Origin: Thermodesulfobacteriota bacterium
GTDB taxonomy: Bacteria > Desulfobacterota_D > UBA1144 > Nemesobacterales > UBA2774
Length of the DNA stretch: 64,000 nt
Direction: 5' to 3'
Assembly: GCA_965216785.1 (NCBI GenBank)
Contig: OZ244197.1
Location: 960,001-1,024,000, forward strand
A model generated the notes under the pieces. It did not search any database, was not told the DNA's origin, and was given only the letters and a program-made list of their open reading frames with translations. A program made the translations under genes and the position numbers. Below are positions 1-64,000 of this stretch, one piece after another (positions within the stretch are counted from its first letter, which is position 1; every line of letters begins with the position of its first letter).

Positions 1-179
1 CGAGTGAGGTAATACTCCTCAAGATTTGTAATTTGATCGAATAGCGAAGAGCCCTCTTTATCGTAAAAGAGCTTACTCGGGAGCGCCTTTTGAGATCGGG
101 TAAGACCCTCTGTGATCTCAGAGACAATGTCCTGGGTTTCGGGTTCAAATTTTTTAAGTTTCAGTAGGTTCTTATGCAT
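1..179 (-). CDS. egtD: L-histidine N-alpha-methyltransferase, 5' part only (runs off the window edge)
   Basis: Manual translation MHKNLLKLKKFEPETQDIVSEITEGLTRSQKALPSKLFYDKEGSSLFDQITNLEEYYLTR matches the EgtD N-terminal LPxKxFYDxxGSxLFxxITxLxEYYLTR motif; directly downstream of egtB; not in the ORF track. Confidence 0.92.
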   Translation of the reverse strand, partial: MHKNLLKLKKFEPETQDIVSEITEGLTRSQKALPSKLFYDKEGSSLFDQITNLEEYYLT

Positions 180-224
180 GGTCTTATTAATTAGATTATG
201 TCAAACGCCTATAGATTCAGCTAC

Positions 225-1544
225 TTAACCTGCGTCTTTTGCGAGCCTTAGGCCCATGAACTGCCAGCGGGCATCAGGCGGGAAGAAGTTTCTATAAGTT
301 TTTCTTATGTGCGATTTCGATGTAGCGCAGGAGCCTCCTCTAAGCACCATCTGGTTACACATAAACTTCCCGTTATATTCACCGAGCGCTCCGGGAAGTG
401 TTTTAAATCCCGGATAAGACACATAGGGACTAGAGGTCCATTCCCATACATCGCCGTACATCTGCTTAAGCCCCTTGACCTTGGAGCCTCCATTTAGGGC
501 CGAAGGGTGAAATTTCGTATCCTCAACGAAGTTTCCCTCTACAGGCAATCCGGATGCGGCCACTTCCCACTCCGCCTCTGTTGGAATTCTGGCGCCCGAC
601 CATCTGGCAAAAGCGTCCGCCTCGAAATATGACAGGTGGCTTACAGGTTCCGAGGGATCAATACCCTTCATCCCGTTAAGAGTGAACTCTTGCCATTTTC
701 TACCGGTTTTTTCCCAATAGAAAGGTGCTTTCCATCCGTTTCCCTCAACTGTCGCCCATCCCTCAGAAAGCCAAATCTCGGGTGTTTCATATCCGCCGTC
801 ATCTATAAATTCCATATATTCGCCGTTTGTCACAAGTGTAGTCTTAAGCGAGAACGGCTCGAGATAAATTTTATGGAGAGGGTACTCGTTGTCATAACCG
901 AATCCTTCTCCCCCATGGCCGATAGAATATACTCCTCCATCGAACCCCACCCAGGCGCTTTTAGGTTTTTTGGTAGATTTGCTGCTATTTTTCGTTTTGT
1001 CTTTTACGTATGCGGGCCTCAGCGGGTTCTCGGAAAGAACATGCTTTATATCGGTCAGTATCAGTTCCTGATGCTGCTGTTCGTGGTGGATGCCTATTTC
1101 AATTACATGGGACAAATTCTTCCAGAACTTTCCGTCGGCATTTTCCATAAGCCCTATCATATTTTCATCCACATGGTTTCGGTAGCTGTAGGTTTCCTCC
1201 ACTGTAGGTCGTGAAATAAGACCGCGTTTAGGTCTGTAGTGCCTCTCCCCTGCTTGCACGTAGTATGAGTTAAACAGATACGCGTATTGGGGGTTCGGGG
1301 ATTTATAGTTTTTGATAGATTTTGCCAGCACGAATGTCTCAAAAAACCAGCTTGTGTGCGCCAGGTGCCACTTGGTAGGGCTTACGTCTGGCATAGATTG
1401 TATTACATAGTCCTCAATCTCAAGGGGCTCAGCCAGTGTATGCGAAAATTCCCGGACTTTTTTATAGCTCTCTATCAAGTTCTGCTGGGTGAGCTGAGCG
1501 CTACTCTTCTCTTTTGTTTTTGATTGCTTCTCTCGGGCCGTCAT
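225..1544 (-). CDS. egtB: Ergothioneine biosynthesis sulfoxide synthase (type II-like)
   Basis: DinB-like N-domain SPTKWHLAHTSWFFE, FNSYY, HEQQHQE iron ligands; C-terminal FGE-like domain PTEAEWE, GDVWEWT, VLRGGS. Confidence 0.95.
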   Translation of the reverse strand: MTAREKQSKTKEKSSAQLTQQNLIESYKKVREFSHTLAEPLEIEDYVIQSMPDVSPTKWHLAHTSWFFETFVLAKSIKNYKSPNPQYAYLFNSYYVQAGERHYRPKRGLISRPTVEETYSYRNHVDENMIGLMENADGKFWKNLSHVIEIGIHHEQQHQELILTDIKHVLSENPLRPAYVKDKTKNSSKSTKKPKSAWVGFDGGVYSIGHGGEGFGYDNEYPLHKIYLEPFSLKTTLVTNGEYMEFIDDGGYETPEIWLSEGWATVEGNGWKAPFYWEKTGRKWQEFTLNGMKGIDPSEPVSHLSYFEADAFARWSGARIPTEAEWEVAASGLPVEGNFVEDTKFHPSALNGGSKVKGLKQMYGDVWEWTSSPYVSYPGFKTLPGALGEYNGKFMCNQMVLRGGSCATSKSHIRKTYRNFFPPDARWQFMGLRLAKDAG

Positions 1545-1754
1545 TTTTTCTCCCGGCGTAAATATTTATCCCTAAACTGCCACGGGGGTTATTAACTACG
1601 ACTAATACATAATGTTCCTAATCTATATTAGATAGTAAGTGTAGCAAATGGGTGCGTTTTTTCAAAGAATAAACTATTTATTAACGCTATGTTTATAGAG
1701 CAATAATATGCTGAGAAGCCGATACTGGGCTTTTTGAGATGTTATCGGACAGCG

Positions 1755-2375
1755 CTACTTTCTGACTTTTTTAAGCTTTGCAATCAGCTCTTTAATCTCT
1801 TCCGATTTGACCTTCATGCTGACCCTGTTTACGACGAGCCTTGCGGTAATATCTGCAATGTTCTCAAACTCAACCAGGTTATTTTTCTTAAGAGTTTCCC
1901 CTGTGGCGGTAAGGTCTACTATGACGTCCGAGAGCCCAACTATAGGAGCGAGCTCTACAGAGCCGTACAGCTTAACTATTTCAGCGCCTACCCCTTTTTT
2001 TGCAAAGTGCTCATATGCTGTCTTCGGATACTTGGTTGCTACTCTCAGAGCCTTGGTCGAGTTATAGCCAAATCCCTTGGGTGCCGCCACAACAAGTTTG
2101 CATTTACCTATGCCCAAATCAAGAGGCTCATACAAATCGTGTTTTTCCTCTATCAGAGTATCTCTACCCACCACTCCTAAATCGGCGGCTCCGTACTCCA
2201 CATAAGGGGGGATATCAGTCGGCCGTATTATCAGAATCTTGAGTCCGACCGAGGGGTATTCAAATATTAACTTCCTCGAGTCCTTAAGCACATCATCCAC
2301 GGGATAACCCGCTTTTTTAAGTAATTTACCTGCCTCAGTGAGCAGTCTTCCTCTGGCTATAGCAAGTGTTATCAT
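1755..2375 (-). CDS. hisG: ATP phosphoribosyltransferase, short form
   Basis: DIPPYVEYGAADLGVVG, RVATKYP, GSVELAP, TGETLKKN; start moved to the ATG at 2375 that overlaps the murA stop (ATGA). Confidence 0.95.
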   Translation of the reverse strand: MITLAIARGRLLTEAGKLLKKAGYPVDDVLKDSRKLIFEYPSVGLKILIIRPTDIPPYVEYGAADLGVVGRDTLIEEKHDLYEPLDLGIGKCKLVVAAPKGFGYNSTKALRVATKYPKTAYEHFAKKGVGAEIVKLYGSVELAPIVGLSDVIVDLTATGETLKKNNLVEFENIADITARLVVNRVSMKVKSEEIKELIAKLKKVRK

Positions 2376-3628
2376 TCCTTTTCCCTCCAAATTCTGGCTC
2401 CGACTGTTTCTAGTTTGCGGTCCAATTTTTCATATCCTCTGTCCAGGTGATAGATACGGGATATTTCTGTCTTTCCTTGCGCGGCGACCCCTGCTAAAAC
2501 AAGAGAAGCGCTGGCTCTCAGGTCGCTCGCCATGATAGGTGCTCCGCTTACATGTCCGACTCCTCTCACGACTGCGCTATTGCCTACGAGTTTTATATCC
2601 GCTCCCATTCTTCTAAGCTCGCCCGCGTGAAGAAATCTCTGAGGGAATATGGTCTCGGTTATTATGCTCAGACCGTCAGCTATACTCATAAGCGTCATCA
2701 TCTGTGCCTGCATATCTGTCGGAAAACCGGGATAAGGCAGAGTCGTAAAATCAATGCTCTTTAGCTCACCTGAGCTTTTTATTCTGATCCCGCCGTTTTC
2801 TCTTGTGATTTCCGCGCCGGCTTCGAGAAGCTTTCCTATCAAAGCCCCCATATTCTCAAATCGGCAGTTTGTTAAAAATATATCTCCACCGGTAAGGACA
2901 GACGCTATCATCAGGGTGCCCGCCTCTATCCTGTCGGGCATAACTTCGTGGTCTTTTATGGGCACAAGCTCCGTGACGCCGTTAATTGTTATAATATCGG
3001 TTCCGATCCCCTGAATGTCCGCTCCCATTTCATTTAAAACCCGTCCGAGCTCGGTTACCTCAGGCTCACACGCGGCGTTTAGCAGTATCGTTTCCCCCTG
3101 CGCTAGTACGGATGATAAGATCAGGTTCTCCGTTCCAGTAACGGTAGAGACGTCAAATGGAATAACTCCGCCCTCTAGTTTGGGCGCTATCGTTTCAACA
3201 TAACCTTCCTCTATTTCTATTTCAGACCCCAGTATCTGAAGTCCCTTAAGATGCTGGTCGATAGGTCTCTCACCGATCGCGCAGCCCCCGGGTAAAGACA
3301 CTCTTGCCCGGCCAAATCTCGCGGTCAGCGGACCCAGAACCAATACAGATGCCCTCATGGTTTTTACCAGGTCATAAGGGGCAACCCATTTATTTAAGTT
3401 CGTGGTATCTATTTCTAGTGATCCGTCTTCAAATTCTACGCGCGCGCCGAGGATCTCGAGCATCTTGCACATTGTCCTGACATCAGCAAGATCAGGCACG
3501 TTTGTAAAACTGTTTACGCCCTCTGTCAGTATGCACGCCGCCATAAGCGGGAGCACTGCGTTTTTAGCGCCGCTTACGACAAGCTCGCCCTCAAGTTTAT
3601 TTCCGCCTTCTACTATTATTTTTTCCAC
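2372..3628 (-). CDS. murA: UDP-N-acetylglucosamine 1-carboxyvinyltransferase
   Basis: GAKNAVLP, LPGGCAIGERP, PGFPTDMQAQ, DLRASA. Confidence 0.98.
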   Translation of the reverse strand: MEKIIVEGGNKLEGELVVSGAKNAVLPLMAACILTEGVNSFTNVPDLADVRTMCKMLEILGARVEFEDGSLEIDTTNLNKWVAPYDLVKTMRASVLVLGPLTARFGRARVSLPGGCAIGERPIDQHLKGLQILGSEIEIEEGYVETIAPKLEGGVIPFDVSTVTGTENLILSSVLAQGETILLNAACEPEVTELGRVLNEMGADIQGIGTDIITINGVTELVPIKDHEVMPDRIEAGTLMIASVLTGGDIFLTNCRFENMGALIGKLLEAGAEITRENGGIRIKSSGELKSIDFTTLPYPGFPTDMQAQMMTLMSIADGLSIITETIFPQRFLHAGELRRMGADIKLVGNSAVVRGVGHVSGAPIMASDLRASASLVLAGVAAQGKTEISRIYHLDRGYEKLDRKLETVGARIWREKE

Positions 3629-4467
3629 TGTGCTTTTACCACTCTCTCCGTATTACTTATATCCCTTAAGGCACTAATTTCACTAAATCCTCTTTCATGG
3701 AACAGCCCAATAACTCTCTCAGACTGCCCTTGACCGATTTCAAGGAGGCACCAACCTCCGTCTTTTAGAATGAAGGGAGATTCGTTAACAATGTCCTTTA
3801 TGATACGAAGGCCGTCTGAACCGGCCAATAGAGAAAGCCTGGGCTCATAATCTCTTACCTCGGGCCCAAGCGTTTCAAAATCCGACTCAGATATATAAGG
3901 CGGGTTAGAAACTATTATATCAAAAGCGTTTTTTTTAAACGGGCTTAACAGGTGCCCGTTCACAAAGGAGATTCTATCATCTACTTGGTGCATACGTGCA
4001 TTATTTTCAGCCGTCCTCAGCGCCTCGGCTGATAAATCGGAGGCGTATACATTAGAGAGGGGCGTTTCTGCTGCAATCGTAACGGCAATACAGCCGCTTC
4101 CGGTCCCTAAATCAAGTACGGCGGGGGATTCCATAGATTCCACTATTTTGATCGTCTCCTCGGTTAAAAGCTCGGTTTCGGGCCTCGGTATTAGCACTGA
4201 TGGATTGACCTCAAAGCGTCTTGAATAAAATTCCTTTTCTCCCATTATGTAAGCCGAGGGTTCGTTATTAGCTCTTCTTCCGAGCAATTTAAAGTACTGC
4301 TCTACTGTTTCACTTTCCATTTCTTTTTCAGGGTGTGTATATATCTCAGCTATGTCCGATACCGCATTCGCCTTCGATAGCAGGAGATACGACTCGAGCG
4401 CCGGATTTTCCACGGAGCTCCTTTTCATATTCTCTTTCCCTGATAAATAAAGTTCTCTTAAGTGCAT
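3616..4467 (-). CDS. prmC: Release factor glutamine methyltransferase
   Basis: VLIPRPETE, LDLGTGSGCIA, SNPPY. Confidence 0.96.
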   Translation of the reverse strand: MHLRELYLSGKENMKRSSVENPALESYLLLSKANAVSDIAEIYTHPEKEMESETVEQYFKLLGRRANNEPSAYIMGEKEFYSRRFEVNPSVLIPRPETELLTEETIKIVESMESPAVLDLGTGSGCIAVTIAAETPLSNVYASDLSAEALRTAENNARMHQVDDRISFVNGHLLSPFKKNAFDIIVSNPPYISESDFETLGPEVRDYEPRLSLLAGSDGLRIIKDIVNESPFILKDGGWCLLEIGQGQSERVIGLFHERGFSEISALRDISNTERVVKAQWKK

Positions 4468-4666
4468 TTGCTTAAATCCCTGAATTTAGTGGAAAAGAGT
4501 TTATCTGTCCGCAGTACGTTTTCAAGGGAAGTTAAGTACAGAGGCAAATTAAATCTGATCTGAGCTCTCGGCTGTGCTGTCTATACGGATCGGGAACATC
4601 ATAAACTTAGCGGTTAATTATCGTTTTATCTCTCTTGAGGATGTGGATTGATATAGGGGCATGCAT

Positions 4667-5329
4667 CTAATCTTGCTCAAAAGCATGATGCTTTAGTGTC
4701 TTGCCGCTAGCTATATAGTATGTGTCTTCTGCAATATTAGTGGCCAGATCAGCGACCCTTTCAATGTCTCTGGCAATAAGTATCAAGGTGAGCGCCCGGT
4801 CTATGGTCTGGGGGTCAGAGATCATATACGTTATTAGCTCCCTTACGATCTGAGGCTCAAGTGCGTCTACTTCGTCGTCCTTTTTACATACGGCTACCGC
4901 AAGCTCGGCGTCTTTGTTTACAAACGCGTCGAGGCTTTCCTGGAGCATTTCTATTGCCTTATCAGCCATTCTGGGTATATCAATTAAAGGTTTTACAGGC
5001 ATTTTGTCGGCAAGATATATAGCTTTTTCCGCTATATTGGCAGCATGGTCACCGATCCTTTCAAGCTCGCTGTTTATTTTCATAACCATGGTTACCGTTC
5101 TCAGGTCTTCGGCTTCCGGGTGTTGAAGAGCCAATATCCTGATACACTGCTCGTCAATTTCAATCTCCATCTGATTGATTTTGGCATCGCTCTTTATTAC
5201 CTCTTCGGCCATTATCATATTGCTGTCTTTGAGTGCTTTGATACTTTTGGCAATCATCTCTTCTATAGACGTAGCCATTTCAAAGAGCATTTTTTTTAAT
5301 TTGCTGATTTCGTCTTCAAGTTTTGCCAT
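4667..5329 (-). CDS. phoU: Phosphate signalling complex protein
   Basis: Two PhoU repeats (LERIGDHAANIA; IERVADLATNIAE); last gene of the pst operon. Confidence 0.96.
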   Translation of the reverse strand: MAKLEDEISKLKKMLFEMATSIEEMIAKSIKALKDSNMIMAEEVIKSDAKINQMEIEIDEQCIRILALQHPEAEDLRTVTMVMKINSELERIGDHAANIAEKAIYLADKMPVKPLIDIPRMADKAIEMLQESLDAFVNKDAELAVAVCKKDDEVDALEPQIVRELITYMISDPQTIDRALTLILIARDIERVADLATNIAEDTYYIASGKTLKHHAFEQD

Positions 5330-5388
5330 ATCTTCAGTTACCGTCGAATATGATTAATATAGATTGAGAGCATTGTGCTCAGGTACTG

Positions 5389-5811
5389 CTAAGAGTCTTT
5401 AAACTCATCGTCTATCCAGCTTTTTATCTCATCCCTTACATTTCTAAAGCCGGAAAGTATCTCTTCGTCCTTCCCTCTGAATCTTGAAGGATCAGTAAAC
5501 CCCTTATGTAAATACTTTTTTGCTCCGGGAAACGTAGGACATGTCTCCTTAGCATGGTCACAAACTGTGACTACCGTATCAAAATCCTGCCCGTCGAACT
5601 TCTCAATATGCTTTGAGGCGTGATCCGATATATCTATCCCAATTTCAGCCATTGCCCTTACGGCATAGGGGTTAACTCTTGATGGCTCTGTACCCGCGCT
5701 AAACACTTCATACTTGTCTCCATGGGATGATCTCAATATTCCCTCCGCCATTTGGGATCTGGCTGAATTGTGAGTACATAGAAACAACACTTTTTTCTTC
5801 TCATCTGACAT
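5389..5811 (-). CDS. arsC: Thioredoxin-coupled arsenate reductase (LMW-PTP fold)
   Basis: CTHNSARSQMAE P-loop; resolving cysteines in TVCDHAKETCP; DP motif. Confidence 0.88.
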   Translation of the reverse strand: MSDEKKKVLFLCTHNSARSQMAEGILRSSHGDKYEVFSAGTEPSRVNPYAVRAMAEIGIDISDHASKHIEKFDGQDFDTVVTVCDHAKETCPTFPGAKKYLHKGFTDPSRFRGKDEEILSGFRNVRDEIKSWIDDEFKDS

Positions 5812-5860
5812 AATACTTATTTATTATACTAATATTTGGAAATAATGCGGCGAAATTCGC

Positions 5861-6733
5861 TTATCCGAATTTCCCTGAAACATAATCTTCGGTCTGTTTG
5901 AGTTTTGGATTCAGGAATATATTCTCGGTACTGTCGTATTCTATGACCTCTCCCAAGTACATAAAAGCGGTGTAATCAGAGACGCGAGAGGCCTGCTGCA
6001 TGTTATGAGTAACAATAACGATCGTGTAGCTTTCCTTAAGCTCGTTTATAAGGTCTTCAATCTTTCCTGTCGCAATCGGGTCAAGCGCCGAGCACGGCTC
6101 GTCCATCAAAAGAACCTCGGGTTCAACCGCAATTGCCCTTGCGATGCAGAGCCTCTGCATCTGTCCCCCCGACATGCCCAGAGCGCTCTCATTCAATCTG
6201 TCGTGTACCTCGTCCCAGAGAGCAGCTCCTTTTAAGCTTTTTTCGACTATTTCATCGAGTACGGACTTTCTGTTCTCACCGGCTATTCTTGCACCGTATG
6301 CTACGTTTTCATATATAGATTTAGGAAACGGATTTGATTTCTGAAACACCATTCCGACATTCTTTCTAAGATCTGTTATATCTACCCCGGGATCGTGTAT
6401 GTCCATACCGTTTATCTTAAATTCACCCTCGACTCTCGCGGAGTCCACAAGGTCGTTCAGTCGGTTAAAACAACGAAGGAGCGTAGATTTTCCGCAGCCT
6501 GATGGTCCGATAAACGCGGTCGCTTTGTTTTTAGGTATATCCATGTTGATATCCTTAAGCGCTTGCTTCGACCCGTAGTAAAGGTTTCCGCCGTTTACTT
6601 CAACCACAGGGTCCGGGACTTGAAATTTTACAACACCTTGAGGCTGTTCTAAGTCTTTGGGCAGCACTTCACGAGCGCTCACTGTTGCTTCTGTAACATT
6701 CTCAGTCGACATTCTGTGCTCAATCTCCTTCAT
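5861..6733 (-). CDS. pstB: Phosphate ABC transporter ATPase
   Basis: [42 protein letters not shown]. Confidence 0.97.
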
Positions 6734-6769
6734 GATTTACCCCGGAAGTATCAATAATAATAACATTTA

Positions 6770-8395
6770 TTATACTGCCGAGGTAGTGTATTTCTTTTTT
6801 AAACGGTTTCTTATAATTATCGCGCTCAAGTTAAGTATTATAACAATCAATATCAAAAGAAGTGCTGTTGTGAATACCATAGGCTTTGCCGCCTCCACAT
6901 TAGGTGACTGAAACCCTACATCATAGATATGAAAGCCCAGGTGCATGAATTTTCTCTCCAAATGAACGTATGGGAAGTACCCGTCTATCGGGAGCTGGGG
7001 CGCAAGTTTCACTACTCCTGTAATCATAAGGGGCGCAACCTCGCCCGTTGCCCTGGCGATTGCCAATATCAGCCCCGTTAGGATCGCGGGCATTGCACTT
7101 GGGATTACTATTTTCCACGTGGTCTCAAATTTTGTGGCACCCAGTGCCAGAGATCCGTGCCTTATTTCCTGAGGTACGGCGGCAAGCCCTTCCTCAGTTG
7201 CCACAATCACAACCGGCACCGTAAGTAATGCCAGTGTTAGGGAGGCCCAAAGGATTCCGCCCGTACCGTAAGTCGGGGTAGGAAGCGCTTCGCTGAAAAA
7301 GAAGCTATCTATATTACTTCCCAAACCATATATAAAAAATCCTACGGCAAACACTCCGAATACGATAGAAGGTACGCCGGCAAGGTTATTCACGCAAATC
7401 CGCACAATTCTCACAAGCGTGCCCTGCCTGGCATATTCCCTCAGATAGAGCGCCGCCAGCACTCCGAACGGAAGCACAACAATGCTCATAATAAGGACCA
7501 TGAACACCGTCCCGAATATTGCGGGGAATACGCCTCCTTCCGTATTGGCTTCCCTGGGGTCCTCTGAGACAAATCCCCAGGCTCTAGATAGATAAAGCGA
7601 AGCCTTTCCAAACCAGCTCATTGCGTTTGGTCTGTAGGCCCTTACAACGTTGCCTATGGACATCTCTTTTTCCCTGCCGTCCACCGACACCATTACAATC
7701 TTGTCTCTCTCAAAATCCTTATATAGTGTGGATAATTCTTCTTCCTTCACCCGGTACTTGGCTTCTTCCTCTTTTACCTTTGCTTCATAGTCTTTTATCT
7801 GAGCCTGACTATCTCCGCCTTTCATCTCAAGCCCGCGGATCTTGAGCCTGTAGTTTTCAATTGAGTGGTTGATGCCCCCGATTTCGCCTTTTTCGATATC
7901 CTTAATCTCTTTAAATATCTTATGATACTCCGGGATTAGCGACTCAAGCGTACTCCAGCACTCCTGATTTCCTGTGCATACGGTATTACCGTCTTCCTTT
8001 ATCTCTTTTATGAACGCGTACATATTGCCCCATTCCCTTCTTTCCAGCACGACTGCAAACTCAGGGTATGTAGTGCTTGCAATCTGGTCGTCGTCAATCC
8101 ATCTGAAATCAAGGCCGTAAAGATCGCGGTTTCCGATTTTCAGCTGAGTCCTAAAGGCATCGTCAGCGCTCTCTTTCTTGCTGAACGTTTTAATCTTTTC
8201 GTGACCGGTAATTTCTCCCATCACTCTGGTTCCGTTTTTGAGCTCGAGCTCGGCCACCGAAGCGGGCCAGAAAAACCCGAGCCCCTTGGCCGCTATCAGC
8301 CACAGAAGCCCCGCGATCATGAGCAGACTGAACATAAGCGCAACGCCTGTCAGCCATACGAATGGGTCTCCGCTTCTCCAAAATTTATTATTCAT
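6770..8395 (-). CDS. pstA: Phosphate ABC permease PstA with extended periplasmic coiled-coil domain
   Basis: NLAGVPSIVFG, ARATGEVAPL, EDPREANTEGG; start probably ATG 8395 (track gives 8413). Confidence 0.93.
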   Translation of the reverse strand: MNNKFWRSGDPFVWLTGVALMFSLLMIAGLLWLIAAKGLGFFWPASVAELELKNGTRVMGEITGHEKIKTFSKKESADDAFRTQLKIGNRDLYGLDFRWIDDDQIASTTYPEFAVVLERREWGNMYAFIKEIKEDGNTVCTGNQECWSTLESLIPEYHKIFKEIKDIEKGEIGGINHSIENYRLKIRGLEMKGGDSQAQIKDYEAKVKEEEAKYRVKEEELSTLYKDFERDKIVMVSVDGREKEMSIGNVVRAYRPNAMSWFGKASLYLSRAWGFVSEDPREANTEGGVFPAIFGTVFMVLIMSIVVLPFGVLAALYLREYARQGTLVRIVRICVNNLAGVPSIVFGVFAVGFFIYGLGSNIDSFFFSEALPTPTYGTGGILWASLTLALLTVPVVIVATEEGLAAVPQEIRHGSLALGATKFETTWKIVIPSAMPAILTGLILAIARATGEVAPLMITGVVKLAPQLPIDGYFPYVHLERKFMHLGFHIYDVGFQSPNVEAAKPMVFTTALLLILIVIILNLSAIIIRNRLKKKYTTSAV

Positions 8396-8427
8396 ATCCA
8401 ATATCCGTAACAATAAAATTTCTCATA

Positions 8428-10749
8428 TCAAAGCTGTCCGAATTTCTTTCTCAGTCTTTGCCTCACAATCTCAGCCGCTGTATTAATAAAGAAGGTAAAG
8501 AAAAACAGCAGCAGGGCTGCCAGGAACAGGATTCTATAAAGCGTGCCCCCGTGGGGCGCTTCAGGTATTTCCACGGCAATATTCGCCGATAGCGCTCTGA
8601 ACCCGTTAAACACGCTCCAGTCCATGATAGGCGTGTTCCCTGTAGCCATAAGAACGATCATGGTCTCTCCGATAGCTCTTCCCAGGCCTATCATTACAGC
8701 CGAGAATATGCCGGGGCTTGCCGTGGGGAGTATTACTCTAATAGCCGTCTGCCAGCTGTTCGCGCCTAGCGCCAGAGAGCCCGCGGTAAGGTGTTTCGGT
8801 ACGCTCGACAGGGCGTCTTCCGAGATTGTGAATATGATTGGAATAACAGCAAACCCCATTGCGAAACCTACGATTAAGGAGTTTCGCTGATCATACTGAA
8901 GACCTAAAACGTTATACAACCAGCTCTTATAGTCTCCGGCGAATAGAGCGCTTTCGATCGGACCGTTCAGCCAGAGCGAAATCAGCACTCCGATTATTAT
9001 CACCGGCACTAAGAAAAATAGCTCTGTACCGTGTTTAAACCTGCCTTTGATTGCTCTTGGTGCTTGATGCCATATAAATACGCTTATTATAGTAAGGATT
9101 GTTAGTACGATCGGCATAGTGAACACAGCGGGTATAACCTTTTCCAGCACCGGTGCAAGCCACAGACCTGCAAAGAATCCGAGCACAACGCTCGGGAGCG
9201 CTGCCATAATTTCTATTATCGGCTTTATCGTATTTCTTAGCGTAGGGTGCATAAACTGCGACACGCAGAGCGCCCCTAAGATAGAGATAGGAATCGCGAA
9301 GATTAACGCGTATATTGCCCCTTTTAACGTACCGTAAGCAAGCGGGGTCAGGCTGAATTTAGGCTCGAACTGGTCGGTGCCTCCGGTTGACTGCCACACA
9401 TACTCCGGTTTCTCGTAGCCTTCGTACCATACTTTTCCGAACAGAGTCTTAAAATTAGTTTCCGGGTGCTCGTTCTCAACGTTCCAATTGTAGAATTTAC
9501 CTTCCTTGTCTATTGCCGCGATCCCGTTAGCTTTTGGCGAGAAAGCCAGCCTCTGAATTGACGAGCCGTCTCCTTTAAACTCTGCTACTTTTTGGTTCGA
9601 AGTCGCGTGATACAAGTTAATATTGCCGCCCGTATCGGAAGCCAGAAAACCCCTGTCTCTCGCGGACGCTGTAATTTGAGTAACCGGCAATTCCAATGGG
9701 CTTAGCTCGTGTATTCTCTTGAGTAAATCTCCCGTCGGAGAGGTCTTGTCCGGCACTTCGAACCATACTGAAACCTGGCCCGCTTCGTCTCCCACAACGA
9801 GTGAGCGGTCACCGAGCAGGAAAGCAAGAGCAGTTATAGCTGTGTTTGAATCCTTTGTCGCGTCAATTGCTCTTAAAAATTCCGGGCTACCCTTATCACT
9901 CACGTCCCAATGAAAGAGCTTTCCGTTATCAGTGCCCACAAAGAGGTTCTCAAGGCTGGAATCCAGCTCAATCGCCGTAACGCCTGCTTGCTCGAGCTGT
10001 GAGGTGAGATCGGTGGTATGATTTTCACCAGTACTTTCCTCTTCCCCAAATCCAAAGTCGTCCTCTTCTGACTCCGCTGCCGCTACAAACAATAAAGAGC
10101 CGCTCTTAGTATATGCGGCCGCGGCTTTACCGCCGTCTTCCTCCGACTCCTCGTAAGCTATATTTACCAGGGGCGAGTCAGCTACTTTAAAGAGCTCACC
10201 CTGCGTAATATCCGGAGTGATAATTCTTTTTTGGTCTGAGAATGTGATCTTATAATTAGTGCTTACAGGAAGTACAAACCCGTCGCTTGTTCCAAAGCTG
10301 TAAAGCTCGTTGTTAACCGATACGAAGCTCGATGTAATCTCGGAGCCCTCGATATCTGTAAGCGGGATAGATTTTAATACACTCCCGTCTTTTAATGATA
10401 AGAATCGGAACACCCCGTCATCGGTCACAATGAAGCCGATTTCCTTATATTCCTCTGTACCCGTTGCAAGATATGGGAAAGTAGTTTTATCCGGGCTGTC
10501 CAGTGAATAAGAAGAGAGCTCAGGGGATTCCTTTAATATAAAAGAGCTCGTAAGCTCGGATTTAACACCCTGCCACAGGGGCACGGTCTCAATACCTATG
10601 AAAACGAGAATTGCCAGTATACTTAGGATAATCGCGATACCGCCTGTAGTAACGACACCGGTCGCGATAAAATCCACAAGCTTCCTCCGTCTTACTCCGG
10701 AGGAAGCTTGGGATGTATCTTTTTTCTTAAGTCTAGTTTGCGCAGTCAT
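8428..10749 (-). CDS. pstC: Phosphate ABC permease PstC with large periplasmic WD40/beta-propeller-like domain
   Basis: C-terminal permease (AALPSVVLGF, GRAIGETMIVLMATGN); N-terminal WD-like repeats (LFHWDV, VSVWF, FYNWNV). Confidence 0.9.
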   Translation of the reverse strand: MTAQTRLKKKDTSQASSGVRRRKLVDFIATGVVTTGGIAIILSILAILVFIGIETVPLWQGVKSELTSSFILKESPELSSYSLDSPDKTTFPYLATGTEEYKEIGFIVTDDGVFRFLSLKDGSVLKSIPLTDIEGSEITSSFVSVNNELYSFGTSDGFVLPVSTNYKITFSDQKRIITPDITQGELFKVADSPLVNIAYEESEEDGGKAAAAYTKSGSLLFVAAAESEEDDFGFGEEESTGENHTTDLTSQLEQAGVTAIELDSSLENLFVGTDNGKLFHWDVSDKGSPEFLRAIDATKDSNTAITALAFLLGDRSLVVGDEAGQVSVWFEVPDKTSPTGDLLKRIHELSPLELPVTQITASARDRGFLASDTGGNINLYHATSNQKVAEFKGDGSSIQRLAFSPKANGIAAIDKEGKFYNWNVENEHPETNFKTLFGKVWYEGYEKPEYVWQSTGGTDQFEPKFSLTPLAYGTLKGAIYALIFAIPISILGALCVSQFMHPTLRNTIKPIIEIMAALPSVVLGFFAGLWLAPVLEKVIPAVFTMPIVLTILTIISVFIWHQAPRAIKGRFKHGTELFFLVPVIIIGVLISLWLNGPIESALFAGDYKSWLYNVLGLQYDQRNSLIVGFAMGFAVIPIIFTISEDALSSVPKHLTAGSLALGANSWQTAIRVILPTASPGIFSAVMIGLGRAIGETMIVLMATGNTPIMDWSVFNGFRALSANIAVEIPEAPHGGTLYRILFLAALLLFFFTFFINTAAEIVRQRLRKKFGQL

Positions 10750-10801
10750 TTAATTCCAGCTGAGATAGAGTGTAGCGTATAACTGGTTATGAGTGAAATC
10801 G

Positions 10802-11800
10802 TTACTTAGCTCCAATTTTAGACATAATTTTTTCGTCAACGCTAGCAGGAAGCGGAAGATAACCGTCTTTTACCACAACTTCCTGTCCCTCTTTACTTAA
10901 AACGTATTTTAAGAACTCGAGGCGGAGCGGATCGAGCTGCTGCTCAGGGTTCTTATTTACATAGAGATAGAGGTATCTTCCGAGCGGATATGCTTTGCTT
11001 ACAACGTTCTCAAGGTTAGGCGCTGCGCACGAGCCTGCTTCTTTGCCCAGCTCAAGTGCTTTAACGCCAGAGGTTTTGTAGCCGATTCCGCTGTATCCGA
11101 TAGCTGTAACGTCCTCTGTTATACCCTGAACGACCGATGCCGATCCCGGCTGCTCTTTTACGCTGTCCTTATAGTCGCCTTTACAAAGAGCTTTCTTTTT
11201 AAAGTAACCGTAGGTGCCTGAAGCGGAGTTTCTGCCGTAGATGCTTATCGGCTTATTAGCCCACTCGCCTGTTGCTCCGAGTTGGCCCCATGTGGTAATG
11301 TCTTCAGCACCGCCGCATTTTCTATTCTTGGAAAATACCGCGTCTACCTGATCAATCGTTAAGCAGCTGATGGGGTTATCTTTGTTTACGAAAACAGCCA
11401 GTGTGTCAATAGATGTAGGAACTTCAGTCGGCGGATAACCAAAAGCCTTTTCGAACTCGTCTACCTCTTTACTTTTCATGGCTCTTGACATTGGTCCGAA
11501 CTGAGCCGTTCCTTCGATTAATGCCGGAGGAGCTGTGCTTGAGCCCTTACCTTCGATCTGGCATTTTACGTTCGGATAATCCTTTGTGAATCCCTCACAC
11601 CATAGTGTCATAAGGTTATTCATGGTGTCAGAACCTACGCTATTGATATTCCCCGATACACCGCTGGTTTTGGTGTAAGAAGGGATAGCAGGGTCAACCT
11701 TAACAGGTTCATCTGCACTGCTTACATTCACGGCCAGTGCTACCAAGAATAATGCGGCACTTAGCAGTAAACTGCCTTTGATATATTTTTCTTTAACCAT
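10802..11800 (-). CDS. pstS: Phosphate-binding periplasmic protein
   Basis: Signal peptide, VGSDT, GKGSSTAPPAL, GRNSASGTY. Confidence 0.96.
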   Translation of the reverse strand: MVKEKYIKGSLLLSAALFLVALAVNVSSADEPVKVDPAIPSYTKTSGVSGNINSVGSDTMNNLMTLWCEGFTKDYPNVKCQIEGKGSSTAPPALIEGTAQFGPMSRAMKSKEVDEFEKAFGYPPTEVPTSIDTLAVFVNKDNPISCLTIDQVDAVFSKNRKCGGAEDITTWGQLGATGEWANKPISIYGRNSASGTYGYFKKKALCKGDYKDSVKEQPGSASVVQGITEDVTAIGYSGIGYKTSGVKALELGKEAGSCAAPNLENVVSKAYPLGRYLYLYVNKNPEQQLDPLRLEFLKYVLSKEGQEVVVKDGYLPLPASVDEKIMSKIGAK

Positions 11801-11849
11801 TTTCTACAACCTCCTATAGATTTTCTGAGTTAAGAGTTAACATCAGTAA

Positions 11850-11878
11850 TGTTAAGATTGTGTTAAGAGAGGATTAAA
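11850..11878 (-). promoter_or_regulatory. Pho box of the pst operon (three 11-bp-spaced direct repeats)
   Basis: Minus strand TTTAATC-ctct-CTTAACA-caat-CTTAACA about 50 bp upstream of pstS; OmpR/PhoB-type periodicity with a TTAACA core. Confidence 0.8.
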
Positions 11879-11982
11879 CGCCAATTAACTGTTTGGGCTA
11901 ATAAATAGCGGGCATGTTATGATATATTTTATAAGAAACAACTCAAATGCCCATTATTATAGAGGTAATCCGATTTAATATT

Positions 11983-12011
11983 TTGAGAATTAAATCTTGT
12001 AGCTGTATAAT
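11983..12011 (+). promoter_or_regulatory. Sigma70-type promoter
   Basis: TTGAGA-17bp-TATAAT upstream of a small ORF and gntK. Confidence 0.7.
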
Positions 12012-12063
12012 GTCGGGTGTTTGTAAATTGCTGTAAAAATAATATCAGTCCGGAGAAACCAGA

Positions 12064-12141
12064 ATGCGTCTACATTTAACGATTATTTCTCTTTTATTGC
12101 TAACTCTCTTTATTACCGCCTGCAGATGCGATGTCGGCTAG
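12064..12141 (+). CDS. 25-aa small ORF resembling a lipoprotein signal peptide (micro-lipoprotein or remnant)
   Basis: GGAG RBS; MRLHLTIISLLLLTLFITACRCDVG* with lipobox-like ITAC. Confidence 0.45.
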   Translation: MRLHLTIISLLLLTLFITACRCDVG

Positions 12142-12192
12142 TAAAAGAATGAAGATTACATTATTGGCTGATATTTCAGCAGGCCTCAATAA

Positions 12193-12669
12193 ATGGTAAT
12201 TATCCTGATCGGTGTTGCCGGGTCAGGTAAAACTACAATAGGAAAGCTCCTGGCTAAAAGAATCGGCTGGAGTTTCTACGACGCCGACGATTTCCATCCC
12301 GAATCCAATATTGAAAAAATGTCACGGGGAGTTCCGCTCACAGACGAAGACCGGATACCCTGGCTCGAGTCCATTAGGAAGTTCATTGACGAGAGGGATG
12401 AGCAGATGGTGTTCGCCTGCTCTGCGCTTAAAAAGACCTACCGCGACTTTCTTAGAAAAAGCAGGGCAAAGATCGAGTTCATTTATCTCAAGGGCGAAAA
12501 AGAGGTAATACTCCACAGACTAGAGGACAGAAAAGGCCACTTTGCGGGCGCAGACCTTCTACAAAGCCAGCTCGAAGATTTGGAAGAGCCCAAAAATGTG
12601 CTCACCGAGGAAATAACCCAAAACCCCCAAGCCATAGTCGCAGACATTATAAAGCTCCTTGATGTATAG
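12193..12669 (+). CDS. gntK: Gluconokinase (GntK/IdnK type)
   Basis: GVAGSGKTT, DADDFHP, PLTDEDRIPWL, ACSALK. Confidence 0.93.
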   Translation: MVIILIGVAGSGKTTIGKLLAKRIGWSFYDADDFHPESNIEKMSRGVPLTDEDRIPWLESIRKFIDERDEQMVFACSALKKTYRDFLRKSRAKIEFIYLKGEKEVILHRLEDRKGHFAGADLLQSQLEDLEEPKNVLTEEITQNPQAIVADIIKLLDV

Positions 12670-12685
12670 AGATATTCCCTGTTTA

Positions 12686-12714
12686 TCATCCTGAACTCGT
12701 TTCAGGATCTCATC
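12686..12714. repeat. REP-like palindrome, copy 1
   Basis: TCATCCTGAACTCGTTTCAGGATCTCATC; one mismatch to the copy at 20881; lies between convergent genes. Confidence 0.8.
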
Positions 12715-12723
12715 CTCAGCCTT

Positions 12724-13578
12724 TTACTTTATTTTCTCTTTCAAACTTTTTGCCTTAGTAAGCTCATCCAATAAAGCGCTCTCATCTCCCTTCTCAATAG
12801 CGTCCTTAATCCTCTCGAGCGCTTGCTGAAACCTGGATATAGCCTCAAGCGTTGGGCTGCTGTTAGCCTGGAATATGCTGACCCACATCTCAGGAGAGCT
12901 TGCTGCGATCCTTGTGTAGTCCTTTAGTCCCCCGCCGGCAAAATCAAAAAGCTCTCCGTTATTCTCAGCGGAGAGAACGGAGTTAATAAGCGCGTACGCG
13001 ACCACGTGCGGCAGGTGGCTCACGGCTCCGAAAATTCGGTCGTGCGCGACCGCGTCCATTTCAAATACGTTCGCGCCCACAGCCTCCCACATCGACGCTA
13101 CAGTTTTCAGGGCTTCTTTATTAGTATTTTCAGTTGGAGTGAGTATGCATCTTCTTCCTTTAAAGAGTCCCGGGCTGCCTGATCTAACGCCCGAATTCTC
13201 AGTGCCCGCGATTGGGTGGCCGCCGACGAAGTTTAGGTAAGATGGCAGAATTCCGTCTACATCATGCAGAACCTTTTCTTTAACGCTCCCTGTATCAGTG
13301 ATAACGGCTCCTTTCGGCGCAGTTGAAGATGCGGATATTGCAGTCTCTTTTATAGCTCCCAGGTGTGTAGCGATCACTATTATATCCGCAATACGTGAAC
13401 ACTCTTTAATATCAGTGGATCCTTCGTCGATAATGTGCTCCGTTACTGCATATTCTACAGAGTCCTTATCCCTATCGACTCCTGATATTGTCTCAGCAAA
13501 ATCAGATTCCTTCAGCGCCCGGGCGAGCGAGCCGCCTATCAGGCCGAGCCCCACTATTGTGATTTTTTTTACCGACAT
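12724..13578 (-). CDS. tyrA: Prephenate/arogenate dehydrogenase
   Basis: GLGLIGGSLA, DTGSVK, GGHPIAGTE, SHLPH. Confidence 0.95.
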   Translation of the reverse strand: MSVKKITIVGLGLIGGSLARALKESDFAETISGVDRDKDSVEYAVTEHIIDEGSTDIKECSRIADIIVIATHLGAIKETAISASSTAPKGAVITDTGSVKEKVLHDVDGILPSYLNFVGGHPIAGTENSGVRSGSPGLFKGRRCILTPTENTNKEALKTVASMWEAVGANVFEMDAVAHDRIFGAVSHLPHVVAYALINSVLSAENNGELFDFAGGGLKDYTRIAASSPEMWVSIFQANSSPTLEAISRFQQALERIKDAIEKGDESALLDELTKAKSLKEKIK

Positions 13579-13582
13579 TTTC

Positions 13583-14671
13583 TTATCCCTTCAAAACTTT
13601 CTTGAGTGCCTCTATAAATCTCACATTTTCGTCCATCTGACCAACTGTAACCCTAAGATGAGTTTTCAGCCCATACCCCGCTACAGGTCTTACAATAACC
13701 CCTTGTTTTAAAAGCGAGTTATATACGGGCATCGGGTCAGACTCAAGGTCTATGAGTATGAAGTTCGTATACGTGGGCGCCGATTTGATACCCAATTCAC
13801 CAAGCTCAGAAGACAAGTACTTAAGCCCTTTCTGGTTTATCTCTTTAGACCTTGCAATATGCTCTTTGTCATCAAGCGCGGCTATGCCGCCTGCCTGCGC
13901 GAGGGAGCTTACGTTGAAGGGGTGTCTTACGCGCTGCATTTGAGATACGATCTTTTCATTCCCAACGCCGTAGCCGAGCCTGATACCGGCAAGCCCGTAT
14001 ATCTTTGAGAAGGTCCTGACAGTTAATATGGACTTACCGCTTCCGTGATACTCCAGCGTGTCCGGGTAGTCCGGGTCCTCTACGTATTCAAAGTAAGCCT
14101 CGTCAAACACTACCAGTACGTCCTCGGGCACACTGTCTATAAACCATTCAATCTCGGCTCTTTTTACCATAGTCCCCGTAGGGTTATTCGGGTTAGCGAT
14201 GAATACAATCTTGGTTCTCTCGGTTATTCTCGAGTGCATATCCCGCAGGTCATGCGTATAATCCAGCATAGGGGAAATCACCGCGTTTGCCCCGACTGCC
14301 TGAGTCGCTAACGGGTAGACGATAAACCCGTACTCGCCCATAATAGCCTCATCCCCCGAGTACATGAATGTTCGCGCGGCTATATCCAGCACGTCGTTTG
14401 ATCCGTTCCCGAATATTATCGTCTCTTCTTTTATCCCCAGCTTCCCGGCGAGTTTTTGTTTCAGATAAAAAGAGTCTCCGTCCGGATAGCGGTGCGTCTC
14501 ACCCAGCGATTCTTCCATAGCTTTCAGCGCCAGCGGGGATGGGCCCAATGGGTTTTCATTTGAGGCTATCTTTATTGCGCCCGATATTCCCAGCTCCCGC
14601 TCGAGCTCTTCGACTGGCTTTCCGGGCACATAGGGGATTAGGTTTTCTATATGAGGCTTAGGTTTTATCAT
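13583..14671 (-). CDS. hisC: Histidinol-phosphate aminotransferase
   Basis: SNENPLGPSP, NPNNPTG, DEAY, RTFSKIYGLAGIRLGY. Confidence 0.96.
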   Translation of the reverse strand: MIKPKPHIENLIPYVPGKPVEELERELGISGAIKIASNENPLGPSPLALKAMEESLGETHRYPDGDSFYLKQKLAGKLGIKEETIIFGNGSNDVLDIAARTFMYSGDEAIMGEYGFIVYPLATQAVGANAVISPMLDYTHDLRDMHSRITERTKIVFIANPNNPTGTMVKRAEIEWFIDSVPEDVLVVFDEAYFEYVEDPDYPDTLEYHGSGKSILTVRTFSKIYGLAGIRLGYGVGNEKIVSQMQRVRHPFNVSSLAQAGGIAALDDKEHIARSKEINQKGLKYLSSELGELGIKSAPTYTNFILIDLESDPMPVYNSLLKQGVIVRPVAGYGLKTHLRVTVGQMDENVRFIEALKKVLKG

Positions 14672-14743
14672 ATTTTCATTCGAACTTAATTGAATATTAT
14701 CGCGGGTTAGGGTTATAAATCAATCGGTCAGGTTATAACAAGC

Positions 14744-15064
14744 TCAATTGAATAAATCCTTGGTAGAATAGGCGCCTTTATTGAACCCCGTGAAAAACTC
14801 CTTAACTAAAGGGTGTTTAACGGGCCGTCCTGACTCATCGGGCTCAAGATTCCTCTCTGCTACGTATGTTAGATGCGAAGCGCCGTCAACGAGTACGTGA
14901 TACCAGGGCTTGTCCTTTGGCGGCCTCGATAACGCTACCTGCTCGTACCACTCCTCCGTACCCGAAAATACAGGGTCTACGTCCACAATAACGCCCCTAT
15001 AGTCAAAGAGTCTGTGGTGAATTACCTGCCCAATTGAGAATTTCACTCTATCAAGTTCTGTCAT
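14744..15064 (-). CDS. hspQ: Heat shock protein HspQ (YccV-like domain)
   Basis: KFSIGQVIHHRLFDYRGVIVDVDP, PWYHVLV, TYVAERNL. Confidence 0.92.
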   Translation of the reverse strand: MTELDRVKFSIGQVIHHRLFDYRGVIVDVDPVFSGTEEWYEQVALSRPPKDKPWYHVLVDGASHLTYVAERNLEPDESGRPVKHPLVKEFFTGFNKGAYSTKDLFN

Positions 15065-15190
15065 GATTATATCTGCACCGTTTAATCAACAGATGGCTGA
15101 CAATATTCTATTCTGCTAAGCCCGCCTGCGCAAGGAATTCTCTTCTTAAATTGAGACTTTCAGAGCGAGACGATATAATCTCTTTACACC

Positions 15191-17803
15191 ATGGCAAGCC
15201 AAACCCCCATGCTAAAGCAGTACAATGAGATAAAAAGAGAATATCCGGACGCGATTCTGTTCTTCCGGCTTGGGGATTTCTATGAGATGTTTTATGACGA
15301 TGCCAAAGTGGCCTCAAAAGTTCTCGGTATAGCTCTCACTTCCAGGAACAAATCGGACAAGAATCCTGTTCCCCTTTGCGGGGTTCCTCACCATAGCGCC
15401 GAGCCATACCTTGCCAAGCTCCTGCAAAGCGGACACCGTGTGGCTGTATGCGAGCAGGTAGAGGACCCAAAGAGCGCAAAGGGCGTTGTTAAGAGAAAAG
15501 TGGTACGGGTGCTCACACCGGGCGCAATTCTCGATTCTGAAAAACTCGACTCAAAATCCAATAATTTTCTCGCAAGCGTATGCGTAGATAAATCCTCATA
15601 CGCAAATAAAGTGAAGTACGGGCTGGCCTATACGGATATTTCCACAGGGGCTTTCCGCGTGACTTCATTTATGAATCTTGAAGACCTGACAGATGAGCTC
15701 CTTCAAGTTGAGCCAAGCGAGATACTACTTCCAGACGACCTCTACCAGGGCGAGGTCTTGAGCGTTTCGGTTATATCCTCGCTAAACCCCGTAATCACTC
15801 CCCTTGATTCATGGGTATGGGATCAAGACCGTGCCGAAGAGCTGCTAACGGAGCATCTCAAAGTAAAGTCGCTGAAACCTTTCGGGCTTGATGGAAAACC
15901 CGAATCTATCTCAGCTTCTGGAGCGCTAATTCATTATCTGATAGAAACCCAAATGGACGATATGCCCCCGCTCGACGAGCCCGGCTATTATGAGAAAACC
16001 GAGTATCTTCTTATAGACGAGTCCTCAAAGAGAAACCTCGAGCTCCTTAAGTCAAACTCCGGCGAGGCCGCAGAGGGCACGCTCCTATCGGTACTTGACC
16101 ATACAAGCACTCCTATGGGGGGGAGGCTCCTTAAGCACAGGATTGTCAACCCAATTAAAGACAAGAAAAAGATAGAGGAGAGGCTCGACGCTTTAGAAGA
16201 GCTGCACAAGTCTCCGAAGCTGCTAAAAGAGCTCAGGGATACGCTCGGCCAGATAAGCGACATTGAAAGACTAATAGGCAGGATCTCGACAACCTCTGGA
16301 AGGCCAAGGGATCTTGGCGCCTTAAGAGACTCTTCCCTATACATAGCTAAGCTCAAGAGCGCTCTGTCGAAAGATTCTGGGGTATTGGGGGCCATCGGCA
16401 AAGATTTAGACGAGCTTACGGACCTGCGCTCTACAATTGAGAAATGCTTAGTAGATGAGCCGCCTGTATCCCCAAATGACGGAGGCATAATCCGTCAAGG
16501 CGTCAGCTCCGAGCTCGATGAGCTCCGGACGATAAGAAAAGACGGCAAGAACTGGATTGCCGAGCTTGAAAGCAGGGAAAGAGAGGCAACCGGCGTAAAA
16601 ACGCTCAAAGTAGGCTACAACCGCGTGTTCGGCTATTATATCGAAGTCTCTAAAGCAAATTCAGCCTCTGTCCCGGAAAATTTCATCAGAAAACAGACGC
16701 TAGTAAACGCAGAGCGCTTTATTACTGACGAGCTAAAGGAGTTTGAAGACAAGATACTCGGGGCCGAGGAGAAAATACTTGAAATAGAAAGGGAGCTCTT
16801 TCAGCAGTTAAGAGTAAAAATCGCCCGTGAGTCGGAGCGCGTTAGAAAGTCGGCTTCTATTATTGCCGATATAGACGTCTTCTGCGCCCTTTCAGAGGCG
16901 GCTCAGAAATACGGCTACGTTCGCCCCGTGATTACGGACTCAAAGGTTTTAGAGCTTAAAAATAACCGCCACCCCGTGGTCGAAAGGATGGAGCTTGGCG
17001 AGCGGTTCGTTCCGAACGACATCAGGCTGGACGGTGATGACAGCCAGTTCCTTCTCATCACAGGCCCTAACATGGCGGGTAAATCCACCCTCATACGCCA
17101 GGTAGCGCTCACCGTGCTCATGGCTCAGATGGGGAGCTTCGTTCCCGCGGACAGTGCCGAGATCGGGCTCACAGACAGGATCTTCACCCGTGTGGGGGCT
17201 ACCGACAACCTGATGAAAGGCCAGTCCACTTTCATGGTGGAGATGGTCGAGACCGCATATATTCTCAGAAACGCAACCGGGCAGAGCCTTGTAATATTGG
17301 ATGAAATTGGTAGGGGCACCAGCACCTTTGACGGCATGAGCATCGCCTGGGCGGTTTCAGAGTATCTGCACGACAAAGGCTCCCGCACCCTATTCGCCAC
17401 CCACTACCACGAGCTTGCAGAGCTCGCCATGTCCAAGAGCAGGACGAAGAACTACAACATATACGTAAAGGAAAGCGGCGATAAGATAGTATTTTTAAGA
17501 AAGCTCATCCCCGGTGCCGCGAGCCACAGCTACGGTATTCAGGTCGCAAAGCTCGCCGGAGTGCCGGAAATAGTAATAAAAAACGCCAGAAAAGTGCTCA
17601 CTAACTTAGAGAAATCCCAGGAAGGGCTCAAGACTTCCATACTCGGAGGCCAAATCTCTCTTTTCAATGACAACGGTGGCAGCGATAACAATGAGCCCGA
17701 TCCCGTGCTCGAAGAGCTAAAGGAGATCGACACCAACTCCATCACCCCGCTCGACGCGCTCACCAAGCTCGCTGAGCTTAAAAAGAAACTCGAGGGTACG
17801 TAA
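15191..17803 (+). CDS. mutS: DNA mismatch repair protein MutS
   Basis: GDFYEMF, TGPNMAGKST, STFMVEM, DEIGRGTST, SYGIQVA. Confidence 0.98.
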   Translation: MASQTPMLKQYNEIKREYPDAILFFRLGDFYEMFYDDAKVASKVLGIALTSRNKSDKNPVPLCGVPHHSAEPYLAKLLQSGHRVAVCEQVEDPKSAKGVVKRKVVRVLTPGAILDSEKLDSKSNNFLASVCVDKSSYANKVKYGLAYTDISTGAFRVTSFMNLEDLTDELLQVEPSEILLPDDLYQGEVLSVSVISSLNPVITPLDSWVWDQDRAEELLTEHLKVKSLKPFGLDGKPESISASGALIHYLIETQMDDMPPLDEPGYYEKTEYLLIDESSKRNLELLKSNSGEAAEGTLLSVLDHTSTPMGGRLLKHRIVNPIKDKKKIEERLDALEELHKSPKLLKELRDTLGQISDIERLIGRISTTSGRPRDLGALRDSSLYIAKLKSALSKDSGVLGAIGKDLDELTDLRSTIEKCLVDEPPVSPNDGGIIRQGVSSELDELRTIRKDGKNWIAELESREREATGVKTLKVGYNRVFGYYIEVSKANSASVPENFIRKQTLVNAERFITDELKEFEDKILGAEEKILEIERELFQQLRVKIARESERVRKSASIIADIDVFCALSEAAQKYGYVRPVITDSKVLELKNNRHPVVERMELGERFVPNDIRLDGDDSQFLLITGPNMAGKSTLIRQVALTVLMAQMGSFVPADSAEIGLTDRIFTRVGATDNLMKGQSTFMVEMVETAYILRNATGQSLVILDEIGRGTSTFDGMSIAWAVSEYLHDKGSRTLFATHYHELAELAMSKSRTKNYNIYVKESGDKIVFLRKLIPGAASHSYGIQVAKLAGVPEIVIKNARKVLTNLEKSQEGLKTSILGGQISLFNDNGGSDNNEPDPVLEELKEIDTNSITPLDALTKLAELKKKLEGT

Positions 17804-17858
17804 TCCTTCTTATAAACTGTGCTATATTATTAGATAAGAATGTTTTCGGGAGGAAAAA

Positions 17859-18332
17859 ATGAGGAAATCCCTATTAACACCGATCCTTTTTATAGTAATC
17901 AGCTTTGTTTTTACTCTCAGTGCCGCTGCTCAAGTATTCACGGTTAACGACTCGGGCGGCCCTAGCTATCTTTATGTGCTCAGTAGTACGTCCGGAAAGA
18001 TGAAGGATGACACTCTCATACTCAACGGAGTGCCCAGCGTTGTTTACTTCTCTGACCGACCAAGCAGAATTGCCGGTCACGAAAGCGTCAGTGACTTTGT
18101 GGAGCTTTGGAATAAATCCTCAGACAGCTTTAAGGCCGATCCCCCGAACGCGACGCTTTCAATTCTGGACGTTGCTGAAAATATTGTAGTTGAGCTGATG
18201 AGTGTCGAGGATAAGGACGACTCGGTTACTTTTAAAGTCCGCGTACTTCAAGGACAAGCTCCCAAGACCTTTTCAAATTCTTCGCTATTTATAGATGAAT
18301 TTCATTTTGGTCCCAATCCCGGTGACGGTTAG
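17859..18332 (+). CDS. Secreted hypothetical protein
   Basis: GGGAGG RBS, signal peptide ending AAA, beta-rich body with YFSDRPxRxAG and FKADPPNA segments. Confidence 0.75.
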   Translation: MRKSLLTPILFIVISFVFTLSAAAQVFTVNDSGGPSYLYVLSSTSGKMKDDTLILNGVPSVVYFSDRPSRIAGHESVSDFVELWNKSSDSFKADPPNATLSILDVAENIVVELMSVEDKDDSVTFKVRVLQGQAPKTFSNSSLFIDEFHFGPNPGDG

Positions 18333-18345
18333 CTCGGTTACTATT

Positions 18346-18708
18346 ATGAAAGACAGCCGTACAATCGGGCAGCATGGCGAGGATATCGCCTCAAAGGCCC
18401 TAAAGCGGAGTAAGTACAAGATTCTCGAAAGGAATTTCCGGTGCCGTCAGGGGGAGATAGATATTATCGCAGAGGATAAAGATGGAGTTCTCTGCTTTGT
18501 AGAAGTGAAGGCCCGCTCATCAGACGCATTCGGCCGTCCCGAGGAGGTAGTTAACAGCCATAAGCAGAGAAGGCTCACAGCGGCGGCTTACGTGTATCTC
18601 GAGAAGAACCGCTTGGAGCTGCGGAATATGCGCTTTGATATAGTCTCCGTTAATCTTAATTCAGGGGAATCAACCATACTCAAAAACGCGTTTGAAGTAG
18701 GTTATTAG
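18346..18708 (+). CDS. yraN: YraN family (UPF0102) protein
   Basis: GQHGEDIA, ERNFR, GEIDII, FVEVKAR, RFDIV; start moved to ATG 18346. Confidence 0.92.
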   Translation: MKDSRTIGQHGEDIASKALKRSKYKILERNFRCRQGEIDIIAEDKDGVLCFVEVKARSSDAFGRPEEVVNSHKQRRLTAAAYVYLEKNRLELRNMRFDIVSVNLNSGESTILKNAFEVGY

Positions 18709-18824
18709 GATAGATTTTTCCTCCCACCTCTTGACACAAACGATTTCATGCATAGTTTATATCTGTTTTTATAACGATGGGTTTGCTGTAACTTAATAAT
18801 TTCAATCTCAGGAGGCATTACAAT

Positions 18825-19118
18825 ATGGGTGTAAGACCACTTCAAGATAAAGTGTTGGTAAAAAGAATAGACGTTCCGGATACAACGGAGGGCGGAATCA
18901 TCATCCCCGATACATCTGGAGACAAACCGCTTGAAGGCGTAGTGGAAGCCGTTGGACCCGGCAGGGTTAATCCCGACGGAAGCGTAACACCGCTAGAAGT
19001 AAAAAAGGGTGACAGTGTTCTGTTTGCTATGTATGCGGGTAGCGAAATCACGCTCAAAGGTAAAGACCACATAATCCTTAATGAAAATGACATCTTAGCA
19101 GTAATCTTAGATCAATAA
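18825..19118 (+). CDS. groES: Co-chaperonin
   Basis: [29 protein letters not shown]. Confidence 0.97.
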
Positions 19119-19138
19119 TAAAAGGAGGCAACAAACAA

Positions 19139-20788
19139 ATGGCAGCAAAGGAAATTAAATTTGACAGAGAGGCTCAGGAGGCAGTACTGAGCGGAGTAAA
19201 CCAGCTGGCAAACGCGGTAAAAGCCACACTGGGCCCCAGGGGTAGAAACGTACTTATAGAAAAGACATTCGGCGCCCCCGTGGTAACCAAGGACGGCGTA
19301 ACGGTAGCCAAAGAGATAGAGCTAGAGGACAAGTTCGAGAACATGGGCGCTCAGATGGTAAAAGAGGTAGCGTCGCGCACAAGTGACGTAGCCGGAGACG
19401 GCACGACGACGGCGACAGTGCTTGCACAGGCAATATTCCGCGAGGGCATTAAACTCGTAGCCGCGGGCCATGACCCGATGAAACTCAAAAGGGGCATAGA
19501 CAAAGCCGTAGAGGTAGTGGTAGAGAGCATCCGTAAGCAGAGTAAGCAGGTAAAGGGCAGAACAGAAATAGCCCAGGTAGCTACGGTATCCGCAAACGGC
19601 GATGCGACTATCGGTAACATCATCGCGGACGCAATGGAAAAAGTTGGTAAAGACGGCGTAATCACCGTAGAAGAGGGAAGAAGCCTCGACACAGAGCTTG
19701 ACGTGGTTGAGGGAATGCAGTTTGACAGAGGCTACCTAAGCCCCTACTTCGTAACAGAGCCTGAGAAGATGCAGATCGAGCTCGAAGACCCTGTCATCTT
19801 AATGTACGACAAAAAAATCTCCAACATGAAAGACCTGGTACCTCTCCTTGAGGAAGTAGCCAGGAGCACCAAGCCTCTTTTAGTAATGGCAGAGGACATA
19901 GAGGGCGAGGCTCTCGCAACACTCGTAGTGAACAAGATCAGAGGCACGCTTAAAGTGGCCGCAATAAAAGCCCCTGGGTTTGGCGACAGACGTAAGTCAA
20001 TGCTAGAGGACATAGCGATACTCACAGGCGGTAAAGTGGTAGCCGAAGAGGTTGGTATGAAGCTAGAGGGCACAAAGCTCACCGATCTTGGAAGAGCAAA
20101 GAAAGTAGTAATAGATAAAGACAACACGACAATAGTTGGCGGAGCAGGCAAGAAGGGCGAGATCGAAGGAAGAATAAAACAGATCAAAGCCCAGGTAGAC
20201 AATGCTTCAGGTGAGTATGACCGTGAGAAGCTCCAGGAGCGTCTCGCGAAGCTCGCAGGCGGAGTAGCGGTAATAAGAGTAGGAGCAGCTACAGAGGCCG
20301 AGATGAAAGAGAAGAAAGCAAGAGTGGAGGACGCACTGAACGCTACAAGAGCCGCGGTAGAAGAGGGGATAGTCCCCGGTGGCGGCGTAGGGTTCATAAG
20401 AGCCATTAAAGCGGTAGACGCGTTCACCGGAGCTGACGAAGAGGAGAAAGCGGGAGTACGTATAGTTAAGCGAGTTCTCGAAGAGCCTTTAAGGGGCATA
20501 GCGGGCAACGCAGGCTGGGACGGCTCCATAGTAGTAGGCAAAGTGAGCGAGGCCAAGGGCCCTGAGGGGTTTGACGCAGGCAAGCTAGAGTACACAGACC
20601 TCATAGCAGCCGGCATCATCGATCCTGCGAAGGTAAGTAGGAGCGCCATCCTTAACGCATCCTCAGTAGCAGGACTCCTCCTAACAACAGAAGCGCTCGT
20701 TGCTGAAAAACCTCATCCGGAAGAGGCTGGCGGTGGAATGCCAGGTGGTATGCCGGGCGGAATGGGCGGAATGCCGGGAATGATGTAA
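19139..20788 (+). CDS. groEL: Chaperonin
   Basis: [24 protein letters not shown] tail. Confidence 0.99.
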
Positions 20789-20827
20789 GAAGTATCTAAA
20801 AGAAAAACAAATTCAGTTGAAAAAGTT

Positions 20828-20865
20828 AAGCGGGCTTTCCTGTCTTAGGTCAGCCCGCTTTTTTT
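20828..20865 (+). terminator. Rho-independent terminator of groESL
   Basis: AAGCGGGCT...AGCCCGCTT followed by a T-run. Confidence 0.85.
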
Positions 20866-20880
20866 ATGATATTTACCTTG

Positions 20881-20963
20881 TCATCCTGAACTTGTTTCAG
20901 GATCTCATCTTTTGTCCTTTTTCCCCTCCCCCCAGCGTGGGGGAGGATTAAAGGTGGGGGGGG
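20881..20963. repeat. REP-like palindrome copy 2 plus a CCCTCCCCC/GGGGGAGG hairpin
   Basis: TCATCCTGAACTTGTTTCAGGATCTCATC at 20881-20909, then CCCTCCCCCCAGCGTGGGGGAGG...GGTGGGGG at about 20923-20963. Confidence 0.75.
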
Positions 20964-20982
20964 AATCTGTTGCTATATTCAA

Positions 20983-21879
20983 TCAGTCCTTGTTAAAATA
21001 TTTATACCCCACCGCCTTATAAGCAAGCTTCGCCGCAAGCACGTCAGGTCCCAGTATGCCCGCTACCGGAGCCAGCTCCACAATATCCATTCCAATCACA
21101 TTTCTGCTTTCAAACGTTTTTCTAAGGAGTCCGACAACGTCATACCAGGTAAGACCCCCCGGCTCGGGCGTTCCCGTCGAGGGCATTACGGAAGGGTCGA
21201 GTGAGTCAACGTCAACGCTGATGTATACGTCTTGCAATAGTGAAGAGACGGCGTCATCAATCCAGTCGTTATTTTCGGATTCATGAATTTCTCTTGCGTG
21301 GATTATTTTTACGTCGTCCCGGGTTTTGATAAACTCGGCCTCTTCAATCGAGTAACTCCTTATCCCGCACTCTGTAAGTGGGCACCCCTCGTCGAGCGCT
21401 CTTCGCATTACGCACGCGTGGTTATACTTTGTTCCTTCGTAGGAGTCACGTAAATCACAATGCGCGTCAATATTCAGAACAGAAAACTTTTCTCTACCCT
21501 GACGGTGTGCTCTAACTGCGCCTAGTGTGATTGAGTGCTCTCCCCCGAGCGTAATAATAAATTTATTGTTATCGATAAGCTTAGTGCATACTTTCTGCAC
21601 ATCACTTACCATAGCTTCGGGGTCTACATCGCACTCAAGCTCAGGCAGAGTATGGATACCGACCTTATAAGGCTCGCACTCCAGTTCGTCGTCATAAAGC
21701 TCGACCGATCTTGAGGCGTATATTATGGAATGTGGTCCTTTTGACGTGCCTCTTCCGAACGATACCGTTCTCTCGTACGGTACAGGGAGTATGACCGCTT
21801 GGGAGTTTTCAAAATCTGATTCCTCGCTCTCAAGCCCCAGGAAATTGTGCGGGAGAAAATTGCCTTCTATCATGACCAC
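20983..21879 (-). CDS. speB: Agmatinase (arginase family)
   Basis: GGEHSIT, DAHCDLRD, SVDVDSLDPSVMPSTGTPEPGG. Confidence 0.92.
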   Translation of the reverse strand: MVMIEGNFLPHNFLGLESEESDFENSQAVILPVPYERTVSFGRGTSKGPHSIIYASRSVELYDDELECEPYKVGIHTLPELECDVDPEAMVSDVQKVCTKLIDNNKFIITLGGEHSITLGAVRAHRQGREKFSVLNIDAHCDLRDSYEGTKYNHACVMRRALDEGCPLTECGIRSYSIEEAEFIKTRDDVKIIHAREIHESENNDWIDDAVSSLLQDVYISVDVDSLDPSVMPSTGTPEPGGLTWYDVVGLLRKTFESRNVIGMDIVELAPVAGILGPDVLAAKLAYKAVGYKYFNKD

Positions 21880-22004
21880 CGATATTTAACAGCTTAAGAG
21901 AGCCTATGTCAATTGATATTGCCTATAATACGTGATATAAATTCACGACCTTTTTAATAATTTAAAACGACCTCAATAAAAGTTAAAATAATTGTCCTAA
22001 GACC

Positions 22005-22694
22005 ATGAACGACAAACCTCACTATATTAACCACCGTGCAAGACTCCGCGAGCGCTTCAGGAAAGCAGGCGCAGACGGGATGCACGACTACGAGCTGCTA
22101 GAGCTGCTTCTTACCTACTCTATACCTAGACGGGACGTTAAGCCTGTTGCGAAGAAACTTATTGAGAAATTCGGGAGTCTCTCGGGTGTTCTCGATGCTG
22201 AGCAAAAAGAGCTTGAAGCGGTAAAAGGACTCGGCGCGATGTCGGCAAGCCTTATCAGGCTCGTAAAGGAGCTTTACTGTACTTACCTGTCAGAGGATAT
22301 TATGCAGGGTGATGTGCTTTCTTCTCCCGAATCTGTTCTCAATTTCGTAAGGGTGAAACTGGCCGGTCTTACGAACGAGGCGTTTATGGTCATATACATG
22401 AATGTGAAAAACGAAGTAATAGAGCATGCGCTCCTCTACGAAGGCACTGTGGACAACGTAGCCGTATACCCTAGGCGTGTGATTGAGTCTGCGCTCTCTA
22501 ATCACGCCTCGGGAGTAATTCTCGTTCATAACCACCCGAGCGGAAACACCATGCCCTCAGGCGAAGACAGGGTGCTCACACAGGAGATTGCGGAGGCTGC
22601 CGGCACTTTAGATATCAGAGTCCTTGACCATCTCATCGTGGGTAAGGAAGGTTACTTCAGTTTTATGGAGAACGGCCTACTGCCGATAGAATAA
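22005..22694 (+). CDS. radC: RadC family JAB-domain protein
   Basis: HRARLRERF, DYELLELLL, HhH region, HNHPSG...PSGED, LDHLIVG. Confidence 0.95.
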   Translation: MNDKPHYINHRARLRERFRKAGADGMHDYELLELLLTYSIPRRDVKPVAKKLIEKFGSLSGVLDAEQKELEAVKGLGAMSASLIRLVKELYCTYLSEDIMQGDVLSSPESVLNFVRVKLAGLTNEAFMVIYMNVKNEVIEHALLYEGTVDNVAVYPRRVIESALSNHASGVILVHNHPSGNTMPSGEDRVLTQEIAEAAGTLDIRVLDHLIVGKEGYFSFMENGLLPIE

Positions 22695-22780
22695 AAAATG
22701 ATATAGTTTGATGTATGACCTCAGAGACTTTTTTATACTGTACAGGTTATAAAACTTCTTTTTAAATAAGGGAGCCAGAG

Positions 22781-23425
22781 TTGGAAAGCTCAATAAAAGA
22801 AGAAGAGGTGCAGAGCAGCAATAGTCTTCACAAAAAAGCGCTCTATCTATCAGTCTTCACCGTATCCTATAATTTCTTAGAAGGAATCATCTCAGTTCTG
22901 CTGGGATCGCTTTCAGGAAGTGTAGCTTTGGTAGGGTTTGGGCTCGATAGCTTTATTGAGTCTCTTTCGGGAACTGTGATGATCTGGCGTTTTACTGCGG
23001 GAGCAAAGCTTTCACCCATAGAAGAAGAGAAAATAGAATCAAAGGCTGCAAAACTTGTAGCATACACCTTTTTTATACTGGGCGCCTATATTCTATTTGA
23101 ATCATTGAAAAAGCTTTACCTGCGCGAGCACCCGGAACCCAGCGTTTTTGGAATTATCATCGCAGTTGTCTCTCTCATAGTTATGCCGCTTCTTTTTTAC
23201 CTTAAATACAGGATCGGGAAAACTATAGGGAGCAGGAGCCTTGTTGCCGATTCAAAACAGACTCTAGCCTGTATGTATTTGTCCCTGGCTCTTTTAGCGG
23301 GGCTCGGCCTTAACTACCTGTACGGTTTCTGGTGGGCCGACCCGGTTTCAGGGCTTGTTATAGTGGTATTGCTCATAAGAGAGGGTTACGAGACGCTTAA
23401 GGAAGAGAGGCTTTGCGGCTGTTAG
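22781..23425 (+). CDS. Cation efflux-family membrane transporter (TM domain only)
   Basis: SVALVGFGLDSFIE, ADSKQT, WWADP; six TM segments. Confidence 0.8.
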   Translation: MESSIKEEEVQSSNSLHKKALYLSVFTVSYNFLEGIISVLLGSLSGSVALVGFGLDSFIESLSGTVMIWRFTAGAKLSPIEEEKIESKAAKLVAYTFFILGAYILFESLKKLYLREHPEPSVFGIIIAVVSLIVMPLLFYLKYRIGKTIGSRSLVADSKQTLACMYLSLALLAGLGLNYLYGFWWADPVSGLVIVVLLIREGYETLKEERLCGC

Positions 23426-23547
23426 CTTAATTCAAGTAAATAAATTTTTTGAGTGTATTTTGAAATCCATGGTATATTAAAATCCCGAAATCAGAATCTA
23501 TCAGCAATCTCTCAGAACGAATAATTAAATATTAAGCGAGCACACTC

Positions 23548-24108
23548 ATGACAGATAATAAAGAAGAGTCCGCAAAAAAAGATACATCCGGCTCCATCAG
23601 TATAATCCGCTTCATCGTTACCTACGTGGTTTTGATGGGGGTGTTCTTTTTACTGCTTGGCCTTGCGCCGGTAAGAGAGGTCATAGACGTAAACGGCGCG
23701 TATTCTAACGTAATCGTCATAATTACAGCGAAGATACTCGGGCTTTTCGGTATCACCTCCACCTATGCCGGCACTCTTATAAACCTTCCGTCCATAACGC
23801 TAGACGTAGAATTTGGTTGTAACGGGCTTGAGGCCGTGATGATTTACTGCGTCGCGGTACTAACGTTTCCGGCAAGCTGGAAGAACAGGATCCTCGGAAT
23901 CGTTCTCGGGTTCTTAGTCATTCAGGTTCTTAATCTCATACGAATTGTTGCGCTTGCATACGCGGGCGTTTATCATAAGGACCTCTTTGAGCTCGTTCAC
24001 CTTTATGTAGCCCAAGGGGTCATGATAGCCGTTGCGTTAGGCACGTTCGTTCTTTATCTGACATATATAAGCAATGGAGATACAAAGCCAAAAGAAGCTT
24101 CTGCCTAA
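23548..24108 (+). CDS. xrtH: Exosortase H (IPTL-CTERM-specific)
   Basis: Short exosortase with Cys (GCNGLEA), Arg (NLIRI) and His (HLYVAQ); IPTL-CTERM substrate present in the window. Confidence 0.85.
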   Translation: MTDNKEESAKKDTSGSISIIRFIVTYVVLMGVFFLLLGLAPVREVIDVNGAYSNVIVIITAKILGLFGITSTYAGTLINLPSITLDVEFGCNGLEAVMIYCVAVLTFPASWKNRILGIVLGFLVIQVLNLIRIVALAYAGVYHKDLFELVHLYVAQGVMIAVALGTFVLYLTYISNGDTKPKEASA

Positions 24109-24745
24109 AGGCGCTATTTTAAAGGCCGGGCTCATATTCATAATATCCTTTTGCGTATTCCTCGGAGGATGGCTTGTAGTTAAGGGCTACTACGGAACTG
24201 CTATTACTACCGTATCGTCCTACGCCGCCGCCGCGGTAAAGAACGCTCAGGTTGTGGATATCACCCGAGACAAGGACGTTGTTAAGGTTGGATTCATTCC
24301 CAAGACATATGGCGTAGCCCAGGTCTATAAAACCTCAATTGACGTTCCTGTGTCGAATTACGCGTTCAATGTACCTCTGACGCTCGCCATAATGGCCGCT
24401 TTTTTCCCTTTTCTCCGCTCAAGGCGGGTCTACATAGAAGCTCTTGTTATTCTGGTCTTCGTGCATTTCCTTTTCATCTTCACCCTCGAGGGCGAAAGGC
24501 TCACCGGGGTTTTCGTATCCCAGGGATATGAAAAAGAAAGCACGATCAGTAATATCTTTTGGCAATTCTCCTGGGGTTTCCTCGACAATATGGTCGTACG
24601 CTTCGAGCCGTTTCTGATCGGGGCATATCTATTCTTCTTCAGAAACAGGGTCCCGAAAGTTAAGAAGCAAAAAGCTAAAGTGGCTAAAGGTAAGGATAGA
24701 CAGAGGTCCGCAAAGTCAAAGGGTAAGAAATCTAGAAGAAAATAA
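24074..24745 (+). CDS. Probable exosortase H-associated membrane protein
   Basis: Overlaps the xrtH 3' end; multi-TM; FNVPLTLAI segment; basic C-terminal tail. Confidence 0.65.
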   Translation: MEIQSQKKLLPKGAILKAGLIFIISFCVFLGGWLVVKGYYGTAITTVSSYAAAAVKNAQVVDITRDKDVVKVGFIPKTYGVAQVYKTSIDVPVSNYAFNVPLTLAIMAAFFPFLRSRRVYIEALVILVFVHFLFIFTLEGERLTGVFVSQGYEKESTISNIFWQFSWGFLDNMVVRFEPFLIGAYLFFFRNRVPKVKKQKAKVAKGKDRQRSAKSKGKKSRRK

Positions 24746-24755
24746 AGCCTGTATT

Positions 24756-25481
24756 TTAACTTTCGCTCCGGCCAAGAATAAGCCCGCTGAAAAGACTTCC
24801 CAAAAGATATGTAACATATATAAGCACAATGCCCAGTAGGAATGAGATAGCCACACCTGCAATATCTCCCGCAGTATACGGCGCACCGCTGAAAAATATA
24901 TCCTGAGCGAGTTTAAACAAATCGTCGCTCCTCCATGTTTCTACATCAAACCCTGGCGAGAAAGTTTTTACTACACGCGTAACCACAATAGACCCCATCT
25001 CATAATAATCCCCGCTAAAAGATATAAACGGCGCAAACGCGATAGGAAGGCCGAACCCAAGCTTAAGGCAGGCGGCTATCGGTTTTGAGCGGGCGGCGGA
25101 TTTTACCAGGGGCACGCCAACAAATATAGTCAGAAGGAAGGGAAAGAAATCCGTAAGCAGATAAATAAGGTCGCTCCCCTTAGTGTCAAACCCCGTAAGC
25201 TGCCCTGCGTAATCAGACCCAACGGTTACAAAGGGGAATATCTTTTTAAGATACGCCGCCCCGTACATAGGGCTTACCTGAAGCTCGCTCACCGTGCCCC
25301 CGCCCAGTATGCACCCCAGCGCGTGGCCTAGCTCGTGCAGCGGAACATAAATCCACCAGGAAACTGCAAAAGCAATCAGCACGATGATCAGGTAAACTGC
25401 AGAAACTTTATCAATGCACCTCTCGAGACCAGAGAAAAAGTCCTCAAACGGCAGAGCCAGAATGTGAAGCAGGTTTTTCAT
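24756..25481 (-). CDS. Membrane protein with HExxH motif (M50-like metalloprotease candidate)
   Basis: PLHELGHALG after a TM helix, downstream SGDY Asp, several TMs. Confidence 0.6.
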   Translation of the reverse strand: MKNLLHILALPFEDFFSGLERCIDKVSAVYLIIVLIAFAVSWWIYVPLHELGHALGCILGGGTVSELQVSPMYGAAYLKKIFPFVTVGSDYAGQLTGFDTKGSDLIYLLTDFFPFLLTIFVGVPLVKSAARSKPIAACLKLGFGLPIAFAPFISFSGDYYEMGSIVVTRVVKTFSPGFDVETWRSDDLFKLAQDIFFSGAPYTAGDIAGVAISFLLGIVLIYVTYLLGSLFSGLILGRSES

Positions 25482-25607
25482 GAAGATGAACCTCGATTGA
25501 TTGTATATAAGTTAAAGAAAATTGTAAACATTCGGCTCAAAAAGACGCCATTTTAGCCCTAAAAATATGTTATTACATTAACTTATAACCATAAGCTATA
25601 AAAGATA

Positions 25608-25636
25608 TTGACAAAATTCCAAAAAAGTTATACAAT
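25608..25636 (+). promoter_or_regulatory. Sigma70 promoter of the riboswitch-SLT transcript
   Basis: TTGACA-17bp-TACAAT. Confidence 0.8.
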
Positions 25637-25667
25637 GTGGGCATAAGAGGATGAATTTTTAATATAA

Positions 25668-25753
25668 CCGAAAAGGCAAACTATCCGAAAGGATAGGACG
25701 CAAAGCCGACGGCCTAAGGGCTAGATGGAGCCTAAGGCGGCAGGGTTGCCGAA
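25668..25753 (+). ncRNA. c-di-GMP-I (GEMM) riboswitch aptamer
   Basis: GGCAAAC-TATCC-GAAA-GGATAG-GACGCAAAGCC...CCTAAG...GGCAGGGTTGCCG: GNRA P2 loop, CGCAAAGCC junction and GGTTGCC 3' end. Confidence 0.92.
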
Positions 25754-25848
25754 GAGATGGAGGATGGGTCTCTAATAAATTCCGCTCTTCATGATAATTT
25801 AAGAGGCACGTCTGCGCAGCTTTTCGGTCAAAAGCTTTTTAAAGGAGC

Positions 25849-27042
25849 TTGGACATGAAAAGAGGATGGAGAATAAATAATAAGCTTTCTATATATACGC
25901 TTGGCATAGTCGGGTTTGTGCTTCTCTGTATAGTTTCGTTTCCAAAAGAGACGCTTGCCAATACCTATTACTATACAAAAACAGAAGACGGCACATTTCA
26001 CTACACCAATATCAAGCCTAAATCTACTGAATATAAGAGCGTAGATAGCCCTTGGGGAGTCCTTAAAACAGCGCCAAGAGTAAATAGAATAAAGAAAAGC
26101 GGTAGCTTTAAGTACTCCAGGGTTTACGATCGGCATATTCACAGCACAGCTAACTGGTACGGGGTAGACCCACTGCTAATTAAAGCGATTATAAAGGTAG
26201 AGTCCGATTTTAACCCTCATGCGGTTTCATCCAAGGGGGCCATGGGTATGATGCAGCTTATGCCCGGCACGGCCAAGAAAAACGGGGTTAAAGACGCGTT
26301 TGACGCGCAAGAGAACATTGAGGGCGGGGTCAGGTATTTCAGTAAGCTCATGCTCATGTTCAACCACAGGATCACTCTCGCTCTGGCAGGTTACAACGCC
26401 GGTGAAAACGCTGTTATTAAATACGGCTACAAGATCCCTCCTTATCCCGAGACCATAAATTATGTTGAAAAGGTCTATATACACTACGACAACCTCAGGA
26501 ACAAAAAGGTGAAAAGAAATATAGACTCCATGGTTGCGGAAAGATTCGATAAGAAGCCGATTCAAACCGTCGCGAAAACAAGCAATAATAATAGGACCAA
26601 AAAGAAAACCAGCTCTTTTGTTTATGTTGAGACGCTTGAAAGCGCAACAGTGGTTACAAACACGACCCGGAAAAATATATCTCCTCAAAAGCCAAAGGTT
26701 ATCTCAAAGCCTACGGTAAGAGCAAAATCAAGCACTGCCAAGTCCCCTGTTTATGCAGATGCCAATATAGACACTAACGCTAGCAGCCCTCCTGCCAAGG
26801 AGGGGCGTTATACTGTTCAAATTGCCTCATTCCCACAAGCCCGCTTTGCAAAAGAGATGGAAGCTGAGCTAAAGGCAAAGACATATCCTGCCTATGTTCA
26901 GAAAACCGATATACCCGGCAAGGGCACGTGGTATAGGGTAAGAGTAGGCCATTTCGGCACGAAAGAAGAGGCGCGCAGATTCGGTGATACAATAGTAAAT
27001 AAAGTGTCTTCGGTAAAATCCATATATGTCGCTATGAATTAA
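25849..27042 (+). CDS. Lytic transglycosylase (SLT) with C-terminal SPOR domain
   Basis: N-terminal TM; AIIKVESDFNPHAVSSKGAMGMMQLMP, ALAGYNAGE, ETINYV; SPOR YTVQIASF...WYRVRVGHF; start TTG 25849 or ATG 25855. Confidence 0.92.
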   Translation: MDMKRGWRINNKLSIYTLGIVGFVLLCIVSFPKETLANTYYYTKTEDGTFHYTNIKPKSTEYKSVDSPWGVLKTAPRVNRIKKSGSFKYSRVYDRHIHSTANWYGVDPLLIKAIIKVESDFNPHAVSSKGAMGMMQLMPGTAKKNGVKDAFDAQENIEGGVRYFSKLMLMFNHRITLALAGYNAGENAVIKYGYKIPPYPETINYVEKVYIHYDNLRNKKVKRNIDSMVAERFDKKPIQTVAKTSNNNRTKKKTSSFVYVETLESATVVTNTTRKNISPQKPKVISKPTVRAKSSTAKSPVYADANIDTNASSPPAKEGRYTVQIASFPQARFAKEMEAELKAKTYPAYVQKTDIPGKGTWYRVRVGHFGTKEEARRFGDTIVNKVSSVKSIYVAMN

Positions 27043-27249
27043 TTATTTTAAGTTCCCTAAAGGTTTTTTCCTACATTATATCTGTCTCTTATAACAATAC
27101 GCGGTTAGCTCATTTCTCTTTGATCCGGTAAAATACAATTATCCGGACGATTTAGCTTGACTAAGTTTACGCTTTTTTTTAAGATAATATGGGCGTCCGG
27201 AAGACTAACCCCCACTGACTTACACGGCTTACACAATGGAGGCATTGAC

Positions 27250-29247
27250 ATGAAACCTATTATTGTGGCGATACTGATTATAGCGGCATTTGCGTTTTTT
27301 GCTTACAACATTTGGAATCTTATAAAAATTCTCCGCATAGGTAAGTACGAGATGAGGTTCGACAATATTCCAGAGAGAATAAAACTCGTTCTCATTTACG
27401 TGTTCGGTCAGAAGAGGCTCGTTAAGAACTACACGTTCGCAGGCGTTGCGCATTTTATGATCTTCTGGGGATTCATCATTATTACCATCGGGACAATTGA
27501 ACTTTTGGTCGGAGGGGTATTCCCCGGGTTCAGGCTCATTCCGGGCTCCGCTCATCATTTTTACGAATTCATACTCGATATAGTGCAGTTCCTTGTGCTC
27601 GTAGCGATTATAATGGGGATAATAAACAGAACGACTATTGCGAAAAGAAGGGAAGTAAACGGGCTTGACGCGGTAGTTATTCTAGGACTAATATTCGGTT
27701 TAATGGTCACAGCGTTCGGATTTACCGGGGCCCAGCTGGCCATGGCCGGGGAAACCACAGGCTGGATGCCCGTATCGAGCGCTTTTGCGTCCATATTCTA
27801 CACAGGCATGAGTCAATCGGGCCTTGCGTATTCAGGCGAGTTCTTCTGGTGGTTCCACGTGCTTATCGTACTCGGATTTTTAAACTACCTTCCTTACTCA
27901 AAACACAGTCACGTTTTTACTGCTATACCGAACGTATTCTTCCAGGACTTAAAACCCAGAGGGGCATTGAACCCTATAGATTTTGAGAATATTCCGGACG
28001 ACATAGACCACTTCGGAGCGGGGAAACTCGAAGATTTCACATGGAAGGACATCCTAGATTCCTATACATGTACGGAGTGCGGCAGATGCACTGACAACTG
28101 CCCGGCCTGGCACACGGAAAAACCCCTGTCACCAAGGGAAATAGTTGTAAAGATAAGACACTACGCTTCAACAGAGGGCAAAGAGCTCCTAAACGGCGGA
28201 ACTGTAAGCGGAGACGGCTTCATTCCCGGACCCGAGTGGGTAACTGAGGACGAGCTATGGGCATGTACCAGTTGTAACGCCTGTGTCGAGCAGTGCCCCC
28301 TATTCATTGATCAGATGGGTAAAATCATGGAAATGCGCCGGTATCTCACACTAGAGGGCAGGATTACTGGATCCGCAATGAAGACGCTCCAGGCCCTGCA
28401 AACTCATGGTAACCCATGGGGCTTCAGCGAAAGCGACCGAGCCAAATGGCTTGCGGATGTTGAGGATATTAATGTTATAGGCGAAGAAGGTGTCGAGGAC
28501 GCGAGTGAGTTCGATTTCGTTTACTGGATGGGATGTTACGGCGGGTATGACCCTAGGGGACAGAAGATAGCAGATTCTGTAATTGCGCTACTACAAAAAG
28601 CCGGAGTGAAGTTTGCGGTGCTTGGTCCTCAGGAAAAATGTACCGGAGACCCCGCTAGAAGGTTAGGGGAAGAGGCCCTATACCAAATGCTTGCAATGGA
28701 AAATATTGAAAACATGAATGCGCTCAAGGTCAAAAAAGTCATAGCTAACTGCCCGCACTGCTTTAACACCATACAAAACGAATACCCTCAGTTCGGCGGA
28801 GATTTCGAAGTCATTAACCACACGGAGCTTTTAAACGAGCTTGTGGCGCAGGGAAGACTGACGCCTAAGGGTGAAGTGAACCAGGAAGTAGCCTATCACG
28901 ACCCGTGTTATCTCGGTCGCTACAACAGGGTGTTTGACGCGCCCCGCGAAGTGCTTCAGGCTATCCCGGGGCTAAAACTGGTCGAGCTCGACAGGAAGAG
29001 AGAAAGGAGCTTCTGCTGCGGCGCCGGAGGCGGAAAGATCTGGATGGAGGAAGAGGCTCCTAGGGTCAACTGGAACCGCTTTGAAGAGATAGCGGATAAA
29101 AACCCCGATACCCTTGCCGTGGCGTGCTATTTCTGCGATACCATGTTTGAGGATGCCGCTAAGCACGCAGGCAACGAAGATTTTGAGATTAAAGATATCT
29201 CTATGATCCTCAGAGAATCCATAGAAGCAGAAGAAAAAGATCAATAA
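27250..29247 (+). CDS. Membrane-bound Fe-S oxidoreductase (FadF/HdrDE-like, CCG domains)
   Basis: N-terminal TMs, CTECGRCTDNCP, CTSCNACVEQCP, CPHC, YHDPCYLGR, CCGAGGG; GGAGG RBS before ATG 27250. Confidence 0.9.
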   Translation: MKPIIVAILIIAAFAFFAYNIWNLIKILRIGKYEMRFDNIPERIKLVLIYVFGQKRLVKNYTFAGVAHFMIFWGFIIITIGTIELLVGGVFPGFRLIPGSAHHFYEFILDIVQFLVLVAIIMGIINRTTIAKRREVNGLDAVVILGLIFGLMVTAFGFTGAQLAMAGETTGWMPVSSAFASIFYTGMSQSGLAYSGEFFWWFHVLIVLGFLNYLPYSKHSHVFTAIPNVFFQDLKPRGALNPIDFENIPDDIDHFGAGKLEDFTWKDILDSYTCTECGRCTDNCPAWHTEKPLSPREIVVKIRHYASTEGKELLNGGTVSGDGFIPGPEWVTEDELWACTSCNACVEQCPLFIDQMGKIMEMRRYLTLEGRITGSAMKTLQALQTHGNPWGFSESDRAKWLADVEDINVIGEEGVEDASEFDFVYWMGCYGGYDPRGQKIADSVIALLQKAGVKFAVLGPQEKCTGDPARRLGEEALYQMLAMENIENMNALKVKKVIANCPHCFNTIQNEYPQFGGDFEVINHTELLNELVAQGRLTPKGEVNQEVAYHDPCYLGRYNRVFDAPREVLQAIPGLKLVELDRKRERSFCCGAGGGKIWMEEEAPRVNWNRFEEIADKNPDTLAVACYFCDTMFEDAAKHAGNEDFEIKDISMILRESIEAEEKDQ

Positions 29248-29253
29248 ATAGGC

Positions 29254-29384
29254 CGTTATTGTGATCTGAGCGAGGCAATCCCTCTCAATAACGCGTCCGA
29301 GCCTGAGACTTACCATTCCTGAACGTCTTTATCAGGAATCCACTATCCGTCATTGCGAAGGAGCAAAGCGACTTCGGCAATCCC
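29254..29384. repeat. Cluster of CGTC-tagged REP-like palindromes
   Basis: CGTTATTGTGA...GCAATCCC (29254), CATTCCTGAA...TCAGGAATCC (29314), CGTCATTGCGAAGGAGCAAAGCGACTTCGGCAATCCC (29348). Confidence 0.7.
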
Positions 29385-29444
29385 CTCCAATCAAGCAACC
29401 TATTGTCCTTGTAAATACATATATTAGGGTTAAGATACTTTCAT

Positions 29445-30692
29445 ATGGGTACATTTCCTTCAAACCCCTCAATCTTTTTAGATTCCGGTAACGGCTGGCT
29501 CGGGGAACCGGGCCAAATGAACAGATATATACTTTTCGACTCACCAGTCGCAACACTCTCTTTCCAGGACGGCGAGACTGAAGTTGTCAAAGACGGTAGA
29601 GCTACAAGATCAAAACGCGATCCACTATACGTCCTGGAGGGCTATTTAGCGCAGGGGTACGCTGCAGCCGGATTTATCGGATATGAGTACTCAAAATATA
29701 CCGATTCCGGGTTTATGCCGGAACATAAAAAAGACGGAGAAAGGCTACCTGACATATTCTTTAATATTTATAAGCTGAACGAGAAGAAAATGGGCGATAT
29801 TACACAGCTGAAATATGACGTAACTCACTTAAAACAAACAGAATATTATTCAAATATGTCCTGCGAAGCAGAATTAACGTCGAATATGGATAAAGAGGCA
29901 TACAAGAATATGGTGAAGCGGGCAAAGAGCTATATAGAGGCGGGTGATATCTACCAGGCAAACCTATCACAGCGTTATATCACACAGTTTGATATGTCTC
30001 CGCTTGACTTTTTCCTTAGATTTTATGAGGCGCAGCCTGTACCATTTGGCTCCTACATGGATTTTGGCGATTTTCAGGTAATAAGCGGCTCAATGGAGCT
30101 GTTCTTAAGAAAAACTGGGAAAAAACTTCTAACCAGGCCCATAAAGGGAACGAGAAGGAGGGGGCAGACTGACGAGCTCGATATTGTAAAGCGCGCTGAG
30201 CTTGTAAGCAGCGACAAGGAGAGAGCAGAAAACCTGATGATAGTGGACTTGATGCGCAATGACCTCGGCAGGGTCTGTGAGAAAGGCTCTGTTAAAGTTA
30301 ACTGTCTGTTCGATATTGAAAGCTACTCGACCCTTCATCAAATGGTCTCAGATGTTGAGGGAAATCTCAATAAAGACAGTATGATAACAAAAATTATAGG
30401 AAATGTATTTCCTCCGGGCTCTGTGACCGGGGCGCCAAAAAGGAGGACGCTTGAGGTAATAGACGAGCTTGAACCGCACCTGCGAGGGCCTTACTGCGGA
30501 GCGCTAGGGATATTTTATCCAGACGGTGATTTCGTGTTGAGTGTCGGGATTAGGCTTTTGGTAACAAAAGGGAGGAAGGCTACCTTCTGGGTAGGGGGAG
30601 GTATTGTGTGGGACTCTGATCCTGAGAAGGAGTATGAAGAGACAGTCCTTAAATCATACGCTATAAAAAAAGCTTTGGGAATTACAGAATAA
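29445..30692 (+). CDS. pabB: Aminodeoxychorismate synthase component I
   Basis: GDIYQANLS, PIKGT, KERAENLMIVDLMRNDL, FPPGSVTGAPK. Confidence 0.88.
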   Translation: MGTFPSNPSIFLDSGNGWLGEPGQMNRYILFDSPVATLSFQDGETEVVKDGRATRSKRDPLYVLEGYLAQGYAAAGFIGYEYSKYTDSGFMPEHKKDGERLPDIFFNIYKLNEKKMGDITQLKYDVTHLKQTEYYSNMSCEAELTSNMDKEAYKNMVKRAKSYIEAGDIYQANLSQRYITQFDMSPLDFFLRFYEAQPVPFGSYMDFGDFQVISGSMELFLRKTGKKLLTRPIKGTRRRGQTDELDIVKRAELVSSDKERAENLMIVDLMRNDLGRVCEKGSVKVNCLFDIESYSTLHQMVSDVEGNLNKDSMITKIIGNVFPPGSVTGAPKRRTLEVIDELEPHLRGPYCGALGIFYPDGDFVLSVGIRLLVTKGRKATFWVGGGIVWDSDPEKEYEETVLKSYAIKKALGITE

Positions 30693-30711
30693 GGTATATA
30701 ATTACAAAAGA

Positions 30712-31533
30712 GTGCAAAAGGTGGAAGACCTCTTATATCTGAATGGAAATAATGTAGGCAGCGAGCTCCCGCTTCGTTCACTATATTTCGGTGAGGGAGT
30801 GTTCGAGACCTTTCGTTACAATTCAGGACTCCCGAAACATTTCGACAAGCATATCAGACGTCTTAAAGAGGGTACGACTCTTTTAAAGATGGAAATGCCC
30901 GATGAAGGCTACATTGCGCAATTAATTAATCAGGCTGCAAGCGGGGCTACTCGTTCGGATCTATATATTAAGGTCTGTTTATTGTCCGAAGGGAGCAATC
31001 CATTTTACGAAAATTCTCAAGGAACACAGGTGCTTATACATGTAAAAGCATATCAGAGCCCTAAAGTAGCCATTAAAACGGGCGTGGGTTCGTTTACGAA
31101 AAACTCAAGCTCGCCTATTCTAAGAATTAAATCTTTTAATTACCTTGAAAATATCCTTGCGAGGCGCGAAGCTCTGAGCAAGGGGTATGACGAGGTCTTA
31201 TTTCTAAACGAGAAGGGAGATATCACAGAAGGCGGCGCCGGTAATATCTTCTGGTATAAAACCGGAATACTTTATACTCCCTCTGTTGAGTGCGGCATTC
31301 TTCCCGGAACTACTAGAGAGATATTACTTGATATAAAAGACAGGTTAGGTCTTGAAATAGAGGAGGGCGGATTCTCGTTAGAGGAGCTACTGAGCTCGGA
31401 ATTCGCGTTCTTCACAAACTCTCTTACTGCCTCTGTGGCTATTTCGCAAGTTGAAGATAAAATGATTCCTATGAACAATCCGGTTTACAGGATGATTCAT
31501 AAAGGATTACTAAAGGAATTGGGGTGGTTTTAG
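30712..31533 (+). CDS. pabC: Class IV aminotransferase, probable 4-amino-4-deoxychorismate lyase
   Basis: GEGVFETF, IKSFNY, EGGAGN, GILPGTTR, TNS; follows pabB. Confidence 0.78.
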   Translation: MQKVEDLLYLNGNNVGSELPLRSLYFGEGVFETFRYNSGLPKHFDKHIRRLKEGTTLLKMEMPDEGYIAQLINQAASGATRSDLYIKVCLLSEGSNPFYENSQGTQVLIHVKAYQSPKVAIKTGVGSFTKNSSSPILRIKSFNYLENILARREALSKGYDEVLFLNEKGDITEGGAGNIFWYKTGILYTPSVECGILPGTTREILLDIKDRLGLEIEEGGFSLEELLSSEFAFFTNSLTASVAISQVEDKMIPMNNPVYRMIHKGLLKELGWF

Positions 31534-31751
31534 CTTTTTAAATCTCATAAAAAGAAGATGTTTATGCCAACCCCCTGTAATTAAAGAAAAAATAGAAAAG
31601 TGGAAGGATTGTGGATAAAATATCACAAATATTTCATATTAAATCTCTAACCCTCTGAAATCATTGACATATATGTCTTAACAAAGTCTTAATAAATGTG
31701 GAAAAATCTATCCACAAGTGTGGATGTTTCACGTGAAACATGTGAATTGGA
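31534..31751. other. Probable chromosomal replication origin (oriC)
   Basis: AT-rich gap with DnaA boxes TGTGGATAA (31610, perfect), TGTGGAAAA (31697), CTATCCACA (31708), TGTGGATGT (31719); adjacent parS; next to mnmE. Confidence 0.65.
31725..31740. promoter_or_regulatory. parS centromere-like site
   Basis: Perfect 16-bp palindrome TGTTTCACGTGAAACA, the canonical parS consensus. Confidence 0.93.
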
Positions 31752-33155
31752 TTATTTGCCTACGCAGAACTTGCTGAATATTCTGCCTAGTACGTCTTCT
31801 GTTGTAACTTCACCGGTTATTTCTCCCAGTGAGTTTAGGGCGCCCCTTAAGTCGAAGGCTGAAAATTCGGGAGACTCCCCGGCTTGAAAGGTTTTAAGAA
31901 AAGTCTTTAGGCTTTCTTGGGATGTTTCTAGTGCGCTTTTGTGTCTTAGCTCTGTAAGAATGATTTCGCCCTCTTTAGAGTAGTTTTGGCGGCTTATTAA
32001 TGAATCTCGTATTATATCTTTAAGCTCGTCTATTCCGCTATTATTTTTTGCTGAAGTTCGTGCTATTCTGTTGCTGTCTATATACTCTACAAGCTCTTTT
32101 TCGCTGACATTGAGCCCCAAATCAGATTTGTTGATGACTAAGACGGCATTTTTATCTTTTAACTCTTTCAGAACTTCTATATCGTCTTGATCAAGCTCCG
32201 CGCTGCCGTCAATTACCGCTATCAGCAGCTCGCCCTCACTTGCTTTCTTCTTTGCCAGCTCTATCCCAGTTTTCTCTACATGATCTGTTGAAACCCTTAT
32301 CCCCGCCGTGTCGATTAACTTCAATGGGATACCTCTTATATCAATGCTCTCTTCTATGAAGTCACGTGTTGTCCCGGGATGTTGACTTACAATAGCCCTC
32401 TCACGCATTAGCAGACTGTTCAGCAGGCTGGACTTTCCGACATTTGGCTTTCCAAGTATTGTAGTGATTACACCGTATTTTAATATCCTGCCTTCGTCAT
32501 ATGTAGCCAAAAGCTTGCCAATTTCAAAGATTAATCCCTCAGCTCTAGATACTATGTCTTTTTTGACTAGGGGATCGATGTCCTCCTCAGGGAAGTCCAC
32601 CTGTGATTCTATTTCTGCTAGTAGGTCGAGTACAATGTCCTTAAAACCGCCGATTTTCGTGGATAGGATACCTTCTAGTTGCATCTCGGCCTGCTTTAGG
32701 CCCTCTTCGGTCTGGGCGTTTATTATATCAACAACAGCCTCTGCCTGTGTAAGGTCCATTTTACCGTTTACAAATGCTCTTAGTGAGAACTCTCCCGGCT
32801 CCGCAGGTCTTGCTCCATGCTTAAATAACAGCTCCACTATCTTTTTCGGAACCAGATATCCCCCGTGCGAGTGAATTTCTGCGACATTCTCTCCCGTGTA
32901 GGAATTCGGGGCCTTCATTAGTACGCAAAGTACCTCATCTACTGCTTTACCGGCGTCCGGGTCTTGAATAATTCCATGGTAAAGACGGCGAGACTCCATT
33001 TTACTTGAGTCGATGTCAGCGTCGCCTTTGAATATTTTGTTAATAATTTCAGTTGTTTGCGGGCCGCTTATGCGTATTACAGCTATCCCGCCCTCACCCT
33101 GAGCAGTCGCGATTGCCGCTATTGTATCCTCGTTAGGAAGTATATTTCTATTCAT
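31752..33155 (-). CDS. mnmE: tRNA modification GTPase
   Basis: DTIAAIAT, GKPNVGKSS, GTTRD, DTAG, NKSD, FCVGK. Confidence 0.98.
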   Translation of the reverse strand: MNRNILPNEDTIAAIATAQGEGGIAVIRISGPQTTEIINKIFKGDADIDSSKMESRRLYHGIIQDPDAGKAVDEVLCVLMKAPNSYTGENVAEIHSHGGYLVPKKIVELLFKHGARPAEPGEFSLRAFVNGKMDLTQAEAVVDIINAQTEEGLKQAEMQLEGILSTKIGGFKDIVLDLLAEIESQVDFPEEDIDPLVKKDIVSRAEGLIFEIGKLLATYDEGRILKYGVITTILGKPNVGKSSLLNSLLMRERAIVSQHPGTTRDFIEESIDIRGIPLKLIDTAGIRVSTDHVEKTGIELAKKKASEGELLIAVIDGSAELDQDDIEVLKELKDKNAVLVINKSDLGLNVSEKELVEYIDSNRIARTSAKNNSGIDELKDIIRDSLISRQNYSKEGEIILTELRHKSALETSQESLKTFLKTFQAGESPEFSAFDLRGALNSLGEITGEVTTEDVLGRIFSKFCVGK

Positions 33156-33199
33156 CGATTAGATACGCTACCATATTTGTGTTACCCGCACTAGAAGGC

Positions 33200-34342
33200 T
33201 TATGCTACGTCGAAGCTAATTTTAAAGGGCGATTCCGGGTAAAATCCCTCGGCTATCTTTCCTAGGTTCTTTTCCTGTATTAGCACTTTAAAACTATTTC
33301 CCATAGATCCCGGCAAAAAGAGGTTTTTTACCGCCGCTACTTTTTTCTGTGTAGATTCGTCACCGGCTTGAGACATCTTCTCAACCACGTCCAGGATGCC
33401 CCAGTCTAAAAGAAATTGTCCCTGCGTAGTGTATACAAGTTTATTTAATCCTACAGCTTCTCCCTCGCTTATCAGGTTGCTGAAATCTACATGTGCCGTA
33501 ATATCCTGCTCACCAATATCCTGGTAAGGGTTCTCATTAATTGTATGGCCCTTCATACATTTATATGTGCCATTTATTCTAGATGGGCTATAAAGATCTG
33601 AAGCCGTATAGCCGTAGTCAATGGTTAGTATAAAACCCTTTCTAAGAATGCGGTATATCTCTTTGAGCGCTTTTCCAGCTGCTAAGCATATTTCCATCTG
33701 TTGCCCTTCAATGAGCTCTAACTCATACTTATCTATATATTTTTTAAGCTCCTCTGTGCTCAAAGCGCCGCTAGTCTCAATCAAATTATCGTCCTTAAGT
33801 GATACATATACCTCACGAAGTCCGCTGTTTTCGACAATTACCCTATGAAAGGGGATAGAGTCAAAGAGCTCGTTCGATATGACGATACCCTCCAGGCTAT
33901 CATTCTCAATTTCAGTAATATCCTGGATAAACCGGATCTTCTCTTTGTGCTCGCTCAGTGCTTTGTGTGCTTGCTCAATAAGCGCCGGGCTCTTCTCTAT
34001 ATATGTATAAATTAATTTATCATATATTGCTACATTCTTTCTCTTGATTGTATCGAGTATGTCACAGGCAAGAATCCCTTTGCCTGCGCCTAGCTCAACT
34101 ATTGTCGGAACCGGAGCGCTTATAAATGAAAGACTTTTTAGAAGGAATTTTGATATGACCTCACCGAACGCACTATGCACGTAAGGGCTTGTATAGAAAT
34201 CACCCTCGCCTCCTATGCTCACATTGCCCGATGAGTAATACCCAAACTCTTTATGATAGAGAGCGAAGTCTATGAACCTTTCGAATGTCATCGGGCCCGC
34301 GCTCTTTATCTTCGATTTTATAATATCTTCAAGCCTTTTCAT
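33200..34342 (-). CDS. SAM-dependent methyltransferase, MidA/NDUFAF7 family
   Basis: GDFYTSP, ELGAGKG, SNELFD, IDYG, DITAHVDF. Confidence 0.92.
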   Translation of the reverse strand: MKRLEDIIKSKIKSAGPMTFERFIDFALYHKEFGYYSSGNVSIGGEGDFYTSPYVHSAFGEVISKFLLKSLSFISAPVPTIVELGAGKGILACDILDTIKRKNVAIYDKLIYTYIEKSPALIEQAHKALSEHKEKIRFIQDITEIENDSLEGIVISNELFDSIPFHRVIVENSGLREVYVSLKDDNLIETSGALSTEELKKYIDKYELELIEGQQMEICLAAGKALKEIYRILRKGFILTIDYGYTASDLYSPSRINGTYKCMKGHTINENPYQDIGEQDITAHVDFSNLISEGEAVGLNKLVYTTQGQFLLDWGILDVVEKMSQAGDESTQKKVAAVKNLFLPGSMGNSFKVLIQEKNLGKIAEGFYPESPFKISFDVA

Positions 34343-34408
34343 ATCAGCAATATATATTTTAAGGTCTTTTTATTTGTTCTAACTAAAGTAGATTATATCA
34401 GACTAAGA

Positions 34409-34537
34409 ATATGGGGACAGAGGCGAGCGCTTCACGGCGATGCCAAGGAATTAATAATAGGACAGAGGCTGGGGGCCGCGAGAGAAAGAATTGTGTGAGC
34501 GAGTACAGGAATATAATCGAACTAAGCGATGCCGGGG
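34409..34537 (+). repeat. Dispersed hairpin repeat family: module A plus interrupted variant
   Basis: ATGGGGACAGAGGCGAGCGCTTCACGGCGATGCC, then a second GGACAGAGGC...AGCGATGCC copy with an internal insert. Confidence 0.85.
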
Positions 34538-34588
34538 ATTTTCCCGAGATTGTCCTGACTATTTAAAGTTACTTAATCTATAGGTGCT

Positions 34589-35380
34589 ATGACATTTCTA
34601 AGAAAATATACGAAAGCACTCTTTACTTTTCTTCTTGTTATCACATTTCTTCTGGTCTCTTCTTTTGTGGATTTAGTCATCAGAGACAAAAAGAAGAAGC
34701 TAGAGTATTTTTCAAAGATTGCACCTTTTTACTCAAAACTTGCTCTTATTGTTTGGGGAGTGCATGTTGAGACCACGGGATTAAATAAGCTCATTAGTAA
34801 GAAGGAAAACTATTTAATCGTATCAAACCATCTTTCCTACATTGATATACAGGTGATTTACTCTGTGGTGTCCTCTGTATTTATTGCGAACTCTGAGCTA
34901 AAAGAACAGTTCCCATTGGGAGCGGTCACAAAGTACTCCGGAGGAGTGTTTGTTGAAAGGAGAAACAGGGCGAGCCTTATGAAAGATATAAAAAATATAA
35001 GGGATATACTCTCTATGGGTTTTGACATGGTGCTATTCCCTGAAGCGACCACTTCAGACGGGGAGAAAATTTTGAAATTCAGAACTCCTTTTATAACGTC
35101 GGCAATACAAAGTAATATCAATATACAACCTATTTGTATCAAATATAAGAAGATTAACGGCTCTGAAATAACGGACTCTAACAAGCACTTAGTTTATTTT
35201 TACGGAGGTATCGGGTTTTTTGAGCATTTTTTCAGGATGCTGGAACTTAGGTCGATTTCAGTCGAAGTGAGGGAGCTCGAGACGATTGAGGTCACCCCCC
35301 AGAGCTCAAGGAAAGAAATAAGCGATCTTGCATATAAGAGAATTAGCGATGCATATTTCCGCAATGAGAATCTCGTATAA
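34589..35380 (+). CDS. Lysophospholipid acyltransferase (PlsC family)
   Basis: SNHLSYID (HxxxxD), FVERR, FPEATT. Confidence 0.9.
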   Translation: MTFLRKYTKALFTFLLVITFLLVSSFVDLVIRDKKKKLEYFSKIAPFYSKLALIVWGVHVETTGLNKLISKKENYLIVSNHLSYIDIQVIYSVVSSVFIANSELKEQFPLGAVTKYSGGVFVERRNRASLMKDIKNIRDILSMGFDMVLFPEATTSDGEKILKFRTPFITSAIQSNINIQPICIKYKKINGSEITDSNKHLVYFYGGIGFFEHFFRMLELRSISVEVRELETIEVTPQSSRKEISDLAYKRISDAYFRNENLV

Positions 35381-35527
35381 ATTAATTGTATAATCGTATA
35401 GATATATGGTATTTATAATTGTACTTAAGCGCTGGTAAATATTGATTTACGTCTTGCTCAGGCAGCATACGTTAGTTATGATAGAAACTTCCGCGAATGG
35501 ACGTTCGAGATTATACAATACAGGATT

Positions 35528-35658
35528 GAGGGCGGATCGGAGCGAGAAACGCGTTCGGAGGGGCATGCATAGACTTGGAATGAGCGCCCCACAGCGATGC
35601 CAGGGAGTTAATAATGGGGACAGAGGCGAGCGCCCCACAGCGATGCCAGGGAGTTAAT
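35528..35658 (+). repeat. Dispersed hairpin repeat family: module B plus two module A copies
   Basis: GGGCGGATCGGAGCGAGAAACGCGTTCGG, then exact 31-bp repeat GAGCGCCCCACAGCGATGCCAGGGAGTTAAT at 35582 and 35628. Confidence 0.85.
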
Positions 35659-35674
35659 TAGAGGAGAATCAGAA

Positions 35675-36841
35675 ATGGATATCAAATGGTCAAAGAGGAT
35701 TGAAGATTTACCGCCTTATTTGTTTGCGGAGATAGACGCTAAAAAGAACGAAATGCTGAAAAAGGGCGTTGACGTTATAGATCTCGGAGTAGGGGATCCC
35801 GATATACCTACGCCTTCAAATATCATAGACGCGTTGAAAGACGCTGCGGATGATCCCGAAAACCACCGCTACCCTTCATACCAGGGCATGCTTCCTTTCA
35901 GACAGGCCGCGGCTGAATGGTATAAGGTAAGGTTCGGTGTGGATCTTGATCCTGAGAACGAAGTCGTGGCGCTCATTGGCTCAAAAGAGGGTATAGCCAA
36001 TACTCCTCTTGCATTCATAAACCCTGGAGATGTAGGACTTTTCACCGATCCGGGATATCCTGTGTATCCTACTTCTATCAGTTTTGCCGGTGGAGAGCCA
36101 ATTAGCGTTCCCTTATATAAGGAAAACGATTTTCTTCCTGACCTAAAGGCGATTCCTGAGAGCACTCTTAATAAGAGCAAACTGATGTTTTTAAACTATC
36201 CCAACAACCCTACCACTGCCACGGCGGATAAGGCGTTTTATGAAGAGGTTGTAGAGTTTGCGATATCCAACAATATACTTATCTGCCACGATGCCGCTTA
36301 CACTGAAATCGCCTACGACGGTTACGTTCCACCGAGCTTTCTGGAGGTAGACGGGGCAAAGGAGTGCGCGATCGAGTTTCACTCCCTTTCCAAAACTTTT
36401 AACATGACCGGGTGGAGGATCGGGTTTGCCGTGGGCAACAAAAAGGCTATCGGCGGCCTCGGCAAGATTAAGACGAATATAGACTCGGGAGCATTTCAGG
36501 CTATTCAACACGCAGGTATTGAAGCGCTAAAGAACCACACTCTCGGGCTCGACGACAGAAGGAAAATATTTCAGGAAAGACGCGATATTTTTTGTGATGG
36601 ACTCGACGCACTCGGGCTTGACTATACTAAACCCAAGGCTACGTTTTACGTTTGGTTTTCAGTCCCCGATGGTATGAGCTCAAAAGAGTTTTCATCTAAA
36701 CTACTTGAAGAAGCAGGTATAGTAGTAACACCCGGAAACGGATTTGGGGATGCTGGTGAGGGTTATGCCCGCGTCTCTACAACTTTCAGCACTGAGAGGA
36801 TTGTTCAGGCTGTGGAGAGGCTTAAAGAAGTGAAATTTTAG
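35675..36841 (+). CDS. dapL: LL-diaminopimelate aminotransferase
   Basis: LPPYLFAEID, GVGDPD, GSKEG, NYPNNPT, SLSKTFNMTGWRIG, KTNIDSG. Confidence 0.9.
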   Translation: MDIKWSKRIEDLPPYLFAEIDAKKNEMLKKGVDVIDLGVGDPDIPTPSNIIDALKDAADDPENHRYPSYQGMLPFRQAAAEWYKVRFGVDLDPENEVVALIGSKEGIANTPLAFINPGDVGLFTDPGYPVYPTSISFAGGEPISVPLYKENDFLPDLKAIPESTLNKSKLMFLNYPNNPTTATADKAFYEEVVEFAISNNILICHDAAYTEIAYDGYVPPSFLEVDGAKECAIEFHSLSKTFNMTGWRIGFAVGNKKAIGGLGKIKTNIDSGAFQAIQHAGIEALKNHTLGLDDRRKIFQERRDIFCDGLDALGLDYTKPKATFYVWFSVPDGMSSKEFSSKLLEEAGIVVTPGNGFGDAGEGYARVSTTFSTERIVQAVERLKEVKF

Positions 36842-36924
36842 TGTGTATTTGATAAAATGGGGCAAGATATTAATTAAGGCATACAGGGACGAGCACATCA
36901 CGGTGAAGTCTGGGAATATATAAA

Positions 36925-38466
36925 GTGGAATACTTTCTTTTATCCTCTAAAATCGTAGTTACAGTTATTTATTCTTTAGCTCTCACACTGCTGTGCGTTT
37001 TTGGAATTCACCGCATTTATCTGACAAACCTTTATAGCAAGAATAAAAACAAGCTGCCCAAACCAAAGGGCAATTTCGATAAACTCCCTCTTGTAACCAT
37101 ACAGCTCCCGGTCTACAACGAGATGTACGTCGTAGAGAGGCTCATATCCGCTGTGTGCGAGATTGATTACCCAAAAGAGCTTATGGAGATCCAGGTCCTT
37201 GACGATTCCACAGATAATACGACTAAGATTGTGGAGAGGTGTGTAAACAGGTATCAGGAACTCGGTTTTAGAATCCGCACTATTCATAGAAAGAACAGAG
37301 AGGGGTTTAAGGCGGGAGCGCTTAGTGAGGGGCTAAAGCACGCGAGTGGTGAGTTCGTCGCGATATTCGATGCGGATTTTATTCCCCCGAAAGATTTTCT
37401 TAGAAAAACCGTTGACTACTTCACGGATGAGCGGGTCGGTATGGTGCAGGTCCGCTGGGGGCACCTGAATAAAGACTACTCACTTCTTACTAAAGTCCAG
37501 TCTATACTGCTCGACGGACACTTTATGATAGAGCAGACCGCGCGCTTCAACGGGGGCTTATTTTTTAACTTCAACGGTACAGCGGGGGTGCTGAGGAAAG
37601 AATGTATAGAGACCTCAGGCGGCTGGCAGCACGATACGCTCACAGAAGACCTTGACCTTAGCTACAGAGCGCAGCTTTCTGGGTGGAAGCTCGTGTACCT
37701 AAAAGACGTTATAGCGGACGCGGAGCTTCCAGTGGATATGAACGCTTTCAAATCACAGCAGCACCGCTGGGCAAAGGGCGGCGTACAGACTGCAGTTAAG
37801 CTCATTCCTCAGATATTCTCAAGAAAAGACCTGCCCTTCAAAATTAAGTCCGAGGCGTTCTTTCATCTATTCGGCAATATTTCATATGTGCTTCTATTAA
37901 TGCTCTTGTTACTAATGTTCCCGATGGGATATTTCTGGGAGTCTGTCGGCTGGGAGAAGGTGGTTGTGCTTAACCTGTTTGCTATATCTGCCGGTACGCT
38001 GAGCTTTTTCAGGTTTTACGTTATCACTGTAACGGAAGTGCATGGCAAGGATTGGGGCAAGTACATCTGGTACGTCCCGATAGCTATATCTGTCGGAGTA
38101 GGTATGGCCATCAATAACTCAAAAGCTGTCCTGGGTGCGCTTCTCGGCAAGCGCTCCGAATTTGTAAGGACTCCTAAATTTGCTGTTACTACAAAACAAG
38201 ACACCTGGCGCTCACGCCATTACGTTTCCTCAAAGGAAATCACCGCAATCATCGAGCTTACTCTCGGCGTGTTTTTCTTTCTTCAGACTATATACGCGGT
38301 ATATGTAGGATACTTCGGCTGGATACCGTTTCTCATTCTCATTCAGTTCGGCTTTCTCTATACCGGTTTTTTGTCCATCTTCCATAGCTCTGGAAAGAAA
38401 GCCGCGTCAGGACCTGTAAGCCCAATCCTTACCGAACGAGCTCTTCACAGGGAAAAAGATTATTAG
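36925..38466 (+). CDS. Processive GT2 glycosyltransferase (cellulose-synthase-like)
   Basis: DDSTD, KAGAL, DADF, TEDLD, QQHRW (QxxRW), C-terminal TMs. Confidence 0.9.
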   Translation: MEYFLLSSKIVVTVIYSLALTLLCVFGIHRIYLTNLYSKNKNKLPKPKGNFDKLPLVTIQLPVYNEMYVVERLISAVCEIDYPKELMEIQVLDDSTDNTTKIVERCVNRYQELGFRIRTIHRKNREGFKAGALSEGLKHASGEFVAIFDADFIPPKDFLRKTVDYFTDERVGMVQVRWGHLNKDYSLLTKVQSILLDGHFMIEQTARFNGGLFFNFNGTAGVLRKECIETSGGWQHDTLTEDLDLSYRAQLSGWKLVYLKDVIADAELPVDMNAFKSQQHRWAKGGVQTAVKLIPQIFSRKDLPFKIKSEAFFHLFGNISYVLLLMLLLLMFPMGYFWESVGWEKVVVLNLFAISAGTLSFFRFYVITVTEVHGKDWGKYIWYVPIAISVGVGMAINNSKAVLGALLGKRSEFVRTPKFAVTTKQDTWRSRHYVSSKEITAIIELTLGVFFFLQTIYAVYVGYFGWIPFLILIQFGFLYTGFLSIFHSSGKKAASGPVSPILTERALHREKDY

Positions 38467-38496
38467 AGATTACCCCGTATAGTTTTATCTCTCCAC

Positions 38497-38532
38497 GGTA
38501 TCGCTGTAAGGCGCTCGCCTCTGTCCCCATAT
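38497..38532 (-). repeat. Dispersed hairpin repeat family: module A
   Basis: Reverse complement ATATGGGGACAGAGGCGAGCGCCTTACAGCGATACC. Confidence 0.85.
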
Positions 38533-38600
38533 CTTCATGCAGAATTCATAATTCTAAGTTACAATTTCCGTCACTTTAAGAAATTATCAGGAGGTTTAAT

Positions 38601-39155
38601 ATGTATAGGGTTATTTTTTCAATCGCATTATTGTTTGTACTTATAGGGCTTGCAGCAGTTGATACGGCTTATTCCCAGACTGTGGGATCACGTTCTCAAA
38701 CGCTCGCCGGAATCGAGGGTATAGCTGTTTCGGGCGATGATGTAAGCCCCGAAGCCATGAAAGACGGACTTAATAAATCGGGTCTCGTAACCCAGACTAT
38801 ACAGGATTTAAAGAACGCCGGTGTAAAAGTGCTCACAGATCAGCAGTTAAACTCGGCCCCGGGAAGACCTACTCTTATAATTTCGGTAAACACGCTTAAG
38901 CATGCAGGCGGCGTATACAGCTACACGGTAAGCCTGAGCCTTGACCAGATAGTGATGCTTGAGCGTAACCCTGCAATCCGAGGCGCCGCGCCCACATGGT
39001 TTGTACTCGCCACAGGAGCGTGTCTCCCTGAAGAGCTTAACGCTGACGTTACGGCATATGTAAAACAGCTGGTAGATCAGTTCATTACGGATTATAAACT
39101 TGCAAACCCTGAGCAAGCTCCTTCGAGCGCTAAGGATGCAATGAGAAAGAAATAA
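38601..39155 (+). CDS. Secreted hypothetical protein
   Basis: AGGAGG RBS, signal peptide, alpha/beta pattern; no function recognised. Confidence 0.8.
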   Translation: MYRVIFSIALLFVLIGLAAVDTAYSQTVGSRSQTLAGIEGIAVSGDDVSPEAMKDGLNKSGLVTQTIQDLKNAGVKVLTDQQLNSAPGRPTLIISVNTLKHAGGVYSYTVSLSLDQIVMLERNPAIRGAAPTWFVLATGACLPEELNADVTAYVKQLVDQFITDYKLANPEQAPSSAKDAMRKK

Positions 39156-39156
39156 G

Positions 39157-39248
39157 CCGGCTCTTTCCGAGTAGGGGCTTATGCAAAGTCAGGTGTGTTT
39201 GGAATATTGACTGTATTGGTTATACGAAGAAGGAATGTACTAGCCTAG
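39157..39248 (+). pseudogene. Degenerate IPTL-CTERM sorting-signal remnant
   Basis: PALSE*GL, 1-nt frameshift, then AKSGVFGILTVLVIRRRNVLA*; colinear with the intact PTLSEWGLIAMAGVLGIIGLVAIRRKRAVA. Confidence 0.75.
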
Positions 39249-39283
39249 TTTAAATCAATCGGAAATTACAAATATTCAGTTAC

Positions 39284-39313
39284 AAAAAAGGGGAGCCACG
39301 GCTCCCCTTTTTT
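39284..39313. terminator. Bidirectional Rho-independent terminator
   Basis: AAAAAAGGGGAGCC-AC-GGCTCCCCTTTTTT between convergent genes. Confidence 0.92.
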
Positions 39314-39340
39314 ATGTACTTTAAAGCTTTGATTTTACTT

Positions 39341-39823
39341 TTATGCTACCGCTCTTTTTCTTCTGATTGCTACCAGGCCGATTATCCCAAGTACTCCGGC
39401 CATTGCAATAAGCCCCCATTCGGAAAGCGTAGGGACAGGGCGTATAAATTTTAGATTACACGAGGCAACTACTAGCTCCTGGCAAACCTCAGACTGAAGG
39501 TCTGAAAGTATAAGTATTTGGCCCTTTGCTCCTTCTGCGAATAATGAGCAGGCTGGGTTGCCCTTGAAATATTGAACACTAAAGTCGAGGACCTCCTCTT
39601 GAAAAACGGCGACTCTAGTGGTCGACAATACATACTCGGTACCGGCACCTAGCTCACCACCCGGGCATAATTCGGCTAGGATATCGTTACCCGAGAGTCC
39701 GTTAGATAGCACTGCAGTTTCGCACGGGCAGTCAGACCCTTGTGGCGGTAATGGTTCAGAGTAAACGTAAGCAGGTACGAACAGAACTGCTAATAATAAA
39801 ATCAAACTAAAGTGTTTTGTCAT
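39341..39823 (-). CDS. IPTL-CTERM surface protein (exosortase H substrate)
   Basis: Signal peptide, six Cys, C-terminal VPTLSEWG plus TM helix plus RRKR. Confidence 0.92.
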   Translation of the reverse strand: MTKHFSLILLLAVLFVPAYVYSEPLPPQGSDCPCETAVLSNGLSGNDILAELCPGGELGAGTEYVLSTTRVAVFQEEVLDFSVQYFKGNPACSLFAEGAKGQILILSDLQSEVCQELVVASCNLKFIRPVPTLSEWGLIAMAGVLGIIGLVAIRRKRAVA

Positions 39824-39867
39824 CCTTCATCTCCTTTCCTTAGTTCTAACAAGATTAAGTTAGGGTG

Positions 39868-39896
39868 ATTTTACATGGATACAAAATATTGTTCAA
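39868..39896 (-). promoter_or_regulatory. Sigma70 promoter of the IPTL-CTERM gene
   Basis: TTGAAC-17bp-TAAAAT on the minus strand. Confidence 0.6.
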
Positions 39897-39941
39897 CAAC
39901 ATACTGGTCGTGAACAAATTACATTTTGATGCGATCAGAAT

Positions 39942-39977
39942 AAAAAAGGGGCAGGTAAGGTTGAGGACCTGCCCCTT
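39942..39977 (-). terminator. Orphan Rho-independent terminator
   Basis: Minus strand AAGGGGCAGGT-cctcaacctt-ACCTGCCCCTTTTTT; no CDS upstream on this strand. Confidence 0.85.
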
Positions 39978-40022
39978 AAGAGCACGGAGTTGATAGGGTA
40001 TGTATATATAATCGCAGCAGAT

Positions 40023-40051
40023 TGTTAAGCCCGTATGAACAGAGGATTAAG
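40023..40051 (-). promoter_or_regulatory. Putative second Pho box
   Basis: CTTAATC-ctct-GTTCATA-cggg-CTTAACA; shares TTAATCCTCT and the terminal CTTAACA in identical register with the pstS box. Confidence 0.55.
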
Positions 40052-40204
40052 GAGTGATAAATTTTGAGCTCTTTTTAGGTGTTATAAATTGTCCCATAAA
40101 TTAAGTGAGTTACGGGTGGTGTTGACTCCAAAGTTTGACATTTGAGTTAATTTAAATCCATACTACTGTCTCGTAATAATTCAAGTTCAATTTCTACGCC
40201 AACT

Positions 40205-40963
40205 ATGAAGGTATGCACGCTTGCAAGCGGGAGTTCCGGGAACTCTCTTTTAATCGAGACAGAGGAGACAAAGATACTCGTCGACGCGGGAATCAGTCTC
40301 AGGCAAATTAAGTTAAGGCTCGAAGTTCTAGGGGTGAATATCGAAGATATAGACGGCGTAATAGTGACTCACGAGCACAGCGATCACACGGCGGCTCTGC
40401 CGAGGCTAAAGACCCCCGTTCACGTAGTTTCCTCAACCACCCACTTATGGAAGGACAAGCTTCACAGTATGGTCGAGTTTACAAGCGACTGTGCTTTTTC
40501 GATAAGAGACCTGATGGTAACACCCTTTTCCGTACCGCACGACGCCCTTGACCCCGTTGGTTTTACGATCGAGTCCGAGAAAGGCGAGAAGATCGGGCTT
40601 GTTACAGACATAGGCTCAGTGACAGGGCTTGTGAAGGAGAGTCTTAAAGGGTGTAATATACTTGTGATTGAGTTTAATCACTGCAGCGATATTTTGCTTT
40701 ATAGCCACTATCCCTGGGACCTTAAGCAGAGGATAAAAGGCAGGCTCGGACACCTATCGAACATTCAGGGGGCGGAGCTCCTTCAAAACCTTCTGCACGG
40801 GGGGCTAAAGCACGTGGTGCTTGCGCACCTCAGCCAGGTAAACAATAAGCCTGAGGCCGCATTTAAAGCTGCAAGAGAGGCCCTTACAAGGTTTGGTGCG
40901 GAGAATGATGTAAGTGTGTGTGTTGCGCCGAGAAAAACTATAGGAGAGGTTTTAGCGATTTGA
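40205..40963 (+). CDS. MBL-fold metallohydrolase (YycJ/WalJ-like)
   Basis: ASGSSGN, THEHSDH, HDA, GHLSN, LAHLS. Confidence 0.9.
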   Translation: MKVCTLASGSSGNSLLIETEETKILVDAGISLRQIKLRLEVLGVNIEDIDGVIVTHEHSDHTAALPRLKTPVHVVSSTTHLWKDKLHSMVEFTSDCAFSIRDLMVTPFSVPHDALDPVGFTIESEKGEKIGLVTDIGSVTGLVKESLKGCNILVIEFNHCSDILLYSHYPWDLKQRIKGRLGHLSNIQGAELLQNLLHGGLKHVVLAHLSQVNNKPEAAFKAAREALTRFGAENDVSVCVAPRKTIGEVLAI

Positions 40964-42252
40964 TAGAGAGATATTCAAGACCACAAATGACCGCCATATG
41001 GAGCGATCAGGCAAAGTACGAAAACTGGCTAAAGGTCGAGGTCGCGGTGTGCGAGGCCTGGGCTAAGCAAGGGCGTATTCCGAACGAAGCTGTATCGGTG
41101 ATAAAAGAGAAAGCTGGTTTTAACGTAGACAGGATTAACGAGCTTGAAAAAGAGCTTAAGCACGATGTGATCGCTTTTCTTACTTCGGTCTCTGAGCACG
41201 TAGGTGAAGAGTCTAGGTTCATACACCTAGGGCTTACCTCCTCAGACGTCCTCGATACGGCGTTTGCGCTGCAGCTAAGAGATTCTGCCGTCATATTAAT
41301 AGAGGATATAAAAAAGGTGCTCGAAGTGCTGAAGCGCCAGGCCTTTGAGCATAAAGAGACCCCGATGATCGGGAGGACTCACGGCATACACGCAGAGCCC
41401 AAGACCCTAGGGCTTGTCTTTACGCTTTGGTACGATGAGATGCGCCGCAACCTCGCTCGTATGGAAAATGCAAAGGACATTATAAGTGTAGGCAAGATCT
41501 CGGGCGCGGTGGGTACCTTTGCGAACGTTACCCCTGAAGTCGAAGCCGAGGCATGCAGGATTTTAGGCATAAAGCCAGCGAGCATTTCAACTCAAATAGT
41601 ACAGCGTGATATCCATGCCGAGTTTTTCCTGACCCTTTCTATCATAGCTTCTACAATTGAGAAAATAGCTGTTGAGATTAGGCACTTTCAAAGAACAGAG
41701 GTGCTTGAGCTTGAAGAGCCTTTCGGTAAAGGGCAAAAGGGCTCCTCTGCAATGCCCCACAAGCGTAACCCCATACTTTCAGAGAACCTCTGCGGGCTCT
41801 CAAGGCTCGTGCGCTCTTACGCAATTTCGGCGCTTGAGAATATTCCCCTCTGGCACGAGCGCGATATAAGCCACTCTTCGGTTGAAAGGGTGATCGGCCC
41901 AGACGGCACGATACTGCTTGACTTCATGCTCTCCAGACTAGAGTACTTATTGGACGGTCTTCAGGTTTATCCCGAGAACCTGGAAAAGAACATTTGGCAG
42001 ACCGGAGGACTCGTGTTTTCGCAGAAGGTGCTACTTAAGCTCGTAGACAAGGGATTCTCCAGGGAAAGCGCCTATGCCGCGGTGCAGAGAAACGCTATGA
42101 GGACATGGGAAGAAAAGGAGGACTTTAAAGATCTCCTTCTCAAAGACCCCGAGATATCTAACGTAATAACGCCTGAGGAGCTTGAGGAATGCTTTGACGT
42201 AACGGCTGATCTCAAGAACATAGAGGTCATATATGAAAGGGTATTCTCTTAA
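40960..42252 (+). CDS. purB: Adenylosuccinate lyase
   Basis: (M)IERYSR start at TTG 40960, GRTHGIHAEP, SSAMPHKRNP. Confidence 0.97.
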   Translation: MIERYSRPQMTAIWSDQAKYENWLKVEVAVCEAWAKQGRIPNEAVSVIKEKAGFNVDRINELEKELKHDVIAFLTSVSEHVGEESRFIHLGLTSSDVLDTAFALQLRDSAVILIEDIKKVLEVLKRQAFEHKETPMIGRTHGIHAEPKTLGLVFTLWYDEMRRNLARMENAKDIISVGKISGAVGTFANVTPEVEAEACRILGIKPASISTQIVQRDIHAEFFLTLSIIASTIEKIAVEIRHFQRTEVLELEEPFGKGQKGSSAMPHKRNPILSENLCGLSRLVRSYAISALENIPLWHERDISHSSVERVIGPDGTILLDFMLSRLEYLLDGLQVYPENLEKNIWQTGGLVFSQKVLLKLVDKGFSRESAYAAVQRNAMRTWEEKEDFKDLLLKDPEISNVITPEELEECFDVTADLKNIEVIYERVFS

Positions 42253-42273
42253 TATTCTTTCCCGACCGGTTAT

Positions 42274-42435
42274 TTGATTTTATACCCCCTGATCGCACTT
42301 CGTACTCCGGCCCGCCCCCATCAGCGTCGCTGTGGAACGCTCGCCTCTACCCTCTTGATTTTATACCCCCCGATCGCACTTCGTACTCCGGCCCGCCCCC
42401 ATTGGCATCGCTGTGGAACGCTCGCCTCCGCCCCC
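42274..42435 (-). repeat. Dispersed hairpin repeat family: two tandem 81-bp A+B units
   Basis: TTGATTTTATACCCCC...GATCGCACTTCGTACTCCGGCCCGCCCCCA...TCGCTGTGGAACGCTCGCCTC starting at 42274 and 42355. Confidence 0.92.
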
Positions 42436-42502
42436 CATTATTCTGTTGCTTTGTAAACATTCAGTGGTATAGTTTTAGCTAACAAAAGTTAGGAGGTAAG
42501 TA

Positions 42503-43636
42503 ATGAGATTTAGACTATTTGGAGTGGCACTACTAGCTCTTACGTTATTTACGATTGGAAATACCATACCGGCTTCCGCGATGTCCGCGGACGAGTCTGC
42601 AAGGCTGGTAAAGTTTTTTCAAAACCGCTTTGGGACCAACATGCCTCCCGGAACGGAGATAACCGTTAAAGCCGATAAGACTAGCGCATTAAAAGGTTTG
42701 CAGACAGGTAATTTTGTAATCAAGACAGCTGACGGCCAGACTCAAGACGTAGCATTCGTAGCCAGTGAAGACGGGAAATATGTGCTGGTCGGAAGTCTGG
42801 GCGACACAAAGAAATTTGAAGATACACCTATTAAAGGTCTTAAAAAGGGCTCTATCCCTATGGCCCGCGGTGAATTTCCCATATTTGTATCCGCGGACGG
42901 TCAGCATATGATAGTGGGTAACGAGATTGTATCGATAAAGTCATTTAAAGAATCAAAGCTTACAGGACTTAAGGAAGGTACGTTCAACATGGGAAACCGT
43001 GAGGTGCCTATATTCGTAAGCAGCTCCGGACAGTATCTAATACTAGATGTTACTGGCGGAGGAATTTACGACTCTACAATAGATCCTCACAAAGAGGCTA
43101 TGGAAAAGATTTCGCTTGAGGATGTTCCCACTAAAGGCGCTGATGATGCGACTGTGGTAGTAGTTGAATACTCCGATTTCCAGTGCCCGTTCTGTAAGCG
43201 CGGAAAGGATATGCTCCCGGAGCTCCTGAAAACTTACGACGGAAAAATCAAAATTGCATACAAGCAGCTTCCTCTGAGAAACCATAACTGGGCAATGCCC
43301 GCTGCGATAGCTTCAGTATGCGCTTACCAGCAGGGTAACGACAAGTTCTGGGAATTCCATGATTTGGTATTCGACAATCAAAAAGAGATTAAGCTTGAAA
43401 ATTCAGAAGATACATTTAAAGGATACGCAAAGGACCTGGGGCTCGATCCCAAGAAATTTGATGCCTGTATAGCTGATGAAGCAGTAGCTGCGAGGGTGAA
43501 TAGTGAGGTTGAAGAAGCCATTTCGATCGGCGTTCAATCCACACCTACTTTCGTTGTAAACGGCATGATAGTGCAGGGCGCAAATCCTGACGGTCTGAAA
43601 TCAGCAATAGATTTGAAACTGTCTGAGGGTTCCTAA
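42503..43636 (+). CDS. DsbA/DsbG-like thiol-disulfide oxidoreductase with repeated N-terminal modules
   Basis: Signal peptide; EYSDFQCPFC; GVQSTPTFVVNG cis-Pro loop. Confidence 0.88.
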   Translation: MRFRLFGVALLALTLFTIGNTIPASAMSADESARLVKFFQNRFGTNMPPGTEITVKADKTSALKGLQTGNFVIKTADGQTQDVAFVASEDGKYVLVGSLGDTKKFEDTPIKGLKKGSIPMARGEFPIFVSADGQHMIVGNEIVSIKSFKESKLTGLKEGTFNMGNREVPIFVSSSGQYLILDVTGGGIYDSTIDPHKEAMEKISLEDVPTKGADDATVVVVEYSDFQCPFCKRGKDMLPELLKTYDGKIKIAYKQLPLRNHNWAMPAAIASVCAYQQGNDKFWEFHDLVFDNQKEIKLENSEDTFKGYAKDLGLDPKKFDACIADEAVAARVNSEVEEAISIGVQSTPTFVVNGMIVQGANPDGLKSAIDLKLSEGS

Positions 43637-43655
43637 TACGCACCACCAGACGCTC

Positions 43656-43730
43656 AAACTGCACCTCATCCCAAAAGGTATATTTGATTATATTTATTCA
43701 GCAGTTCCTTGGGGTAAGGTGCAGTTTTTT
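43656..43730 (+). terminator. Long-loop inverted repeat with T-tail
   Basis: AAACTGCACCTCATCCCAA...TTGGGGTAAGGTGCAGTTT (19-bp arms, two imperfect pairs, about 34-nt loop). Confidence 0.5.
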
Positions 43731-43762
43731 ATTTATGCAGTTATTTATAGGCAAAAACAGCC

Positions 43763-44800
43763 ATGAAATGTCCCAATTGCGGATTCAACAGTTTTGATTA
43801 CTTAGAAGAATGCAAGAAATGTAAACTGCCTCTAAACCCGCCTCAGGAATATAAATCCCTTTATAAAAAAGTCCCGAGGGAAACGGTTGCTGACTCTATA
43901 AGTCTTGAGGAATCTAGGGTAGAAAAGACCCGGGGTTATGGAGAAGTTGAAAACGGTCCGAAATATAAAGCCGCATCGGACAGTATTCAGGACAATTCAC
44001 AAACCACATCCTCCGACAGCGAACCTGATTTAGAGCAGGGCTTGCCAGGTTACTATAGCCGGGGGCGGAGGCGAGCGATTCACAGCGATGCCGGTGGGGG
44101 CGGGCCGGAGCGCGAAGTGCGATCGGGGGGTATAAAATCAAGAGGACAGAGGCGAGCGCTTCACAGCGATGCCGAGGCGGGTATAAAATCAGAGCGAGCG
44201 ATTGACAGTACACAGGGTGAAGGCCCTGAAATTCAAGCGCCCGAGCTTGGTACGGAGTCCGGGGTTCCTGACGAGCTTGAGCGCCGTTCCCATGATCCTA
44301 TTTTATATTCTGAATCCAATGTCTCCCAAAGCGCAACTAACTTAGCAGGAGCGACTGATTCAAAGGAGGAAACGGAATCATACAGCATAGCAGGACTAAA
44401 GCTCAGAGCTGCCGCATTTGCAATTGATCTTGTGATAATAAGCTTTATAACCTATCTCACCATCGGAGCCGGTTTCCTTCTTCTGGGTGATACAGCTTTA
44501 ACACCAACAGAGCTCAGTAGAGTGTACCTGCCAATATTCGCGCTACTGTTCTTCCTGGCTTCCACGTACTTTGTGTTCCTTCATTACTATTCGGGAAGGA
44601 CGCTCGGGAAGATGGCTGTCGGTATAAAAGTAATAAGCTCTGAGGGGGATGAGCTTGGACTCTGGGAGTCTTTTATGAGGTGGGTAGGGTACTATATATC
44701 AGCTGTTTTTTTATTCGCCGGATTTATCTGGTCTGTATTCGATCGCGACTCTCAAGCATGGCACGATAAGATCGCAGGTACATACGTAGTAATAGGATGA
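43763..44800 (+). CDS. RDD family protein with N-terminal zinc ribbon and repeat-derived linker
   Basis: CPNC...CKKC; RAAAFAIDL, GRTLGKM, WHDKIAGTYVV. Confidence 0.9.
   Translation: MKCPNCGFNSFDYLEECKKCKLPLNPPQEYKSLYKKVPRETVADSISLEESRVEKTRGYGEVENGPKYKAASDSIQDNSQTTSSDSEPDLEQGLPGYYSRGRRRAIHSDAGGGGPEREVRSGGIKSRGQRRALHSDAEAGIKSERAIDSTQGEGPEIQAPELGTESGVPDELERRSHDPILYSESNVSQSATNLAGATDSKEETESYSIAGLKLRAAAFAIDLVIISFITYLTIGAGFLLLGDTALTPTELSRVYLPIFALLFFLASTYFVFLHYYSGRTLGKMAVGIKVISSEGDELGLWESFMRWVGYYISAVFLFAGFIWSVFDRDSQAWHDKIAGTYVVIG
44061..44200 (+). repeat. Dispersed hairpin repeat family inside the RDD coding frame
   Basis: GAGGCGAGCG at 44068 and 44149 (81-bp period) with module B and GGGTATAAAATCA; reverse complement of the 42274-42435 units. 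Confidence 0.92.
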
Positions 44801-44807
44801 TACATAT

Positions 44808-46070
44808 ATGAAACCACTTGAAATTTTAAACGAACGAATAAGCGAAAAGAAAACGGAGCTTGAATCCTGGGTAGCGGCACAGACTGAGAAGGTGCTCGTT
44901 CCTCTTTACACCTCAGTTGATTTGAGGGTATCGGACTACAAGATTGCTCCTGTGGATACCAACGTATTCCCTGCGGGGTTTAATAACCTGTCTCAAAAAT
45001 TCAGAGACCACGCCTCGGAGTTATTTAGGGATTATATAGTAAGGAAATATCCCAAAGTAAAGAGCATACTTATCATCCCCGAGCTCAATACCAGAAACCA
45101 GTTTTATTGGGAGAATATTTCCGTACTAAAGTCGATATTAGAGAAAGTGGACTACAAGGTGCAAGTGGGAATAGTAAGTGACGACTTCTATCACGACGAA
45201 ATGAGCTTTAAAGCCCTGGATGGAAAAGAGGTCTTGGTCTATAAAGTTATAAAAGACGGACACCGGGTAGTGACTACTGCAGGCGATCCAGATCTTATAC
45301 TTATCAATAATGATTTCTCGGATAAATGCCCGAAAACGCTTAGAGATATTGTTCAGCCAGTGGAGCCCCCGGTTGAGATCGGCTGGCACACCAGAAGAAA
45401 GAGCGTCCATTTTGAGTACTACAATAAGCTTGCAGGTGAAGTTGCGGATATTTTAGACATCGACCCAGCTACCATATCTATCAAAACTGTTCCTGAAGAA
45501 GGAGTAAACTTTGACAGCCCGGAAGACCGCGATAGAGCGGCTAAGTGCGTTGAGTCAATCATGGAAGAGCTCAAGGAAGAATACGTCAGAATGGGTATCG
45601 ATTATGATCCCTATCTTTTTCTTAAGAGTAACTCCGGCACTTACGGGATGGCTGTAATGAGCGTTAAAGACTCAGAGGGAGTGAGATCGCTTAACTCAGA
45701 GGGCAGAAAGCGCATGAGGGTAAGTAAGGGCGGAAAACCCGTAAGGGATATTGTGATACAGGAGGGTATACCCACATCACTTACGCTTAGCTCGGGCGCT
45801 TCGGCCGAGCCTGTGATTTATCTTGTGCAAGCGCAAGCGGTCGGAGGATTCCTCAGGCTCAATAAGTCCAAAGACACACTTGAGAACTTAAATACTAGAG
45901 GGATGGAGTTTTCTGACATGTACTCCCCGGATGATCCGTTAAATAAAGAAAACGGCGGAGCGGTATTAACACCTGCTTATGAGCTGCTTGCTTGCGTTGC
46001 CAGTATAGCAACAGGCTACGAAGTAGAAAAGATACTTGAAGAAGGCGGCTGTAAAGAAGAGGTATCTTAA
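44808..46070 (+). CDS. gshA: Glutamate-cysteine ligase (ATP-grasp-like GshA type)
   Basis: PLYTSVDLR, KIAPVDTNVFPAGFNNL, LINNDFS, GTYGMAVM, IQEG, ENLN. Confidence 0.88.
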   Translation: MKPLEILNERISEKKTELESWVAAQTEKVLVPLYTSVDLRVSDYKIAPVDTNVFPAGFNNLSQKFRDHASELFRDYIVRKYPKVKSILIIPELNTRNQFYWENISVLKSILEKVDYKVQVGIVSDDFYHDEMSFKALDGKEVLVYKVIKDGHRVVTTAGDPDLILINNDFSDKCPKTLRDIVQPVEPPVEIGWHTRRKSVHFEYYNKLAGEVADILDIDPATISIKTVPEEGVNFDSPEDRDRAAKCVESIMEELKEEYVRMGIDYDPYLFLKSNSGTYGMAVMSVKDSEGVRSLNSEGRKRMRVSKGGKPVRDIVIQEGIPTSLTLSSGASAEPVIYLVQAQAVGGFLRLNKSKDTLENLNTRGMEFSDMYSPDDPLNKENGGAVLTPAYELLACVASIATGYEVEKILEEGGCKEEVS

Positions 46071-46115
46071 CCTTTTCCCTTAGAATCAGTGCATATCTCG
46101 GATTTAATATATAAA

Positions 46116-47498
46116 CTATGCGGGCTTTTTGGCTTCTTCCGCTTCTTTCGCTTTAGCAAGGTCGATAGTACGTTTTAACAGAACAGTATAGATCGGTCTA
46201 CCACCTAGTCCCTGCGCGACTATTGATGCTGTCATACAGGTAATTATGAGTGGGAGAATCAGCCAGTAATTACCCGTCATTTCTATCGTAAGCACTATAC
46301 CGGTCAGGGGGGCTCTCACTGTCGCGCAAAATAGTGCAGCCATACCGGCTACTGCAAATATCTCGGGTTGTACAACCATGTCCGGCAGTAGAAAATGGGC
46401 GAAGTTCCCGTACCACATGCCGAATAGAGTGCCCAGAGCAAGCATGGGGGCAAAAATGCCGCCCGTAGCGCCGGATCCGTAGCTTATCATTGTGGTTCCG
46501 AAACGTATAATGAAAAGTAAGAGCAGTATCATTACGGGGATAGAGCCTGAAATTGCCTTTGGTATAACGATGTAGCCCCCGCCAATCGTGTCCGGGAATA
46601 GAAAAACCAGTGCGCCGATCAGCCCTCCCACAAATATTCCGGAGTATGTGTAGAGCCATCCTTTAAGGTTAGTGAAAAAGTCTAGCGTCCAAATAAGCAG
46701 CCTATTGAAAATAAAGCCGAATATGCCGAATACAAAGCCGAATATTAAGAATAACCACAGTGACTTAAGAGGCGGTACGGGCAGCATGTGCATCTGTATA
46801 TCAGGCTGCTGGCCCATGAGTAGGCGGAGAACTATGTCCGCCGATGCGCAGGCAATGAGCACGGCCTGAACCGACAGGAAATTATATTTAAATTCGGGGC
46901 GCATCTCCTCGAATACGAAAAGAATTCCGGCAAGCGGGGCGTTAAACGCGGCCGCCAAACCTCCGCCTGAGCCTGCCGCGATAAGCGTATGAGTGTCGTC
47001 TTTATTTAACTTAGTGAAGTCAGATACCATCTGGCCCAGGTTACCGCCCATCTGAATCGTAGGGCCTTCACGACCCATTACCAGTCCGCTCCCTAGGGAA
47101 AGGAGACCTGCAACAAACTTCACAGGGAGCACCCTTTTCCATCTTACGGGTCTGGCATCTTCGAGTGCACCTTCCATTTCCTGAACACCGCTCCCTCCTG
47201 TCTCCGGGGCAATCTTTCTGACCAGGAGGAGAGCAAGAAACACCATAACCGCCGAAAGTACAATCGAGGCAACAAGCGGTAAAACGGGGGTACCTGAGAA
47301 AAGAGCCATGAAAGCGTCTTTCATATCGGCAAATCTGGCAAGAGCAATTTGAAAAACTCCGCCCACAAAGCCGGTCAGTGCCCCTACAAGCAATGCCCAG
47401 AACATGATCGGGCTGTTGCGTTTTTCGGTCTCCAGGAACCTTCTGACCACTTTACCTACATTAGTGGAATCCTCAGGTTTTCTTGAGTGGAATTTCAT
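46116..47498 (-). CDS. clcA: H+/Cl- exchange transporter
   Basis: GSGVQE, GREGPT, AAAFNAPLAG, FEE, GIFAPML, PIY. Confidence 0.94.
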   Translation of the reverse strand: MKFHSRKPEDSTNVGKVVRRFLETEKRNSPIMFWALLVGALTGFVGGVFQIALARFADMKDAFMALFSGTPVLPLVASIVLSAVMVFLALLLVRKIAPETGGSGVQEMEGALEDARPVRWKRVLPVKFVAGLLSLGSGLVMGREGPTIQMGGNLGQMVSDFTKLNKDDTHTLIAAGSGGGLAAAFNAPLAGILFVFEEMRPEFKYNFLSVQAVLIACASADIVLRLLMGQQPDIQMHMLPVPPLKSLWLFLIFGFVFGIFGFIFNRLLIWTLDFFTNLKGWLYTYSGIFVGGLIGALVFLFPDTIGGGYIVIPKAISGSIPVMILLLLFIIRFGTTMISYGSGATGGIFAPMLALGTLFGMWYGNFAHFLLPDMVVQPEIFAVAGMAALFCATVRAPLTGIVLTIEMTGNYWLILPLIITCMTASIVAQGLGGRPIYTVLLKRTIDLAKAKEAEEAKKPA

Positions 47499-47630
47499 CC
47501 ATCGCTCCTATTTCATTAACAGCTGCAGGCAAATTCTGCATAGTATAAGAATATACTCAATATCCGATGCGCGATGCGAGTAGTATGTTTATAATCTAAT
47601 TTTAGCTCAATATCAATATCGGCGCGGGAT

Positions 47631-48593
47631 TTATTTAAGCTCCCCGCGGTTGTGGGGTGCGGATAAGTCGATTTGTGGTCCTAAAGGGACTATGCCTGTA
47701 GGGTTTATAGACTTGTGGCTCTTAAAGTAATGCTCTTTAATATGTGTGAAGTTTACGGTGTCCTTCACACCCGGGTACTGATAAAGCTCACGGAGATAGT
47801 GTGAGAGGTTTGGGTAGTCCTTTATGTGACGCAGGTTGCATTTAAAGTGGGTGTAGTATACGGGATCGAACCTTAGTAGTGTGGTAAAAAGCCGCCAGTC
47901 GGCCTCGGTCAGCCTTTCGCCTAATAAATATCTTCTGCTTGAAAGCCTCTTGTCGATATCGTCTAACGTATTGAACAACGCGTAAAATGATTCCTGGTAC
48001 GCCTCCTGGGTAGTCGCGAAACCGCAGCGGTATACGCCGTTATTTACGTTTGCGTAAACAAGCTCGTTAATCTCGTCTATCTCATTCCTAAGCTCAAGGG
48101 GACAAAAGTCCAGATCTTCGTCACCGAACTCATTGAATTCAGAGTTGAGCATACGGATAATTTCTGCGGATTCATTGTTTACTATTGTTTCGGACTTCTT
48201 ATCCCAAAGCACCGGTACGGTTACCCTTCCGGTATAATTTGGCTCTACGGCCGTATAAATCTCATGCAGATAGCGTGCGCCGTTTATGTTATCGGGCACT
48301 GAGCCAGGATAGTCCGTGAATTCCCATCCTTGAGCTCCCAGGATTGGGTTAACTATTGAGACGGAGATTATATCCTCAAGCATCTTAAGCTTTCTGAATA
48401 TCAGAGTCCTGTGCGCCCAGGGGCATGCGTAGCTTACGTACAGGTGGTAGCGTTCCGGCTCGGCCTTAAACCCAGAAGAGCCGTCCGCAGTTATGTGGTC
48501 TCTGAAAGCGGATTTCTGTCTTACAAAGCGCCCGCCTGTGGACTTTGTATCGTACCATTTATCCTGCCATTTACCGTCAACAAGTAGACCCAT
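47631..48593 (-). CDS. yqjG: Glutathionyl-hydroquinone reductase (omega-like GST)
   Basis: CPWAHRT, RVTVPVLWD, NNESAEI, NNGVYRCGFA, INPTGIVP. Confidence 0.9.
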   Translation of the reverse strand: MGLLVDGKWQDKWYDTKSTGGRFVRQKSAFRDHITADGSSGFKAEPERYHLYVSYACPWAHRTLIFRKLKMLEDIISVSIVNPILGAQGWEFTDYPGSVPDNINGARYLHEIYTAVEPNYTGRVTVPVLWDKKSETIVNNESAEIIRMLNSEFNEFGDEDLDFCPLELRNEIDEINELVYANVNNGVYRCGFATTQEAYQESFYALFNTLDDIDKRLSSRRYLLGERLTEADWRLFTTLLRFDPVYYTHFKCNLRHIKDYPNLSHYLRELYQYPGVKDTVNFTHIKEHYFKSHKSINPTGIVPLGPQIDLSAPHNRGELK

Positions 48594-48607
48594 GTTTAAG
48601 AGTAGTC

Positions 48608-49036
48608 CTAGTAGTCAGTGATATTTTTATAAGCAAGCACTTTTGTTGGTGAGATTCTTACAGTTAGCTCACCCTCTGATGAGTTTCTTTTGCCGAATTC
48701 CTCAGCCCGGTCTTCTCCCATGTACTTTCTTCCGATACGAGTGGCCCAGTGAAGCGCCTCCTCAAAGTCGTCTGACATCTCAGCAATACCTTCGACTGTG
48801 ACAAACGAGTACGGGGGAGCCTGATCGTCCATGCTCATCGATACCCTAGGGTCACGTATCATGTTCTTTGCTTTTATTGATTGTGGCCCGGTATTAAATA
48901 CTATCTTGTCACCGTCGAGCACAAACCAAATCGGCACAACGTGGGGCCTGCCGTCTTTTCTTACCGTTGCCAGCTTTCCCGTCTTTGTTCCGCTGTGTAG
49001 AAATTCGGAGATTTCTTCTTTAGTCATTTCCTTCAA
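48608..49036 (-). CDS. PPOX-class putative F420/flavin-dependent oxidoreductase
   Basis: LATVRKDGRPHVVPIWF, KAKNMIRDPRV. Confidence 0.85.
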   Translation of the reverse strand: MKEMTKEEISEFLHSGTKTGKLATVRKDGRPHVVPIWFVLDGDKIVFNTGPQSIKAKNMIRDPRVSMSMDDQAPPYSFVTVEGIAEMSDDFEEALHWATRIGRKYMGEDRAEEFGKRNSSEGELTVRISPTKVLAYKNITDY

Positions 49037-49099
49037 TTTCGCTTCCCTTACCCCATGTTGGAATTCTTTCTATGAATCTAATAATTATTGTGATGTTCT

Positions 49100-50482
49100 T
49101 TACCATCCCTCTGATTCTTTTTTCGCTTTCTCTATCATAGAAAGTACGTTTTCTCTTGCGGTGCCCCCGTAGGACTTTCTACTTTCAATTGAGCCGTCAA
49201 GGGTAATATACTCAAACAGATCATCACCGAACTCCTTTGAGAACATCTGGTATTCCGATATATGAAGGTTCAAAAGCTCTCTACCTTTTTCTTCCGCATA
49301 GCTTACTATCTTGCCAGTGATTTCATGGGACTGCCTGAAAGGCACTCCCTTGCGTGCCAGATAGTCCGCGACATCGGTTGCTGTGATGAACCCGTCGTCG
49401 AGCGCCTGTTTCATGTTGCCGTGCTTAAACTCAATATTGCCCATCATCTCAAGAAGTACTTCCAGAGAAGCCTTTACTGTGTCAACTGTGTCAAACATCG
49501 GCTCTTTATCTTCCTGCATATCACGGTTGTAGGAGAACGGAAGTCCTTTCATTATGGTGAGTATGGCCGTGAGATTGCCGTAGACGCGTCCCGTTTTGCC
49601 CCTGATTAGCTCTGCCATATCGGGGTTTCTCTTCTGCGGCATTATGCTCGAGCCCGTAGTGAACTCATCTCCCAGGTCAGCGAAATCAAACTCTTTAGTG
49701 CTCCACAATACCAGCTCTTCTGATATCCTGCTCATGTGGTTCATAAGGGTTGCGGATACGGAGATGAATTCTATTATAAAGTCCCTGTCACTTACGGTAT
49801 CAAGGCTGTTCTGGGAGATCTTTGGAAACTCAAGGGTGCGCGCTACGTGCTCTCTATCTATCGGGAAAGTCGTACCCGCGCCCGCGCCCGCGCCAAGCGG
49901 CATCACGTTTACCCTGTCCAAACAGTCCAGATACCTTTCTCTATCTCTCTTGAGCATCTCATATAGCGCCAAGAGGTGATGTGAGAGTAGTATGGGCTGG
50001 CCCCTTTGAAGATGGGTGTAAAGGGGTATTACAGCGTCGATATTTTCCTCGGCCTGATAGACCAAACACTCGGAAAGCGCTTTTAAAAGGGCGAGTATCT
50101 CGTTTATCTCGCCTCGCAGATAAAGGCGCATGTCTAGCGCAACCTGGTCGTTTCTGCTTCGTGCGGTGTGGATTTTCCCACCTACGTCGCCGATTTTTTC
50201 TATAAGACGCTTTTCAATATTAAGGTGAATATCCTCAAACTCTTCCTTAAACGGGAATTTGCCCGCCTCTATCTCTTTTTGTATAGCTATGAGACCTTTT
50301 ATGATCTTATTGGCCTCTTTTTGACTGATGATCTCAGTCTCTGCCAGCATCTGGGCATGAGCTATGCTCCCCTCGATGTCTTCTCTGTACAGCCTTTTAT
50401 CAAAGTCTATTGAGGCTGAAAAGCCTTCCGCTACTTTATGAGTGCCTTTTTTGAAACGTCCTGCCCAAGGTTTCTTAATCAA
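49100..50482 (-). CDS. argH: Argininosuccinate lyase
   Basis: PWAGRF, HTARSRNDQ, THLQ, GSSIMPQKRNPD, YNRDMQEDK. Confidence 0.97.
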   Translation of the reverse strand: MIKKPWAGRFKKGTHKVAEGFSASIDFDKRLYREDIEGSIAHAQMLAETEIISQKEANKIIKGLIAIQKEIEAGKFPFKEEFEDIHLNIEKRLIEKIGDVGGKIHTARSRNDQVALDMRLYLRGEINEILALLKALSECLVYQAEENIDAVIPLYTHLQRGQPILLSHHLLALYEMLKRDRERYLDCLDRVNVMPLGAGAGAGTTFPIDREHVARTLEFPKISQNSLDTVSDRDFIIEFISVSATLMNHMSRISEELVLWSTKEFDFADLGDEFTTGSSIMPQKRNPDMAELIRGKTGRVYGNLTAILTIMKGLPFSYNRDMQEDKEPMFDTVDTVKASLEVLLEMMGNIEFKHGNMKQALDDGFITATDVADYLARKGVPFRQSHEITGKIVSYAEEKGRELLNLHISEYQMFSKEFGDDLFEYITLDGSIESRKSYGGTARENVLSMIEKAKKESEGW

Positions 50483-50643
50483 TAGCTTTCTCCCGGTCTC
50501 TGCTGAATATCACAATATATTACCAAGAATTTCCCGATCATCTAATCGTAATGCTTAGAACTGTATCATTTTTGAGAGCTTTGTGCACACTCGTTCACAT
50601 AGATAATTGTCCCCTGGGTAAAAGGAAAAGCTTAAGTCCGGTA

Positions 50644-51105
50644 TTAAAGAGATTTAAGTGACGATAGTGCTTCTTCTACATGTTTTCGGTAGTTTAGCTG
50701 TGAGGAGAAGATACGCCGCACTGTGCCGTCTTTATCAATCACGTATGTTACTCTGCCCGGGAACAGCCCGAGCGTTTTGGGAACGCCGTATAGTTTTCTG
50801 ACTCTACCACCGGGGTCGCTAAGGAGGGTAAAGGGCAGGCCGTAGTCCTCCGAAAACTGTTTGTGAGACTCTACGGTGTCAGAGCTAATCCCAAATACTG
50901 TAGCGCCCTGAATATTCCTGAATTCATCAAAACTATCCCTGAAAGCGCAGGCCTCTTTTGTGCAAACTGTAGTATTATCTTTTGGATAGAAGTAAAGCAC
51001 AACCGGGCTCTTGCCTATAAGTCCTGAAAGATAGATCGTTTCGTCGTCTTGAGACTGTAGACTGAAAAGCGGAGCCTTGTCACCTACTTTTATACGGTTT
51101 GACAT
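50644..51105 (-). CDS. bcp: Peroxiredoxin (BCP/PrxQ)
   Basis: YFYPKDNTTVCTKEACAFRD. Confidence 0.9.
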   Translation of the reverse strand: MSNRIKVGDKAPLFSLQSQDDETIYLSGLIGKSPVVLYFYPKDNTTVCTKEACAFRDSFDEFRNIQGATVFGISSDTVESHKQFSEDYGLPFTLLSDPGGRVRKLYGVPKTLGLFPGRVTYVIDKDGTVRRIFSSQLNYRKHVEEALSSLKSL

Positions 51106-51252
51106 TTGAGCCTCGCGTCCTTTCGTAAGGGATTTAAATACAGGGCTGCGGTAGTCATACTATGATTGTTAGTATAGAGTTTGCTATTAAAACCGCAATC
51201 GTTTTGGTGCACAGTGATTACTAGTAACTCGATTAAGAGAGAGGTGAAAACA

Positions 51253-51759
51253 ATGGAAGTATTTGAGTGCGTGAGCACGTTAAGCTCGATTAGAAATTAC
51301 ATCCAGAAAGAGGTGCCCGAGAATGTAATAATGGAAGTGCTAGAGGCCGGAAGGCTCGCTCCGAGCGCTCATAACGATCAGCCTTGGGATTTTGTTCTGA
51401 TACGCGATAAATCCGTGCTTAAGGGTATGGAAAGATTTTGTTTGAGCGGCAAGTTTATATCACAGGTTAGCTTCGCTGTCGTAGTCGTAACTGATCCTTC
51501 CTCCAAATGGCACGAGATAGACAGTACGCGGGCCGTGCAGAATATGGTGCTCACTGCGTGGGCAAAGAAGCTCGGATCATGCTGGATCGGGAGGCTCGAC
51601 AGGGAGGGGCTCATGAATTATCTTGGAATTCCATCTCACATGAATGTGCTAACTGTGCTTCCTTTCGGGTATTTTGACGAACACCTCGGGGGAGGCGGAA
51701 AATTCAGGAAGAGTCCCGAAGAGGTGTTTCATCTAAACAGGTTCGGACAAAGGATTTAA
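51253..51759 (+). CDS. Nitroreductase family protein
   Basis: SIRNY, APSAHNDQPW, LGSCWIG; GAGG RBS before ATG 51253. Confidence 0.9.
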   Translation: MEVFECVSTLSSIRNYIQKEVPENVIMEVLEAGRLAPSAHNDQPWDFVLIRDKSVLKGMERFCLSGKFISQVSFAVVVVTDPSSKWHEIDSTRAVQNMVLTAWAKKLGSCWIGRLDREGLMNYLGIPSHMNVLTVLPFGYFDEHLGGGGKFRKSPEEVFHLNRFGQRI

Positions 51760-51902
51760 GTCCTGCCGCATCCTAGGTTATAAACGTCAATGACAGCGCT
51801 AGCTCCACAACATCCTTATTTTCAACGCCGGGGGTGTTTTGTGCTAGATAGTGATTATTATATCTATTGAATGGTTTTAAGCTTTTATTATAGGTATGAG
51901 AA

Positions 51903-52793
51903 ATGGATCAGATAATAGAACAGATTATTGATTTCCTGACAAAAATTACGGACTCGGTAGTGATCGATGTGGTCTCGACGGTGCTGCTACTTCTGGGAGT
52001 AATAGTGCTCAAGGCGCTGTTGATCCGAGTTTTTTCGTCCGAATCACGCCTTCCCTTTGAGAAGAGGAAGAGAAGGGCGATACACATCCGGAACCTGATG
52101 ATATTCATATTTATAACCGGTGTGATTTTCATCTGGTCAAAAGAGCTTCACGCTTTAGCGCTTTCTTTAGTCGCTTTGGCGTTTGCCATAGTCATAGCTT
52201 TTAAAGAGGTGATATCAAGCGCAAACTGGGAGATATTCAGAGCCGCGACAGACGCTTACTCGGTTGGTGACTATATAGAGATAAACGGCATGAGGGGCGT
52301 CGTGCTCGACCATAACTTTTTATCGACGACCATACAGGAATTGGGGCCGGGTAAGAGGTCAAACCAATTCTCGGGCCGCTCGATAACGATTCCAAATAAT
52401 ATATTTCTGACGGCTCCTTTGATTAATGAGTCCTACATGAAGGATTACGTTCTCCATACTCTTACAATACCGATGTCGGTTGATGATGATATAGAAAGGG
52501 CGGAGGAAATATTGCTCAACGCCGCGAATGAAGAATGTGAAGGGTATCTGGATAGCGCAAGGAGGCATTTCGACTCCCTCCGCTACAAGCTTAACATCGG
52601 TCTTTCCTCAGTCGAGCCGCGCGTGACGATCGAGATGTATGAGCCTGGCAGAGTAAACCTTATACTCCGGTTCCCGACGCCTTTTGCAAAAAAGTGGGTA
52701 CGTGAACAGCACATTTTAAAACGCTTCCTGCGCGATTTTAAGTCAAATGGGAGTTCGGGATCGGTAGATACTCCTCATAATCATTCAGATTAA
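51903..52793 (+). CDS. Small-conductance mechanosensitive channel (MscS family)
   Basis: Three N-terminal TMs, YSVGDYIEI, G-V, TIPNN. Confidence 0.87.
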   Translation: MDQIIEQIIDFLTKITDSVVIDVVSTVLLLLGVIVLKALLIRVFSSESRLPFEKRKRRAIHIRNLMIFIFITGVIFIWSKELHALALSLVALAFAIVIAFKEVISSANWEIFRAATDAYSVGDYIEINGMRGVVLDHNFLSTTIQELGPGKRSNQFSGRSITIPNNIFLTAPLINESYMKDYVLHTLTIPMSVDDDIERAEEILLNAANEECEGYLDSARRHFDSLRYKLNIGLSSVEPRVTIEMYEPGRVNLILRFPTPFAKKWVREQHILKRFLRDFKSNGSSGSVDTPHNHSD

Positions 52794-52850
52794 TAAAGCG
52801 GAGCGAAAATGTGCTTTTATGGAAGAGTCGGCGCCGGTCAAGAGCTTGAT

Positions 52851-53747
52851 TTAATCTTCTTTATAATCTAAGAGCTTGTACTGAGGAACAGTCGAGGGTC
52901 CGTCGCCGCAGCTTTTAATTGTTTTTACAGCTTTTTTATCCTGGCCGATTTTAACTCTATGGGGTTTTTTATCTGGTTTTGAGAGAAATTTTACGCTGAA
53001 TTTCCTATCGCTTTTTTTGGAGTTTTTGAAAACGAGCTCAGATATTCCCGCGATACCTGTTTCTTTCCTCAGATAATATTCTGCAGCTTGAACTTCGCCC
53101 CTGTGGCACGAGCGGCCACGGAAGCTCTGAATGTTTACTTCTCCCTCCTCGTACTGCTCCATAAGTTCCTCCGCTGTCCTACCATCCATTACCCTTCCGT
53201 ATACCAATCCGTGCGGCAGGCATACGAAAGTGGACGCGAACCTATGCCCTCCTATGTGGTTCGCCTCCCAGGTCTGAGGTCCGTATTTTCCTTTGGAAAC
53301 GTCAAGGTAGACGGGCATGCCGATCTTCCCGCAGCACGTGTCGTACTCGCCGTTTGTGCAAATGATAAATATTTTCTCTTTTGAAATATATTTCTTGGAT
53401 TTCAGAATTTTTTTAATGTTAAGCGACTGCAGCTCTTCGTAGCCGCTGAATTTAAACTCGTACAATCTGGGATCGGTTTCATCCGAAACCGCGATATATA
53501 ATTTTAGCTGCTCGTCCGTATTCTTATGTTTTTTTATGAGCTGAAGCCGCGCGCCGGACACCTTTTTCAGCTCTTTATTTAAATGGGATTTTACGGCCTT
53601 TGGTATTTTGCTGTCTTTGTACGCCTTTCCCGACCAATGCCCTCTGTATTCGAGTAAAATCCATACATCTGCCTGCGGCGCAGTTCCGTGCATTTTCTCT
53701 TTTGATTCAAGAGAGCTTAAGTAGCATAGTGTCTTCGAGGCGCTCAT
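52851..53747 (-). CDS. Sucrase/ferredoxin-like protein
   Basis: CTNGEYDTCC, HIGGHRFA, YGRV. Confidence 0.87.
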   Translation of the reverse strand: MSASKTLCYLSSLESKEKMHGTAPQADVWILLEYRGHWSGKAYKDSKIPKAVKSHLNKELKKVSGARLQLIKKHKNTDEQLKLYIAVSDETDPRLYEFKFSGYEELQSLNIKKILKSKKYISKEKIFIICTNGEYDTCCGKIGMPVYLDVSKGKYGPQTWEANHIGGHRFASTFVCLPHGLVYGRVMDGRTAEELMEQYEEGEVNIQSFRGRSCHRGEVQAAEYYLRKETGIAGISELVFKNSKKSDRKFSVKFLSKPDKKPHRVKIGQDKKAVKTIKSCGDGPSTVPQYKLLDYKED

Positions 53748-53860
53748 TTTATGTAACCTTGTCTTCTTTAAGTATGTTAAATCTTGTGCGTTTTAGAAAT
53801 TACCGCAGAACATGATATTTTACAGCAAAGGAAATAATTGCAAGACTAAAGGAAAATATA

Positions 53861-54814
53861 ATGGATAAGTATGTGATTGGGCTGGACATTGGCGGGACGA
53901 ATATGAGAGGGGCGTTGATTGACGGGGACGAGGAGCAGGTCGATGAGCTGAAGATTCCCTCGGAGGCGAGTCGGGGTATCGAGAAGCTTATAGGTAATCT
54001 GGTGGAGTTTATCGACAAGATACGCCGAGGCAGGGAAATCTACGGTGTCGGTATCGGGATTCCCGGAATAATAGACTCGACGACAGGGGTGATAACGGCG
54101 GCGCCCAATATTAAAAATGTCCACAACTACCCGATCAGAGACGTGCTGAGAGAAAAGCTTGGTGGGAACATCAGGCTTGTTGTAGAAAACGACGCCAATA
54201 TGGTGGGGCTTGGGGAGTGGCGAAAAGGTGCGGGTAAAGATGTGGATTCTATGATTATGATGACTATAGGCACCGGTCTGGGAGGCGGACTGATACTGGG
54301 CGGTGAGCTGTGGAGCGGGGCCCACGGCATGGGGGGCGAGATCGGGCATATGACCATTAACCCACAGGGGCCGAGGTGTAACTGTGGAAATTACGGGTGT
54401 TTAGAGTCTTATGCTTCGGCTGTAGCCATAAGACGAATGGTGTCTGAGGCGATTTCGGACGGGAGTATAACGAATGCTCTTAGAGAAAGGATTAAGGACA
54501 AAGGCCCGGGAGAGATACCCGAGCTCGTTATGGAGACCGCGCTCAGTGGTGATGAGACGGCGCTAGGCATATGGCACGAGGTTGGTAAAGCGCTTGGAAT
54601 CGCGGTTGCTTCCCTGCAAAACCTGCTCGATGTGGATATGGTGGTACTGGGCGGGGGCATCGCGAACGCCTGGGATTTATTCATAGACACAGTGAGAGAA
54701 GAGGCGGACATGCGGGGATTCGATGCGCCTATGGGAAAGCTCAGAATAGAAAGGAGCGTCCTCGGTGACGACGCCGGTATATTAGGGGCCGGATATTTGG
54801 CTCTACAAAGCTAA
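53861..54814 (+). CDS. glk: ROK family glucokinase
   Basis: DIGGTN, ENDAN, GTGLGGG, GEIGH, CNCGNYGCLE. Confidence 0.88.
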   Translation: MDKYVIGLDIGGTNMRGALIDGDEEQVDELKIPSEASRGIEKLIGNLVEFIDKIRRGREIYGVGIGIPGIIDSTTGVITAAPNIKNVHNYPIRDVLREKLGGNIRLVVENDANMVGLGEWRKGAGKDVDSMIMMTIGTGLGGGLILGGELWSGAHGMGGEIGHMTINPQGPRCNCGNYGCLESYASAVAIRRMVSEAISDGSITNALRERIKDKGPGEIPELVMETALSGDETALGIWHEVGKALGIAVASLQNLLDVDMVVLGGGIANAWDLFIDTVREEADMRGFDAPMGKLRIERSVLGDDAGILGAGYLALQS

Positions 54815-54832
54815 GATCGGAATTGGGGGCTC

Positions 54833-56209
54833 TTAGAAAGGGTCATTCATAACGAGCTTGAATCTAAGTGTATCTTCGTCCTTTTTATTTACTTTAGCCC
54901 GCTCGTCGATCCTCATGCCCCCGATCCAGAAGATTTCTCCCTGGCTGATAAATATGGGCACTCTGCCTCTAAGGAATCTCGGCAGTTTTACGTCTGTAAA
55001 GTAGTCCTGCACCTTTTTAAACTTTTTCATACCCAGAGGCATAAACCTGTCTCCGGGCTTAAAGCTTCTTACTTCGACAGGGAACCTGATTGCGTCTGAA
55101 GAGAAGTACACAATATTTTCATCCCCGCTATCCAGTTCCGCAGAGCCTGCAGGCTCAATCTCAACATCAAACTCAGGGAAAGCGGATTTTCCCGGGGTTT
55201 CGATCACGTACGAAAACTCATTAGATAAAAGGGATTTTTCCGTTACCAGGAATTTGTCGTAGCTCTTTGCTATGACAGCCCCTCCGGGGAATTCTGCCTC
55301 GCCGGATGCTGAATCTGAAAGTAAGAAATCATCCGCCGCCGTAACATGTGTGTAAGAAACGGCGTTTAAGCTCTCGCTCACACGCTCAATTGATAATCTG
55401 AGACAAGAAAGCCTGAGCGATCTCGGGCTGTTTTTGAATGCGTCCAGACTACCAAGGAATTCTCCTTTACTGTTTTCATCGAAAATTTCATTATAAAGCT
55501 TCTCCACTTCCTCACTTATGTACTCCTCATAGGAGCGTAGTATATCTGCTGTTCTTGTAAGCGTATCCGTTAGCTGAGGGTTATACTCCGTTAGCACGGG
55601 GATCAGCTCTCGTCTCACCCTGTTTCTCAGAAACTCTAAAGAGGCGTTTGTGGAGTCCTCCACCCACCCTACGCCTTTTGATTTGAGGTACTCTTCGATT
55701 TCGCTCCGGCTGCAGAAAAGAAGCGGTCTTATCAAATAGCCTCTTGAGACAGGCGGGATTCCCGAAAGTCCCCTAAGCCCGCTTCCCCTGAGTAGTCTCA
55801 TGAGCACAGTCTCCGCCTGATCGTCCTTTGTATGAGCGGTCGCAACTTTGGATGCGCCCAGCTTTTCCCGCACTTCGTCAAAAAACTCATACCTGAGCTC
55901 ACGCGCCGCGTCTTCGAGCGAGAGTCTCTTCTCTTCTTTATAGGCTAACGTATCGACTTTTTTGTGCTCGAATCTTATTCCAAGGTCGGCGGCGGCTTGT
56001 TCAACGAACTCTGAGTCCCTTTGTGCCTCATCCGCCCTGATGCCGTGATTCAGATGCGCTGCGGTAATTTCAAGGTTTAGCTCTTTAAGCTCGCTTAATA
56101 TATGAAGAAGCGCGATGGAATCCGCCCCTCCGGATACGCCTACTACCACTTTTTCTCCGGCGGTGAGCATATTATATTGCTCAATTGTTTTTAGTACCCT
56201 TTCCACCAT
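54833..56209 (-). CDS. tilS: tRNA(Ile)-lysidine synthetase
   Basis: SGGADS, HLNHGIR, AHTKDDQAET, RNRVR; start ATG 56209 or 56215. Confidence 0.96.
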   Translation of the reverse strand: MVERVLKTIEQYNMLTAGEKVVVGVSGGADSIALLHILSELKELNLEITAAHLNHGIRADEAQRDSEFVEQAAADLGIRFEHKKVDTLAYKEEKRLSLEDAARELRYEFFDEVREKLGASKVATAHTKDDQAETVLMRLLRGSGLRGLSGIPPVSRGYLIRPLLFCSRSEIEEYLKSKGVGWVEDSTNASLEFLRNRVRRELIPVLTEYNPQLTDTLTRTADILRSYEEYISEEVEKLYNEIFDENSKGEFLGSLDAFKNSPRSLRLSCLRLSIERVSESLNAVSYTHVTAADDFLLSDSASGEAEFPGGAVIAKSYDKFLVTEKSLLSNEFSYVIETPGKSAFPEFDVEIEPAGSAELDSGDENIVYFSSDAIRFPVEVRSFKPGDRFMPLGMKKFKKVQDYFTDVKLPRFLRGRVPIFISQGEIFWIGGMRIDERAKVNKKDEDTLRFKLVMNDPF

Positions 56210-56849
56210 TATCAATCTGGCTTGCTGCGAGACCGGCGGACATTATGATCCTAAAAGCGTCCTCTACCGATATCGAAAGCTCCTTCACGTCTTCTTGCGG
56301 GATCATGATATAATACCCGCTGGTTGGGTTGGGTGTGGTGGGGACGAAAATGCTGACAAGCGTTTTATCCGTCTGGTTATGCTGCATTCCGGGCTCGAGC
56401 GTGCCCGTGATAAACCCGATCGAATAAATACCCTTTCTCGGGTATTCGAACAAAGCTACCCTCTTCAGGTTTTTCATGCCCGTTCCCATGAAAAGGGTTT
56501 CTATAATTTGCTTGATTGCTATGTATATGGTTCTCGCAAGCGGTATCTTTGTTATAAGTAGCTCACCGAAAGCGACCAATTTTCTACCCAGGAAATTCCT
56601 TGCAACCGCACCTACTATGAGAACGATAATAAGAGTGGCGAGCACGCCTATAATAAAAGTGATTGTCTGTGATACAAATGGATGGAGCTGGTCCAGCAAG
56701 CCGCCCGTGAATATTTGTGTTTTGGAATTGACAAACGCTATAATCCATTTGCCGATTGCGAATAGGATGAATAGAGTGAGTATGAAGGGTACTGTGACTA
56801 AAATACCCGTCAGTATGTTTTGCCTGAAGAAACTATAGATCTGTTTCAT
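56181..56849 (-). CDS. DUF502 membrane protein
   Basis: IPLARTIY, EYPRKG, FVPTTPNPTSG. Confidence 0.92.
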   Translation of the reverse strand: MKQIYSFFRQNILTGILVTVPFILTLFILFAIGKWIIAFVNSKTQIFTGGLLDQLHPFVSQTITFIIGVLATLIIVLIVGAVARNFLGRKLVAFGELLITKIPLARTIYIAIKQIIETLFMGTGMKNLKRVALFEYPRKGIYSIGFITGTLEPGMQHNQTDKTLVSIFVPTTPNPTSGYYIMIPQEDVKELSISVEDAFRIIMSAGLAASQIDNGGKGTKNN

Positions 56850-56852
56850 TCA

Positions 56853-57137
56853 TTAAGCGGTTTGCTTATCTATTGCGTCGCGGAGGAAACGGCTGGGTTT
56901 AAATACGACAGCCTTTCTCTCTGCGATTTCAATAGTATCGCCGGTAGCGGGATTTCTTCCCTTTCTTGCTTTTCGGTTCTGAACCCTGAAGCTTCCGAAC
57001 CTAGGGAGTTTTATCCCTTCTCCGCTGCTGAGTTTGTCTTTGGCTATATCAAAGAAGAATTCGACTATCTCTGCCGACTCCCTCTTTGAAAGCCCTATTT
57101 TAGTATGAATAACATCAGCCAGTTCTTTCTTTGTCAT
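56853..57137 (-). CDS. ihfA: Integration host factor alpha
   Basis: MTKKEL, FGSF, RKGRNPATG, FKPS; follows pheT. Confidence 0.88.
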   Translation of the reverse strand: MTKKELADVIHTKIGLSKRESAEIVEFFFDIAKDKLSSGEGIKLPRFGSFRVQNRKARKGRNPATGDTIEIAERKAVVFKPSRFLRDAIDKQTA

Positions 57138-57152
57138 TATCCTTACCTCTCC

Positions 57153-59564
57153 CTATATTGTACGCAATTGAGCTCCGAGAGCCAACTCGAGGTTTCGAAC
57201 TGTTTTTTCTTGCGCCTTGTTAATTTCTTCTTCAGTAAGTGTTTTATCAGCCGCTCTCATTTGAAGCGATACGGCAACACTCTTTTTTCCTTGCTCTACC
57301 GGGTCTCCCGTGAATACGTCGAACACCTGAGCGTCCTCTATCAAATTAGACCCTGATTTTTCAATTTCATCAAGTATTCCGCTGGCAGGAGTTTGCGCAT
57401 CCACAATAAGAGCTATGTCCCTTCTTACCGATGGGAACTTCGGAAGCGTGGTAAATGTCGTCCTATGAGCTTCAGATACAGACGAGATGATGTCCAGATC
57501 TATCTCGAATACATAGAGCCTCTTAGAAATATCAAGCTTGTCACGAAGATCAGGGTGTATTTCCCCAATATAGCCCGCGCCCTTACCGTCAATTTCAATC
57601 GCCGCGGATTTTCCGGGGTGTAAGAACCCGTAGCTGTGATTGCTTTCAAACTTAATATTATTGTTTGCCAATAGGGATTCAAAAGCGTTTTCGAGTACAG
57701 ATTTAAGGTCGAAGAAATCAACCTCTTCTTTTTCCCAATACTCTGCGCCCCTTCTTCCCGCAGCCACAGCCGCGATTTTATTTACCTCTTTCGGAAGGTT
57801 GTTCTCGTCTTGGGGATAGTAGGACTTACCGATTTCGAACAATTTAATATCCTGAGCCTGGTGGTTCAGGTTTAATACGGCGTTTCTGATAAGCCCGGGC
57901 ATAAGGCTTGTTCTCATCGCCGAGCTTTCTGTCGTAAGCGGGTTTAATATGCTGAGCGTATCGTGTTTTTCGAACAGTGTAAGAACTTCGGGGTCATCAA
58001 AGCTGTAATTTATAACCTCATAATAACCTCTGGAAGTAAGTATGCTCTTAAATCTTTGCTTTACTTTGTCACCCGAATTCTTGGTTTCGGTTTTCATAGT
58101 AACAGACGGGAGTGTCGTGGGAATGTTGTTATAACCATGCAGCCTGGCTATCTCTTCGATTAAATCTATCTCTCTTGTAATATCGACCCTGTACGTAGGC
58201 ACCAAAAAGTGCATTTCGCCCTCTTTAGTCTCAATGTGCTCGATTCCAAGCTCTTTCAATAGCCGTGTTATATCTTTTTCATCTAAAACGGAGCCCAGCA
58301 TTTTATTGGCTCTCTCAATTGAGAGTTTTGCTTTTTCGGGCTCTATCGGATTTGGGTATTCGTCTATTCTTCCCCCGGATACCTCGCCCCCTGCGAGCTC
58401 TCTTATTAACTCAGAGGCTCTGTCTAAAGCGTTTATTATGCCGTTTGGATCGACTCCCCGCTCGAAACGGTAAGAGGATTCAGATCTTAGCCCGGTTGAT
58501 TTTGATGTTTTTCTCACGGTCACGGGGTCAAAGTAGGCGCTCTCGAGCAGTATATCTGTTGTTCCCTCAGATACCTCAGTCGTAGCTCCTCCCATAACGC
58601 CCGCGAGCGCAATTGGTTTTTCGGCATCGCAAATCAAAAGGTCTTCTTCAGTTAATTTTCTCTCAACACCGTCCAGTGTCTCAATAGTCTCGCCTTGCGC
58701 CGCAGCTCTTACAATGATTTTATGATCTGAAAGTAAATTATAATCAAACGCATGAAGAGGCTGTCCAAGCTCCAATAGAACATAGTTCGTAACGTCAACG
58801 ACGTTATTTATGGACCTGATGTCTGAGGATTCGAGTCTCGTTTTCAGCCACTGGGGCGAGGGGGCAATCTTAACGCCCTTAATTACCCTGCATGAGTATC
58901 TGGGGCATTTCTCTGAATCCAGAAGTTCTACTTTCGCAAGCCCTGTTATTTTGTCCCCAGATTCCTGAACACTTAAGTCCGGATACTTTACAGTAGTGCC
59001 TGAAAGAGCGGCTACTTCTCTTGCTACACCTGTAAGGCTAAGGCAGTCGGGCCTGTTGGGTGTGATGCCTATCTCGAAAACGACGTCGTCGAGCGCAAGC
59101 TCCTCAATTATGCTAGAACCGACTTTAGTTGCTTGGGGCAGAATTAAAATACCTTCTGACTCCTGGCCGATTCCTATTTCGTTCTCAGCGCAGAGCATGC
59201 CTTCGGAGACTTCACCCCTGATCTTGGCTTTTTTTATCTTTAATCCCTCCGGGAATTTGGGTCCCGGGGGCAGGTGGGCGCCGATTTTCGCAAGCGCAAC
59301 CTTATCGCCCGCTTTCATGTTCGTCGCGCCGCATACAATCTTGTAATTTGTTTCGCCGTCTGTAACATCGCAGAGAGTAAGCTTGTCAGCGCCCGGATGA
59401 GGTTTTGTTTCCAGTATTTCGGCCGTTACCACATCGTCCAGGCCTTTTCCCTGATACTCTACCGCTTCCACTTCAAGTCCTCCCATTGTAAGACTATGGG
59501 CAAGCTCCTCCGGGGACATATCGAAATCTACGTATTCTTTAAGCCAGCTTAGTGTGAATATCAT
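57153..59564 (-). CDS. pheT: Phenylalanine-tRNA ligase beta subunit
   Basis: HPGADKL, TPNRPDCLS, GQPLHAFD, RFERGVD, DLIEEIAR, FPSVRRDIA. Confidence 0.98.
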   Translation of the reverse strand: MIFTLSWLKEYVDFDMSPEELAHSLTMGGLEVEAVEYQGKGLDDVVTAEILETKPHPGADKLTLCDVTDGETNYKIVCGATNMKAGDKVALAKIGAHLPPGPKFPEGLKIKKAKIRGEVSEGMLCAENEIGIGQESEGILILPQATKVGSSIIEELALDDVVFEIGITPNRPDCLSLTGVAREVAALSGTTVKYPDLSVQESGDKITGLAKVELLDSEKCPRYSCRVIKGVKIAPSPQWLKTRLESSDIRSINNVVDVTNYVLLELGQPLHAFDYNLLSDHKIIVRAAAQGETIETLDGVERKLTEEDLLICDAEKPIALAGVMGGATTEVSEGTTDILLESAYFDPVTVRKTSKSTGLRSESSYRFERGVDPNGIINALDRASELIRELAGGEVSGGRIDEYPNPIEPEKAKLSIERANKMLGSVLDEKDITRLLKELGIEHIETKEGEMHFLVPTYRVDITREIDLIEEIARLHGYNNIPTTLPSVTMKTETKNSGDKVKQRFKSILTSRGYYEVINYSFDDPEVLTLFEKHDTLSILNPLTTESSAMRTSLMPGLIRNAVLNLNHQAQDIKLFEIGKSYYPQDENNLPKEVNKIAAVAAGRRGAEYWEKEEVDFFDLKSVLENAFESLLANNNIKFESNHSYGFLHPGKSAAIEIDGKGAGYIGEIHPDLRDKLDISKRLYVFEIDLDIISSVSEAHRTTFTTLPKFPSVRRDIALIVDAQTPASGILDEIEKSGSNLIEDAQVFDVFTGDPVEQGKKSVAVSLQMRAADKTLTEEEINKAQEKTVRNLELALGAQLRTI

Positions 59565-59677
59565 GGTTACTCCCGACGTAAAAGTTAATACTTACATATT
59601 CTTAGGTTAGGGTCAATACTGTTTTTGTTCATATAGTGTGCGTTATAAAATCCTCGACTCTATATAACGCGAATTAT

Positions 59678-59722
59678 AAAAAATGCGGTGAAGCCGGTAT
59701 TTTACCAGACATCACCGCATTT
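59678..59722 (-). terminator. Probable terminator of katG
   Basis: AAATGCGGTGA...TCACCGCATTT with a T-run on the minus strand. Confidence 0.7.
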
Positions 59723-59779
59723 GTATTTAATTTGTATTTTTCTTGCCGGAATAAACTACTGCTTGCTGCATTTTTCGAG

Positions 59780-62032
<2,253 letters not shown>

Positions 62033-62068
62033 TTATTTTCGCTTGTCTATATTATTTCAAAATTGTGT

Positions 62069-62116
62069 ATAGTTGTCCAATATTGAGTTACTATATATAT
62101 TATAGGTAACACCTAT
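62069..62116. promoter_or_regulatory. OxyR operator between divergent katG and oxyR
   Basis: ATAG-N7-ATAT-N7-CTAT-N7-ATAG-N7-CTAT, an 11-bp periodic OxyR-type array. Confidence 0.8.
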
Positions 62117-62175
62117 GGGTAATGGTTCACTTTATCTACTAGTAAACACGCGTGAGAGGCCGTACATATAACACT

Positions 62176-63081
62176 ATGGAATTACATCAATTAAGATACT
62201 TTGTCGCAGTCGCCGAGAGCGGAGGATTTAGTAAGGCCGCAAAGAGGTGCTTTGTTGCCCAGCCTTCGCTGAGCCAGCAGATTATTAAGCTTGAGGCCGA
62301 GCTTGGCAGTAAACTCTTTGACAGATTGGGCAGGAGCGTCGTGCTTACAGAAACAGGTAAAGCGCTGTTGCCAAAAGCAAGGCTTATACTGTCTGAGGCC
62401 GATAATATTAAGACCGGTATAGCGGAAGAAGTGGACTCGGGAGCGGGAACCCTGAGCGTAGGAATTATCCCGACAATCGCCCCTTACATGCTGCCTGGCT
62501 CATTGAAGAGGTTTTCTGAATCTTTTCCTCGGGCCAAAATGGCGCTAAGTGAAAACCTGACAGAGAATCTTGTTGAAGGACTGCTCGATCTTGAGATCGA
62601 TATTGCTGTTATGAGCCTTCCGATCGACAATAAGCTTGTTCAGACAGAGGTTTTATTCGACGACCCTCTGGTGCTGGCGCTTTCTCCTGAGCATCCTTTA
62701 GCTAAAGCCAAAGAGATTAGTATTGGCGATCTTAAGGAAATCCCATTCATTGCTCTTGGAGAGGAGCAGTGCCTTGGGGAACAGGTAAAAAATTTTTGTT
62801 ATGAAAGACAGATCAATCCCGATATAATTTGCAGGACCTGGAACCTATCCACCATACAGCAGTTCGTATCGCTGGGGGACGGGGTGTCGCTAGTGCCAAA
62901 GATGTTTGTTAATACGGACACTTCCGCCACTTGTATTTATAGGAATATTGAAGACCAGACGCCTGCGCGCACGATCGTTGCGGCCTGGCATAAACATAGA
63001 AAGCCTTCCATGCTGGCTAAAGGTTTCATCCGAATTATTCAGGAGGAATACGAGTCCCTGCTAAGGTCTCGGGATATTTAG
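62176..63081 (+). CDS. oxyR: LysR-family peroxide sensor
   Basis: LysR HTH (FSKAAKRCFVAQPSLS), IPTIAPY, redox Cys-x8-Cys QCLGEQVKNFC; divergent from katG; start ATG 62176. Confidence 0.85.
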   Translation: MELHQLRYFVAVAESGGFSKAAKRCFVAQPSLSQQIIKLEAELGSKLFDRLGRSVVLTETGKALLPKARLILSEADNIKTGIAEEVDSGAGTLSVGIIPTIAPYMLPGSLKRFSESFPRAKMALSENLTENLVEGLLDLEIDIAVMSLPIDNKLVQTEVLFDDPLVLALSPEHPLAKAKEISIGDLKEIPFIALGEEQCLGEQVKNFCYERQINPDIICRTWNLSTIQQFVSLGDGVSLVPKMFVNTDTSATCIYRNIEDQTPARTIVAAWHKHRKPSMLAKGFIRIIQEEYESLLRSRDI

Positions 63082-63099
63082 TAAACTTTACATTCTAAG

Positions 63100-64000
63100 A
63101 TGAAAAAAATATATCTGGACAATAACGCGACAACCCCTCTTGACCCAAGGGTTTATGAGGAGATGCTCCCGCACTTAAAGGAAAATTTCGGAAACCCCTC
63201 CAGCATTCACATGTTCGGGCGCAGCGCGAAGGCCGCGCTTGATACGGCAAGGGAGCAGGTTGCGGGGCTAGTCTCGGCAAGACTCAAGGAGATCGTGTTT
63301 ACCTCAGGCGGTAGCGAAAGCAATAACTACGCTATAAAGGGTGCAGCTATAAACCAGAGAGACAGAGGGAAAACGCACCTCATTACGAGTAGTGTAGAGC
63401 ACGAATCCGCCTTATATACTTTCAGATACCTTGAGTCCGAGGGATTTCGGGTTACGTATCTTGGTGTAGATAGTCAGGGAATGATAGATTTAGATGAGCT
63501 CGGGGATTCCATTACGGAAGAGACTGCGCTTGTCTCCTGTATGTACGCGAACAACGAGACGGGCGTAGTGATGCCCATTTATAAAATCGCCGAAATCGTG
63601 AAGGAGAAAGGAGCGCTTTTTCATACAGACGCGGTTCAGGCCGCAGGAAAGCTAAATGTCGATGTTACTCAGATACCGGCGGATTTACTCTCTTTATCGG
63701 CACACAAGATCTACGGGCCCAAGGGCACAGGAGCGCTCTTCGTTAGGTCTGATCCCGCTCAGGAATCAGTCCTTCGAACTTTAATTCACGGCGGCGGACA
63801 GGAAAGGGGTAAACGCTCAGGCACAGAAAATTTGACGGGGATAGTCGGGTTTGGCGAGGCGTGCGAGATTGCTCAAAAAGAATTAGCCGGCGATAGGGAG
63901 AGAATAAAGCCTTTAAGAGATATGCTTCTTGAGAGAATAACAAATGAAATTGCAGATGTGAGGTGTCATGGAAACCCTGACGATACGCTCTGGAATACAC
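63100..64000 (+). CDS. iscS: Cysteine desulfurase (IscS/NifS type), 3' end beyond the window
   Basis: Manual translation MKKIYLDNNATTP, FGNPSS, FTSGGSE, ANNETG, HTDAVQA, SAHKIYGPKG, GGGQERGKRSGTEN; not in the ORF track. Confidence 0.92.
   Translation, partial: MKKIYLDNNATTPLDPRVYEEMLPHLKENFGNPSSIHMFGRSAKAALDTAREQVAGLVSARLKEIVFTSGGSESNNYAIKGAAINQRDRGKTHLITSSVEHESALYTFRYLESEGFRVTYLGVDSQGMIDLDELGDSITEETALVSCMYANNETGVVMPIYKIAEIVKEKGALFHTDAVQAAGKLNVDVTQIPADLLSLSAHKIYGPKGTGALFVRSDPAQESVLRTLIHGGGQERGKRSGTENLTGIVGFGEACEIAQKELAGDRERIKPLRDMLLERITNEIADVRCHGNPDDTLWNT

Follow-up and report, generated by a model that had tools for sequence, protein, structure and literature searches.

The window analysed here is a stretch of 64,000 nucleotides, G000:C1:960001-1024000, from a 3.12-Mb genome (one contig, 92% complete). 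Comparisons were made within family f1, a Dadabacteria-type family of uncultured bacteria represented by 33 genomes in genera g1-g7. Of interest is a minus-strand feature that lies between a divergent gene for an MBL-fold hydrolase and a gene for an IPTL-CTERM protein. The elements of the locus, and the reference Pho box found in the same window, are as follows.

40205..40963, plus strand: MBL-fold hydrolase gene (PF12706), divergent, the constant upstream neighbour by synteny
40023..40062, minus strand: Pho-box array of four 7-bp units at 11-bp spacing, with unit starts at 40062 (weak), 40051, 40040 and 40029; score 20.7
40008..40016, minus strand: putative extended -10 (TG-C-GATTAT), 10 bp past the last TTAAC unit
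39942..40001, minus strand: predicted small RNA of about 60 nt, with conservation starting at CATAC; covariance model R1
39978..40001, minus strand: 24-nt arm, predicted to be single-stranded (unpaired probability about 0.9 or more), near-invariant in genus g2
39980..39989, minus strand: core CUCCGUGCUC, with 10/10 positions invariant in 11 host loci; contains the anti-Shine-Dalgarno motif CUCC
39984..39985, minus strand: GT dinucleotide, the breakpoint of serine-recombinase elements in relatives (junctions in G099 and L342); an empty attB in G000
39942..39977, minus strand: intrinsic terminator with an 11-bp stem (39977-39946), a 10-nt loop and a U run to 39942
39341..39823, minus strand: IPTL-CTERM protein gene (PF18203), the variable downstream neighbour, outside the RNA unit; replaced in relatives by other, often convergent, genes
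11850..11889, minus strand: reference Pho box of the pstS operon; pstS (TIGR02136) and phoU (TIGR02135) score over cut-off

Anatomy of the predicted RNA

On the minus strand the units of the array read CTTAATC (40051-40045), GTTCATA (40040-40034) and CTTAACA (40029-40023), with the weaker fourth at 40062-40056. A preliminary description of this DNA had placed the box in the register of the pstS Pho box, which is confirmed for three units at 11-bp spacing and a weak fourth. It had also read the -10 as TTATATA, but the conserved register gives GATTAT (40013-40008) with TG before it, and A40012 and T40008 (positions 2 and 6) are invariant in all 11 aligned loci. The RNA would start at A40001, 7 nt past the -10. 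The short unique sequence noted earlier ahead of the terminator corresponds to the arm, and the core within it (also written CUCCGUGCU or CTCCGTGCTC) is without change over 11 aligned loci from four genera. It is likely the pairing seed.

The 11-bp terminator with its U run also holds: the hairpin folds at -19.5 kcal/mol (z -4.4; 0/200 shuffles equally stable) and its stem covaries. It is missing from a simple terminator scan because its loop exceeds 8 nt. Both arm and loop had been described as anti-Shine-Dalgarno-like; the CUCC of the arm is invariant, but the loop, CCUCAACCUU, differs in every relative and is rejected as such an element. The next gene had been credited with a promoter of its own downstream of the terminator. 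A sigma-70-like site is listed at 39896-39868, but it is a consensus match only, one of 6 such sites where 4.2 are expected.

The RNA had been thought unannotated, and nothing in Rfam 15 exceeds its gathering threshold at the locus (the best model, sbrA, reaches 18.4 bits vs 45). No second copy was found in G000. Of nine sequencing runs listed, the assembled contigs of four were compared with the window. Those of three RNA or RNA-like runs include none over the locus, which is uninformative and not a negative result; the only real RNA run yielded a pair of short pieces, both in other parts of the window, and the two RNA-like runs gave no piece. A fourth run of unrecorded kind, which may be the source of this DNA, covers the window without a change. 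Elsewhere in the window, at 25665-25753 on the plus strand, there is a c-di-GMP-I riboswitch (78.6 bits) ahead of a 395-aa gene at 25855.

The Pho box and the Pho regulon

In a genome-wide scan of G000, 28 positions showed three CTTAACA-like units spaced 11 bp apart. The top sites precede pstS and genes for a phosphate-selective porin, a metallophosphoesterase and a PmtA/OlsG-like methyltransferase; one more stands ahead of a gene clustered with those for an OlsB-like acyltransferase and PAP2. The porin gene is divergent from a phoB/phoR-like pair, and its box scores highest. Such a set of pstS, porin, phosphoesterase and lipid-remodelling genes is typical for phosphate starvation. Is the similarity of the candidate box to these promoters at chance level, the outcome that would have told against the preliminary description? 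A scoring matrix was trained on the five promoters with the candidate excluded; the candidate is the best non-training site and ranks 7th of 752,390 intergenic positions in G000, the six higher being training sites. With a four-unit matrix it ranks 16th, and most of the higher rows are shifted views of the training promoters. The orthologous box in G018 is the second-best locus in the 2.37 Mb of that genome scanned.

The regulator gene of the phoB/phoR-like pair lies at G000:C1:831815-832504. The best model of this regulator is PhoB (TIGR02154), at 239.9 bits and thus below the curated cut-off of 296.2; the sensor kinase has its best matches among PnpS/PhoR-type models, also below cut-off. A PhoB-like regulator gene is present in 32/33 family genomes. 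The motif in G000 agrees with the box of the cyanobacterial regulator SphR, PyTTAAPyPy(T/A) (PMC4195498, cited, like the other papers below, from excerpts).

The box stands in place of a -35, about 10 bp ahead of the -10, and this arrangement is kept in relatives: over 11 aligned loci the TTAA units hold phase while the spacers vary. Box and RNA core also occur together. Among 30 regions upstream of the MBL-fold gene, which come from kin genomes and are not independent, the eight that contain the core all score between 13.7 and 20.7, and 21 of the 22 that lack it do not exceed 5.6. The box is strand-specific and points away from the MBL-fold gene, with opposite-strand scores of at most 8.7.

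Other Pho-like sequences came to light. At window ~31665-31730, shortly before mnmE at 33155, two units (score 15.2) run into words that we take to be DnaA-box-like and parS-like; this is possibly an origin region with phosphate input. A four-unit array at G000:C1:1115790 (+), close to a GDPD gene and 285 bp ahead of the gene that follows, scores 25.5, above the candidate's own four-unit score, and could drive another short transcript. At G000:C1:2868600 (+) and in L243 an array kept in G018 stands ahead of a gene for a predicted secreted protein, likely an unrecognised Pho gene. Several arrays occur in the lipid-remodelling cluster at G000:C1:1040000-1047500 (L060), which encodes OlsB-like, acyltransferase, glycosyltransferase and PAP2 proteins. 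G001 (L002:850-1150) keeps a Pho box scoring 22.1, but in place of the RNA an unrelated, repeat-like sequence leads up to the following gene.

Conservation and serine-recombinase elements

By nucleotide search, 8 of 41 genomes, G000 among them, have the locus, with the match centred on the RNA in the six g2 genomes; reading the regions upstream of the MBL-fold gene added G007 and G022. Conservation of box and terminator in relatives had been suggested as a check, and 12 of the 33 family genomes carry the RNA: 1/3 in g1, 9/10 in g2, 1/10 in g3 and 1/1 in g6, with none in g4, g5 (0/7) or g7. It lies nearly always next to the same MBL-fold gene. Only the end of that gene is matched in G002, and none of it in G012, so the locus may be unassembled in these two genomes. 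At least three further intact copies come from metagenomes.

In the 11-locus alignment the phase of the Pho units, the A and T of the -10 and the core are kept, and the terminator loop is free to vary. An independent MAFFT alignment of the stem has 8 of 12 consensus pairs changed on both sides, with 88% of cells paired, as against 39-66% in slid alignments; 0-5 of 500 shuffles were as high. A model-fitted alignment agrees on the stem, but it is biased towards the model and includes three non-native rows. When R1 was run over 101 genomes of the order under strict filters, full-length strong matches came from 11 genomes, almost every one a row on which the model had been trained, and from G098 with an eroded terminator; all belong to family f1. 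Matches of R1 outside the family (E 1e-4 or weaker, mostly terminator-only, the best in G038 lacking the core) were rejected, and 9 of 17 exact matches, which come from unrelated lineages, were treated as chance. Among the 119 listed matches scored in metagenome and viral scans, 115 have no box. A 13-nt intergenic match to the arm, also without a box, occurs at L166:1501 (G018:C16:672519) and represents chance or a secondary att-like site.

In some relatives the core is a point of entry for mobile DNA. In G099 the 5' half of the host sequence stops at ...CAACTCCGT, where foreign DNA begins, and about 26 kb on the foreign DNA meets the host 3' half and terminator. The insertion falls at the GT within the core, and the arms of the foreign DNA repeat each other in inverted orientation (GTTGTACTATGTA and its complement). 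At the end next to the host 3' half is a 617-aa gene of the Resolvase/Recombinase/Zn-ribbon type. Between this junction and the recombinase gene lies a complete, inverted and diverged copy of the RNA with four units, a -10, the arm and a new terminator. The box of this copy scores 13.9, and its one arm change is in the last base of the core; the first nine core positions remain invariant once it joins the alignment. The copy has no gene to lead. A second left junction, L342, has the same GT and a related arm, and its upstream sequence is the same as that of intact L368. Right-junction relics without a recombinase ORF are found in G018 and G003, each with an intact copy at the home locus; the genomes with junctions keep an intact RNA copy in three of three cases (G003, G018 and G099). 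With halves joined at a shared dinucleotide, inverted-repeat arms and a large serine recombinase (LSR) gene at one end, the core has the characteristics of an LSR attB and is predicted to be one. A search for element arms allowing two mismatches stayed at control level.

A sister element elsewhere in G000, whose recombinase is 63% identical to that of G099 and whose far-end genes are shared, interrupts a PF01902 gene at about codon 190; the rest of that gene lies roughly 67 kb off. Beside its recombinase is a full inverted PF01902 copy, 66% identical. As read from these sequences, elements of this family bring a spare of the gene that they disrupt; the one in G099 brings the RNA gene together with its promoter. 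The spare RNA copy, which rests on one complete element, is evidence of function independent of motif statistics. A tentative and rather doubtful extension is that the islands cut the seed of a host phosphate-starvation sRNA, supply their own PhoB-controlled and slightly altered copy, and so might gain control of a post-transcriptional branch of the Pho response, in a lineage where Hfq was not found.

The contents of these elements are varied. The complete element (L099/L100, G099:C48:300-26450) carries, from ORF starts, a PAS kinase/regulator-like pair and a multicopper-oxidase-like gene, with DUF3102 and HTH genes at its far end. The 67-kb island of G000 (G000:C1:1149100-1217350, outside the window), which splits the diphthamide-synthase-like PF01902 gene, has metal efflux and resistance-type, restriction-type and TIR-like genes, again from ORF starts. 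The relic cargo is heavy-metal efflux-like in G018, read from ORFs, and consists of two blocks in G003.

Targets, mechanism and relation to known RNAs

What might the RNA pair with? A target search had been proposed as a check, and the tests comprised a whole-arm duplex ranking over 2,960 called genes, seed lists, pattern searches and a G000-G018 comparison. The last has low power, being limited to two genomes, 1,546-1,737 orthologue pairs and about 80% of G018, and all are limited by gene starts from a simple caller. Of 60 shuffles that leave only CUCC in place, 23-42 reach the RNA's count of conserved start-region sites; over whole genes it has 11 conserved sites, vs 2-49 for shuffles. The role in trans assigned in the preliminary description can only be inferred, because no conserved target rose above shuffled controls.

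Across 1,546 orthologous start regions, 9-bp sites in both G000 and G018 occur only in the genes for a DUF4410-like lipoprotein and for amtB, two candidate targets that are unproven leads. The lipoprotein gene (G000:C1:410989, minus) has YAYGGAG at its Shine-Dalgarno in 10/10 g2 genomes and AGYACG just past the Shine-Dalgarno in 3/3 g1 genomes, and the site is absent in the 14 non-carriers read. It is missing in the carriers G022 and G007, yet present in G001, which lost the RNA. The pairing with amtB (G000:C1:449824, minus) spans 12 bp in G000 and 9 bp in both G002 and G018; it is bulged in G021, G097, G099 and G012, and weak or absent in G003, G009, G015, G001 and G008. The amtB leaders (L274-L280) share a CA-rich sequence conserved in genus g2, preceded by a conserved TTGGC...TTGC that is presumably a sigma-54-like promoter. 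Other candidates fell away: one gene of 563 aa contains a perfect 15-nt match, which is found again (13 nt) in the same genus only, and sites in dnaJ, an erpA-like gene and a metal-binding-protein gene are not kept in G018. The start regions of phoB, phoR, pstS and phoU show no strong pairing (-9.8 to -14.0 kcal/mol vs a genome mean of -13.4).

What is established at the level of sequence is the anatomy (a Pho-type array replacing the -35, a -10, a predicted unpaired arm and a terminator), its conservation, and the use of the site for integration by an element with a complete spare copy. The proposal of an independently terminated Pho-regulon RNA of about 60 nt agrees with the co-occurrence of box and core, the stem covariation, the often convergent downstream gene and the spare copy. 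It is highly probable that the feature is a transcribed, Pho-controlled RNA gene. Under phosphate starvation, a phosphorylated PhoB-like regulator would bind the array and recruit sigma-70 polymerase, giving an RNA of about 60 nt from A40001 to the U run at 39942. The core, with its CUCC, would then pair over GGAG ribosome-binding sites of mRNAs and repress their translation. Since Hfq was not found, KhpA/KhpB, or no chaperone, would assist the pairing; G000 has two KH_KhpA-B genes over cut-off. The mechanism as a whole, a conserved non-coding gene of about 60 bases likely activated by PhoB and likely repressing translation by core-RBS pairing, is favoured with some reserve. Against it stand the patchy presence of the RNA (1/10 in g3, 0/7 in g5) although nearly every family genome has the PhoB-like gene, the strong box that G001 keeps without the RNA, the below-cut-off score of the regulator, and target sites no more numerous than in shuffled controls.

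The invariant arm of a PhoB-driven RNA might instead bind a protein, or sponge another RNA (an sRNA or tRNA fragment), and leave ribosome-binding sites alone. This would explain why 24 nt are near-invariant when no conserved mRNA target is detectable, and it is in keeping with the lack of hits to Hfq and ProQ in G000 (92% complete, one contig). We regard it as unlikely. GGA motifs are absent from its sequence, and a search of G000 likewise did not find CsrA, which sets the RNA apart from sponges of the CsrB/RsmZ type; the arm is predicted to be unstructured, with an anti-Shine-Dalgarno CUCC complementary to GGAG; and, among the matches listed, no intergenic perfect complement of the 10-nt core exists in G000 other than the locus itself.

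Does the box serve a protein gene? It might act through read-through into the IPTL-CTERM gene, with arm and hairpin as leader or attenuator, or by control of the divergent MBL-purB operon. The IPTL-CTERM gene is indeed co-directional in G000, and G001 has the box and a same-direction downstream gene where arm and terminator are lost. The downstream gene varies between genomes, however, and is convergent in G021, G009, G015, G018 and L041, which argues against a leader and for a stand-alone RNA gene (40001-39942). The orientation of the box, its absence from 21 genomes that keep the MBL-fold gene and an element copy that leads no gene also make control of a protein gene quite improbable.

It is very improbable that there is no functional RNA at all, the arm being kept as an attB recombination site and the hairpin as a terminator of convergent neighbours. 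The core is the crossover point of the elements and the site a hot spot for inserted cargo, but a Pho array, a -10 and a strand-specific U run would then be superfluous, yet every aligned locus, like the element copy, has them in register, and hosts with insertions retain an intact copy in every case (3/3). A small peptide on either strand is scarcely credible and largely refuted: a plus-strand GGAG does stand about 10 nt ahead of an ATG in most homologues, but that frame has three codons in G000, nine in G003 and an immediate stop in G018, G021 and G015, and the RNA strand has no AUG, as the earlier remark that no ORF fits had implied.

How does the putative PhoB-driven RNA compare with known ones? 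PhoS of Bacillus, a 66-nt sRNA induced by phosphate scarcity via the Pho response regulator, acts at a ribosome-binding site; it sits in the phoPR 3' UTR and activates phoP (PMC11522486). The candidate is likewise short, putatively induced by a Pho regulator and putatively RBS-acting, but unlike PhoS it is a free-standing gene far from phoBR, with no Rfam match and no strong pairing to phoB, phoR, pstS or phoU. PsiR1 of Synechocystis is a phosphate-stress RNA driven by an SphR Pho box, with tetrameric arrays and 3-nt spacers (PMC4195498). The candidate's array is of the same motif type; PsiR1, unlike it, is about 500-600 nt long, belongs to a 5' UTR and possibly codes for peptides, and its boxes lie 61-182 nt upstream, whereas the candidate's last unit is 10 bp from the -10 (PMC4195498). 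Haloferax sRNA132 is also phosphate-linked (PMC6560208); Pseudomonas sRNA1060/1062, unlike the candidate, act upstream of PhoB in the pathway (PMC12506140). A 2026 review includes PhoS, and no mention of PhoB was found in its excerpts (PMC13501541).

Hfq-independent, minimal seed-plus-terminator sRNAs with C-rich anti-Shine-Dalgarno seeds include RsaE/RoxS and RepG. Like these, the candidate has an unpaired, conserved C/U-rich stretch able to cover GGAG, then an intrinsic terminator; its sequence, lineage and regulator differ, and its pairing with a target is putative only. By this comparison, the RNA resembles regulator-driven seed-plus-terminator sRNAs and belongs to none of the PhoS, PsiR1, sRNA132 or sRNA1060/1062 families.

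The sdsR (ryeB) locus is a phage attachment site with repeated integration of foreign DNA (PMC3333887). Unlike sdsR, the candidate is cut inside its presumed seed by a large serine recombinase, and the element brings a second gene with a putatively regulated promoter. Islands with replacement sequence in attP, or encoding a homologue of the target gene, are known (PMC10111431), and most LSR clusters are site-specific, with elements that use single target genes (PMC10083194). The targets in the excerpts of these two papers are tRNA and protein genes, whereas the spare in the present case is an inverted copy of a free-standing, putative regulatory RNA gene, and a single element family carries spares for an RNA gene as well as for a PF01902 protein gene. 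The open-licence literature yielded no account of the candidate RNA, of an LSR island with a whole spare sRNA gene or of a phosphate-starvation sRNA for Dadabacteria, although supplementary attachment-site tables could hold these sites.

The mobile element provides genetic evidence, of an unusual kind, that this RNA of uncultured bacteria has a function. The G099 element yields a defined recombinase and an attB/attP pair, and its layout, an inverted spare of what is broken, suggests that spare copies beside island recombinases could reveal unannotated regulatory RNAs. The regulators known for phosphorus metabolism in bacteria are nearly all proteins (PMC11522486), and few phosphate-starvation sRNAs have been described. 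The RNA is very likely a previously undescribed sRNA family in the Pho regulon, and in a little-studied lineage where Hfq was not found, this family offers a short RNA arm of the Pho response.
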